Program-made: the position numbers and the translations under genes
In this document: positions 1 to 64,000 of the stretch, piece by piece
How positions within the stretch are numbered: position 1 is the first letter of the stretch
Layout of the letters: the number at the start of each line of letters is the position of its first letter
The notes under the pieces: model-generated
The model's database searches: none
What the model was told of the DNA's origin: nothing
The model's input: the letters and a program-made list of their open reading frames with translations, nothing else
Source: Octopus vulgaris
Taxonomy: Eukaryota
Direction: 5' to 3'
Length of the DNA stretch: 64,000 nt
Assembly: GCA_951406725.2 (NCBI GenBank)
Contig: OX597827.1
Span: 81,778,001-81,842,000 of the forward strand

Positions 1-73
1 GTATACATTTATATATATGTATATATACATGAATATCTATCTTTTACCTATGTGTATATACATATATACATAT

Positions 74-118
<45 letters not shown>

Positions 119-165
119 TATACATATACAACTTTTATGTGCATATATATTTATATGCAAATATA

Positions 166-548
166 TGGTAAGAAGCTTGCTTCCTAACTACATGGTTCTG
201 TGTTCAGTCTCACTGCGTGGCACCTTGGGCAAGTGTTTTCTACAATAGCTTCACGCCTGCCAAAACCTTCTGAATGGGTTTGGTAAATGAAAACTGAAAG
301 AAACCCATCTTATATACATACATATATATATATATATATGTATGCATTTTGTGTCTGTGTTTGTGCCCCCTACCATCACTTGACAACCGATGTTGGTGTG
401 TTTACATTCCCAAAATTAGCAGTTCAGCAAAAGAGACTGATAGAATATGTACTAAGCTTGCTAAGAATAAATCTTGGGGTCAATTTATTTGACTAAAGAC
501 GGTGCTCCAGCATGGCTGCAGTCAGATGACTGAAACAAGTGAAAGAAT
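166..548 (+). mobile_element. tRNA-derived SINE, family A (diverged copy)
   Basis: Matches younger copies at 45005-45413 and 46128-46521: B-box-like GTTCAGTC, CORE-like GGCACCTTGGGCAAGTG, internal (TA)/(TG) tract, 3' tail GGTGCTCCAGCATGG..CAGTC..GACTGAAACAAGT. Confidence 0.85.
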
Positions 549-653
549 ACACACACACACACCCACCCACTTGCATTGCTCTTCTATTTCCAAATATATT
601 GAGATCATTCTTTATGAAGTCACTGACTGACAATACATGCTCACACCAGGTTG

Positions 654-761
654 CCAGCATGCATCTCTATATACATACAAGCAGACACATACACGCGACC
701 ACCTCCACCAGCATGCATCTCTATATACATACAAGCAGACACATACACGCCACCACCTCCA
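654..761. repeat. 54-bp tandem duplication
   Basis: CCAGCATGCATCTCTATATACATACAAGCAGACACATACACGC.ACCACCTCCA occurs twice, starting at 654 and 708. Confidence 0.9.
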
Positions 762-1237
762 CCACCTTCAGAGCCACATTGTCAGGTGGTGTATATAATT
801 AGTTGAGTGCAGGTGGCCCCTCTTCATTATATTGCCCCAGCAGGTAATTCTATGCCTGATATCATGTCTCATCAGGGAACATCATGAAATACCTACATTG
901 CCGTCACCACCACCACCACCACCACCACCACCACCACCGTGCTCTACCCCCACCCCCACCTCATCCAGTCCGATCTACTTAGAATGCATTTCTCTGCATA
1001 ACATGTGTCTTCTTTCCTCTGGTGTTTGATGATGATGGTGGTGGTGGTGGGGATGATGAGGGTGGCGATAGCAGATGTGGTGTTGTGGAGGTGGGAATGG
1101 AGATGGTGGAATGGTGGTGGTGGTGGTGGTGGTGGCAGTTGTTGTGTTAGTGGTGGAGAATCATGGTGACAAGCTATATATGGCAATTGTGGAGATGGTG
1201 ACGGTGAGCCGTGAAAGTACATTGTAGTGTGTAGTGA

Positions 1238-1400
1238 CATCCTCGTTTTACATCTGTTTTCCATGCTGGCATGGGTTGGGTGGATTGTCACTGTTCACTT
1301 CTATTCACTCAGATGTAGTGAGACATCCTCACCTCCCTTATACATCTCACTTGGACACAATTTCTATGGCAGGATGTCTTTCCTGCCACTGACCACTCTT
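1238..1400 (-). mobile_element. Degenerate 3' end of the RTE family
   Basis: Reverse complement of CCAACCCATGCCAGCATGGAAAACAGATGTAAAACGA, matching the RTE terminus at 13300-13345. Confidence 0.6.
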
Positions 1401-1711
1401 TCTGTTACTTATACCTGAAGCCTAACTTCCCTTCTAACCTTTTGCTACTTCTCTCCACTGCTTCCCTTTCTTCCCATCTTTTCTCTCTTAGCCATTACAG
1501 TGCCACTGCATCATCGTGTTTCCTTCCAACCAGACAGAACCTTGCACCATTCGCAGATCTGGTCTGTTGCCTACAGGAAGTTCTCATGATTATCTCCCCT
1601 ATGTTCTTCCCTCTTTACTGAAGCCATCTCCTTGGCCAGATGTTAGTAGTGACTACAGTAAGGGTCAGCCACATATAGACTCCCTGCTGTAAGCCCCAAA
1701 ACAATGTTTGA

Positions 1712-1929
1712 CCCTTTCACTGTTGACCCACTCAAGACTCCTTTTAAATCTATGATGAAAGCATTCCATTTTCAAGTGAAATTAAAGCCTTCCATGAAAG
1801 TGTGTTCTTCATTTATGGTCAAGATATCAACTTAATAATGGCAAGAATGTTTTTCTAACTTCTGCATTGTTTTCAAAATTAATTGAAATGAAGCCATTGT
1901 ATTTCAACAGAAACAGGGTCACAAAACGT
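1712..1929. mobile_element. Old piggyBac-like MITE related to 18662-18881
   Basis: Colinear similarity (GAAATTAAAGCCTTCCA...ATTTATG...AACTTAATAATG...TAATTGAAA) with degenerate CCCTTT and TTAA-like ends. Confidence 0.5.
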
Positions 1930-2016
1930 TTAAAGATAGATCACCCTCTGGGATGATATTATTGGGTGTGCGTGTGTCAGAGAGAAGAGAATGTGTTTAG
2001 GAGTGGGTTGTAGTGA

Positions 2017-2323
2017 AGGCGAGTGGCTTAGTGGTTAGGGTATTTTGGCTCACAGTTGTAAGGGAGGCAGTTTTCATTCCCAGTGGTCCTTGAGACATAC
2101 TTTATTTCACACTGCACCAGTCCACTCAGCTGACAAAACCTGAGTGATTCAAAGGGGCCAGCCTTGTCACATTCTGTGTCATGATGAATCTCATCAAGAA
2201 CTACGTTAAGGATACACATGTCTGTGGAGGACTCGGCCACTTACATGTTAATTTCATAAGCAGGCTGTTCTGTTGATTGGATCAAACGGAAAACTTGTCA
2301 TAGTAACCAATGGAGTACCAGTT
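2017..2323 (+). mobile_element. tRNA-derived SINE, family D
   Basis: A-box-like TGGCTTAGTGG. Body CCAGTCCACTCAGCTG...GGGCCAGCCTTGTCACATTCTGTGTCA is shared with 15922-16245 and 19325-19570. Confidence 0.8.
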
Positions 2324-2324
2324 A

Positions 2325-3549
2325 TCAGGTCATCAAGAATGAAATGTCCGATTATGCACCAAGTTTGACTAATGTTTTATCCTGAGAATTCTTTGTTTTA
2401 CAACATTGAAGAGTTACATCATGACTTTTTGAAATGCAATTCATTTTGTCTGATTATATTGTGAGTTTTCTCTTGTAAATAATTTTTTGTGAACCCATGG
2501 ATAGATCAGAAATTCATGTTGTATATGAACATGTGTCCTTTCATGGAACCAATGCATCCCAGACAGCTTGAAGCATCAATGTTTGGTGAAGATGTGGTGA
2601 ATGAAAGTACTGTAACTTTACTCTTAAAAATCAGTCCCATGAGAGACCTACCCCATGGTGGATAATGATGAGCTGGAAACCAGATGTAGTGGAACCAGAT
2701 ACATTTCAAACTAGGCGTGAGTTAGCAGCAAGGTTTGATGCTTTGATTCCAACTGTATTGGACTATCTGAAACAAATTGGCAAAGTAAAGAAGCTGGACA
2801 AGTGGGTGCCACACAATCTGAATGAGCATTAAATGACACGTCTTCAGACTTGCTGTTCTTTGCTGTCATGGCATAAAAGCAAACCATTTTCCCATCGTAT
2901 CATTGTGTGTGATGAAAAATGGATTCTTTCCAACAATAGCAAGCATTCTGCATGGTAGTTGGATAGAGATGAACCACTGTCTAAAAAAGAATATTCACCA
3001 AAAAAAGCTAATGGTACCTGTTTAGTGGTCCAGTGCTGGTGTCGTCAACTACAGCTGCATGAGACCTGGTAAGTCAATTACAGCATCATGAGATACATCA
3101 ACCAGTTGGATGAAATGATGAGTAAATGTACATTAAATAACCAAGATTGGTCAATAGAGACAGGTCGATTCTTTTGCAAGACTATTTCATGACCATATAT
3201 TGCACAGAGAACACTACTCCAGTTACAGGAACTGAACTTGGAAGTACTCTGTCATCCACCATATTCACCAAACCTTACACCAACTGACTCACATTTTCCA
3301 GGCATTAGACAACATTTTGCAAAAGGAAAAACTTCAAATCTGAAGAAAATGCCAAAACAGCCTTTCATGATTTCATCACCTTTTGCTCTCCAGAATTCTT
3401 TGCTGCTGGCATAAATAAGCTAACAATAAAATGGCAAGATTGTGTTGATGATTTAGGTGCATGCTTTGGTTAACTGTATTACTTTTTATTGAGATAAAAT
3501 TAAATAAACTTTCAGTTCAAAATCAAACATTTCATTTTTAATGACCTGA
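2325..3549 (+). mobile_element. Full-length but inactivated mariner transposon
   Basis: 29-bp TIRs TCAGGTCAT(C/T)AA(G/A)AATGAAATGT..GATT with TA on both sides. Transposase remnants GKVKKLDKWVPHNL, RIIVCDEKWIL, HPPYSPNLTPTD and GINKLTIKWQDCVD are broken by stops and frameshifts. Confidence 0.93.
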
Positions 3550-3761
3550 TAGTTGTTGTGGTTGTGTGTTTGTAAATTTCTTTACTGTTATAATAAGGCC
3601 CCGAGTTATGTTGTGTGTTTAGAGTATATGAAAGAGATAGCATTGTTAGATTAGTATTGTAGTGTTGTGGAGTGTTGTAAGTGTATTGGGACCGTGGAAG
3701 GAACATCGAGTTGTTGTAGTAGTGTGTGGTATTGTTGTGGGTATATATATATATCTGAGTG

Positions 3762-3940
3762 TTTGTCTGTCGTTACGTTCTGAGTTCAAATTCCGCTGAG
3801 GTCGACTTTGCCTTTCATCCTTTCAGGGTCAATAAATAAAGTACCAGTTTCACACTGGGGTTGGTATAATCGACTTAATCCCTTTGTCTGTCCTTGTTTG
3901 TCCCCTCTATGTTTAGCCCCTTGTGGGTAGTAAAGAAATA
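3762..3940 (+). mobile_element. SINE family B, 5'-truncated, with target-site duplication
   Basis: GAGTTCAAATTCC B-box and GTCGACTTTGCCTTTCATCCTTTC core. TATATATATCTGAGTG lies on both sides. Confidence 0.88.
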
Positions 3941-5058
3941 TATATATATATCTGAGTGAGAGAGAGAGAGATAGTGTTTCTGGATGGTGTTATAGTAGTG
4001 GTGTAGAGCAATGTAATATTGTGTCTGAAGTGTGTGGGAGAGCAAGTGTTGTTGTGGTACTGTTTCAGGAAGGTTGTAAGGTGTTGCAGTGTTGTGTGAT
4101 GTTGTAACAAGATCTGGTTTCAGTCAGAAGCAAAGGAACGGTTGGAAGGAAGTAACAAGGGAAAGGTTAGATTCTCATTGTTGCCACACCCAAAAGGGGA
4201 ATTTAGGAGAGTGAGTTAATGTGGTGTAAATTGGTTGGGTTAGGTTGCCAACAATAATTGGAGAGCTAACAAACAGTAAAACAGTTTTCCAAGACAATGA
4301 CAGAGCCTTGACCTGCAAGAAAGAATAGCCAACTTCTTTCGAAACATGGTGTGGTGTTTTAAAAATGAAAGATAGATTTGACAGTGTAGTCCTTGATAGG
4401 CAAAACAGCAGGGGTGTCACAGCTGGAGCAATTCAGATTCTAGATGTTGTCAATGAAGACAGAAGTAGGAGCTAAATACCCACCACCCACAGCTCCCCAC
4501 AGCAACAACATTATCATCAACCACCAAACAACAACCAAACAGTGCCAGAAAGAAAGAAAAGGTAAAAGGAATCATGAAAACTGAAACAAAGAGAAGATAA
4601 GGAAGAATGAAATGGTGAAGAGAGAGGGGGGGGAGAGAAGGTGGAATGAGGGAAACCAGGAAGATATTTAGGGTTGTTGTGGCTTGTTTAACAATTTATC
4701 AATTGTGATATATATTAAATCTACATTGCTAGATTGAGAAAGAGCCGGTATACAAGTGAGTGAAATTGATGGAACAGCTGCTGGGTGTTGAAGTAATTGT
4801 TGTTACTAAAATGTGTGTGAGAGAGCAAATGGAGGAGGTGTGGGGAGGGACTGTATTCACCTCACGTAACATGTCATCATCTCAAACATTGCATCTTCTC
4901 TTTCTTCTGAAATGGTGGTGGTGGGTGGAGGAGGGGACGAGGGTGGCGATGGTGACTGAGAAACGTGTGACTGTGTATGTGTGTGTGTGCTTGTGTGTAT
5001 ACACTAACAGTAAAGCTGTAATGTATACATTGTGGATATGCGAACATATATATGTCTG

Positions 5059-5113
<55 letters not shown>

Positions 5114-5346
5114 GTATATGCATTTATGTATTTATTTTATATACACACATACACACGCATGCACATATATATGTATATATATAAATATATATATATAAAC
5201 ACATATGTTTGTAAGTTTGTATGTATCTTTGTATGCATGTATTAATGTATAATACAACTACTTATGTATGTGTATATATATGTTTATATGTATTTATAAA
5301 CATTTATACAGATATATATATACACATATGTATCTGAGAGCACATA

Positions 5347-5378
<32 letters not shown>

Positions 5379-5700
5379 CATACACACACACACACACACA
5401 TACGTATATACTGTCAAAGTAGATATATTGATGTAAAAATGTGTTGTCCATTTGCTGTATTCTAGACACCAAGAGACAATGGTCAGTTATCAGTGCCTAC
5501 AATTTCATTGACCAGGGATAATTTCCAGTTAGACTGAACTCTAAGCCAATGCATGGAAAGGAATAAAATCCACAACATCACTCTTTAACACTATTGGCGC
5601 CGCTCTTTTGAAATATTTTCTTCATATTTTGGTATCCTGTGTAACTCTATTTTCATTGATACCAACTTTAAACTCTTACCTCCACGGCTAACCATTCTCA

Positions 5701-5733
<33 letters not shown>

Positions 5734-5750
5734 ATGTGTGTGTGTGTGTG

Positions 5751-5955
5751 TATTTGTGCTTGCAATTGTTCATCATCACTTGATAACCAGTGTTGGTTTG
5801 TTTACATCCAAATAACTTAGTGGTTTGGCAAAAGAGACCAATAGAATAAGTTCCAGGTTTAAAAATAAAGTTCTGGGGTTGATTCATTCAACTAAACCCC
5901 ACAAAATTGTTCCCTAGCCAGGCCATTGTCTAAGGACAAACAAGTAAAAGGTAAA
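5751..5955 (+). mobile_element. SINE family A, diverged 3' half
   Basis: ACTTGATAACCAGTGTTGGTTTGTTTACATCC..GGCAAAAGAGACCAATAGAATAAG. Confidence 0.75.
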
Positions 5956-6004
5956 TTCATGTATGTATGTATCTATCTGTCTGTCTGTCTGTCTGTCTAT
6001 CTAC

Positions 6005-6057
<53 letters not shown>

Positions 6058-6065
6058 TACACATA

Positions 6066-6673
6066 TGTGGATGAGGTAGACCCAGCAAGACCTGGGATGA
6101 GGTGGTTAAGCACGACCTTCGAACATTGGGCATCACCAAGGCAATGACAAGTGACCGAGACCTTTGGAGATATGCTGTGTTTCAGAAGACCCGGCAAGCC
6201 AAGTGTGACCATCACCTATGGCCTATGACAGTTGTGTATAACCAGCCCACTTATGAGTACCCTTCATTCATTGGACAATAAACTTTGCTTGCGAAGATCT
6301 GTTAAGGCAAGTGAAATCAAAATCACTGACGTGGCCGATGACAGTACTGCCTGATTGGCACTTGTGCCAGTGGAACGTTAAAAGCCCATCTGAGCGTGAT
6401 TGTTGCCAGGGCCACTGACTGGCTCCCGTACTGGTGGCAGGTAAAAAGCACCATTTGAGCGTGACCATTGCTGGCGTTGTCTTAGTAGCACATGTGCTGG
6501 TGGCATGTAAAAGCACCCACTACACTCTTGGAGTGGTTGGCATTAGGAAGGGCATCCAGCTGTAGAAACTTTGCTAGATTGGAGCCTGGTGCAGCCTTCT
6601 GGCTCGTCAGTCCTCAGTTAAACCATCCAACCCATGCCAGCATGGAAAGCAGATGTTAAACGACGATGATGAC
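6066..6673 (+). mobile_element. RTE LINE 3' fragment (ORF end, 3'UTR and GAT tail)
   Basis: Encodes [27 protein letters not shown], as at the end of ORF 10537-12750, followed by the same 3'UTR and CGACGATGATGA. Confidence 0.92.
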
Positions 6674-6707
6674 ACACAAACATATATATATATACACACA
6701 CACACAT

Positions 6708-6756
<49 letters not shown>

Positions 6757-7039
6757 CACACACACACACACATAAGAAATTTTGCTTAGAATATATTTGT
6801 GTCATATTTTAACTTCTATAAGCAAATACACTGCACTAACCACAGAGAAAATGTCTCTCTTCTGGTGAAAGATGTAAGAACACCAAATCTGCCCAGTGCT
6901 TCCTCCTATCAGATTCCCAGAAGCCTGTTTCTGGCAGTTTAACCTTCCGCAATGGGAAATACCAAAGAGAGATAACCCTTGGCAGATTCAAAGCCATGCT
7001 TTGTGTGCCTATATACATATGTATACATGCATAATATTT

Positions 7040-7283
7040 ATATGATGGTTGTCTACTCCTTATGCACAGAGCGACCACCCTTTGTACTTACATCTTAGAT
7101 CTATCGTGGCATCTGATGTGGCTTTTTAAACCAGACAATGTTTTGAAAAGACTCTCACATAGATTGCATGTCCAGTTTGGACAACCAAGAGCTGCTGTGA
7201 AGTTCTGATCTTTATGGATCTGAAAATGCCTTTTGAGCCCTCCGTCAGATTTGTAGACCTTATGACATACACGGCATTGATAG
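7040..7283 (-). mobile_element. Fragment encoding two C2H2 zinc fingers, probably the 3' end of an RTE-type LINE ORF
   Basis: YQCRVCHKVYKSDGGLKRHFQIH...WTCNLCESLFKTLSGLKSHIRCH then a stop. No TGEKP linker, abrupt start in a microsatellite and a short 3' tail. Confidence 0.6.
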
Positions 7284-7333
7284 GTGTGTATATATTTATA
7301 TGTGTGTGTGTGTGTATGTAATATATATATACA

Positions 7334-7369
<36 letters not shown>

Positions 7370-7372
7370 TAT

Positions 7373-7408
<36 letters not shown>

Positions 7409-7421
7409 GCGTACAGGTCTC

Positions 7422-7508
<87 letters not shown>

Positions 7509-7509
<1 letters not shown>

Positions 7510-7750
7510 TCAAAATAAGCAACAAGGATATCCAGAGGTAATGCAGTACAATTGTTTCATGCAACTACATTTAATTGAGCAATGTAACCATTACACCAAT
7601 TTAAATGCAGAGCAATCCTCATCTGCATAAAGACATAGAATTTAATTAAATTAAAACAGATGGACACATTAGTATAATTTTACCTAAAATCTCCAAGAAG
7701 TTAAGGAGATAGACAAAGAACATGCTACCTTCACTTCAACGCCGTTTAAC
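7509..7750 (-). mobile_element. Penelope pseudo-LTR-like fragment with a hammerhead relic
   Basis: Minus strand reads ATGCAG-ATGAG...GAAAC-AATT-GTA-CTGCAT. Its end recurs at 23654-23715. Confidence 0.5.
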
Positions 7751-7760
7751 ATATATATAT

Positions 7761-7960
7761 GGGTTGGCCAGATTGGAGCAATCTTGAGTATAACCAGCTG
7801 AAATTGCAAAGATAATTTGGAACTTGAATGAGGAAAGAAAACTCCGAATGACACATCCTTGTTTTCTTTGTAATGTCTATCTGGATGTTTTGTTGTCCCT
7901 TTCTCGTATCACCTAACTGTCCTGGATGTTTTGCGTTCTTGTCCCATTTTGTATTTTTTA
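7761..7960 (+). repeat. Interspersed repeat, also at 43100-43345 and 56400-56630
   Basis: Shared AGATTGGAGCAATCTTGAGTATAACCAGCTGAAATTGCAAAGATAAT.TGGAACT.GA.TGAGGAAAGAAAACTC. Confidence 0.8.
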
Positions 7961-7975
7961 TATATATATATGTTG

Positions 7976-8018
<43 letters not shown>

Positions 8019-8208
8019 GTTTCAATTAGTCTCTGAGTTATAGTTTAAATGCATATGGTTAAAGGAAACACACACACACACACACATGTATGTCTCCTTT
8101 CACCATGTGCATTTAAACTGTAGCTCATGATCTTATTGGAACTGTGACACACTAATAATACAGCACTAGACTACAGCACTATGTAATATTGTCACATACA
8201 TTATTACG

Positions 8209-8239
<31 letters not shown>

Positions 8240-8736
8240 AGTGAGAGAGCTGCAGTCTTTCAACAATATCTGATCAGAATCCTGCTAAATCATACAAATG
8301 ACGGAGTGTAACAACAGATGCCAATGTGCAAGTTCAGTGTTTTTGCAGCAGCACACCTTCCTGCCCCTTCCCACCCCTTTCACCACTCCAACAAAACGAA
8401 CAACACTTTCCTCTCAACTTCAATAACACCCATGTCATGAAATGCCAATTCCTTTGTTCCTTCTCCTATAATGTCTGCTTCAGCAAATGTCACGAATTCT
8501 CCTATTTCTTCGTTCCGTTTGATCCAAACCGTTACTGCCCACAGGCTGGATTGAACCAAGTCACATCATTTCCATACATTACTTGAAAGTAGTTTCAGAA
8601 ATAGAATTTCTTTGTGGCTCTTTGATATTTGCTGGTGATGAGTTGGTTCGGTTCCATGTGTAGATGCCATGGCAAGCGTTTAAAGAGTTGTGAAGCAATC
8701 AGCTTGACACACATGGAATATATGTCAATGCATGGA

Positions 8737-8779
<43 letters not shown>

Positions 8780-8848
8780 ATGTTTGTATGAATACTTATA
8801 TGTATGTGTCTGTGTCTATTCATATATATATACACACATACATACATA

Positions 8849-9063
8849 TTCTTTTGTTCTTTTACTTGCTTCAGTCATTTGACTGCAGCCATGCTGGAGC
8901 ACTGCCTTTAGTCGAGCAAATATACTCCATAGTACTTATTCTATCGGTCTCTTTTGCCGAACCAAGTTACAGGGACATAAACACACCAGCATTGGTTGTC
9001 AAGCGATGTTGGGGGGGACAAACACAGACACAAACATATAATACACACACCCACACCAACATA

Positions 9064-9105
<42 letters not shown>

Positions 9106-9150
9106 CCCAAAACCATGTGGCTGGTAAGCAAGCTACTTACCACACAGCCA
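8849..9150 (-). mobile_element. SINE family A, internally deleted
   Basis: Reverse complement of the family A head (TGGCTGTGTGGTAAGTAGCTTGC) and tail. Confidence 0.85.
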
Positions 9151-9789
9151 TAAATATATACATACACATTTATATATATATATGTATGTATGTGTGTAAG
9201 TATATGTTTATGTTTGAGTATGTGTGTATGAATGTGTATATATACATAAACACATACATACATGCATGTACACACACATCAAGAGAGAGTACATACAGTG
9301 CATACAAATCTTACCTGTAGAAACATACATAACAATACACACACACATGTATCTATAGGCCTGTAACTATAAACGTATGTATGCTTGTGTGTATGTATCT
9401 GTTTGCATTTGTGGTTGCATGTTTCTATATATGCATACATGTGTACATATATACATATACACATGAATGGCATTGCCAATGTAGACCTTATGAAATGCTA
9501 AACTTCATCAATGTATTACATACTTTGCCAATACCTTTGACATCTTGTAGATGTATTCTCTTGATTAGGCATGTTCTTTCTGGGTCTGTGAATCCCCAGC
9601 TTTTCAAGATTGGTACTAAAGCAGTTGGCTGAGTGCTCCAGTAAGCATTGGTAGACATCAAAAATTATTGACTGGATGGAGTAGCTGCAAATTTCTCATC
9701 ACTTCATCATGTTTGCTTCTTTAATCATCTTTAATACGTCTCTATGTGTGGCATGTTGGTCAAGTGTATCCTACTGTAATTTTGGACCA

Positions 9790-9928
9790 GCTTTGTGAGT
9801 GGATTTGGTAAACAGAAACTGAAAGAAGCCTGTTGTGTATATCTATATATCCTGGATTGATTCATTCAACTTAAAGTGGTGCCCTAGCATGGCTGTGGTC
9901 TAATGAGACTGAAATAAGTAAAAACAAA
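9790..9928 (+). mobile_element. SINE family A, internally deleted, inserted in the R4-like element
   Basis: TTGTGAGTGGATTTGGTAAACAGAAACTGAAAGAAGCC joined to the family A tail. Confidence 0.75.
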
Positions 9929-10494
9929 AAAATATATTTGCTGGGCAACTGATTTGAACAGTCGTGTCTAGTTCCTTTTCTTCATCCCAGATCATTATGT
10001 CTGGCCTGTTATACTTGCAGTTTATGAAAATCTTCACAGGGACATTCCACCAACATTCTTTCATGTCATGAATGATTGTTCCCTCCACATTGCTGTAGTT
10101 TCTTGCATTCATCTCCTCAGCATTATCCTTTCTACAGATTTCATTATATACTGTTTTAGCTGTAACATCATGTTTCACAGGTAGGGAATAACGACATTTT
10201 CAAGCATCTTTTTTATAATGTGGGTAGCATCCTCAAAATTAATTCTACAAAGTATACACTGGTTGTCATATAGTTTCTTTGAATCCCCACCCCTTTTGAG
10301 CATCAGGTATTTTGAGGTCATTTTCTGCTTCCATATTACAAAAATTTATACTTTAAAGTAAGAACTAATGTCTTGGTTGTTAGCCTAGGACAGATTCTTC
10401 TGGTTGCCATTGTTGCTGTCACTTTGAAGCATTCTGGGAATATAGCCATGCCTGACCTTCTACCAGTCTGTGTTCAGCTTCTCTTCTGATGATT

Positions 10495-13364
10495 TCTTAT
10501 AGAAAGAATATAATATGACATATTAAAGAATATAATATGGACATATTACTTGAAGCCTCTGACGAAGTAGAAGGGGATAGAGCATCACAGGGGGTAGAAG
10601 ACAGCTGGACGTTTCTAAGGGACAACCTGCTGAGAGCCACTGACCAGATCTGTGGCTGGTGCAAAGTCCCCTCTCGACCTAGAATAACGTGGTGGTGGAA
10701 CAATATTGTAGACAGGGCTATTAGAGAAAAGAGACAGGCTTGGAAGGTCTGGAAAAATGGGGGTAGCAGGGAATTGTATCAGACTGCCAAAAGAGAAGCT
10801 AGGAGACAGGTTTATTTAGCCAGAGGGGAAGCAGATAAGAAAAAATTTGCCAATGTTCTGCGCCGTGAGGACCAAAGACTGGAGGTGTTTCGTGTTGCAA
10901 GACAGTGTGTGAGAGAGAATCGTGATGTGGTAGGAGAGAAGTGTGTTCGCATGGAAGATGGTTCACTTGCGCTAAATGAGGATGCAAAGAGAGAGGTTTG
11001 GAGATGCCACTATGAAAGGTTGCTGAATGAAGAAAATGAATGGGATAAAGAGAGTCTGCCGAATGTTGACCCAACAGAGGGACCAGCTATCCGAGTTGAT
11101 AGTTCTGTGGTAGCTAAGGCAATTAGAAGCATGAAGACAGGGAAAGCCCCAGGCCCATCAGGAATCACTGCAGAGATGCTCAAAATGTCTGGTAGTGTCG
11201 GCTATAGCCTAGTCACCCATATAGTTAATCAGGTGATACACAAAGGGGTCATACCCAATGACTGGTGTAGCAGTATAATAGTCAACTGCTACAAAGGTAA
11301 AGGTGATGCCCTAGATACAAACAACTACAGAGGTATCAAGCTGTTGGACCAGGTGATGAAGGTTACGGAGAGGGTCATAGCCCAACTAATTAGAGAGAGA
11401 GTTAGTTTAGATGAGATGCAGTTTGGGTTTGTGCCAGGGAAAAGTACTACTGATGCTATATTCCTGGTAAGGCAGCTGCAGGAGAAATACCTAGCCAAAG
11501 ATAAGCCCCTGTACCTGGCTTTTGTTGACATGGAGAAAGCCTTCGACAGGGTCCCCCGATCCCTTATCTGGTGGGCAATGAGAAAACTAGGGATAGATGA
11601 ATGGTTAGTGAGAGCTGTGCGGGCCATGTATAGGGACGCCGCTAGTAGGGTGAGGGTTGGAAATGAGTACAGTGAAGAATTCCGGGTAGAGGTAGGGGTC
11701 CACCAAGGCTCAGTACTCAGCCCCCTCCTATTTATCATAGTCCTCCAGGCAATAACGGAGGAATTCAAGACAGGATGCCCTTGGGAGCTCCTCTATGCTG
11801 ATGACCTTGCTCTAATTGCTGAGTCGCTATCAGAACTGGAGGAGAAGTTTCAGGTGTGGAAACAAGGATTAGAATCGAAGGGCCTCAGAGTCAATCTAGC
11901 TAAAACCAAAGTCGTAATCAGTAGGAAGGTAGACAAATCACAAACACCTTCAGGTAGATGGCCCTGCTCGATCTGTAGAAAAGGTGTAGGTAGAAACTCT
12001 ATAAGATGCACCAAGTGTAAGCTATGGACACATAAGAGATGCAGCAATGTCAAAGGAAGGCTAACTAGGAAGATGGTTTTTGTATGTGGCAGATGCTCAG
12101 GAACAATAAACACTGAAAATGCTCTGAGACCAACTTCTGTCACTTTCCAGGGAGAAAAACTAGAAATAGTTGATAGTTTCCGTTACCTAGGTGACCAAGT
12201 CAGCAGCGGGGGCGGGTGTGCTGAAAGTGTAACTGCTAGAGTAAGAATAGCTTGGGCAAAGTTCAGAGAGCTCTTACCTCTGCTGGTGACAAAAGGCCTC
12301 TCGCACAGAGTGAAAGGCAGACTGTATGATGCGTGTGTACGAACAGCCATGCTACATGGCAGTGAAACATGGGCCGTGACTGCTGAGGATATGCGTAAGC
12401 TCGCTAGAAATGAAGCCAGTATGCTCCGATGGATGTGTAATGCCAGTACTCACACTCGGCAGAGTGTAAGTACCTTGAGAGAAAAGCTGGACCTAAGAAG
12501 CATCAGTTGTGGTGTGCAAGAGAGACGTTTGCGCTGGTATGGTCATGTGGCGAGAATGGATGAAGATAGTTGTGTGAAAAAGTGCCACACCCTAGCGGTT
12601 GAGGGAACCTGTGGAAGAGGCAGACCCAGGAAAACCTGGGACGAGGTGGTGAAGCACGACCTTCGAACTTTAGGTCTCACCGAGGAAATGACTAGAGACC
12701 GAGACCTCTGGAAGTGTGCTGTGCGCGAGAAGACCCGGCAGGACAAGTGAGTCCACAACCCGTGGCCTTCTACATGGGATGGAGCCAGCCTACGTATGCA
12801 TACCTTCCCTTCTTGGGACACAAAACTCTACTTGTGAAGACGTGTTGAGGCAAGTGAGGATCAGAATCGAAATCGATCAATGGAAATTGCGGATGTGCTA
12901 CCAGTGCCGGTGGCATGTCGAAACTCTGCTTGTGAAGACCCATTGAGGCAAGTGAGGATCAGAATCGAAATCGATCAATGGAAATCGATCAATGGAAATT
13001 GCAGATGTGTTACCAGTGCCGGTGGCATGTAAGAGAACCTTCCGTTTCGCGACCGTTGCCAGCACCGCCCCGTTTCGTGTTCGTTGCCAGCCTCGCCTGG
13101 CCCTCGTGCCGGTGGCACATAAAAAAACACCATACGTTCGTGGCCGTTTGCCAGCTCTGGCTGGCACCAGTGCGGGTGGCACGTAAAAAGCACCCACTAC
13201 ACTCACGGAGTGGTTGGCGTTAGGAAGGGCATCCAGCCGTAGAAACACTGCCAGATTTGACTGGGCCTGATGAAGCCTTCTGGCTTCACGGACCCCAGCA
13301 GAACCGTCCAACCCATGCTAGCATGGAAAACGGACGCTAAATGATGATGATGATGATGATGATT
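10495..13364 (+). mobile_element. Young 5'-truncated RTE-clade LINE
   Basis: Uninterrupted RT ORF, ~590-bp 3'UTR, (GAT)n tail, candidate TSD TGATGATT at 10487-10494 and 13357-13364. No AP endonuclease domain. Confidence 0.95.
10537..12750 (+). CDS. RTE LINE reverse transcriptase ORF (737 aa, endonuclease truncated) with an internal PHD finger
   Basis: KAPGPSGI, NYRGIKLL, QFGF, FVDMEKAFDRV, GVHQGSVLSPLLF, YADD (11794-11805), FRYLG, RRLRWYGHV, RGRPRKTW. C4HC3 motif at 11965-12096. The ATG lies at the truncation junction and may be fortuitous. Confidence 0.93.
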   Translation: MDILLEASDEVEGDRASQGVEDSWTFLRDNLLRATDQICGWCKVPSRPRITWWWNNIVDRAIREKRQAWKVWKNGGSRELYQTAKREARRQVYLARGEADKKKFANVLRREDQRLEVFRVARQCVRENRDVVGEKCVRMEDGSLALNEDAKREVWRCHYERLLNEENEWDKESLPNVDPTEGPAIRVDSSVVAKAIRSMKTGKAPGPSGITAEMLKMSGSVGYSLVTHIVNQVIHKGVIPNDWCSSIIVNCYKGKGDALDTNNYRGIKLLDQVMKVTERVIAQLIRERVSLDEMQFGFVPGKSTTDAIFLVRQLQEKYLAKDKPLYLAFVDMEKAFDRVPRSLIWWAMRKLGIDEWLVRAVRAMYRDAASRVRVGNEYSEEFRVEVGVHQGSVLSPLLFIIVLQAITEEFKTGCPWELLYADDLALIAESLSELEEKFQVWKQGLESKGLRVNLAKTKVVISRKVDKSQTPSGRWPCSICRKGVGRNSIRCTKCKLWTHKRCSNVKGRLTRKMVFVCGRCSGTINTENALRPTSVTFQGEKLEIVDSFRYLGDQVSSGGGCAESVTARVRIAWAKFRELLPLLVTKGLSHRVKGRLYDACVRTAMLHGSETWAVTAEDMRKLARNEASMLRWMCNASTHTRQSVSTLREKLDLRSISCGVQERRLRWYGHVARMDEDSCVKKCHTLAVEGTCGRGRPRKTWDEVVKHDLRTLGLTEEMTRDRDLWKCAVREKTRQDK

Positions 13365-14299
13365 CAAATGCTGTTTGGATTGAGTTTAAGCCTCTGTTTT
13401 CATTTCAAGTAAATTTAGTCTCCAAGGCTGTTGATATAGAAATTCCTACACAGATTAACAATTTCCAGGGTTTAACATCAATGGCCTTGATCTCATGTAG
13501 CATCATCAATCAAGTAACCCAAATATTTTGTATGAGCACTTGCATGACACCTTCATTGGAGGCTTCTATCAATATACTGCATGCAGAAAGTTTCAAGGGG
13601 CACATGTTCTTTATCCTGGTGCTATATTCTCTGATTGCACACTCCCTGTCACAATTTCCATCTCAGGAGATATTTTCACCTGTTCCTATGTCTGTGTCTA
13701 TTCCTCATCAGATATCAAGTGCTACTGATTGTAATGTTACTCAGTGGTCTTGCAATTTGTCCTTGTTTTACAACCAGTTAAGGACATATTTTTCAGGCCA
13801 ACTCCATCCCTGTATCATTTGAGAATGTCCTAATAAGGCCAATGCCATTCCTGTATCATTTGAGAATGTCCTAATTAGGTCATCACTTACCTTCTTACCA
13901 TCCATATTCTTGGAATGTATTTTCATACCATCCACAAAAATGCAATATTTGGTTGATATTTCTGTTTTGTTGTGGACCAATCACATATTCTTCAGATTTC
14001 TTTAACAAAACGGACAGTAGGCTTAGTAAAAGTATTACGGCAAGCTGCTGTTATTGTGGTTTTTGGCTGCAGGGTTATCAATGTCACGGTTTGGGTATTG
14101 GTGTCTGTTGTATGATTGTAAAAGTTGATGTCATTGCTGTATTAATTGTGATGTGAGATGAGATTATCTGTATGTATTAAAACAAAAGCAAACCTCTGAA
14201 CATTTAACAACTGATTTTATTAAGGGAAGGCTAAGCAAGAATACATACATCAATTATCAAATCCCCACTGGTAACAAGGATGCAAGGATTTACTGAACT

Positions 14300-14465
14300 G
14301 TATTTGCCCAGCCATTAATTATCTGAAAAGTGGCGACCACCTTTCCCTGTGGGATGAAGTTAAAATAATAGACAAAGAAAACCACTAGAAAATATGAAAA
14401 CTAAAAGAAGCAGCATTTATGTTAGGACACAACAACCTCTTAAGCAAAGTGAGTGCAGATATAAA
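14300..14465 (+). mobile_element. Penelope-like element, C-terminal GIY-YIG-region remnant
   Basis: Translates as DHLSLWDEVKIIDKENH*KI*KLKEAAFMLGHNNLLS, typical of PLE C-termini. Confidence 0.6.
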
Positions 14466-14469
14466 TGTG

Positions 14470-15125
14470 TTCTCTTCTGTCTTTGGTTTTGTAATTCTTG
14501 CTCTGAGGAAGGAGCTGCTTTCCAACAAAGATGCAAAGCTCCATCATTGGAATGTAGATAACATAAAGAAAGTCACTTCTAAAACTTTAGAAAAGTCTTG
14601 CATATTTTTACTGTTCCACTTACAGACTGTATTTGTAGCCTGCAAATCAGTTGGTTGATTGGTTTTTCTGAAAACCCTAGCTTATCCAAATCGTCACTTA
14701 GGCATTTACCCACAAAACCCAGTGCACCAATTCTTATTGGTCTGACTGTGAACTTATAATCTGGATGCAGAAGCTGGAGGTTTCAAAGCAGTTGTCCCTA
14801 ATTATCCTCTTCCTCTTTGAGTTTTGAAGAAATATTCACATCAGCAGGACAGCTGACCTCTATGATGGATGGTACATACTTTTCTTGTCTGTTCCAAACA
14901 GCAATATTCAGCCTGTTATGCTTACATCTGCCAAAAGTTTTGATGGGAATGTCCCATCAGTACTCTATGTATTGATGTTTGGGTATTTATTCAATAACAG
15001 GAAGATTTTATATTTATTCTGGAACAGTCTTTTTTGTAAGTGTTGTTGTAAATTGTCTTAGCAACCATGTCATGTTGCATAAGGAGGTGGTACCTTGAAG
15101 TCATTTTTGGGCATGAGCTCTCTCA
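14470..15125 (-). mobile_element. Second R4/Dong-like RLE element, 3' fragment
   Basis: SSCPKMTSRYHLLMQHDMVAK..WDIPIKT..KHNRLNIAVW..IIEVSCPADVNI..IGALG..GTVKICKTFLKF then a stop at 14579. Confidence 0.85.
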
Positions 15126-15487
15126 CAGACATATGACATAATCCACATTTTCTGTTAATATGTATGTATGTATTTTTGAGATTAATTTTAAGTATTTTTC
15201 TTTGCGGAATTTGAGCTGTTCATTAATGAAGTGACAAGGCTCTTTCATTTAAGTCAAGACAGCCTTGGAAATTTGTGGTTACCTTCATCGGTTGATGTAT
15301 GCATGTATGTGTGTCTCTGTATGTGAGTACATGTAGGTAAATGTGCACTTGTGTGTGTGTGTGACAGTTCACAAGTGTGCGTGCTTCGCAACTGTATGTG
15401 TGTGTGTGTGTGTGTGTGCATGCTTGTGTATTCCATATGAAAATGTGATTGTGTAAATGTGATTCCCTAAGAATCTTCAAATGGAGA

Positions 15488-15925
15488 TTCCCTGAAATGT
15501 CCCACAGATTTTCAATTTATCTCTAATCCCTTGTATTTGGAGAATGCAAATCGATCTGCTATGATCCTTTTAAGTGAATCCTAGCATTTCTAGATATTTT
15601 ATGCAGATCTGCTGTAAACCTAAGATTATGGGAACAAATCCAAATCTATAACCTGGATATTACAACCATAGGTTTCTCATTAGCTTGCCAGAGATGTTCT
15701 CTTTTTCCTCTCCAGTTTTTGAAGAGATGTTCATATCTTTTGACAAGGGATCTCTATTGCAGAACATGGATTTTGCCCCTTGTCCCATTACAATAATGTC
15801 TGGTCGTTTGTGTTTATATTGTGTTGCAGTTTTTATTGGAAACTACCACCAGTGTTCTTTATTTGAAAAGGTGTGGCGATGGCCTCTACCTTTGATATGG
15901 CTCTCTGCACAATCCTTCTCATATG
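15488..15925 (-). mobile_element. Third R4/Dong-like RLE element, 3' fragment
   Basis: KEHWW*FPIKTATQYKHKRPDIIV..DMNI..EKENI..LMRNL..YPGYRFGFVPIILG..KICGTF. Confidence 0.75.
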
Positions 15926-16245
15926 CTTTAGTTGCTAGGGTATTCAGCTCATGATCATAAGGTCATGAGTTCAATTTCAGGCAGAGCATTGTGGCCTTGA
16001 GCAAGACACTTTATTTCACATTGCCCCACTCCAGTCAGCTGGCAAAAGTGAGTTGTATCTGTAACTCGAAGGGCCAACCTTGTCACATTCTGTGTCACAC
16101 TGAATCTCCTTGACAGCTATGTTAAGGGTGTGCATGTCTGTAGAATACTCAGCCACTTGTACATTAATTACAGAAGCAAGCTGTTTCATTGATCTGATCA
16201 GCTGAAACACTCTTTATCATCATAACCAACAAAGAACCAGTTGTT
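15922..16245 (+). mobile_element. SINE family D
   Basis: tRNA-like head (GAGTTCAATTTC) and the same body as 2017-2323. Confidence 0.82.
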
Positions 16246-16374
16246 GCATTTATAAACAATCTTGTCATGTCTGATGTCATGTCTCCAGGGGATTTCTTGT
16301 AGACAGCCCCAAATGATATGAAAGATATTGCCCACAATGGCAGGGCATGATCAAACCCTTTGCACATACATGCA

Positions 16375-16587
16375 TGTGTGTATCTGTGTTTGTCCTCCAC
16401 CTGTGTTTGATAGCCAGTGTTGGTGTGTTTATGTCCCTGTAACTTAGCAGTTCAGCAAAAGAGACCGATAAAATAAGGACCAGGCTTAAAAAATGTACTG
16501 GGATCGATTCGTTTGATTAAAATTCTTCAAGGAAATGCCCCAGTATGACCGCAGTCTAATGACTGAAGCAAGTAAAAAGCAAAAGAT
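16375..16587 (+). mobile_element. SINE family A, 3' half
   Basis: GTGTTTGTCC..GGTGTGTTTATGTCCCTGTAACTTAGCAGTTCAGCAAAAGAGACCGATA followed by the tail. Confidence 0.8.
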
Positions 16588-16984
16588 ATAGTCATACACG
16601 TTTTGCTTAATAATCTGCAGAAGTTGTAGAGTGACTCAAGGGCTGAGAGTTTGGTAAGCACTAATGCATGAATCTCTTGGCCGTTGAGCCACTCTGTAAC
16701 TCCTGCCAATTATTCATAAAAACACAGTTAGAAGGCAACTGGAAATTCTTATGGTTCAACTTCCTGAGAGTGATGCAGCAAATCTGTGGTTGGTGCAAAG
16801 TTACAATCAGACCAGACCAAGGGTCATAGAGTGATGGAAGAGTGAGGCAGACAAAGTTGTAAAAGTGAAGAGACTGGAAGAATGAGAGGAAAAGAAGCTT
16901 GAGAATAGGTGTACATGGTAAAGGAAGCAGCAGCAGCAGGTGAAAGGTGTTGCTACTGGTTTACAGGATGAAGACCACAGGCAT

Positions 16985-18650
16985 GAGGTATTCTTGTTAG
17001 CAAATCAGTGTTGGAAAGAATTGTGATGTTGTGGCTGAGAAGTGAGTGAATAATGGAACCTTAAGTAATTTTGAAAAGAAAGCGGCATGGAAGTGCTACT
17101 ATGGAAGGTTAAATGTTGAAAATGTCTGGGAAAAAGAAATATTACCTTATCTAAACATGATGGAAGAATCAGCCATTCTAGTTAACAACAGTTTGATGAA
17201 TTAGACAATTAAGGATATGAAGATAGAACAAGTCATTGCTTCATGAGAAATTATCACTAAGATGCTTACATGTGGAGTAGGAGACAGTCTAGTGACTTGT
17301 ATGAGGGGGTGGGGCTGAAAAGGTCTTGGCTTTGGGTAAAATAAAATGCAGGAGGATCCATGAATTATGATTTTACTCAACATATTCCCCTCTCAGATTC
17401 ACACACTTATTGCAGCAGTCCTTCAGTTTTTAGGCTCTGTAAAAGAGCTTCGAAGGCTGGGCCTCCAACCAGACCTTTTGTGATACCCTCAAAGCCAGGA
17501 ACTTTTCAGCAGCCCCTTGTATAGTTGATAAGCTTATACAGGAAGATATCCCAAATGACTGGTATAGCAGCATTATAGTCAACTGTTATGAGCATAAAGG
17601 AAATGCCTTAGAGAGAAATAATTACCGAAAAATCTAATTGCTGGACCAAGTCAGGAAAATTACAGAAAGCGTTATTGCCCAATTAATTAGGAACAGAATT
17701 TGGTTAGATGAGATGCAGTTTGGTTTTATGTTCGAGAGAAGTACTACTAATGTTCTCTTTCTAATGATTTAACTTCAGGAGAAATACTTAGCTAAAAGAA
17801 AGCCATTGCACTTGCCATTCATCAGCTTAGAGGAGGTTTCTTGCTCTGTGATCTGGTAGTCTTGGAAGAAGCAAGAGGTAGATGAATGGCTTGTGAGAGT
17901 TACAGGAATGCTATGAATAAGATGAGAGTTATCAATAAGTATAGCAATAAATTTAGAATACAGGTAGGAGTTCACCAAAACTTGGTTCTCAGTTGCCTCC
18001 TTTTCATCAAAATCCTCCCAGTCACGGCAAAGAAGTTTATCACTGGTTGCCCACGAGAACTCCTTAATACTGACAACCATGCTCTTATTGGTGAATCAGG
18101 AATGAAATTATAGAAATTCCAGTTCTGGAGGCAAAACCTACAATTAAAAACCACAAAGATAACTTAGCAAAGACCAAAGTTTTAGTAAACCAAAAAATAA
18201 ACAAGACTGCATTCTTCAGGTAAATGAATATTGTATGTTACTTGTGTATCAATTGCAATGCAACATGGTAGAGAGACATGGGCCCTGAATACAGAGGACA
18301 TGGAAAGACTTGAAAGCAAAGAAGCTAGCATACCTCGTTGGATGTGCAACATCAGTGTGCATGTACAAAAAGTGCAAGTGTGTTGAGAAAACAAAATGGG
18401 CATAAAAGGAGTGAGATATGGTGTGCAAGAGAGAAGACTGATGGTTTGGTCATGTGGTGCAAATGGCGAAAGACTGCAGCAAAGGTACGTGCTGATCATG
18501 AAATGTGGATGGAACTTCTGGATGAAGGAGGCCCTGGAAAACATGGCCTTGTGAAGCTCAATAACTTGAGCTTCACAGAGGAGATGACAAAGGCCCCAGA
18601 TGATAGGTGATTCAATGTTCTTGAGAAGATATATCTATCACAGCCAAAGT
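16985..18650 (+). pseudogene. Old, heavily mutated RTE LINE copy (RT region)
   Basis: Colinear with ORF 10537-12750: AWKCYY.RL, SLVTCIVDK, IPNDWYSSIIVNCY, LDEMQFGF, QVGVHQ, TGCPREL, HG.ETWA, LSFTEEMT. Many stops and a deletion. Confidence 0.88.
17302..17519. mobile_element. Mariner-type MITE inserted in the old RTE
   Basis: TIRs TGAGGGG..GCTGAAAAG.TC.TGGCTTTG / CAAAGCCAGGAACTTTTCAGC.GCCCCTTG with TA duplication. Removing it restores RTE SLVTCIV. Confidence 0.85.
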
Positions 18651-18661
18651 AAGATCCTTAA

Positions 18662-18881
18662 CCCTTTTGTTACCAACCCAAATGAAACCAGCTCTGGCTC
18701 TGAGTACAAATGTCTTGTTTTCATAAGTTTTGAATTAAAATCTTCCACCAAACCTTAGTCACAATTTATGTTCCTAACACCAGCTTAATGATAAGTAAGT
18801 TATTTTACTGAATTCTTTGTTACATTTAAAGTAATTGAAAGAAACACAGAGCATCTCAAAATAAATACAGTTACGAAAGGG
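18662..18881. mobile_element. piggyBac-like MITE
   Basis: TTAA|CCCTTTTGTTAC ... GTTACGAAAGGG|TTAA. Confidence 0.88.
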
Positions 18882-19324
18882 TTAAAGCATGTTTCTTAAG
18901 TTTGTACATACTGGGCCCTCCCCCTACACTCTTTCTGGCCCATCATGCATCGTCCTAAAAGCCCCCTAACACCCATCCTTCTGTCACTCCTCTACCTACT
19001 ACTTGACTGAAATTCCTTTGGGAGAATCTGCTGAGCTGGCCCAGGAATAAGAAATATTTCAATATAGGTCAGTTGCTGACCACTACATGGCTCAAGTAGA
19101 TGGGCCACATAGTGTAATGGTCATATATCTGGGTCAGAATGGCTGTCAAATATATACACATATCCTAGGGTTACAGTCCAGGTTACTCATTTATTTAGCA
19201 GTGTTGCTGCAGTACGAGAATATTGTCAACATATCCAGAATGACACACACTCATGGCCTACAGCCACATTACAGTATTGTTCACATATTTCCGATGTAAT
19301 AAGCCTCAAGGAATCAACACAGAT

Positions 19325-19570
19325 TCCTTGAGCAAGACTCTTTATTTCTCATTGCCCCCGTCCACTCAGCTGGCAAAAATGAGTTGTACCTGTAATTCAA
19401 TGGGCCAGCCTTGCCATATTCTGTGTCACACTGAATCTCCTTAAAAGCTACATTAAGGGAACACAGTGTCTGAGGGGTACTCAGCCAATTGCATATTAAC
19501 TTCACAAGCAGGCTGTTCTATTGATCAGATCAACTGGAACCCTCGTCATCATAACCAAATGAATGTCAAT
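19325..19570 (+). mobile_element. SINE family D, 5'-truncated
   Basis: CCTTGAGCAAGAC.CTTTATTTC..TCCACTCAGCTGGCAAAAATGAGTTG body. Confidence 0.8.
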
Positions 19571-19892
19571 CACACACACATATCCTGAACGAAATCTAAA
19601 AAGAAGTTATTCTCCTAATGACCAATTCACTATAACTCGTGGTCCTCTCTCTCTCTTTCATCTATCGCCACTAGAAAAGTCTCCATTCCTCTGAACTAGC
19701 AACATGTATACTTCCCCTCCTCCGGGTCCAGCATAATACAATGAATGTCTCCCCTTCCTCTTATCCCAACTCTTCCTCACTCACCAACCCAGCTTCTTGT
19801 TAACAATTACTTTGGTCATACTTTGTATTTGGTGGAAGGCTTCCAGGATCATTGGCCAAAACTTTTCTGCCATTTCATCCTTCTCTACATTC

Positions 19893-20020
19893 GCAGTTCA
19901 AATTCTGCTAAAATTGACTTTGCTTTCATCCTTTCGAGGTTGATGGAATAAGTATCAGTTGAGCACTGGGGTCAATGTAATTAACTTTACCTCAGCCCTG
20001 AAATTGCTGGCCTTGTGGTA
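19893..20020 (+). mobile_element. SINE family B fragment
   Basis: AGTTCAAATTCTGC..GACTTTGCTTTCATCCTTTCGAGGTTGAT. Confidence 0.7.
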
Positions 20021-21099
20021 TGGGTCAATAAGATCCAACAAGCCAGATGACTGCCCTGAGCTCCAATGTCTTAGTTTAGGCCTGGTTTCCATAGTTGGAT
20101 GCCTTTTCTCATGCCAGCTGCCCCACAGAGGGAACTGGGTGACTTTTTTGTGTGTGACAAGTCAGCACAAGTCAGGTCACCAAGTTACTTGCAAAAAGTA
20201 GGTTCCACAGCTGAGTGGGGCTGCAGGATTGCAGGGTGTGCATTTGTGCCAGAAGTTGACAGTTTGAAATTATGATAGAGGGACCGAAATAGTAGCCTTG
20301 TAGCTACACCATGAGAAAAGTGAGAGGATGGTCAGGGTGAAGCATCAAGGTATGGGAACATGGATAAAGACAGAGTAAGGGACAGAGATACGAGGTTGGC
20401 TGAGTGGGTAGGGAGGTTTGTGAAAGGGTGACAGACAGCAGACATGAGGATAGAAGTGAACACAGTGAGTGACGAACATGGTGGAGGCATGGACAATGGG
20501 GAGTATCAGTTTGGAGGAATGTAAAGAAATTAGGAGTGGATGAAGTAGGGGGAGGAGGTAATACATAAAGGGAGGCTGGAGAATGGCAGTATAGAAAAAA
20601 CATAGAGAGACGAGAAATAGGGAGATGAAGTAAAGTGTGCGAGGGGAGAAAGAGAGAAAGGAATAGACAGTATCAGAGATGGAGGTCAGAGGTGTGTAGG
20701 AATAGGTATAGTGAGTGATGAACAATGATTGAAGGGAGATATGAGAGGATGTTCAGTGGAAATGAGTAGTAAGCACAAAATAAAATGGTAAGGGATGATC
20801 CTGAGAATTCAGGATGGGTGACAAAAAGAAGGGGTTCCAAGGAAAGCGATAGCTAGTAGCATAAACACGGGGGAAGAATATGTGCAGTTCTGCTCTCAAA
20901 TAATTACAGCAGGATGAAATAGTGCCGTAGTTAGTAGAGTAATGGAGGGATGAATGGTGAGAAGATGAGTTGTAGGGAAGAAACATGTTAAGGACAGATT
21001 GGTTGCAGGGGCAGAGAAGTTTACAATATACTTTTAGGATCTCATTTTTGACTATTGTCCTGCTAATAAATAGCCCCCGGAGGCATTTGGTGAGTCAAT

Positions 21100-22110
21100 T
21101 ATGGCACAAGATTATCCTTTAGTAGATTCATATAACCTACACTATTTAGCTTTCCATCAACTTTAACTGGAGGGCCAACACCAAAGCAACTAAATGCCGC
21201 CCACACCATCACACCCCTACCACCCGCTTGTGCCGTCTTTTTCAAGCATTTCGGATGGAATTCTTTGGTTGGGCAATGTCTGACGTATGTTTTACCATCT
21301 GATCCAAATATACAGAAGCGTGAATCATCACTCCAAAGGACCCTGCACCAATCTTTAGCCGTCCATTGAGCATGGCTTTTTGCAAAATTAAGGCGTCTGA
21401 GTCAACTTCTTTTGGATATTATTGGCTTTTTCCTAACGACTCGTCCATGTAGTCCAAATTCTCTCAAATGGTTGCGGACGGTTTGTGTTGTAAAAATAAC
21501 ATCATTCTCATTGGACAATTGTTTACAAATGTCAACGGCTGTCAGCATTCAGTTGCCTTCTGAAAGTCAGTGGATTTGATGGTCCAACTGCGCCATCATT
21601 TTTCTTGGGGTGTCAGTCCTTTGCCGATCTTTATATTGACCAGTCTCCAAGTATAACTTACACGGTTGCATGCAAGCCTTTTTCCTGTACTTTAGTTGCT
21701 TGCTGATGTTCGAAAAGTAAACTTTTTGCTGGTGGAGTAATACGATTTTTGTTCTTGTGATTAGACTGAGGCTACGTTGTTTTCCCATTATTAATTAATT
21801 CTATAATAATGTTAAATTATAACACTATGTAGTGCAGTTAGGCTAGTTGTGTGACCACCCATTTTGGCAAAAAAATTTGCATACATATTACATGGTTTTA
21901 AACTAATTTTGCCGATAAATTTGAAACGTTTATATTAATTTAGCATTAGAATTCTTCAAGTTGTATAAAACTATTTATTGTCTGCATCATTCGAAAGAGA
22001 AATAAATTCAGCATAAGGTGTAAAAGGTGTAATTTGTATGGTGTTAGTAACAAAATATTTTGTAAGAAATAGAACTTTTATCATGGGTCTTAAATTTATT
22101 TTTGCCAGTG
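21100..22110 (-). mobile_element. Tc1-like transposon, 3'-truncated pseudogene
   Basis: N-terminal HTH ORF 21567-21788 (MGKQRSLS..TGQYKDRQR), then WTAKDWCRVLWSDDSRFCIFGSDG and GGRGVMVWAAFSCFGVGP.VKVDGKLNS..Y. The 5' end reads TA|CACTGGCAAAAA on the minus strand. Confidence 0.9.
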
Positions 22111-22834
22111 TACGCTCTTCTGTAGAAAGGAATAAAAGGAAATAAAGAGAGAGAGAATGGTAAAAACTTGTGGATTTCAGCAGTTCAGCCTGGCAAAGGG
22201 ATGGAAAATATTCCCAAAATATGTACGATACACATTTATATACATTAGTACATGCATGTGTGTGTGTCTTTCATTCTCTCTCTCTTATACACTCACACAT
22301 GCATCACACATATTTTGGGAATAATGTGTATTCATAAATTATTTAGAGAATTTGTAGAAGAGAAATTGTAAATAAAATATTAGATTTGTTTCTGAAATCA
22401 GAAAAATCTTAACAAACCGTTGAAAGTAAATTGTGTTTTTGGAATATAAGGAACGAGAGATGAAATGGAGAGAAGAATAATAGCTGCTGCCTGGAGATGG
22501 TGGGTTAATGCAAAGGCAAATACCGATTCCAGAAGGAATATTAAAACATGTTGTTGTATGAGCTCTAGATTTAGAAGGTAATAGTTGAGGTGCAATTTGG
22601 CAAGGACAGATAGCAATAATTGGCAGCTACACGAAACGAGGAGGAGCTGCTTATTACAACGTTTGGCTTTTGTGACCCAACGTGATTTCTCATTCCTGTT
22701 TGTGTCTTATCTGTCAAAGACCATATTTAGATTAATTGTGTGGATTGGTGCTACAGAGGTGGGGGGTCAGGTAGCAGGGGTGGTGAGGGAGATTAATACA
22801 ATTGGGCACATATTAGTGTATGTATGGGTGTTGG

Positions 22835-22853
22835 ATGTATATATATATGTATA

Positions 22854-22908
<55 letters not shown>

Positions 22909-23095
22909 ATATGTATGTATGTATGTATATGTATGTATGTATATGTATGTATGTATATGTATGTATGTATATGTATGTATATATATATATATGTATGTAT
23001 GTATATGTATGTATATATATATATATGTATGTATGTATATGTATGTATATATATATATATGTATGTATGTATATGTATGTATATATATATATATG

Positions 23096-23138
<43 letters not shown>

Positions 23139-23330
23139 ATGTATGTATGTATATATATATGTATATATATATGTATATATATATATATGTATATGTATAT
23201 ATGTACATATGGATATGTGCGTGGATGCAGGTGTTTATACATATGTATATATATGTGTGTGTATATATGTGGATATATGGATATATGTACATGTGTGTAT
23301 ATATATGTGTGTGTGTATATATGTATAAAT
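22835..23330. repeat. Compound (TG)/(TA)/(TATG) microsatellite
   Basis: Seen directly. Confidence 0.95.
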
Positions 23331-23334
23331 ATGG

Positions 23335-23585
23335 ATCATCATCATCATCATTTAATGTCCGTATTCCATGCAAGCATGGGTTGGACAGTCTGACCAGGGT
23401 CTGGGAAGACAGGAGACTGCACCAGGCTCCAGTCTGATCTGGCAATGTTTCTACAGCTGGATGCCCTTCCTAACACCAACCACTCCGTGATTATAGTGGG
23501 TGCTTTTTACGTGCCACTGACACAGACTCCAGAGTGTGCTGGCAAGCGACCATGAGCGGTTTGTGCTTTTTACGTGCCACTGACA
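23335..23585 (-). mobile_element. RTE family 3'-end copy
   Basis: (ATC)n followed by the reverse complement of the RTE 3'UTR terminus. Confidence 0.9.
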
Positions 23586-23715
23586 ATGCATAAATATGCA
23601 TATATGTATATGTATGCATATGGATATTATATATATATATATATATATATATAATCAAAATAAGCAACAAGGATATCCAGAGGTAATGCAGGATATCCAG
23701 AAATTGTAGTTGTGA

Positions 23716-23972
23716 ATACCTGTGCCAGTGGCAGGTAAAAAGCACCAACCGATCGTGGCCACTGACAGCCTACCCTGGCACATGTGCCGGTGGCACATAA
23801 AAAGCACCTACTACACTCACGGAGTGGTTGGTGCTAAGAAGGGCATCCAACCGTAGAAACATTGCCAGATCAGACTGGAGCCTGGTGCAGCCTTCTTGCT
23901 TCCCAGACACCAGTCGAACTGTCCAACCCGTGCTAGCATGGAAAATGTACGTTAAACGATGACGATGATGAT
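23716..23972 (+). mobile_element. RTE family 3'-end copy
   Basis: GTGCCGGTGGCACATAAAAAGCACC..GGAGTGGTTGG..GCTAGCATGGAAAA..GATGATGAT. Confidence 0.9.
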
Positions 23973-23984
23973 ATATATATATAT

Positions 23985-24680
23985 AAAATAGTGTACATTT
24001 AAACACAAAGAGAAATTACCCATAACAGGCAATTTCTACACGCTAGGAGACAGTGAAAACGACTGATGACCACAGAAATTAATCAATTTCAAAGTGAATG
24101 AAAAATAAAAACTTCTACCTTGTTTTTACAGTTACACCTATAGGTTTCAGATTTTTTTAGTAAATAAAATAATTTAATTTACCAGGCAAATCCTCTTCAG
24201 TAACCAAGCCATCCAAGACTAACCTATAATTATGAGACTGACAGCATGTGTCTCATCTCTATATGTTATAATTATTTCAAAATCCACAACGCAAGCGTAG
24301 TTTCAGTCAGCAGAAAATGAAGAATGCTAAAATGAACTTTGAAAAGCTAATAACGATACTTAGATATCTATATAGGGTATTAAGTTTTTATAAATTTACT
24401 ACCAGTGGCCTAGCATGCATAAAAAGTCAATAGATGACATATTATTCAATATAAAAAATAGTGTACATTTAAACACAAAGAGAAATTACCCATGACAGGC
24501 AATTTCTACATGCTAGGAGACAGTCGAAATGACTGAAGACCACAGAACAATTTAAGCAATTTCAAAGGAAATGAAAACTAAAAACTTTTACTTTGTTTTT
24601 CCTGGTAAATTAAATTATTTTATTTTATTTACTAAAAAATCCGAAACCTATAGGTATAACCGTAAAAACAAGGTAAAAGT
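23985..24680 (-). mobile_element. Penelope pseudo-LTR-like non-coding element (direct plus inverted repeat) with a hammerhead
   Basis: ~140-bp direct repeat at 23985 and 24456. 24601-24680 is an inverted copy of 24112-24186. Hammerhead at 24130-24205 (-). Confidence 0.7.
24130..24205 (-). ncRNA. Type I hammerhead ribozyme motif, probably inactivated
   Basis: GGTTA-CTGAAGA-GGATTT..AAATCT-GAAAC-CTATAG-GTG-TAACT. The sister half-copy at 24601-24661 reads AAATCC-GAAAC-CTATAG-GTA-TAACC. Confidence 0.75.
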
Positions 24681-24947
24681 ATATATTCACACACATATAT
24701 ATATATATGTATGTATATATATATATGTGTATTTAATGAAGAGAGCAATTTTTGTGATTACATTTTGTGTGGAAGGATTTATACAAAGCTGCATATCTGT
24801 CTCTCCTCTGATGGGATTTTTCGTTTAGGAACAAAATATATTTCTTATTGTCAACCAAAGATCACACACACACACACACACATACACATACATACATACA
24901 TACATCTACATGTACATATATACATAGATACATACTTATGCACTTTC

Positions 24948-25031
<84 letters not shown>

Positions 25032-25066
25032 ATATGTATAAATAAATATATATGTATGTATGTATG

Positions 25067-25115
<49 letters not shown>

Positions 25116-25256
25116 CAACATATCAATACCTTAATGGACTTATGTATACATACGTGTGTGTGTAATTCATAAATAAAATAAATGGCCATATCTGTGTGTA
25201 TATGAATTCATTATATAGATTATCGACTCACATAAATTGTTATGTATCTATATAGG

Positions 25257-25364
<108 letters not shown>

Positions 25365-26086
25365 TGTGTGTGTCTAGAGCATGTGTATGTAGCTATATGT
25401 ATGAGAACTCTGTGTGAAAGTAGATTTACATAGGAAGATGTGTTTATACTAATATAGCCAGAAAGGTGTGTAGATTTATATAGGAAGACAAGTGTATATT
25501 ATTTATATAGGAAGATAAGTGTGTGTATGTAGAGGGGGTTGTTGCAGGTGTATATATAATTATATAAGTAGATGTGTGTGTGCGCACGCGCACACACACA
25601 CACATATATATATGGAGAGAGAGAGAGAGAGAGGTATGTGTGTGGGTGAGTAGGTATGCATATATGTGAGTGAGTGTGTGTGTGTATCTTTACAGATAGA
25701 TTTGTGTATGGACTCATGTGTGAAAAAGGGGCTGTTTATTATGATGATTGATGGGCAAGTGTATATATGTATTTATGCATATATATATTGTGTGTGTGTG
25801 TGTGTGTGTTAAAGAGAGTCTACTTCACTTGAGGAAGAAGTCTTGTGTACTTGTATATGGCTGCATCTGTGTACAGATTTGAGCATGTGTGTATTTGTGT
25901 ATACGTATATATATATGTATATAATTCTGTACACGTGTATATGTGTGTAGGTCTGCTGTGCTGAAATGGTGGAATTGCATGCTTACCATTCCTTCTGGCA
26001 CTACTAAACGCACACACACGTAGACACACATGTTCATACACACATCTACATACACCATACAGACATTTTTATACATGCACATATAT

Positions 26087-26133
<47 letters not shown>

Positions 26134-26591
26134 TACACGCACGCTGACACAATACTACCCTCAAATGTACAACATACAAAATACAGCACAACAACCATAC
26201 ATATGCATACACCCCATTATAGTGCAGCCACACCCCTGCCATGACCACCACCTCCACACACCTCAGCATACATCAAACTTGCAACACCACTGCAACAACC
26301 ACCACCATCATCATCGTCATCATGTTGCAGTAATGCTGCATATTTTATCAGCAATAAGAACAGATCATTATTCTATGAGCTGCATGCAATTACGGTGTAT
26401 ATCGCATGTGATATCTGTGGATATTCCATGCATGCTAACATAAATTGCTTCCCCTTTATTCATTGCAATAAACCTTGGCATCATTCGAGAAGATTTACTG
26501 CCAGATCAAAGTCAATGTTATTGATTTTTGCTCTACCTCTAATTTACACACACACACACACACACATCTAAATTCATATGTGCATGTTTCA

Positions 26592-26627
<36 letters not shown>

Positions 26628-27316
26628 ATACATACATACATACAAACAAACATAGACACATACATAGTTTGGCATGTACATGTACTCATATAAACAGCCT
26701 ATACATTTTCATGCATAAGCACATGTACATGCATATATATATATATACACACACACCCATTTATACATACATACATATTTGAACTCACATATGTGTATGT
26801 GTGCATGAGTGTGTGTGTGTATACACGCAAAAGTATGCAGGTATATAGGTGTATACATGCATATAGACATGCATATTTATTGCGTGTAAAAATATGTTCA
26901 TATATGCAGTGAAGTGTCTTTCATGTTTGTAAGTGTGTGTATGTGTTCATGTATGTACATATAATATGCCTGTTATGAATATATGAGTGTATCTATGTAT
27001 GTATGCGTGTGTATATATAAAATTATATATATATATACACATATACATAACTACATGTATAGCATGTATATATTAATATCTACACATGTATGTTCATGTG
27101 TGTGTATATATATGTACAAGTGTTTAAACATATATATGTGAGTGTGTGTGTGTGTGTGTGTGCATGTTTGTGCATGCACATACATATATATATATTATAT
27201 AAGTATATAAATAGATATGTAATTAAGTGTTGGAAAGGATATTATAATACATATATAACACATACGTGTCTATATGTTTGTGTGTGTGTACATGTATATA
27301 TAAATATATGTTTGTG

Positions 27317-27347
<31 letters not shown>

Positions 27348-27398
27348 TTGTGTGTGTGTATAAATGTATGTGTCTGTAGATACACACACACTTACACA

Positions 27399-27448
<50 letters not shown>

Positions 27449-27756
27449 GCCTGCATGTCTGTACTTGAATATATTACACATTTATGACGATGTGTGAGGT
27501 GGGGTTATGTAGCAATAAAGAAAATACCAAAAATCAGAGAAAATTATTAAGGTACGCACACATGCGCACAAATGCATAGACATGCACAATAGGCTGTGTG
27601 TGTGTGTGTGTGTGTGTGTGTGCATTTCTTTCTAGATTGTTGTTGTTGAGGATTACAACACACAAGGGAGATTTGCTTCAAGATTAGAGATCAGTGGAGG
27701 GTAAAATTAATCAAGCAGTGTTGAAAGTGAAAGTAGGCACCAGCTAAAGGAGGTAC

Positions 27757-28150
27757 AGCATCACCATCCTCATCATCATCACCATCCTCATCATCATCAC
27801 CATCCTCATCAACACCATCATCGACTGCATTATCCCCATTGTCATCACAACGACCACCACCACCACTATCATCATCATGACCATCATCACTGCCATCATC
27901 ATCACCATCCTCATCATCGTCACCATCCTCATCATCACCATCATCGACTGCATTATCCCCATTGTCATCACAACGACCACCACCACCACTATCATCATCA
28001 TGACCATCATCGCCGCCATCATCATCATCATCCACAATCATCACGATCATCATCATCTTCGACACCACCATCATCATCAACAACTTGTTAATTTCATCAT
28101 CATCATAATCATTATCATCAATGCCATCAGCACTACCACCACCACCAGCA
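27757..28150. repeat. (CAT/CAC)n-rich tract containing a 123-bp tandem duplication
   Basis: CATCGACTGCATTATCCCCATTGTCATCACAACGACC.. occurs twice, ~123 bp apart. Confidence 0.9.
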
Positions 28151-29910
28151 CTGCTATTGCTGATCACTTAAAGATAATTTGTTACCCTCATGTTTCACCT
28201 CACCTTCCCCCTCACCTCCTACCTTCCATCTCTCAAATCATCTCTATCAGTCCTTTCCATCAATGATTGTCATTTCTTCAGAAGCCACTCACAATGGTGG
28301 TGGTGATGGTGTGGTTGTTGTTGATGTAGTTATTATGACATATTATCTCTGGGGTTTTAAAGGAGTGTTTCTCACATATACACCTTGGAAACTCCCAGTT
28401 ATCACTGTGTGCATGTGTGTGTGTGTGTGTGTGTGCACGCGCGCTCGAATGTGTGTGTGTACTAAGTGATGTGTGGAGTTTATGGTATAACATTTATTCC
28501 ATGGTTTACAATTGTTTCATCAACCTGCAGGTGACCAATCACACATCATATCTTTAGGCATTGATGATTATAATGATTTAGTCATGCATTTTATATAAGG
28601 TATATATTTAAAAAAGATTTTGCAAAAACACAGTCGCAATATTTGAAGCAAGATTTTCTTTCACTAAAATCATTAATTATTTAAAAAAATGATTAATCAT
28701 AATATAATATCTTAAAAATAACAGAATGACATGAAATTTTGGGGAAGAAATTTTTTATATTGTAAGTGTTTCAACAGTTTACCGTTTTTCAGAGACGTTA
28801 TTGGGTTCTCCATTTAGAAGAAGTTGTTTTCAGTAGTTGCACTGCCTATTTTTGCTTTAGTTTCAGATTTTGAATTCTATAAAATGTTCTTTCTTATTTT
28901 TTGCCTTTCATAACTTATCATTTTCTTTTATTTTGGTAAAAAGGTAATATCTTGAATTTTCCATTTGCACAAATATCTAAATGTTCACTACATGGAACAT
29001 TTCTTACAGAAATATCTTTGATTTGTTGTTTTTGTACTTTAACACGATTAATTTTTGATCCTATTCGGCTGATGTAATTCACATTGCATTGTGGGTATGT
29101 GATGCAGCAAATGAGATTTTTTTTGTTTAGCAATTCATATTTGCATTCACTTTCAATTTCTTCTCACTCTCAAATCTTTTTGTTGTTCAATTATTTCACA
29201 ACTACAATGGTCTCCATAGTTTGTTCCTTGCCTTATTCCTTTCTCTCTTGTGAATTTCCCCTTTGTCAGAAATTTTTTTCAGATTTGCTGGTTGTCTTCA
29301 TCTGTTGATAATTTGTGATTCTTTAATTATTTTTCTGAGATTTCAGGATTGGTATAGATTTAAAAGGTATCATTTAGCCAAATGTATGATGTTATAATTT
29401 CTAGTATTATAGGTAACTACAAATAGAATATTTATGATTGGGTTTTTTCCCTTTGCCTTCATTAGAAGTGTTTTTCCATAAGACAAATATTGGACTCCCT
29501 TTTGCTTTAGTTTTAACTCAATTCTTTCTTTGTTTTTGTGGGAGATATTTTTGTTTCTGTAGGAACACATTTTATTTTACCTGTTATTTTCTTACGTCGA
29601 TTTGAGTCTATAGTTGTCAAGAATCTTGCTATATTGAAGGGGATGTTCTTGTTAATGTGTGATGGGTGACAAAACTTAAAATCTAAATAATGGTGTGTGT
29701 CTGTATTCTCGCAGTAGAGATCAGTTGTAACTGTCTTATTTTCTTTATCAGAATGTCTAAAAAAAGGGAAACTCCCTTTCATTTATTTCAATAAAGAAGT
29801 AGATTGATTCATAGATGCTATTTATTAATTTAATGAATTTTGTGAAGTCTTCTTTACCTCTGTTCAAAGAAGTGATGCAGTCGTCCAGAAATATTTGCAA
29901 GTCCAGAAAT

Positions 29911-30140
29911 AAGGCGGCAAGCTGGCAGAAATGTTAGCACGCCAGGCGAAATGCTTAGCGGTATTTTGCCTGCCATTATGTTCTGAGGTCAAATTCCGCT
30001 GAGGTCGACTTTGCCTTTCATCCTTTCGGGGTTGATAAATTAAGTACCAGTTACGCACTGAGGTAGATGTAATTGACTTAATCCCTTTGTCCTTATTTGT
30101 CCCCTCTATGTTTAGCACCCTGTGGGCAATAAAGAAATAA
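29911..30140 (+). mobile_element. SINE family B, full length, with 14-bp TSD
   Basis: A-box TGGCAGAAATGTT and B-box GGTCAAATTCC. AGAAATATTTGCAA at 29887-29900 and 30140-30153. Confidence 0.92.
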
Positions 30141-30623
30141 GAAATATTTGCAAATTTAAACAAGATTAGAAATACTGATTAGGAGTGATTCAAGAAAAGA
30201 CAGATTTTCGTTTTCAAGGAAACACATCTCTAGTTTTACAAAAGTTGGTGCAATTTTCGTCCCCATTGCTGTGTCTTGTATTTGAAGGTAATATTGGTTC
30301 CCAAAAAAGTAATTGTTATCTAACACCAATCAGAAACCTTGAAGTGTAAATTCTTTTGGAAATCTCCCCTGAAAGCTGAATGGGTATTTTTCTATCTAGA
30401 CTCCTATTGCTTCTCATATTAATCCATTGGGTATATTTGTTATGTCCAAACTAACCCAGGTCATCTCTATACTCACTCTTTCTGAGACATGGTTTAGGAA
30501 GTTCATGCCATCCCTGATGAAACTGGGAACCAATTTGCACAAAGCTTTTAAAATTAAGTCAAGTAAATTGCTTGGTCATTGGGTGCTTGATGTTGGTCTT
30601 GCAACGATTGGATATAATTTTAA

Positions 30624-30843
30624 CCCTTTAGCATTTAAACCGGCCATATCTGGTCCAAATTTTCTACTTCTTTTATATTCAAACCATCCAGATCTGGCCT
30701 CTCACTCATATCCTACAATGTCATCCTCAAAATAAACCATCACATCATCAAATTCTCAGAGCTACAAGATAATGCAGGATTAATTCAAAACGATGTGAAT
30801 GAAAAAGCATTAGATTTGACAGAGTAATCTGGACACTAAAGGG
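30624..30843. mobile_element. piggyBac-like MITE inside the Penelope element
   Basis: TTAA|CCCTTTAG ... CTAAAGGG|TTAA. Confidence 0.88.
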
Positions 30844-31090
30844 TTAAACCAGACTGTTTGGGAATCATTAAATATGTTGCATTGAGATCCTATGAGCTGT
30901 CATTGATATCTTTAGATTTACAAATTTTTGGTAGTCCATAATAGTTGCTAGCTTTTACCTCAAAATAAGTTAATTAACTTTTTTCCCAATTGTTTTGAAT
31001 TTGTTGATTTTTCAATTTTGTTCATTGTTTGTTTATCTGCATTGATTTCTGATTTTTGTCGAAATGGTTTTGTATGAAAATAAATGTGCG

Positions 31091-31152
<62 letters not shown>

Positions 31153-31975
31153 TGTGTGTGTGTGTGTGTTTGTGTGTGTGTATACCACCTCACAAAAGGT
31201 GTAACTTAGATGGGAACAGTTGCACCATCAATAATAACAACCACTTGGAGTGTATCTCTGGCTAAAGTGGTGTGCTATCACTTAAGGTCTTCTTTGATTA
31301 ATGATGGCTGAAACTTCTTGAAATCATAGATGCCAAACATTTCATAGTGGCATTGATGGGGTGGGGATAGGGGCTATGATACAATAAATTGGTTCCACTT
31401 GTACAGCTTCAGGGGTGTTGAAGGTGTACCAGAGGTAAGAGCAGTTGTAATTCTCTCGTCCCTTGCATAGATGTGTGCCCTCTTCTGGTACCCTGTCTTG
31501 GCAATCAATATCTGCAATGGATAAACACGATCCTTTTAGGGTTTGTCTTCTCTTTCTCTTTTCTTCTACGTTTCTTACACATCTTTTTAGATTTTGACCA
31601 TTTGCTCCGTCCTTGTCCAGTCTGATGGACAGACTAACAACACAGACATGCACATGCACATGCGATAGGGGTGAACAGTGAGGATGAGTGCTCAACGCTG
31701 TATTTGGTGGATAAAAATATTCTTTATTTGAAGGATTAACGTTACTACCCATCTTTCATACAGAAAATTCCACAAATATTCTAGCATTCCACTTAAAAAT
31801 GTTGATAACCAGTCTCCATGTTCGATTAAAATATATGAGATAACATGAGGTTTTATGGGATCTCAAAAATACTGTTGGGGTTTCCAAATATTGGTAGAAA
31901 TTGGTAAAATATTCATGGATTCTGTGTTCATCATGGTTTAATTGCACTGCATGTATATATATTCCCTTGTACCAT

Positions 31976-32328
31976 TATTCTTTTATTCTTTTACTTGCTT
32001 CAGTCATTTGACTGTGGCCATGCTGGAGCACTGCTTTTAGTTGAACAAATTGACCTCCAGAACTTAATCTTTGTAAGCCTGGTACTTATTCTATCGGTCT
32101 CTTTTGTCGAACCGCTAAGTTATGGTTACGTAAACACACCGGCATCGGTTGTCAAGCGATGTTGGGGGACACACATATACGACGGACTTCTTTCAGTTTC
32201 CGTCTACCAAATCCACTCACAAGGCTTTGGTTGGCCCAAGGCTATAGTATAAGATACTTGCCCAAGGTGCCACACAGATCGTGTGGTTGGAAAGCAAGCT
32301 ACTTACCACACAGCCACTCCAGCACCTA
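31976..32328 (-). mobile_element. SINE family A
   Basis: Reverse complement of the family A head, body and tail. Confidence 0.9.
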
Positions 32329-32639
32329 TATAAACGTATGCTCCATTTGTCAGATGACTGTGCTTTAGTGCATGTCTGTGCATGTGTCTACTGATTGTTT
32401 TATGTGGTTTACAAAGGTTTCTAACCTTTATAAGTTGGTGAAGTTGCAAGATCAGAAAAAAATATTTAAGTCATATGATGTCTTGTATATGTTTTATATG
32501 TGTGTGCACAGCTTAAACTACTAGCATTAGTTACCAAGATGGTATGAAGAGATGATATTTATTATGTATATTATGCATAATATATATATATGTTAGCCCC
32601 ATAATGTAAATTTTTTTCTGGCTTGATAGGTAGTGCGGT

Positions 32640-33240
32640 TGACAGGGTGTCAAGCTTGAAATTGCAGTTTAAGTAGTCAATTGTGTAATCCAGAGACAAA
32701 AGTTTCTTCACTAATATTCAAAATGTTGCTGGTGAAAAATTATGATGTTTAATTCTTCTGAAACACAGGTATTGCATCTGGTGCCTTGACCCTTATATTT
32801 GCTAGCCTTAGCTTTGATGCTCCACTTTATTTGGTGGCTGGTTCATATTATCATCTTTAAGGTTCCATACCATATTATACAGAGATATCTTTGATGTTAA
32901 ATTACATAGTTAGGCTCTTTTGCTTCATCATTGATTAAATAATACGTCTAGAGGTAGATTTTTATATATGTTTGTTGTATTATCGATTAGCAATTTATTG
33001 TGTGTGCAGTTATCTATCTCATAATGAATCTTTGTTTTATATGCTTTTACAAATGTGTTTGGAGGGTTTTTAATAGGGTCAAGAAATTGATGTAATTTAT
33101 GTTGGAACATTTTAAACTAATTTTATAAAATCATCTCCAAGTCAGTCTCGATTTTTAATCTATGGTGGGATTTACAAGGTTTAAAACCAGTTTGAAATCA
33201 CACCATAATATCTTTTGAAATATAAGTAATAAACTAGATA
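32640..33240 (-). mobile_element. Possible highly decayed Penelope-like RT N-terminal region
   Basis: GFKPCK..ETDL..FQHKL..I....FVKA.KT..Y..D...NKLL.DN.T..YK pattern resembles PLE ORFs. Many disruptions. Confidence 0.45.
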
Positions 33241-33254
33241 TTGTAACCCTAGAT

Positions 33255-33473
33255 CAGTGCTTTTCAAACTTTTTGCTGGAGCGGAACCCCAAGGAAACAT
33301 TCCACTGGCTTGAGGAACCCCTGTGCAATAATTTAATTGTCTTATGCACACATATCTGCACAGGAGAATTAAAAATTACTGTCGATTTTAGCAGTTTTGT
33401 AACTTCTTGCGGAACCCCTGGACTGTACTGGCGGAACCCTAAGGTTCCGCGGAACCCTGGTTGAAAACCACTG
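33255..33473. mobile_element. hAT (Charlie-like) MITE
   Basis: TIRs CAGTGCTTTTCAA / TTGAAAACCACTG, perfect 8-bp TSD CCCTAGAT and five GGAACCC subterminal motifs. Confidence 0.93.
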
Positions 33474-33957
33474 CCCTAGATACATTTATGTCTGAAAAAG
33501 TAAGATAGGTATAGCTTGCAATCTTTGATTATAGGTATGTTGGAGCTGGGTTAACCCTGGGCTAGACAACAACAATAGCAACATCAACAACCACAAAACA
33601 TTTTTAATCTGAAAACTTCCCTATTTGTCTCCAAACACTAGAATTTATTTTGATCTTCGTGTTTTATCGATTTTATCAAACATTGGCACAAATTCCAAGA
33701 CCACAAATTTAGGGAGATGGAGTGTTGGGGAGTTAAAATAAATTAAACAGATTGCTTATTAGTTATTTTATCAAAGATGGAGGGTAAAAATTGACCTTCT
33801 CACTCCCTGCCCTGGGGGATTTCTCTTCAGAATATTGTTATATTGCACAAGTCTTTCAGCCCGTTGCTCCACCAATTCTTTATCTCAGTTGCCTTCCTGT
33901 AATATTTATTTTTAACAATTCCACACATTTGAAGTGGGAAACATTGTTAGTTAATTT

Positions 33958-34107
33958 ACATTATTTACATTTGCCGGATATTTGTCCTCATCTTGTTTGT
34001 TGTTAACTCAATGTTTTGGCTGAAAACCCCTCCAACCTTCATCAGGTGTCTTGGGGAAATTTCAAACCTGGGTTCTCATTCCTAAGGGATACGTCAAATG
34101 TAAATAC
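33958..34107 (-). mobile_element. Small Penelope pseudo-LTR-like element with inverted termini and a hammerhead relic
   Basis: TATTTACATTTG..CAAATGTAAATA termini. Minus strand reads CTGATGA-AGGTTG..CAGCC-AAAAC. Related copy at 45471-45666. Confidence 0.65.
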
Positions 34108-34361
34108 AATTAAATCAAACTCCAAAACTTAATATATTTTTTTCTGGTCCCAGATGAATTTCAGGCAACATTGGCCCCTCTTTGGGGTTAAACTCAGTAT
34201 GTAGATGTCCATCATAAATATCACAAGACATTCTCTCTGATGCTCTCTCTGTTCTTCTAGTCCATAGTTCTCTTCAAATTATTGACAATTCTGTCTCTCA
34301 ATATTAGGGCATTATTATTATTATCATCATCATCATCATCATTATTATTATTATTATTATT

Positions 34362-34550
34362 ATGAACCAACTTCACGGCAGGAGGTGCAGATGAGGGCAG
34401 CTGCATCGAACTCTCTCATGCACCAAATGGCAATTGCTAAAAAGCATTTGTGAAGTAAAATCATGTAGCAACACCGAATGGCGGTGCCCCAGCATGGCCA
34501 CAGCTTGTGAGCTGAAACTAGATAAAATAAACTAAAAAAATAAAAAAAAA
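34362..34550 (+). mobile_element. LINE 3' end (ORF2 C-terminus plus 3'UTR) sharing its tail with SINE family A
   Basis: EPTSRQEVQMRAAASNSLMHQMAIAKKHL* followed by GGCGGTGCCCCAGCATGGCCACAGC..GCTGAAAC and an A-rich tail. Confidence 0.7.
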
Positions 34551-34939
34551 CATTTGATAGTTCCAGGCAAATTTCCACTGCATCACCTGCGACTCCTCTC
34601 TGTTGCTGGGCTGTGTACAGCATTGTGTGTTTGTGTGTGTAATGTGAGTTGTGCTCTTCTGTTGGGTGTCCAACCATTTGAGTACTTGTTGAGGTGGTTG
34701 TTTATTTTATAGATTGGGCCTTTTGTTTGTTGGTTGTTTTATTTGGGTTGTACTGTTAAACTGATAGTGTCATGCCTAGGATGTGGGCCATTTTTGGGAC
34801 AGTGTGTAGTGTTGCAGGTTCTTCCTTTATTTAAGAGAGTAGGGTTTAGTTTGAAAGTTATTTAGTTATTTCTAGCAGGCTAAATGACTTTATAAAAGGC
34901 TCATCCTAAGTGAAATCCCTTTTGTTGGCATTTGTCTTT

Positions 34940-36030
34940 ATGTGTTACAATACTGCGTCACAATTTGTGTTACTAAGTGATATCAAATGTGTTACAAGGT
35001 GATGTCACAGTATGTATCACAGTATTATCTCTGCTTCATCTTGTAACAACTGTATTTATTGTTTATCCCCAAGACACCATTCACTGAGCAGACATGCGTA
35101 AACACACTCCAACCACGACCATTCTGTCTCTTCTGTCATAGTGCACCCATGACTACATTATCTTATGTGTTCTTGGTTTTGGGGATAAAACAATGTGATT
35201 TGAGACAGATCAGCTGTTATTTCTTGCAAGTCATGAGAGATCCTTTTATATCTCATGGAGTACCCCACATTGTATGTTACAAAATGCTATCCCTGTTATT
35301 GTTTAGCAAGAACTTCCTCATCAGTGTATACCTTGGTATACTACAGCGTTGTCTCATACCATTTACATGTCACATATCAAATGGTACAGTATTTTGGTAT
35401 CTAGTGAGATAAAATATCAATGTCACACTAGTGTAACATTATCATGTATCACACTGTGTCACAATGTCCTGTAGCTGTGTTACTATAAAATGTGTCATGA
35501 GGTTCATTGCGATAAGGTGTCAGCATGTGTTATGCATCACAGAGTATTATTGTGCCACAGAGTGTGTCACACCATGTGTTACAATTTATATTACAATATG
35601 GTATCAAACCCTGTTACACTGTCCTATATCAAGATCATGAATTATTTCTGTGTTACAGTATGATAGCATCATAGTCTGTGTAACACAAACACGTGGCACA
35701 ATGAATGTTACAATATGATAATCTCACTGTTTCATTCTGTATGATGGTGTCACTGTGTGTGTGTTTTGCAATGATATGTCACAGTCAGTGTTACTGTACA
35801 AGTGTGTAACACTATAAGCTATCCTGCATCATAGAGTATTATTGTCATAGTGTTACACCATCATGTGTCAATGTTTGTGTTACAATATGGCGTCATGGCA
35901 TATCATACTATCCCATGTCAAATCACTGTGGTAATGTCACAGTACGTGTTACAGAATTATGGCACAATGGGTGTTATAGTATGATTCTCTGTGTCAGAAT
36001 CATGTGTCACAATCAGTATTTCAGTACAAG
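34940..36030. repeat. Degenerate minisatellite-like tract (TGTGTCACAAT / GTGTTACAAT motifs)
   Basis: Dozens of imperfect GTGT(T/C)ACA(A/G)T motifs. Confidence 0.6.
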
Positions 36031-36565
36031 TGCGTGATGGTGTGCGTGTTTGTGTGTGTGTGTGTGCATGTGCTTGTGTGTGCATGTGTGTATGTGTTAC
36101 TCAGCCATGTAACTCCATGTAACCGTGACAATATCTCCCCAATTTATGTAGAATGGAAATCTAAATAATATGAGAGTCTAAATAATAGTATGGGTCTCTA
36201 GATAATGTTGTTGCAATTTTTAGAGAGAAAATATATCATTTAAACAGGGACACACAAATAATATCGTTGTGATCACCACAGTCATCATCATAATCATCAT
36301 CATCATCATCAATAATGATAATAATGATAATAGAAACCACTCCTGCCTGCCAACCGAATGCATCCCCCTCCTCCTCCTCCTCCTATCATTGCATTCATTC
36401 TGTCACTGCTACTACTACTACTACTGAAGCAGTTTGCCTTCTTAATATTCTCCTTATTGCTGTTGTTATTGTTAGTATTGTCATCATTACTGGTGGTGGT
36501 GGCGGCGGCAGTTACAATGATGTTCTTATTGTTATTCCTATTCTTATTGCGAAGGCCGTTGTTTG

Positions 36566-36597
<32 letters not shown>

Positions 36598-37484
36598 GTT
36601 GGTGGTGGTGGTGGTGGTGGTGGCGGTGGTGGTGGTGGTGGTGAGAGTGGAGGTGTTGTTGTTGTTTTGCTTTCTTCCATCAGATTCTGGATATTTTGCA
36701 TTTTATGATATTGGGAACAATTAATTGATTGACGTGTGCATGTGTGCATATATAGACATGAGTGTGCGTATGTGGGTCTATCTGTGTATGTGTGCATATG
36801 TCTGTGTGTGTGTGTTTATAAGTGTGTAACTGCTTACATGAATGTATGTGCATGGTGTGTGTGTGTGTGTGTGTGTGTGCATAATTGCATTTATGCGTGC
36901 TTAAGTGATTTGCATAGATTTGTTATGTGTTCTGTGCATAGATTTGTGTGTGTGAATGTGTGTGCCTGTACATGTGTGTGTGTGTGTGAACCCTTGTCCA
37001 CTCCCACCACCACAACCCCCCTCTATATATATAAACTGTTTCTGCTCCCACCCCTCTCTCTCTAACAATACCCAGAAGTCTTCCTAAGTGGTTTCTCACT
37101 TACCAGCAACCATTCAGGGATGGGTCTGTCCCTTTATTGTGTTAGCAGGGGACACCAAACAAGACATATTAATGACCACCATTATACCATTTATACCATT
37201 AACTGTGCATTCAATGATCAATGGAAGGAAAGAGGGTGAGGGTGAGGAAGAGGAGGAAGGAAGGAATTGCCATCAGGGAGTAGCATCATATCTTGGACAA
37301 GAGAAGATGAGCAGTTCTTTATTCAGGTGTGGTAGACACTTATCTGACCTCCTCCTCCTCCTCCTCCTCTTGTTGTTGTTGTTTAGCCCAACCGAAGTCA
37401 GTCCTGACACAGTGAAGAAATGATTAAAGAAGTCCTACAAAAACACATGTAAACAATAACAGAAGCACACTTACAAATACAAAG

Positions 37485-37515
<31 letters not shown>

Positions 37516-37692
37516 TATCTAATGTACCTTTCTTTTGTTTAAGATGGTAACATGTGACAAGGGAAATTTAGCTGCTATATTTAGCATGCTAAATTACCAT
37601 ATAGAAGTTTCCCTTGTTAGCTTTTTTGTTGTCTTCATCCAGTCTCGATAACATGAAGAGGTGTCCTTCATTGGCTTATATGTATATTTATG

Positions 37693-38032
37693 TATTCTTT
37701 TATTTGTTTCAGTCATTTGACTGTGGCCATACTGGAGCACCACCTTAAGTTCAACAAATCGACCCCGGGACTTATCCTATCAGTCTCTTTTGCTGAACCA
37801 CTAAGTTACATGGATGTAAACACACCAACATCAGCTGTCAAGCGATGGTGGGGATACAGATACACATATATATATATGACATGCTTCTTTCAGTTTCCGC
37901 CTACCAAATCCACTCGCAAGGTTTTGGCTGGCCCGAGAGCTATAGTAGAAAACACTTGCCCAAGGTGACACATGTTGGGACTGAACCCGAACCATGTGGT
38001 TGGTATGCAAGCTTATTACCACACAGCCACAT
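37693..38032 (-). mobile_element. SINE family A
   Basis: Reverse complement of the full head-to-tail family A sequence. Confidence 0.88.
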
Positions 38033-38891
38033 ATAAAAAATAAATAGCGTTATGATATGAAGGAGATTGAGGTTAGCTTCTATGTAGAGTTCTCTTCCAT
38101 TAGAACATGCATACATAAGAGAGTAGTGTGTGATCTAAATGAGATTTGGTCATTATTTCTACCACATTTACCTACCATTTAGAAGTCTCCATCATCACAA
38201 AGGGTTCCTCCTGTTTTCATTATATCTGTTTAAAACAGGGGACGTGTTTGTTTTTTAGGTTGCCCTACTTGTATAAGAATGTGGCTCCCCTTAAATATAT
38301 ATCTAAGTTGTCACAAGGAAAAGGTGGGCTTATTTAGTGGGGGACACTGTACCATTACACAAAACAGGTTTTGTTGTGTTTTGTTCTGACATTTTGTGTT
38401 CTGAGATCAAATTCTACTTAGAGAAACGTTTTTTCTCATTCTTCTGGGGGTCAGTCTAGGGGAAATTAGTGGAATTGGGAAAGAATTGGACAAAATGCTT
38501 TGCAGTATTAATTCCTGGTTTTTGTATAGAGAGGGGCCTGGCTATGACCTTGTCTATAGGACAATGACAGAACAGTGTCTTATCAAAAATACCCAAAGCA
38601 GTCAGGAAGTCACCTTTGGGTACCTTATACCCCAATCCCTCAACCATAATAATTCCATGACAAACATACATTGATGACCAAAACTTGTTCATTGAGATGA
38701 TGGAATAGGAAAAGATGTTGTCATTCCTTACACTGTCCGAATGAGAAAGTTGGTGTGGGTGTCACAAGATGGGTTGTAATAGAACAGGTTTTGGTGACTG
38801 TCCTAGTTGTAAGGGACAGTACTACTATTGAATGGGATGGAGAAGTCCTTATTAGTGAATTGTGGAAGCAGTTTTTAATGATATATATACA

Positions 38892-39120
38892 CATCATATG
38901 TTTGTTTTCCATGCTGGCATGAGTTGGACAGTTTGACTGAGAACTGGCAAGCTGGGAGGTTGCATGAGGCTCCAGTCTGATTTGGCAAGGTTTCTACAGC
39001 TGGATGCTCTTCCTAATGCCAACCACTCCTAGAGTGTAGTGGGTGCTTTTACTTGCCACCAGCACGGGAGCCAGTCAGGCAGCACTGGCATTGTCCACAC
39101 TCAAATGGTGCTTTTTACAC
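38892..39120 (-). mobile_element. RTE family 3'-end copy
   Basis: TTTTCCATGCTGGCATG..GGATGC.CTTCCTAATGCCAACCACTCC..GGTGCTTTT. Confidence 0.88.
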
Positions 39121-39421
39121 ACGTGAATAAATATATATATAGATAGATATCTGTTTATACAAACTCATGATCATAAGATTGTGGTTTCAATGCCCGGATC
39201 AGGCAATGCACTGAATTCTTGAGCAAAACCCTTCACTTCACATTGTTCCAGTCCATTTGGCTGGCATAGATGAGTTGTGCCTGTGACAGATTGGTGTCCC
39301 ATTGAGGGTGTGTGTGTGTGTGTATTATATATATATATATATATATATATGCCGCAGAATCCAGGAAACCAGGTTTGTTAGCCTATAACTTGGGATGGGC
39401 CTTTCATCCTGAAAAATGATG

Positions 39422-39795
39422 AACGTAAAATGCATCATCCGAACATGGTTAGTGCCAGTACCCGCTGACTGGTTCCCATGCCAGTGGCATGTAAAAATCA
39501 CTATCCGAACATGATCGATGCCAGGTCTACCTGACTGACTTCCGTACTGGTGACATGTAAAAAGGACCATCCAAATGTGGCTGATGCCAGTACCTCCAAC
39601 TGGCTCTCGTGCTGGTGGCACGTAAAAATCACCCACTACACTCTCGGAGTGGTTGGCATTAGGAAGGGCATCCAGCTGTAGAAACACTGCCAGATCAGAC
39701 TGGAGCCTGGTGCAGCCTCCTGGCTCTCCAGATCTTAATCAAACCGTCCAATCCATGCTAGCATGGAAAACAGATGTTAATTGATGATGATGATG
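39422..39795 (+). mobile_element. RTE family 3'-end copy with repeated GTGCC.GTGGCA.GTAAAAA modules
   Basis: Same terminus and (GAT)n tail as 13180-13364. Confidence 0.9.
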
Positions 39796-41181
39796 TATAT
39801 ATATATCTATATATGTATATATGTGTGTGTGTGTATATGTATGTATATGTATATATACGTGAGTGTGTGTATATGTATGTATACATATATATGTATATAT
39901 ATATATGAGTGTGTGTGTGTGTGTGTATATACAGGTTCTTTTCCAGTTTTCTGTGAAAAAGAAATCTGGTCATGACGAAAATATTACTTGACTTGGAAAC
40001 AGGTGAGAATTGGTGACAGGAAGAGCATCCAGCCGTGAAAAAATCTTCCTCAATAAATTCCATATAAGGAATAAAACATGGAAATTTAATGATAATGATT
40101 AAAGACAGACACACACACGCACACACATATACATATATATACACACACACATACATGCACACACACCCACACAGATATATAAATATGTGTGTGTTTACCA
40201 GTTTTTGCCTCTCTCAACTCTAAACTTGATAAAGTCGTAATATAGCAAAAAGAATTCACTACTACTTTTGGGTAATCACCACCACCACCACCCACTACCA
40301 CCACTACTACAGTACCACTACATGCCACTTGAGCCCTATCTCCAATAAATCAATTTTAAGTATTTCAGCAGTAACCATTGTCTAGTTTCTAATATTTAAA
40401 ACAAACGATTTTCCATTTTAGATGTAAACTTGGAGTCTCCGTGTCCTTGTTTGGTTGGGTCGAATAGAACAGGCGGAGATCTAAAAACGGCATATTAACG
40501 TTTTACAAAAGAACGGCATATTAGATGATGTGGCCCTTGGAGTAATATGCATAGGGAAAAGAGGAGATTGACTGAGTTGGAATGACTTAACAACTAAATT
40601 GAAACGTACCATTAAAATTATACTTCCTTCTTTAAATATGAATAATTATGAATAATTATATCATCAAAGTTAAACAATTCGTCCATTAATTCTATTGGTA
40701 CCAATTTATCTCAGCCTACGTCTTGTTCATGGATAAAAATATGTTCTTGTTTAAACTGAAATCTACCATCATAATATTTTATTATTTAAAAATATTTTGT
40801 TTATTTTTCAAAGCCGTTTTGAAGTCCTAACAATATAGTATCTCATGAGTCGTCTCCCTTACTGTTCCCTATTTCAACACCGCAGGAACGTTTGCTCGTT
40901 TCCCTCCTATTGCTTCAACCAGACCCCATATGTCTACGATCTGATGCAGTAGGGTTCTTCAGCGCCAAAGACATTCCACTTGTGACCGTTTCATGTTTTA
41001 ATCGTACACAATCTATCTGGGACCATATCAGCCAATGGACCTTCCCCTAGGAACAGTGGAGAAGGTTAACTGAAAAAGATTTGGCTGTTATTTTTGCCAC
41101 TCACACAACTCTTGTGAAGACTTCGACTTAGGATAGTTTGATGGGATGTATATAGACTAAAGTGTATATAGATAGGGTGTG

Positions 41182-41241
<60 letters not shown>

Positions 41242-41272
41242 TATAGATAGATATAAATATGTATATGTGTAT

Positions 41273-41317
<45 letters not shown>

Positions 41318-41357
41318 TAAAAAAATGGAGTTAACGCAGGCGTAATCAAATATTTTT

Positions 41358-41443
41358 ACTTTCGACACACGTTTCGAAAATTCCACTGATACTATTCAAA
41401 AGAATAAATGGTATAAACAATGCAATCTTCTCCTCAGGAAAGT
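41358..41443 (-). ncRNA. Type I hammerhead ribozyme with intact catalytic core
   Basis: ACTTTC-CTGAGGA-GAAGATT..AATTTTC-GAAAC-GTGT-GTC-GAAAGT: 6-bp stem I, 7-bp stem II closed by G-C, GUC triplet. Confidence 0.8.
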
Positions 41444-41896
41444 GAAAAAAACGAAACTCGTCAATAATACATTTTAGCAAAAAATGATGGATTTGTATAG
41501 CGATAGACAGAACGCTATTAATATTGTTTAAAAAAACCTTATATGTTATAATGTCATAAGTAGCTAACAGAAAGAGTAGGGATATTAATAGTGAATGTTA
41601 AATATACAGGAAAGTAAAGTTTAAATTACATATAATGATGGAGACTACTTATATGCACTAAATGGCAAAAACATACATTTAGTGCATATAAGTAGTCTCC
41701 ATCATTATATGTAATTTAAACTTTACTTTCCTGTATATTTAACATTCACTATTAATATCCCTACTCTTTCTGTTAGCTACTTATGACATTATAACATATA
41801 AGGTTTTTTTAAACAATATTAATAGCGTTCTGTCTATCGCTATACAAATCCATCATTTTTTGCTAAAATGTATTATTGACGAGTTTCGTTTTTTTC

Positions 41897-41980
41897 ACTT
41901 TCCTGAGGAGAAGATTGCATTGTTTATACCATTTATTCTTTTGAATAGTATCAGTGGAATTTTTGAAACGTGTCGAAAGT
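41897..41980 (+). ncRNA. Type I hammerhead ribozyme, mirror copy
   Basis: ACTTTC-CTGAGGA-GAAGATT..AATTTTT-GAAAC-GT-GTC-GAAAGT: G.U at the base of stem II and a minimal stem III. Confidence 0.75.
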
Positions 41981-42171
41981 AAAAATACTTGATTACGCCT
42001 GCGTTAACTCCATTTTTTTATTCATATTATTCAAAATATTCAACGTAAACACGAAGTTTCAACCTTTATAAACAAGGAGTTACAACACCTTTACTTGAGA
42101 GATTTTTGCTGCCCTGGTAACTATTTATTTATTTTTCCGTGTTAATTGTTAACAAGGTAAAAATACACTTA

Positions 42172-42229
<58 letters not shown>

Positions 42230-42338
42230 CCAAAGACTGCTTATTCCTTTTCAGTACAGATATTTCTCCACAGATAAGAATACTTGTAACTCGCATAGGC
42301 AAAAGAAAAAAAATAACGAAATCAAACAGTCTTGATTA

Positions 42339-42396
42339 ATTGTGGACGTGTTTCTGGGTTAGGATTATAAAAATTCACTCCTGTCATCAGCACAAT
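42339..42396 (-). ncRNA. Type I hammerhead ribozyme motif from an unrelated family
   Basis: ATTGTG-CTGATGA-(caggagtg..tcctaaccca)-GAAAC-AC-GTC-CACAAT: perfect 6-bp stem I and intact core, but a weak stem II base. Confidence 0.65.
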
Positions 42397-42691
42397 AATT
42401 CGATAATTTATACCCAAATAATTAATAATTATTTACCCTTATATATAAATGTTATGTCCCCAGCCACTACACATTCTATATTTTCTCTCCTTGTTTCTTT
42501 CTGTGGAAGAGTGTAGACTCGAAATGTTAAAGACTTTTTCACTTCCCAAGTGATATACAAATACAATTGTTTGTTGTCTACACCACCTGTCTTCATCTTT
42601 TGTTTTATTTTTTTTTTGTGAATTCTCCATATATATATATATATATATATGCCTATATATCTATATACATATATATTTATGTGTGTCTATA

Positions 42692-42731
<40 letters not shown>

Positions 42732-43375
42732 CATATAGATAGACAGATTGGTATCTACCTACCTATCTCTATCTCTCACTGCCTCTGTCTACACACACGT
42801 GGATCAGTTAGAGGATTCATTACACTGAAGGCATATCAACAAGTAGGACACCCCATATCAACAAGGCATATCAACAAGTAGGACACCCCAAATAGTCTAA
42901 ATTTCTCAAAGGGAGATATTCAGTAACAGTTCTTTAAAATAAAGTATATTTGCCAACATAATGTGGCAGTCTTGTATGGGACTATGTTACTGCTGTTTAG
43001 CCCCAGGAAAAGTCATTTCCAGCTGGCAATATGACAATATCTGTGTCCTTATATTTTTGAACAGGGGAGCTCATCACCCCATATATGCATATATATATAT
43101 ATATATCTGGGTTTTTTTTCTGTCCTCGTTTTCATATACATTTGCTGCTTTCTTCCAAGAATCTAGTGCTCTTAGCTTAGAGATTAGAGCAATCTTGAGT
43201 ATAACCAGCTGAAATTGCAAAGATAATCTGGAACTCGACTGAGGAAAGAAAACTCCAAATGATCCATCCATGTTTTTTCTTTTCTTCCGTTTTTGTATCA
43301 TCTTTTTGGATGTTTTGTTGTCCCATTTTTTGTATTCCTTTTGATATGTGTATATATATATATATGTGTGTGTGT

Positions 43376-43501
<126 letters not shown>

Positions 43502-43548
43502 GTATATATATGTATATGTATGTATATATATGTATATGTATATGTATG

Positions 43549-43584
<36 letters not shown>

Positions 43585-43773
43585 TATAAAGTTAATATAA
43601 ACAAAAAAGCACAAAAAACACAACAACGCGAGGACGTGGAATAAATATAGTATTATTGGACGGTCAGGAAAGAAGGAGGGCTTAATGTTTCGAGCGGAGC
43701 TCGGAAACATAGAAGGAAAGATCCAGAGAAGGGAAGACAGAGGAAAAAAAAATCGCCAACAGTACACATGCAG

Positions 43774-43834
<61 letters not shown>

Positions 43835-44973
43835 ATATAAGGATAAGACCTATATAAGATTTTATTGAGTAGCCAGCGTGTAAACCACTTGAGGAAAAAA
43901 TTAGTACGAGGTATCTAATTCTTTTCTTTAAATATGAAATACATTATATTAAGGGCTATTACAGTGCGTAAAAGCCCCATGATTTAATGGAACTCTTGAA
44001 GTGGAGGAGAAGTTCCTTCAATAAAAACAAAATGGTTTAATTGTATACCATTAAGGATGTGGTTTAATAGCCCTTGATATTATGTATGTATGTATGTATG
44101 TACGTACTTACACACGCACACACATACTTTTTGTGGAGATGATAGTAATGGTGGTGTGGTTGGTATGTGTAGTAGTGGGAGTGATTGCAATTGTGTCTGT
44201 GAGTGTGGTGGTGTTGGTGAAGATGGTGGTGGTGTTGTTGGTGGTAGGGGTTACTCAACAATAGAGGTCACTTCCTACTGCTACATTATGATTTTATTCA
44301 GTTTAAAGTTGAGATGGTCAAACATTAGCAGAAACACACATATCCATGCATTTGTATAGTATGTGTCATTGTGTTTGTGTTTGTGTATTTTTTGAACAAC
44401 AAAAGACACAAATGGAAAACAAGACAACCAACATAAAGAACAACCCTTCGTCAGTTGTTGGCTGTTTCTCTAGTCTCGTATTTCGAGCTTTGAACAACAA
44501 TGTATGTTTTCAGTAAAACAGTTGCTCCTAAAAGCAAATTAACTAAAATTTGGGATTTTGCAGAGGGTCAAAATTGGTAACACAAACAGGACAGTGGAAA
44601 CAAACAAGAAGGGCTGCTAAGCTTAAACAAAGCTGTGGTGGTGAATGTGTAAATCAATCTTGGACTGGAGACAGACAAGGAGATGTCTTCCTTGATCCAG
44701 CTACAACAGAGAGAAAGAAAGGAGCACAAGTTAGGAGAAATATGGCCGAAGGTCACGTGGGCACAAGGGAGGAAGAGAGAGTGACAAACAGGACTGTGAA
44801 GGGGAGAGGAAAAAATTGGAGATAGGATAAGTGAGAAAAACTGGGGGGAGGTAGAAGAATAAGAGAGAGAAAGAGAAAAACAAAAGAGTGAAAAGATTGT
44901 AGTGTACATCAAAATTATTAAGATAAAACTTGGAAGCGGATGTGTGGCGTTCAATCATATAATAATATAAATA

Positions 44974-45004
<31 letters not shown>

Positions 45005-45413
45005 CTCTTACTCTCTCTCTTTTACTCTTTTACTTGTTTCAGTCATTTGACAGCGGCCATGCTGGAGCACCGCCTTTAGTCGAGCAAATCGACCCCGGGA
45101 CTTATTCTTTTTTGTAAGCCCAGTACTTATTCTATCGGTCTCTTTTGCCGAACCGCTAAGTGACGGGGACGTAAACACACCAGCATCGGTTGTCAAGCAA
45201 TGCTAGGGGGACAAACACACAAACACACACATATATATATACATATATACGACAGGCTTCTTTCAGTTTCTGTCTACCAAATCCACTCACAAGGCATTGG
45301 TCGGCCCGGGGCTATAGCAGAAGACACTTGCCCAAGATGCCACGCAGTGGGACTGAACCCGGAACCATGTGGTTGGTTAGCAAGCTACTTACCACACAGC
45401 CACTCCTGCATCT
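45005..45413 (-). mobile_element. SINE family A, full-length young copy
   Basis: A-box TGGCTGTGTGG, B-box GGTTCAGTCCC, CORE-like segment, (GTAAAAGA)n tail, CpGs retained. Confidence 0.95.
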
Positions 45414-45470
45414 ATATATAGATTTATCTATATGTACAGTTCTATATTTAAGAGATGAGGATTAATGTAC

Positions 45471-45666
45471 ATTATTTACATTTGACGGATAACCCCAAGA
45501 TTCTGAGTTTGATTCCAGGCAGTGACCTGAATAATTATAATAACATTAAAAAGTACCTAAGGAATGAGAACCCAGGTTCGAAATTTCTCCAAGACACCTG
45601 ATTAAGGCTGGAAACGTTGTCAGCAACAAACAAGATGAGGATAAATATCTGTCAAATGTAAATAAT
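45471..45666 (+). mobile_element. Small Penelope pseudo-LTR-like element with 21-bp inverted termini
   Basis: ATTATTTACATTTGACGGATA / TATCTGTCAAATGTAAATAAT. Internal CTGATTA-AGGCTG-GAAACGTT is a deleted hammerhead. Related to 33958-34107. Confidence 0.65.
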
Positions 45667-45679
45667 ATACATACATACA

Positions 45680-46127
<448 letters not shown>

Positions 46128-46518
46128 AGGCGTAGGAGTGGCTGTGTGGTAAGTAGCTTGCTAACTAACCACACGGTTCTGGGTTCAGTCCCACAGCGTG
46201 GCATCTTGGGCAAGTATCTTCTGCTATAGCCCCGGGCCAACGAATGCCTTGTGAGTGGATTTGGTAGACGGAAACTGAAAGAAGCCTGTCGTATATATGT
46301 ATATATATGTGTATGTGTGTGTGTGTTTGTCCCTCTAGCATTGCTTGACAAACGATGCTGGTGTGTTTACGTCCCCGTAACATAGCGGTTCGGCAAAAGA
46401 GACCAATAGAATAAGTACAGAGCTTACAAAGAGTGAGTCCCGGGGTTGAGTTGCTCGACTAAAGGTGGTGCTCCAGCATGGCCACAGTCAAATGACTGAA
46501 ACAAGTAAAAGAGTAAAA

Positions 46519-46521
<3 letters not shown>
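46128..46521 (+). mobile_element. SINE family A, full-length young copy
   Basis: Carries the same diagnostic bases as 45005-45413 (GCATCTTGGG, CTGCTATAGCCCCGGGCC, ATGCCTTG, CTAGCATTGCTTGAC). Confidence 0.95.
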
Positions 46522-46567
<46 letters not shown>

Positions 46568-47273
46568 TACATACATACTCCCAAATATATAGATGTGTAT
46601 GTGTTTCTGTATCTGTGTGTGTGTAGAGAGAGAGAGGGAGGGGGAGACAAAGGGAATCATGGGAACGAATTCACTTACCCTGGCTATTTTTAATATATAT
46701 TTCTCCTTTATCAGGAATCAATCCTACATTTTCTTAGCCCATTATAGAGGAGATCAGTATTATATCCCTATTTAGATTATACACAAGGCAGGACAGAACT
46801 AAACAGGTCTTCTCAAATTTCCATTTTTAAAAAATATTCAAGCAAAGACTAAAACAATTTTCTCATAGGCCACGGTATTAGAAGAGAGCAGAGCAGTATA
46901 ATAGTACCCTGTACTATTTTAGTACTATAGCACTAAGTTACAGCATTGTAGTAGAAGTATTTTCGTATACATATCTTCCTGTTATGCTATAAACACTAAG
47001 ACAGTTATTTTATTATGATAAACTATTGTGAAATTAATATTATAAAACTATTAGTGAGTGTGAGGCATTAATTAATTTCTTAATTGTATATATGAGAGTT
47101 GAAGAAATGAAATATTTTTTGGGTGAGATTAATGTAAGACTGTGGAAAATGTTTGCATAAATTTAAATAAATTTCAAGTGGGAAAGGCTAGAAATACTAG
47201 GTTGCTTCCCTTGTGTGAAGTTACAGGTAATAGATTATCTCCCTTACATCATCGTTACATTCTCTGTTGATGT

Positions 47274-47326
<53 letters not shown>

Positions 47327-47444
47327 CTGCACACACACACACACACTATAATCCCACACACAGATACACACACAGCTGAATAGATGCATACACACATCCA
47401 TACATATAACAAGAAGTATGTACCATCACAGAAGTCAGCTATAT

Positions 47445-47852
47445 CTGTCTGTATGTATGTATGTATATATGTGTGTATGTATGTATGTATGTCTGTCTGT
47501 ATGTATGTATGTATATATGTGTATGTATGTATGTATGTATGTATGTATATGTATGTATGTGGTGTGTACGTATGTATGTATGTATATATGTGTGTATGTA
47601 TGTATGTCTGTCTGTATGTATGTATGTATATATGTGTATGTATGTATGATGTATGTATATATGCATGTATGTATGTATGATGTATGTATGTATATATGTG
47701 TGTATGTATGTATGTATATATCTGTGTACGTATGTATGTATGTATGTGTGTATGTATGTATGTATGTGTGTATGTATGTAGGTATGTATGTATGTATATA
47801 TGTATGTATGTATATATATGTATGTGTGTATGTATGTATGTATGTATGTATG
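47445..47852. repeat. (TATG)n compound microsatellite
   Basis: Seen directly. Confidence 0.95.
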
Positions 47853-49298
47853 GACATCCGTGTATGTGTAATCATGCAGATAGCTCACTGTAATGTATGT
47901 GTGTGTGTGTGTGTGTGATTGTTGGTTGGTTTTTTTTTCTGTTTTCCGATTGGTAGATTTCTGTAGTCATCCTTGATGTGATGCAGAGTGAGGTAGAAAG
48001 AAAGTGAAATAGAGAATAGAAAGAGTCAATGTAAGAGGTATTGAATGAGTGCACATACTATGCTTGGGGGCAGGCAATGAATAAGGGAACACTAACCACC
48101 AACCCTCACACACACACACACACACACATACACAGTGTGGGAGAAAGAAGAATAGAGACATTAGACTAAATGAGTGTATTAATGCTTAATTCAGTTTTGT
48201 TTTTTGGTAATAAATATTTTTCTGTTGGAAATTTGAATTCTTTTCATTGATATATATAAACTCTAAAAAAATTTATAAAAGATTACAATTATTGTATGTT
48301 TGTCATATTTCTTGATATCGCTCGTTATGACAAAAACCTACTCCCAAGCATACTCATCATGCAATGGGCAACGCTAGCACATCTCCCCCACCCTTTCTAT
48401 CTATCTATCTATTTATCTACGTACCTACCTACCTACACACACATATACATCCATACGTGCACACATATATACATATATATGTGTATTTGTAGGTATGTAA
48501 GTATGTAGGCTAGGGCATATGCCAAGCTGGGCCGCCATCAGGAAAACACACAGCCTGGCAATGAAATGTACTAAAACGAGTCAATTCAGATTTCATTTGT
48601 CCACAATGTGGTCTGTAAATCAGAAGATCGACTCAGCTAGTTTTGGTGGTATTTATCCTCTCATCAGTGATCGGTTATTTTCTTCATGACAGAAAGTATT
48701 CAAGAAACTGCCTCATATATGGTCACTTGTTAAGTGAAATTGCTTCGAAAATAAAATTTATGTACAACAGGTAAATATTATTTGGATAAATGAATTAATT
48801 AAATACAATATTAAGGGGTCTAATTGTTGAGGAGTTCTAGGGATCGTAGGGCGGTTCTAACAATTTAACAAGCGGTTCTCTCCCTTTGTTGACGCTTTTT
48901 TGTTAACATGGATTAGCTCCCTTACATTATGGCTGGGCTTTAAAAGGCGTCTGTTTAATTGTATAGGAGAAAGGATTGGGTTGGAAGGGATTTGAATGGA
49001 AAATGATTTATAGAGAGATTAGAGAGTAACAATGGATGGTGGCAGTGACAAGGGGAGATCCTCGGAACTTACACACAAATCATGACTAAAGATTCAGTTA
49101 AATAATTGACATATACATGGCGGTGCCCCAGCATGGCCACAGCTCATTAGCTGAAACTGGAAAAATCAAAATCAAATACTACAGAAATACAAATGTAGCA
49201 AATCTGAGATGGAAATAGCAGGGTGGTGGTGGTGGTGGTGCTAGTGGTACACCATCATTGCTGTTGTTGTTGTTGTTTGTCAGACTCATAGCCCTTTA

Positions 49299-50296
49299 TC
49301 TTTATATATATAAAACTGAGAATGTGTGTCTGTCTGTGTTTCCCTAAAATTTGAGAACTACACAACCAATTTCATTCAAATTTTACACATGCCTTACTTA
49401 GGGTCCATGTAGTTTCATGGGCAAAAAAAAAATGTTCAACTTCTTGCCTAGAGCGAGCCCATAGCAATATCATATCTTCTCCACTATTTCAGTATTACGT
49501 GTTAAAAGTGAAACAAAAACATTTCTCTATTTTATGTCAGATGCTTTCACTTTAACAATAAAAATAATAATAACAATTGAATTATATGTAGTAAGTAATA
49601 ATTAAAATGAAACTAAAGTATAATATAATCGTAACATGACAAAAGTAAAAATAGCAATTGGTATAAAATTGCATCAATGACTTGAACTTGAATAAGTGGT
49701 TTCACATGAATGGGAATAAATTAAAAATAGAAGTAGCGTGCAGAAATGGAATAGTCCAGATGGATAATAAAAAATTAAATTAAAGAAGAGAAAAAAGAAG
49801 ATTTGAACACGTGGAGGAAAGCACCTTGAAAAGTGTCTTGGTGCGACTATGAAAGTTACCTAATCAGAGGCGGTAAATTCGCCACAATATAAGCAAGGTT
49901 CGAGTCAACGGAGCGTGCAAGGGAGTACTCGACTCAAACTTGCAAAGTGGAAATATTTTATTTTTACCTTTATATCTGGGACGTAGGAGGTCCCGGAAAA
50001 AAATTTAAAATTCCCCCTCCCCCAGAAGTAGAGGTAGGCTGGATTGTAGCCACACTTCTATACAAGAGGGAGGACAAGATACAATTGATCGAAATTACAA
50101 GAGACGGGCTAACAATTCCAGTCTGTTATATATTTTGAGTATTATTATCACTAGCGATATCAAGATATAACTTTGTATTTTGTATTTTATGTGTAGATGT
50201 ATATATATAGATGTACATGTCATATGTACACATATATATACACATATATACATGCACTAGCACTATGACCCGGCAACGACGGGTCTTTAATGCTAG
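49299..50296 (+). mobile_element. Non-autonomous Helitron
   Basis: A|TC..TATATATATAAAACTGA 5' end. 3' hairpin GACCCG-GCAACGA-CGGGTC followed by CTAG|T. No TSD. Confidence 0.85.
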
Positions 50297-50424
50297 TATG
50301 AAATATAATGTAACACATCTCCAAGATTATATCCTGAACTGTAATGTATCAAAGATGTAACATAGCCTGTAACACAGACATAACTTGTGTGTGTTTTGTA
50401 AATGACGTGTCAGGTGAAATCGTG

Positions 50425-50458
50425 TCTTTATCTCTTTTTCTGTTTGATTTTTTTTCAG
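50425..50458 (+). promoter_or_regulatory. Polypyrimidine tract and splice acceptor of the protocadherin exon
   Basis: TCTCTTTTTCTGTTTGATTTTTTTTCAG ends 32 nt before the ATG, implying an upstream non-coding exon. Confidence 0.75.
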
Positions 50459-50490
50459 AAGCTGTCAGTGCTGTGAGTGGAGATTGAACC

Positions 50491-52914
50491 ATGAATGTCA
50501 TCAATGGGGTGTCTATGTGGACACTACAGTCGGCGATATTATTATTATTTTCCTGGCTGACCGGCTGCCACAGCATTGACCTTACCTATCATGTGGAGGA
50601 AGAGAAATACTCGGGCACTTACCTCGGGGACATTGCTGCTGACTCCCACTTAAGAGACAGTTTACCATTCCAAGATCACAACTTAGTGACATTTAACCAA
50701 TTGAAGCCACGTCGCAATGGCAAACACCAGTTGTTCAACGTGACAAAGGCAGGTAAGCTGTACACGGCACAGACATTAGATGCCGAGAAACTATGTACAT
50801 ATAATATGGAATGTTTCCGCATTTTCAAAATTGCCATCCACCAAGATGAAACTTTCATGAAAATATTGAAGGTGAAAGTGGTCATTGTGGACATAAATGA
50901 CCACAAACCTGAGTTTGCCAAAAAACTGGTCAGCCTTCAGTTTGATGAAGGCGATGGAAAGGGCATGAGGAAATCCATTCCTAATGCCGTAGACAAGGAC
51001 GTTGGTGTGGTCAATTCGAAAATTACTTATCAGATAGAACGCAGCTCTGAGAAGGCATCATGCCCTTTCACGTTGTCTGTTAGAAAAACTATAAGTGGCA
51101 GGTCAGAACTTGGAATTGTTTTGGAGAGAAAACTTGACAGAGAAGTGAAAGATTCCTATAATATTCGCGTGGTGGCCAAAGATGGAGGTTATCCACCTAA
51201 ACAAAGTACTTTAGATGTGAAAATAACTGTGACAGATGTTAATGACAATGCACCAGTGTTTAATAATGATATTTATAATATTTCTATACAAAATACATAC
51301 CAAAGGAACAAACCAGTCGTTATTTTGTCAGCAAAAGACTCAGACTTTGGGGAAAATGGCCATGTTTCTTATTATTTCAGTTCAGAGACTCCAGAGGCTG
51401 TCAAATCTCATTTTCGACTGAATCAAGTCACTGGAGAAATATTTCTCCAAAAAGACATTTCTTTAGAACGGAAGCAAGCTTATAAATTGTTTGTGCGAGC
51501 TACTGATCAAGGTAGCTCCCCTCTCAGTTCTATAGCCATGGTTCTGGTAAATATTGTTAACCAACACAACATGGCTCCAGAAATAGATGTCAACTTTGTC
51601 ACTCAGATAAAAGAGAATACAGCAGCCATTTCTGAAGGAATCAAAGTTAGCAGTTTCATAGCTTATGTCAGTGTTATTGACAATGATGTTGGACAGAATG
51701 GTGAGGTGGAATGTTCTTTAGAACATGAAAAATTTCTTCTCTTAGATTTAGGTTCAAATGAATATAAGGTAACATTGAGGAAACCTGTGGACAGAGAGAA
51801 ACAAGATAGGTATGACATAACAATTTCTTGCGAAGACAAAGGATCCCCTCCTTTACAGACTCAGAGACAGTTCTCCATTGAAGTAATGGATGTCAACGAT
51901 GTACAGCCACAATTTACAAAAGAATCGTTTAAATTTCTGACTTATGAAAATGGGAAAACAAACTTCCCCATTGGTTTTATAAATGCTACTGACCCCGATA
52001 TGGGAGCTGGAGGTCAACTGACTTTTTCTCTGTTGAGTACCAGCAAACATGTGATACCATTCCAGATAACTGATTATGGTTTTATCTCAACCACTATACC
52101 ACTGGATAGAGAACAACAAAATGTTTATAAGTTCCAAGTATTTGTCAAAGACAACGGGAATCCTTCATTAAATAACACAGCCAATGTGATTGTAGAAGTT
52201 TTAGATGAGAATGATAATGCCCCTTATTTCACCTTCCCTAGTTCGGACCCTTTCAGTTTAAATGTCCACTATCATCCCCAAAGTAAAAAAGAGATCACTA
52301 TTTTAAGGGCTTCAGACAGGGACAGTCATTTAAATGCATTCCTTAAATATGACATAGTAAAAGGCAACAACAAACAGTTATTTGCAATAAACCCCTATTC
52401 TGGGGCACTGTCTTTTGCTCGGACAGTTTACCAAAATGATGCTGGTACCTATGACTTGAAATTCGTTGTGAAAGACAGTGGGACCCCTGTTCTCTCAGTG
52501 ACAACCATGGTGTCTTTAACACTGACCGTTAGCAACAAGACATCTCCAGCACTGAACAATGTTCCATTACAGACTGACCACATGATTAACTTGACCTGGG
52601 TCATTGTTATTGTAACGGCCGCTGTAATAGCCTCAGTGGCCATTGTAGTATCAATAACCCTGTGTATTGTCAGATGTAACAATGGTCGTAGCCACTTGGA
52701 ACCAACTGAAATTAGTACCACCATCCCAGCCAATAGAGAAAAAAGTCATTTCATATCTCTGACAAAAAAACCTGTCCCAGCATCAAGACATTCCGAAATG
52801 AAGAACAGAAACACTCAATTTATGGAATCAAGTCGGGAATTTTATCCTCAGTATGAGTCCCAAAGTGAGTGGACCACTTCAACGTCTGAAAGGAGGCCTG
52901 CATCTGTGCTGTTG
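50491..52914 (+). CDS. Pcdh: Protocadherin (cephalopod-expansion type), first coding exon: signal peptide, EC1-EC6, TM, proximal cytoplasmic region; paralog not identifiable
   Basis: Hydrophobic leader ending GCHS|IDLTYHVEEE. LDAE/LDRE/VDRE and DINDH, DVNDN, DVNDV, DENDN linkers. CX5C in EC1. TM at 52591-52671. Consensus donor G|GTAAGT at 52914/52915 in phase 0 after 808 codons; unspliced, the ORF reads on to a stop at 52941. Alternative start at 50515. Confidence 0.96.
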
Positions 52915-54328
52915 GTAAGTATAAACGTTTGGCTTATTTGAAGGTTGAGCACAAGTTTGATATTTGCAAAGCATTTTCTTGCATTCTTGCTGATTCCATA
53001 TCTATGGAATAATTGCCAGAGAAGGAGATATTATTGGACTTTAGAAAGTATCACACAAACAACTGTATGTAACCATAACACCAGGGCTATATATCTGGGT
53101 GGTGCTATGTCAACACCAGAAATCTACAAAGGATGGTAAATATTCTGGTTATTGTGTTCTTGGAGTGTCATGATAGAATCTGGTCATAATTTGTCAAATC
53201 TAAAAATAGATACTGAGAAATGAAGACGAAGAAAGGTTGCAGTGATGTTATGAAGAGAAGTAGCTTAGGAATAAAGGAGAGAAGTAGGATGAAAACGGTT
53301 GGAAGATTTCTCTCTGTAATACATGAGTATATTTCAGTGTAGAGGAGGACAACTCCTGTTGTTGAAGAGGTGGTGGTGGTGGTGGCGGGTAGGGGGAGGG
53401 TACAAGGATTGTGCTGCTGCTGCTGCTACAGAAATGACCATTCTGAACAGCACAAGGAAAACACAGCAAATGTGTGTGTAGAGAGAGAGAGAGAGGATAG
53501 AGAGATACTGTGTTAGATAGACAGACAGGCAGACAAACAGATAGACAGAGAGAGAGAGAGAGAGAGAGAGATACTGCATTAGATAGACAGACAGACAGAC
53601 AGATAAATAGCTTTGTGAAACTGCACACAGGCGGGTGTCACATTGTAAAGTGGCTCAATCTCACATGTTAGTACCAACACGTGGACCTTGTGTGCCTTTA
53701 ACTGTGTCCCTTCTTTTACAAACATTCAGGGCCCTCTCCGTTTCAGGATAACTTTCTCCTTTCCTTCATTGAGGCACATGGGGGAGCCTCTGTGGACTAA
53801 GTTATATATAAAAAATAGATTATGTCACAAAATCATATACAACACACACACACACACACATGTAAACATGCCACTGTCACATGTTGTGCCAGCTAATACT
53901 GCAACTCTACTGCAATTTAGCTGCACTCTTACAGTTGCTGCTGTGGATTATTATGCAAACATGCATTACTGCACAGCATAAAACATTGTTGCACACTTGC
54001 ATTTGGTGTTCTGTGTGTTGTAAATGTGTCAGCTGACAGGCATTGCAATGTGTTGCAGCCTGAATGTGCACTCGTCACACCATATATCAGTGCATGTATA
54101 CTGCATGTATTGCATGTTGCAGCAACAGCAACCAACATAAAACAGTGATGTGCAGGATAACACTACTGATTGTGGTCTGCTACAAGGTGACACACTTCTT
54201 CTGCAACTCTTCAACAACAAGTTACTGTCAAGCACTCACCTCTGGCATTGCACTCCTGTCAATGGAGCAGAGATGAAGATGCAGTGGTTTAAACAGTGTA
54301 ATACTCAAGTGGTATTGGAGTGGTATTT

Positions 54329-54562
54329 AAGGCAGTGAGCTGGCAGACAAGTTAGCATGCCGGGTGAAATGCCAAGCGGTATTTTGTCTGTCGTTACGTT
54401 CTGAGTTCAAATTCTGCCGAGGTCGACTTTGCCTTTCATCCTTTTGGGGTCGATAAATTAAGTACCAGTTACACACTGGGGTCGATATAATCGACTTAAT
54501 CTGTTTGTCTGTCCTTGTTTGTACTCTCTGTGTTTAGCCCCTTGTGGGTAGTAAAGAAATAG
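54329..54562 (+). mobile_element. SINE family B, full length
   Basis: Same as 29911-30140. Candidate TSD GG(T/C)ATTGGAGTGG at 54311-54323 and 54562-54574. Confidence 0.92.
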
Positions 54563-55697
54563 GCATTGGAGTGGCTTAAATGATGTGATGGCATAGTATA
54601 ACAGTATTGAATAGAGTAGCTTCGATAGAATGGCACTATACAATATACATTGTATAGAGTGGTGTTATAAGGTGTAGTTAATTGTTGGGATCAGTTGTTT
54701 CTCTAACAAATGAAGGTTCAGCAACTCCCCCCCCCCCTCATCATCATCCTTTGATGCTGTTCAACAACCAGTCCCAACCAGTCGTGGTTCATGGAACAAC
54801 TGCCTTCCACATCCAACTCTGGTGCTTCATTCGACCACACTATTCATACTTTCAATTGCTGAATACGAAAATGTGGCATTAGCGATGTCCATTCTAGTGA
54901 TATTCCAGATCCCCCCCTCTCACCCTTGTAATGTCCTTTCATTCTGGTCTTCTTTCCACATACAGGGTAATCATCCTCTTTTCATTATTTACACCATGCT
55001 GGATGGCCATTTGCTCTCCTGGGTTCTTCTCTCTTTTCCATCCTACAGGGTCCCCAACAACCACACCGTCTCACCAAGGAAGTTTGGTGGGTTTCAGGGG
55101 AATGAACAAGACACAACTACACAGTTCTCTTTGGTGCTGGTGTCTTGGTCTGATGTACATCTTATATGATGACTATTATTATTATTATAGCGGTTTGCAT
55201 GGTTTGTATTGATTTGGTGCCACGAGCCCAGTAGTTATCAGGATGCAGGATTTGTACGGAGTTACCTTCTCTTCAATGACCTATTAAAGAGCTGAAGGAG
55301 CTCATTGGCCATGGGTCCATTCGGGAGTCTGTGAGTGACCTTCTTTTGGAGACAATTCCATGGCATGCTAGTTAACCTATAGTTGAGAACTGAATGAGTT
55401 CTACTAGACCAGGTCACAACTGACCTGGTGACAATAGTGTTTAATTGGTTTACATATAAAGCACAGTGATTAAAGTGGTAAGACACAACATCAGAGACAA
55501 TGGTGACAGTGAGTAAAGCATTAAGCAGTGGAACTGAAATACAAGTGCTTCACATCAGCTCATCAACATTGCTATGGCATATGATATATATATTTCATAT
55601 ATATATATATATATACATACACACACGTGTGTAAGTTGTCTAAAATTTCATAAGTCAGGAAAAAGATGCACTTGTATATCTGTCAAAAAAGTGGGTC

Positions 55698-55973
55698 TAT
55701 TATCTGAAGTGTACAGTATTGTATATCCATCATGGCTGTTCTTACCAATTGGTTTTGCACTAGGGGTACAACAGAGTGTTAGGTAACAATCCAATTATAT
55801 AACCTATACTCATCAGCGGTAGCCAATATGGAATGAAATATGGTGACTGCTCTTTGATGAGCGTAGGGTTATATAAACAGATTGTTACTTAACACTCCGT
55901 TGTACCCCTAGTGTGAAACCAATTGGTAAGATCAGCCGTGATGGATATTTAATACTGTACATTTTGGATAATA
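55698..55973. repeat. Imperfect 276-bp palindrome with a hammerhead motif in each arm
   Basis: ~125-bp arms, for example TTACCAATTGGTTTTGCACTAGGGGTACAACAGAGTGTTA against TAACACTCCGTTGTACCCCTAGTGTGAAACCAATTGGTAA. Confidence 0.9.
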
Positions 55974-56757
55974 TGTATATATATATATATATATACCTTT
56001 CTTTCTATCAGCCCCTTCACACCTACTTCGTTCTTTCAACTCTTCTTTCTTTCATTCTCCCTCCCTCACATTTCCTGGCCTTCCCATCATTCTCACCTTC
56101 CCTCCTCTTTCACTTCACTCTATCCCTTTTCTTTGTTCTTGTCCCTCCCTAATTCTTCTATACCTCTCTCCTCTACCTCCACATGACCAGCCAAGCCTGA
56201 CCTTTCTTTCTTGGTTTGACTACCATCCATGCAACATCTATATTCCTCTCCATGCCTGTCACCTCTTATGGCCCTGACGTAAGGCTTCACTTCCACACAC
56301 GCCAGCTTAATTTGATTCATCCTTAGTCGAAAGACACCTGTTGTTAATGTCCTGTTATTTGCATTTGTATTTGTGTAACATTTCTCCGTTTTTTTTTCCA
56401 TCCTTATTTTACTATACATTTGCTACTTTTTCCAAGGAATCTAGTGCTCTTAGCTTAGAGTTTCCTTGGGACTCACCAGATTGGAGCAGTCTCGAGTTAT
56501 AACCAGCTGAAACTGCAAAAATAATCTGGAACTCGACTGAGGAAAGAAAACTCTTGTTTCTTCTTGTCCCATTGTTGTATCATCTGTCTGGATGTTTTGC
56601 GTTCTTGTCCCATTTTTTGAATTCTGTTTCAAATATATATATGTGTGTGTGTGTATATATGTGTGTGTGTATATATGTATGTGTCTGTGTATATATATGT
56701 GTGTGTGTATATATATATATGTATGCGTGTGTGTATATATATGTGTGTGTATGTATG

Positions 56758-56806
<49 letters not shown>

Positions 56807-56949
56807 ATATATATATAGAGGGAGAGAGAGAAATAGATATACATATATGTATGAATATATATGAGTTGTTTTTCTCTTCCTCTATTCATACCCTAACCTC
56901 ACATCATTTGGCATAAAGCCCCCCTCCCCCCACTCAATGGTACTCCCTC

Positions 56950-57206
56950 TTCAGTTGAGGGGGGAAGGGTGGGGTCGTTGTCTTGCAAGCTTCTTGGTGA
57001 CTCCACTGGTGTTAGTGCCACATAAAAAAGTACCCAATCCATTCTGTAAAGTGGTTGGCATTAGGAAGAGCATCCTGCCATAAAACCATGCTAGAGCAGA
57101 CAACTGGAGGTTGGCAGAGTCTTCTGACTTGCCAGAGCCTATCAAGCTGTCCAACATATGCCAACATGGAAAGCAGACATTAAATGATGATGATGATGAT
57201 GATGAT
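56950..57206 (+). mobile_element. RTE-related 3'-end copy (older)
   Basis: GTGCCACATAAAAAAGTACCC..GTGGTTGGCATTAGGAAG.GCATCC..CATGGAAAGCAGACATTAAA(TGA)n. Confidence 0.82.
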
Positions 57207-57322
57207 ATTTATCTATCATCTATCTATCTATCTTTTTTTATCCCCAAAAGAAAAGCTCTACCTTGTAATTTGTCCCGTCTATGTGGCTAATAAAGAAACA
57301 TATCTATCTATCTATCTATATA

Positions 57323-57353
<31 letters not shown>

Positions 57354-57398
57354 ATCTATCTATCTATCTATCTTTCTATTTATCTATCCATCTATCTA

Positions 57399-57449
<51 letters not shown>

Positions 57450-57729
57450 TTCTATCTTCATACATATGTAGAGAGATAACTATGTAGATGGATAGACAGA
57501 TATGTATATCTGTATGAATGTGTAATGCTTGCTTTCTTCAAACAATCTCCTCTTTTGTCTTTGAGTTCCACTAACAATTACCGTTAAGTATTTGATTTCT
57601 TTCTCTAACTAAGAGGTAAATTTTAAATTCAGTGAGAATATGTTTGTGGAGCCATTCAGTACATCACCTTCTACATGATCCATTGTAGAGACATATCTAT
57701 CCGTCTCTCAATATATATTTATGTATGTA

Positions 57730-58580
57730 TGAGGAGGTACTCAAAAGAAACCGGAATTTTGCAGTTATTTTATTCACTTAGTTTTACACGTTTACATTTT
57801 ATCGCCTTCAAAGTGTTCTCCATTTGGATCAATGCATCAGTCCAGATGTTTTTTCCAATGTTTGAAGCAACGCTAGAACTCTCTCAAAGTGATGTCTTTT
57901 AATACCTCTATCGTTTTCTTCTTCACCTCTTCCACATCTGCAAATTCCATAGCACCAGCTTCCATCATCAGTGATGATCTTTGACAAAATGGTCCAGATC
58001 AATTTCCAGCTGTCCTTTCAGTTCATCGCCTGCATTCAGTCACGACTGCTTTTCATCTTCTGTGAGCAAAATGAGGCACAAAATTTACCGCAACTCTTTT
58101 TATTCACAACTCCTTGCTCAAAATTTGTTGGTGGGAGCTCCAGAACACACCCCTCATACCAACAAATTCATCAATTGTACAGTGACGGTCCTTAAAGATC
58201 AGTCATGATGTTTTCATTCATTCAGGAGCTCGACAGTCACCCTGAGCATCCCTAAAGCAATGAAAGCCCACTCGTAATCTTGTGTTTTGCTCATGGCAGC
58301 ATTCTTGTAAGCTGTCTGAAGTATGACACCTTCTTCAGCCAATGTTTACCCAGCAAAAAAAAAACAACAGAATTTCACAAAAGCACATTGTTTCGTCATC
58401 TTAGCCATTGCAAAACTCAGTGAACAAAGGGGAAGCTGTGCAAAACAAAGATGCAACATGTATCAGTTCAGAAGACTGATGCCTGAGGATTGCATCAAGT
58501 GGCTCCTAGTAGCGGAAGCCTGAACTACCAAGGGCTTGTCCCACAAAGAATGTTTCAAGTTACTTTTAGGTACCTCCTCA
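57730..58580 (-). mobile_element. Internally deleted mariner transposon
   Basis: TIRs TGAGGAGGTAC..AAAAG.AAC..GAA flanked by TA. Minus-strand remnants KRVAVNFVPH.LTEDEKQ and LSKIITDDGSWCYG. Confidence 0.88.
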
Positions 58581-59113
58581 TATATGTATGTGTGTGTGTG
58601 TGTATATATATATATGTATGTATGTATGTAGGTAGGTATAAAATTTAACAAAAACACAGCAGACAGAAAATTCATAACTAATTCCTCATCAGTCAACATC
58701 CAAAAGATCCCTTACAAATTCACGCCTTTAATGTTAATATTGTTCAGTTTTGGTGGTGCCAGTGGCGAAGAGCCACTGGGAATTGCTAATGAATGTACAG
58801 GACAATGACGAAAACAAACACAACAGAATAAAATACACATGTACAACCCAAAAATATACAATAAAAAATGCCATACAGCCAAAAGGCAGAGTGACGCAAA
58901 GGAAATTGAAAATGTTCAATACAACTGGAGACGAGAAAGGACAGAGAGAAAGTCAGAATGAAGGGAGAATTATATATATAGGAGATATATATATAGGTAT
59001 ATATATATATATATATATATGCGTGTAAATATACATGTGTGTGTATATGTACATGTATGTCTATACAGGTATATATATATATTCATATACATATATACAT
59101 ACATGTATATTGG

Positions 59114-59155
<42 letters not shown>

Positions 59156-60385
59156 TATAGTAGAATAATAGAAAGAAGTTCTTGGTACAGTATTATATAT
59201 TTGAAATGTATATATGTATGTGTATGTATATATGTGAATATGTGTGTGTGTGTATCTATCTATCCCTGTACTTATATGTATCTATCTAGCAATCACACAC
59301 ACAAAGAGCATTTATGGGAGTCAACCGGCCGAGTGACCTTTACATGGACAGTCACCCTGCTAGAAAAAGCAGCCACATTTCTCCCAAATGACATACTACT
59401 GTCTTCAAAAAGGAAGGACATCACCACTACTGCCACAAACACTACCACCACCACCTTTGCAACAACTACTACAGCCTCTACTACTACACTACTATGTCAC
59501 TCTTTGACGTCACAAATCATTTAAGATCAATACAAACTCCTCTCTCTCTCTTCCTCTCACTCTTCCTCTCTCTCTTTCTATTTCTCTCCCTCTCTCAATC
59601 TAATTCTCTCTCCCTCTTTTTTATCTCTCTGTCTCTCACTCTCTAACTTTCTTTGCCTTTCACACTCACTTCCTCTCTGTTTTCCTTTCCCTTCACATCA
59701 AATAAAATTACCGCCCCCACCCCCTCACACACACACATGCACATTCATATAAACAGACACATGCTCGCTGGGACACAGTTATATGCACATATACACACAC
59801 ACACACATACACACATACATATACGCAAAGACATCCTGACGTACATATAGACACACGTACATGCACACACACACACACTGAAGAAATGTGATTACAGAGA
59901 AAGGAGTTTAAAAAATGAGAAACTCGCTCAAGAAGATAATTCCATTTAATACTGTGTTGTTAGAGAATGTCACCCCTACCACCACCACCGTCACTACATC
60001 AACAACAACCACACTACAAACACAACCACCACAACTGCCACCTCAACCACAACAGTGACGACTACCACCACCACCACCACCATCACCACCACCACCACCA
60101 CCCCTATCCCACAATTACCCTTATTATCTTCCCCTATCCCATCCTTTCACCCAAACTCTGCCATTCTACCTTTCCATTTTTCTAAATCACACACTGAACC
60201 AGAAAGCAACAGATAAAAATATGTGCTGTGGGGGAAGGGTTATTTACCTATCTACCTTTTTATTGATTTATCTGTCTATCTATCAATCTATCTAATTATC
60301 TATCTATCTATCTGGTTATGTATTTATCCATTTATATGTATGTATATGTATATATATATATAGGCACAAACACATACGCACACTC

Positions 60386-60444
<59 letters not shown>

Positions 60445-60606
60445 GATAGATAGATAGATAGATAATTAGATAGATTGATTTATATATATTGGAAGGGAGA
60501 TAGATAGAAAGCTGGATGAATAGATAGCTAGAAAGATAGATTGATAGGTAAGTAGGTAGGTAGATAGATACTTATACGTACATTTATGCATACATATGTA
60601 TATATG

Positions 60607-60638
<32 letters not shown>

Positions 60639-60765
60639 TACATACACACACGCATGCACGCTTATACTTAAATATATGTGTATGTATGCATGCATGTATG
60701 TTTGTATGGATGCATGTATATATCTATGTAGAGAAAGGGGTAGAGTGTTTGATAGATAAATACAG

Positions 60766-60802
<37 letters not shown>

Positions 60803-60985
60803 CACACACACACACATATATATATATATTAATAAAAAATATATATACACATATATGTGCAGGTATGTATGTATTCATATATATATATATATATATATAC
60901 ACTATTCACATATATGATAATCATGTTTTATGTATATATACATGTGTATCATATGTATATGTACCTATATATATATATGCATGTG

Positions 60986-61018
<33 letters not shown>

Positions 61019-61034
61019 ATGTATACATATATCC

Positions 61035-61093
<59 letters not shown>

Positions 61094-61213
61094 TGTATCA
61101 ATTTGTATGTTTGTGTATATTTTTAACTCTAGTAATACATAAAAATGTGAATCTAAATATTTTCCAACTTTCTCCATGTTGATGTTGTAAAGATAGGAAA
61201 ATTATATTACTGG

Positions 61214-61245
<32 letters not shown>

Positions 61246-61673
61246 TGCTTATCCTCTCTCTACCTCTCTATATCTCTTTGGTACACCCTCGCTTTCTCTC
61301 TCTCTTTCTCTGTATAACACACACACACACGCATGCACACACAAACATACACAAGCATGCCATACCCTCACCCACATCCCTCAGTATTTTCCTCTTTTGT
61401 CTCCCCTCCATCACCCAAACCCTGATATACACATATACACACACACAAACACGCATGAATATAGATACACCCTCACACACATGCATATACACACATAGAC
61501 ACACATAAACATGGATACACACATACACAAATAGATACACCCACACACACACACATGCATATATATACACATGAACATAGACATGGATACACCCACACCC
61601 TCACATATACACACACATGCGCATACACTCTAACAGATACACCCTCACACACATAGCTACACATACACACACA

Positions 61674-61717
<44 letters not shown>

Positions 61718-62212
61718 AGCTCTATCATTAAAAGAACAATCAGTAATGAAAAAGGAAGAACCACATTGAAACTAGCAAAAGGTAACAACAACAACAACAG
61801 GAGAAAAAAAAAAGAAACAAAAGTTAACAACGACAACAACAACAACAAGAGAAGGAAGATCAAAACAAGAACAACCTCATCAACAGAAAAAAAAAACATA
61901 ACAATAGCAACAACAACAACAACAACAGCTACTACTACCACTGCAACTGCTACTAACAACCATATAATCAAAATCACAGGAACAACAGAAGTTCCTCCCC
62001 CACCCCCTCCACATACATTTAATAACCCACCCACCACCTCCACCCACCGCCACCACCTCTGCCACCCTCTGTACTGAATCAACCTCAGCATTGTTGCTGT
62101 TGTACCTAGGTACATATTTTCCTATATTTCTGATACCTTCAGACTACAACTACCACCACCACTGCTACCATTACCTACTGCTACTACTACATCCCATGCC
62201 ACTACAACTGAT

Positions 62213-62433
62213 ATTGGTTTCCAATTTTGGTGCAAGGCCATCAATTTCGACGAGAGGGTGGGTAAGTCGATTACATCAACCCCAGCACACAACTGGTATT
62301 TATTTTATCGACCCTGAAAGGATGAAAAGTAAAGTGGATCCTGGTGGAATTTGAACTCAGAACGCAGTGACAGACAAAATGCTGTTGAACCGTTTGCCCA
62401 GCATGCTAGCAGTTCCACCAGCACACCACCTTA
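62213..62433 (-). mobile_element. SINE family B variant with a different tail
   Basis: Reverse complement of GAGTTCAAATTCC..CTTT.CTTTTCATCCTTTCAGGGTCGATAAAATAA.TACCAG. Confidence 0.8.
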
Positions 62434-63212
62434 CCACTCCCACTAACCACTATGATACCGTTTCCGTACCATCACCTCCCTACTACCACCTATACCACAA
62501 TCTCATCTTGATTTGCTATTCCACCATTGTGCCAGTAATTCTATCTCTCCTACAACACTCTCTCCAACTGTAGCCTATGCTACTTCTATATACACTGCTA
62601 CCAACACCACATAACACTACCTATACCACTAAAACATATACTGTCACAAACACCTACTTTTGCCAGTACTACGCCCACTGTTGTAGCATTCTCTCTCTGT
62701 CAACAACACCACTACGATGCCACCACCATTTCTACTAGTACCAGGGCTATAATTCCCTCTCTGAACCACCACCATCACTCCCCCCTCCATCATACCATTA
62801 TTCTACAGTGCCAGTGACACTTATTGATTTCAAAACTGATAAAATTCGCTGTTTCTTGCTACCATTGCCATTTCAAGAAACTGAGGGTGGTGGGGTGGGG
62901 GGATAGTGTCATACAGGAGTGTATAATGGTATGTAGTGGGAGTGGTGGTGGTGGTGGTGTTGGTCATCATAGTGATGGTGATGATGTTGATGGTGGTAGT
63001 GATGATGATGGTAGTGGTGGTTGTATAGGTGGTCATTGTGGCAGTGATGGTAGTGATGTTGGTCATGGTGGTCATGGTGGGTGAGCCTCAGGTCAGTCCT
63101 GGTTGAATAGCTCTGGGATCAAAGGTTTTCCTTGCAATAGTTATCGCAACAGTTGTCCTAGAGGACAGAACTGTTTTTGGAGAAAATAGTTGCAAATACA
63201 AATATCCTTAAC

Positions 63213-63863
63213 CAGTGGTTCTCAACCATAAATGGACCCCTTTGATTCCTATTTGACTCAGCTGAACCCTCATCGCCATTCCATGTATATAAAAGAATTC
63301 TTTTGGTATTTTTATAATTAAAATCTTACAAGGAATTGTTTTAAAAAATTTTATAAAATATTTTGTGTATTGTAGAATTATAACCTACTAGCAGTATCAC
63401 CTGGCATTGCTCGGGTTTGTTTCGACCCTTTAGAATTGGAATTTTTGAAAAGTAAAAATTTTGCATTATGTAGCGTGTTATTCTCTTTAAGTGAACATTT
63501 TTCTGGTTGAAATACACCGAAAAATGGCAACACAGCAGTCAAAAAATCGTTAAAAATAGGGATTTTCATAGAAAAAAAGCACCTTTTTGATGTAAATAAT
63601 TTTTGGTGTTAACATGGTCCGATTTGAATTTTTTCTTCTATGGAAGGAAGAGTAAGCCTTTTTCTATCATATTCTCAATTTTGGTCAACTTGCACTGCAG
63701 GGTCTCGGAGGAGATAGTGTTAGTTGAAGGCTGCCAAACCTGCCACACATAGACAACTTCAGCTTTATATATATATATAGAGAGATTTATTGGGCATAAA
63801 TTTTAGCAACAAAATCTTATGTGAACCCTTATGGGCCATATGAACCCTAGTTTAGAACCACTG
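63213..63863. mobile_element. hAT-like MITE interrupted by a Helitron
   Basis: TIRs CAGTGGTTCTCAAC / GTTTAGAACCACTG with G(G/A)ACCC subterminal motifs. TSD not clear. Confidence 0.75.
63388..63785 (-). mobile_element. Non-autonomous Helitron
   Basis: Minus strand A|TCTCTCTATATATAT..AAAGCTGAAG, ending ACCCGAGCAATGCCAGGT..CTAG|T. Confidence 0.82.
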
Positions 63864-64000
63864 TTCTGGACCTACAATTGAACATATTTCTGAATTTATT
63901 TGGTGAGAATCTGTTTTGAAATGAGTATTCAAGAAGGTCTACATAACTTCTGTTTCTCTGTTATTTGAGTGAGAGACATTAACTCAATAAAATTACTGCT

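Follow-up and report, generated by a model that had tools for sequence, protein, structure and literature searches.

The stretch of Octopus vulgaris DNA analysed here (hereafter the window; 64,000 nt of contig OX597827.1) contains, as the original prediction had stated, a near-perfect hairpin of 717 bp. Its inverted arms lie at 41311-41664 (354 bp) and 41676-42027 (352 bp), on either side of an 11-nt spacer at 41665-41675. Comparison of the two arms shows complete identity across the inner 288 bp, and a separate repeat search recovered a 298-nt ungapped inverted pair at the hairpin. All of the differences between arms fall within the outer ~66 bp, namely two substitutions (41350/41988 and 41376/41964) and a 2-nt indel at 41367-41368. 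The spacer had been described as a loop. It is indeed present between the arms, but it is element sequence that belongs to the right copy: in 28 of 28 other loci, the element is continuous through this segment or a close variant of it. The right copy, moreover, extends to 42174, 147 nt past the hairpin. The whole insertion is, in effect, 41311-42174, and it is asymmetric.

Positions prefixed with r refer to a natural full copy of the element (L063:2761-5562), in which the stop codon is at r2320, the hammerhead core at r2528, the predicted cut after r2601, the short 3′ end at r2653, and the tail 3′ end at r2800. The left arm (41311-41664, minus strand) is a 5′-truncated copy covering r2301-2653 and terminating at the short end, with 96% identity to L063. 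The right copy (41663-42174, plus strand), also 5′-truncated, covers r2288-2800, including the 11-nt spacer and the tail, and terminates at the tail end. The 5′ truncation points of the two copies (r2288 and r2301) are only 13 nt apart, and the junction alignment shows 2 nt of microhomology where the copies meet head to head (41663-41664). The right copy opens with the final 10 codons and the stop (WQKHTFSAYK*; 41663-41695, plus strand) of an open reading frame (ORF) for a reverse transcriptase (RT) with a GIY-YIG domain, the C-terminus of which matches that of the family ORFs. The 147-nt tail (42028-42174, plus strand), found in the right copy only, corresponds to the start of the 5′ leader of the element and has 615 exact 30-mer matches genome-wide. 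Sequence and family preference mark a (TA)n/(CA)n microsatellite at 41186-41310 as the left-end target site and a (TA)n stretch at 42175-42226 as the right-end one.

A single 817-codon exon of protocadherin type (50488-52941, plus strand; Pfam Cadherin, E 4e-73) is located 8.3 kb downstream of the hairpin; the 100 kb that flank the window on each side contain no further cadherin exon. Elsewhere in the window, a 743-codon open frame at 10519-12750 on the plus strand carries reverse-transcriptase motifs and is presumably of the RTE type, and three imperfect repeats with a spacing of 66 bp are found at 39425-39632, within an apparent dispersed repeat.

Judged by its motifs, each arm is the 3′ end (last codons, 3′ UTR, and hammerhead) of a Penelope-like retrotransposon (PLE) of ~2.85 kb with features of the Hydra clade. 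Among the best 40 of 2075 candidates genome-wide, 39 other places match the arm over its full length at 95-97% identity, and in many of the 28 loci inspected the sequence past the spacer leads into the ORF. This ORF, with its RT and GIY-YIG parts, is present in full copies, and in one of them (L234) a frame of 778 codons is open. The full copies L063, L234, L245, and L247 are arranged as an inverted copy, a pseudo-LTR, the ORF, a second pseudo-LTR, and a tail, while the arrangement in the window is an inverted copy, a pseudo-LTR, and a tail. Exact words of the canonical hammerhead core (29-mer), the U4C core, the 3′ UTR, and the tail were counted 280, 495, 313, and 615 times genome-wide, respectively, and control words had 0 matches. 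Counted by the exact core 29-mers, the family has at least ~775 ribozyme copies. The PLE family itself is new; the hairpin is an already known kind of insertion.

The Hydra clade is described in passages of PMC8557442 as comprising C-terminal EN+ PLEs with RWK and DKT motifs, no CCHH, CxxC and CxH beside a conserved E and N, and a linker CxCx5C motif before the endonuclease. The octopus family has RWL, DKT, CLLC..E, and N..CKH, and CCHH is absent from its GIY-YIG-type domain; it also presents the general traits of a unit below 3 kb (~2.85 kb), a hammerhead, and insertion into (TA)n. At E 1e-10, there were 63 homologues among 8000 scored, and an alignment with 18 homologues displays the RW, DKT, YRDD, IYQC..YIG, CxxC, and CxH motifs. 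The CCHH and DKG of the Neptune, Nematis, and Penelope-Poseidon clades are absent, as there is one cysteine between the GIY- and YIG-like motifs and DKT takes the place of DKG. Every homologue that spans the relevant region (17 of 17) has the linker CxCx5C, the cysteines of which are absent from L061, L062 (L062:3390-5330), and four ORFs of a sister subfamily. Consequently, the family is filed by its motifs as Hydra-like and not as a full member of the Hydra clade. The RT and GIY-YIG names come from motifs and from a by-eye comparison with the alignment in PMC8557442; in Pfam, two copies of the ORF matched no family and 8 homologues had no relevant hit, and a PDB sequence search with the alignment as query was blank. 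That (TA)n is still targeted without the linker cysteines speaks against a role of the linker as the targeting module.

The sister subfamily carries U4C and N7A in the hammerhead core and is the larger of the two, with 495 exact 29-mers versus 280 for the canonical core. It includes L037 and L234, and so the 778-codon open ORF belongs to it; part of the subfamily carries GUA at the cut site. The U4C change is said to lower hammerhead activity considerably in vitro while still allowing viroid infectivity (PMC3088659). The larger size of the U4C subfamily suggests that efficient cleavage is not required for spread. Two remnants that are 71% identical to the tail region (L152:9378-9577 and L161:3455-3626) probably represent, on this similarity, an older related family. 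Words of the family are found identical in sequencing runs of three organisms.

The original prediction had also placed an outward-facing hammerhead in each arm, and this was borne out. A type I hammerhead descriptor, applied to both strands of the 64-kb window, matched only at 41358-41443 on the minus strand and 41897-41980 on the plus strand. In both arms, the conserved core (CUGANGA, GAAA, and NUH) is intact and helices I and II are present, and the cuts are predicted between 41364 and 41363 in the left motif and after 41974 in the right one. The Rfam check that had been suggested gave matches at both sites with Hammerhead_1 in 151-base scans (left, 24.6 bits, E 3e-4; right, 12.9 bits, E 2.6), but both are under the gathering score of 34, and a 6-kb Rfam scan at E<=1 reported no hammerhead. 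Rfam matches to miRNAs and snoRNAs were rejected as simple-repeat or chance hits below their own cut-offs. The analysis supports the earlier proposal that the motifs are hammerheads of a PLE pseudo-LTR within an inverted duplication.

The left motif has a helix I of 6 bp, a helix II of 7 bp with a long extension, and a helix III of 2 bp with a 4-nt loop, the latter at 1.2 kcal/mol above the minimum. In the right motif, a 2-nt deletion leaves a helix III loop of 2 nt that, in the constrained fold, is impossible to close. The minimum-energy folds contain helices I and II, with modest z-scores (-1.2 and -1.6). The helix III segment, a palindrome in the family majority, has a predicted dimer energy of -3.9 kcal/mol in both arms versus -7.4 kcal/mol in that majority. 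Dimers are the presumed active form of PLE hammerheads with a weak helix III, and their activity in vitro is low (PMC4209133). The core is intact in 106 of 148 family copies, and at a divergence of ~2% the intact cores of the two arms are thus unremarkable; the core itself, compared with the rest for signs of selection after insertion, diverges by 0.9% versus 0.9-1.4% elsewhere, in a sample partly picked by the core pattern. The hammerhead cut site shows no enrichment of 5′ truncations (3 of 38, P 0.34), which are in excess over r2586-2616 (20 of 38 for an expected share of 0.33, P 0.01), perhaps because cDNA synthesis may stall at structure or at palindromic microhomology. They are ~2-3 times denser over this 3′ half of the hammerhead (r2586-2616), as well as 35-100 nt from the tail end (r2700-2765), than nearby.

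Across the family, two fixed 3′ end sites, 147 nt apart, account for 185 of the 192 pieces that reach r2560. A (TA)4 follows 76 of 86 short ends and 78 of 99 tail ends, a class that includes internal pseudo-LTRs. In a hammerhead-selected set (69 of the ~73 first loci, in genome order on C1-C4, chosen by an exact hammerhead 29-mer), a head-to-head junction is found in 43 of the 69 loci, 30 of these junctions joining a short to a tail end. Head-to-head pairing is thus routine among copies of the arm, which belong to a Hydra-like PLE family; a whole hammerhead in both arms, facing outward, is seen in 13 of the 69. A tail-selected set of 77 loci, taken in order by a tail 30-mer and with one event counted three times, contains 51 junctions, of which 38 are short+tail, 1 tail+tail, 1 short+short, and 11 other; 17 of the 38 short+tail pairs have no sequence in common. 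Once 30 duplicate loci and 20 neighbourhood stretches are dropped, the pooled set, which includes loci picked as pairs, has a junction in 108 of 182 loci and 110 junctions in all: 82 short+tail, 1 short+short, 1 tail+tail, and 26 with another end. The arms do not overlap in 26 of these 82 short+tail pairs, and in 43 of the 82 the tail arm begins more than 30 nt 3′ of the short arm. Among the first 100 listed matches to the U4C core, there are 22 minus/plus pairs within 5 kb and 0 plus/minus pairs.

The pivots vary between loci, and the 5′ truncations of the two arms are independent across the family. Microhomology of 1-6 nt was found in 17 of 46 scored junctions, a count that is blurred by mutations near the junctions. 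At the short site, tail-arm stops seemed to accumulate in one sample (5 of 30), but a second sample did not reproduce this (2 of 38). Head-to-head joints from other copies are also present in contigs of sequencing runs from three organisms, with sides of only 22-28 letters. In 3 of 54 short/tail pairs (L104, L107, and L130), the arms differ at the subfamily marker r2529, so that they may at times come from different templates. Identical junctions recur at several places (L035-L037 on C28, L170/L181, and L252), and these are probably segmental or tandem duplications of single insertions.

We consider it probable that the hairpin is a single truncated insertion of a Hydra-like PLE, in which two 3′-end pieces were placed head to head in (TA)n, likely through cDNA priming from two nicks. 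According to this model, the element protein, perhaps as a dimer, would nick both strands of (TA)n; reverse transcription would be primed at the tail site by one nick and at the short site by the other. Each cDNA would terminate early, and the 3′ ends of the two would be joined by microhomology. At this locus, stops at r2288 and r2301 would result in a tight hairpin. In support of such a scheme, the PLE protein of the anole cleaves and extends both target strands in vitro, initiates at two internal sites that delimit the tail, and is predicted to dimerise, and hammerhead cleavage is dispensable in vitro (PMC11167929). Its start sites in vitro are the same on both strands (PMC11167929), so a strict pairing of one site per arm is not predicted by that work. 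The stop accumulation that did not recur and the limited share of junctions with microhomology also count against the model. Among the freely accessible literature searched, no paper tied twin priming to PLE inversions.

At this locus alone, a fold-back of the tail-primed cDNA fits equally well, given the tight pivot with its 2-nt microhomology and the identical inner arms. Here, one cDNA would fold back on the microhomology around the 11-nt loop, copy itself, and join the other target end, and palindromic PLE junctions have been interpreted in print as the outcome of such self-priming (PMC3846280). Within the family, near-symmetric pivots (within 30 nt) are mildly in excess in the tail-selected set (8 of 38 short+tail pairs for a null of 4.5, P 0.035), but they are not in the hammerhead-selected set (4 of 30, where shuffled partners predict 2.7, P 0.25). 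Self-priming also does not account for the end of the left arm at the fixed short site, a site that solo copies and non-overlapping pairs use as well, and it is unable to yield the 26 of 82 pairs that have no common sequence. Given these pairs and the use of one end site per arm, priming from two nicks fits better than the published idea; self-priming appears rather improbable as the origin of the hairpin.

The identity of the arms at this locus is unusual. Over 343 compared bases, they show 6 rare shared variants and 2 differences; the figures for 55 other pairs (10,374 nt) are 11 and 240. The two arms have 9 substitutions in common against the family majority, 7 of which form three variant clusters that occur genome-wide in these two arms only. 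Divergence between arms is generally low in 13 pairs selected from the U4C subfamily (21 differences over 5623 nt), which indicates that arms start out alike, and no gradient of arm differences is seen in other pairs (80 inner, 93 outer). Elsewhere, L236 (C1:109120400-109124900) is a second perfect pair, with overlapping arms of 1491 nt, 0 differences, and 4 shared private variants; of two such variants tested, one is found in its arms only and the other also at one further place. Large sex-chromosome palindromes are a known case of arm-to-arm conversion. That the inner 288 bp at the present locus were afterwards made or kept identical by arm-to-arm repair has somewhat less than an even chance, while an origin of the identity in a rare diverged template, absent from the assembly, is doubtful, and one in assembly polishing a little more doubtful still. 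GC-biased conversion is unsupported (5 of 7 weak/strong changes are towards GC for a background of 0.51, P 0.24), and an ADAR-edited template was rejected as the source of the shared variants, 2 of 9 being A>G in the RNA sense. In the outer part of the right copy (41964, 41988, and the region of 42061), the alleles at r2589, r2615, and r2687 are frequent in the U4C subfamily but rare elsewhere, and are interleaved with canonical ones.

A more radical possibility is that the insertion is real and its perfect inner identity, or even the entire inversion, is an artefact of assembly or polishing. The confinement of arm differences to the outer ~66 bp would agree with this, as would the variant clusters unique to the two arms and the 2-3 sister-subfamily alleles in the outer right arm, which mis-mapped reads might leave. 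Furthermore, no contig piece spans the junction among the 32 listed of 1614 from four runs, the longest listed being 53 nt; at the 100% identity of this test, other copies dominate, rare variants are dropped, and some bins with private variants are uncovered in two runs. Nevertheless, a chimera from a fold-back read would mirror the right flank and the flanks actually differ, the left arm stops at the second natural end of the family inside its own (TA)n, and arm differences do persist in 17 other tight pairs of this assembly (51 in 2433 nt). An artefact is, consequently, quite unlikely.

Modelled folds suggest that the locus is most likely inert and ordinary transposon debris, as its ribozymes are on opposite strands, helix III pairing between them is impossible, and they would be buried in a read-through duplex. 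Since the motifs face outward, the read-through RNA of either strand has one ribozyme, in the arm made second. The hairpin RNA of 717 nt has a predicted fold of -567 kcal/mol, compared with about -17 kcal/mol for the ribozyme, and the hairpin would thus outcompete ribozyme folding, with which it had been expected to compete; burial in this duplex is predicted to silence the ribozyme and not to switch it. A role of the hairpin RNA as a substrate for ADAR or Dicer is possible; a working RNA switch is unlikely. The suggestion of a switch for the protocadherin gene is not supported, as no alternative fold is within reach and helix III has decayed. A broader version, in which the host retains the hairpin as dsRNA or as a ribozyme switch on that gene, could draw on the unusual likeness of the arms, on the two intact cores, and on the position of the hairpin upstream of the sole cadherin exon within 100 kb of the window. 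Such pairs are, however, common debris, given the 13 of 69 loci alike and the 22 minus/plus pairs among the first 100 listed U4C-core matches; at a divergence of about 2%, cores would be expected to stay intact; one arm has a broken helix III, and both have a weakened family palindrome; and L236 provides another perfect pair. Host retention is thus very hard to credit. Least credible of all is mobility of the hairpin as a fold-back unit (a non-autonomous palindromic element, as the original prediction had it, or a retrozyme), which is suggested by the near lack of coding sequence in the insertion and by the derivation of retrozymes from PLE pseudo-LTRs (bioRxiv 10.64898/2026.07.22.740005), but is contradicted by a junction with no second copy among the best 40 of 628 candidates genome-wide, locus-specific pivots, the lack of a tandem array, private variants found nowhere else in the genome, and arms that are pieces of a coding element.

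Priming from two nicks can be extended into a more complete account, which in its entirety could as easily be wrong as right. Here, one complex would prime at two fixed RNA sites, one per strand; hairpins would arise when both cDNAs stop together; tight hairpins would be kept symmetric by arm-to-arm repair; and neither the canonical core nor the linker zinc finger would be needed for spread in (TA)n. If true, the family would constitute a genome-scale record of how PLEs form inverted insertions. The formation of tandem and inverted structures and the bias towards microsatellites are both named as open PLE questions in PMC8557442. The near-strict pairing of end sites, together with the non-overlapping pairs, translates into a clear-cut prediction for the in vitro system already available, and the ORF that survives in L234 makes tests practical.

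Several known systems offer a comparison. In LINE-1 twin priming, both target nicks prime cDNA, which leads to a 5′ inversion joined by microhomology; the second primer lands at variable internal sites, with no duplication. In the present family, by contrast, the two sites are fixed and the arms often overlap. Non-LTR retrozymes consist of a short non-coding hammerhead unit repeated directly in tandem (bioRxiv 10.64898/2026.07.22.740005), in contrast to the inverted, single arrangement at this locus, where the junction is unique among the best 40 of 628 candidates. The minimal PLE hammerheads described in PMC4209133 resemble those found here in being of type I, with a long helix II, a weak helix III, and, in the family majority, a palindromic loop. 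They differ in that helix II has here an extension of ~46 nt, and that the motifs at the locus are on opposite strands with a mutated helix III.

Among PLEs, the family resembles the Hydra clade, as presented in passages of PMC8557442, in its size below 3 kb, single ORF, RW(K) and DKT motifs, C-terminal GIY-YIG without CCHH, CxxC and CxH around E/N, pseudo-LTR hammerhead, and (TA)n targets. It differs in the missing linker CxCx5C and in a tail of 147 nt versus 30-40 nt. Compared by eye, the homologue P0011 resembles Hydra-1_Ajap of the same paper, and Hydra-1_Obim, an octopus family also reported there, differs from the present family in both protein and hammerhead (PMC8557442). Poseidon PAc of the green anole (PMC11167929) shares the two internal starts that bound the tail, the AT-rich targets, the hammerhead upstream of the starts, and the cutting and extension of both target strands. 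It belongs, however, to another clade, and its start sites are inside the ORF and alike between strands; the passages of PMC11167929 considered here make no connection between priming on two strands and inverted insertions. Finally, the head-to-head inverted pseudo-LTRs, the one-sided tail, and the overlap or palindrome at the junction are those of canonical PLE insertions (PMC8557442, PMC3846280), for which the mechanism is left open or self-priming is proposed in the corresponding passages. In contrast to these descriptions, the arms of the present family pair near-strictly by end site, often without any common sequence.
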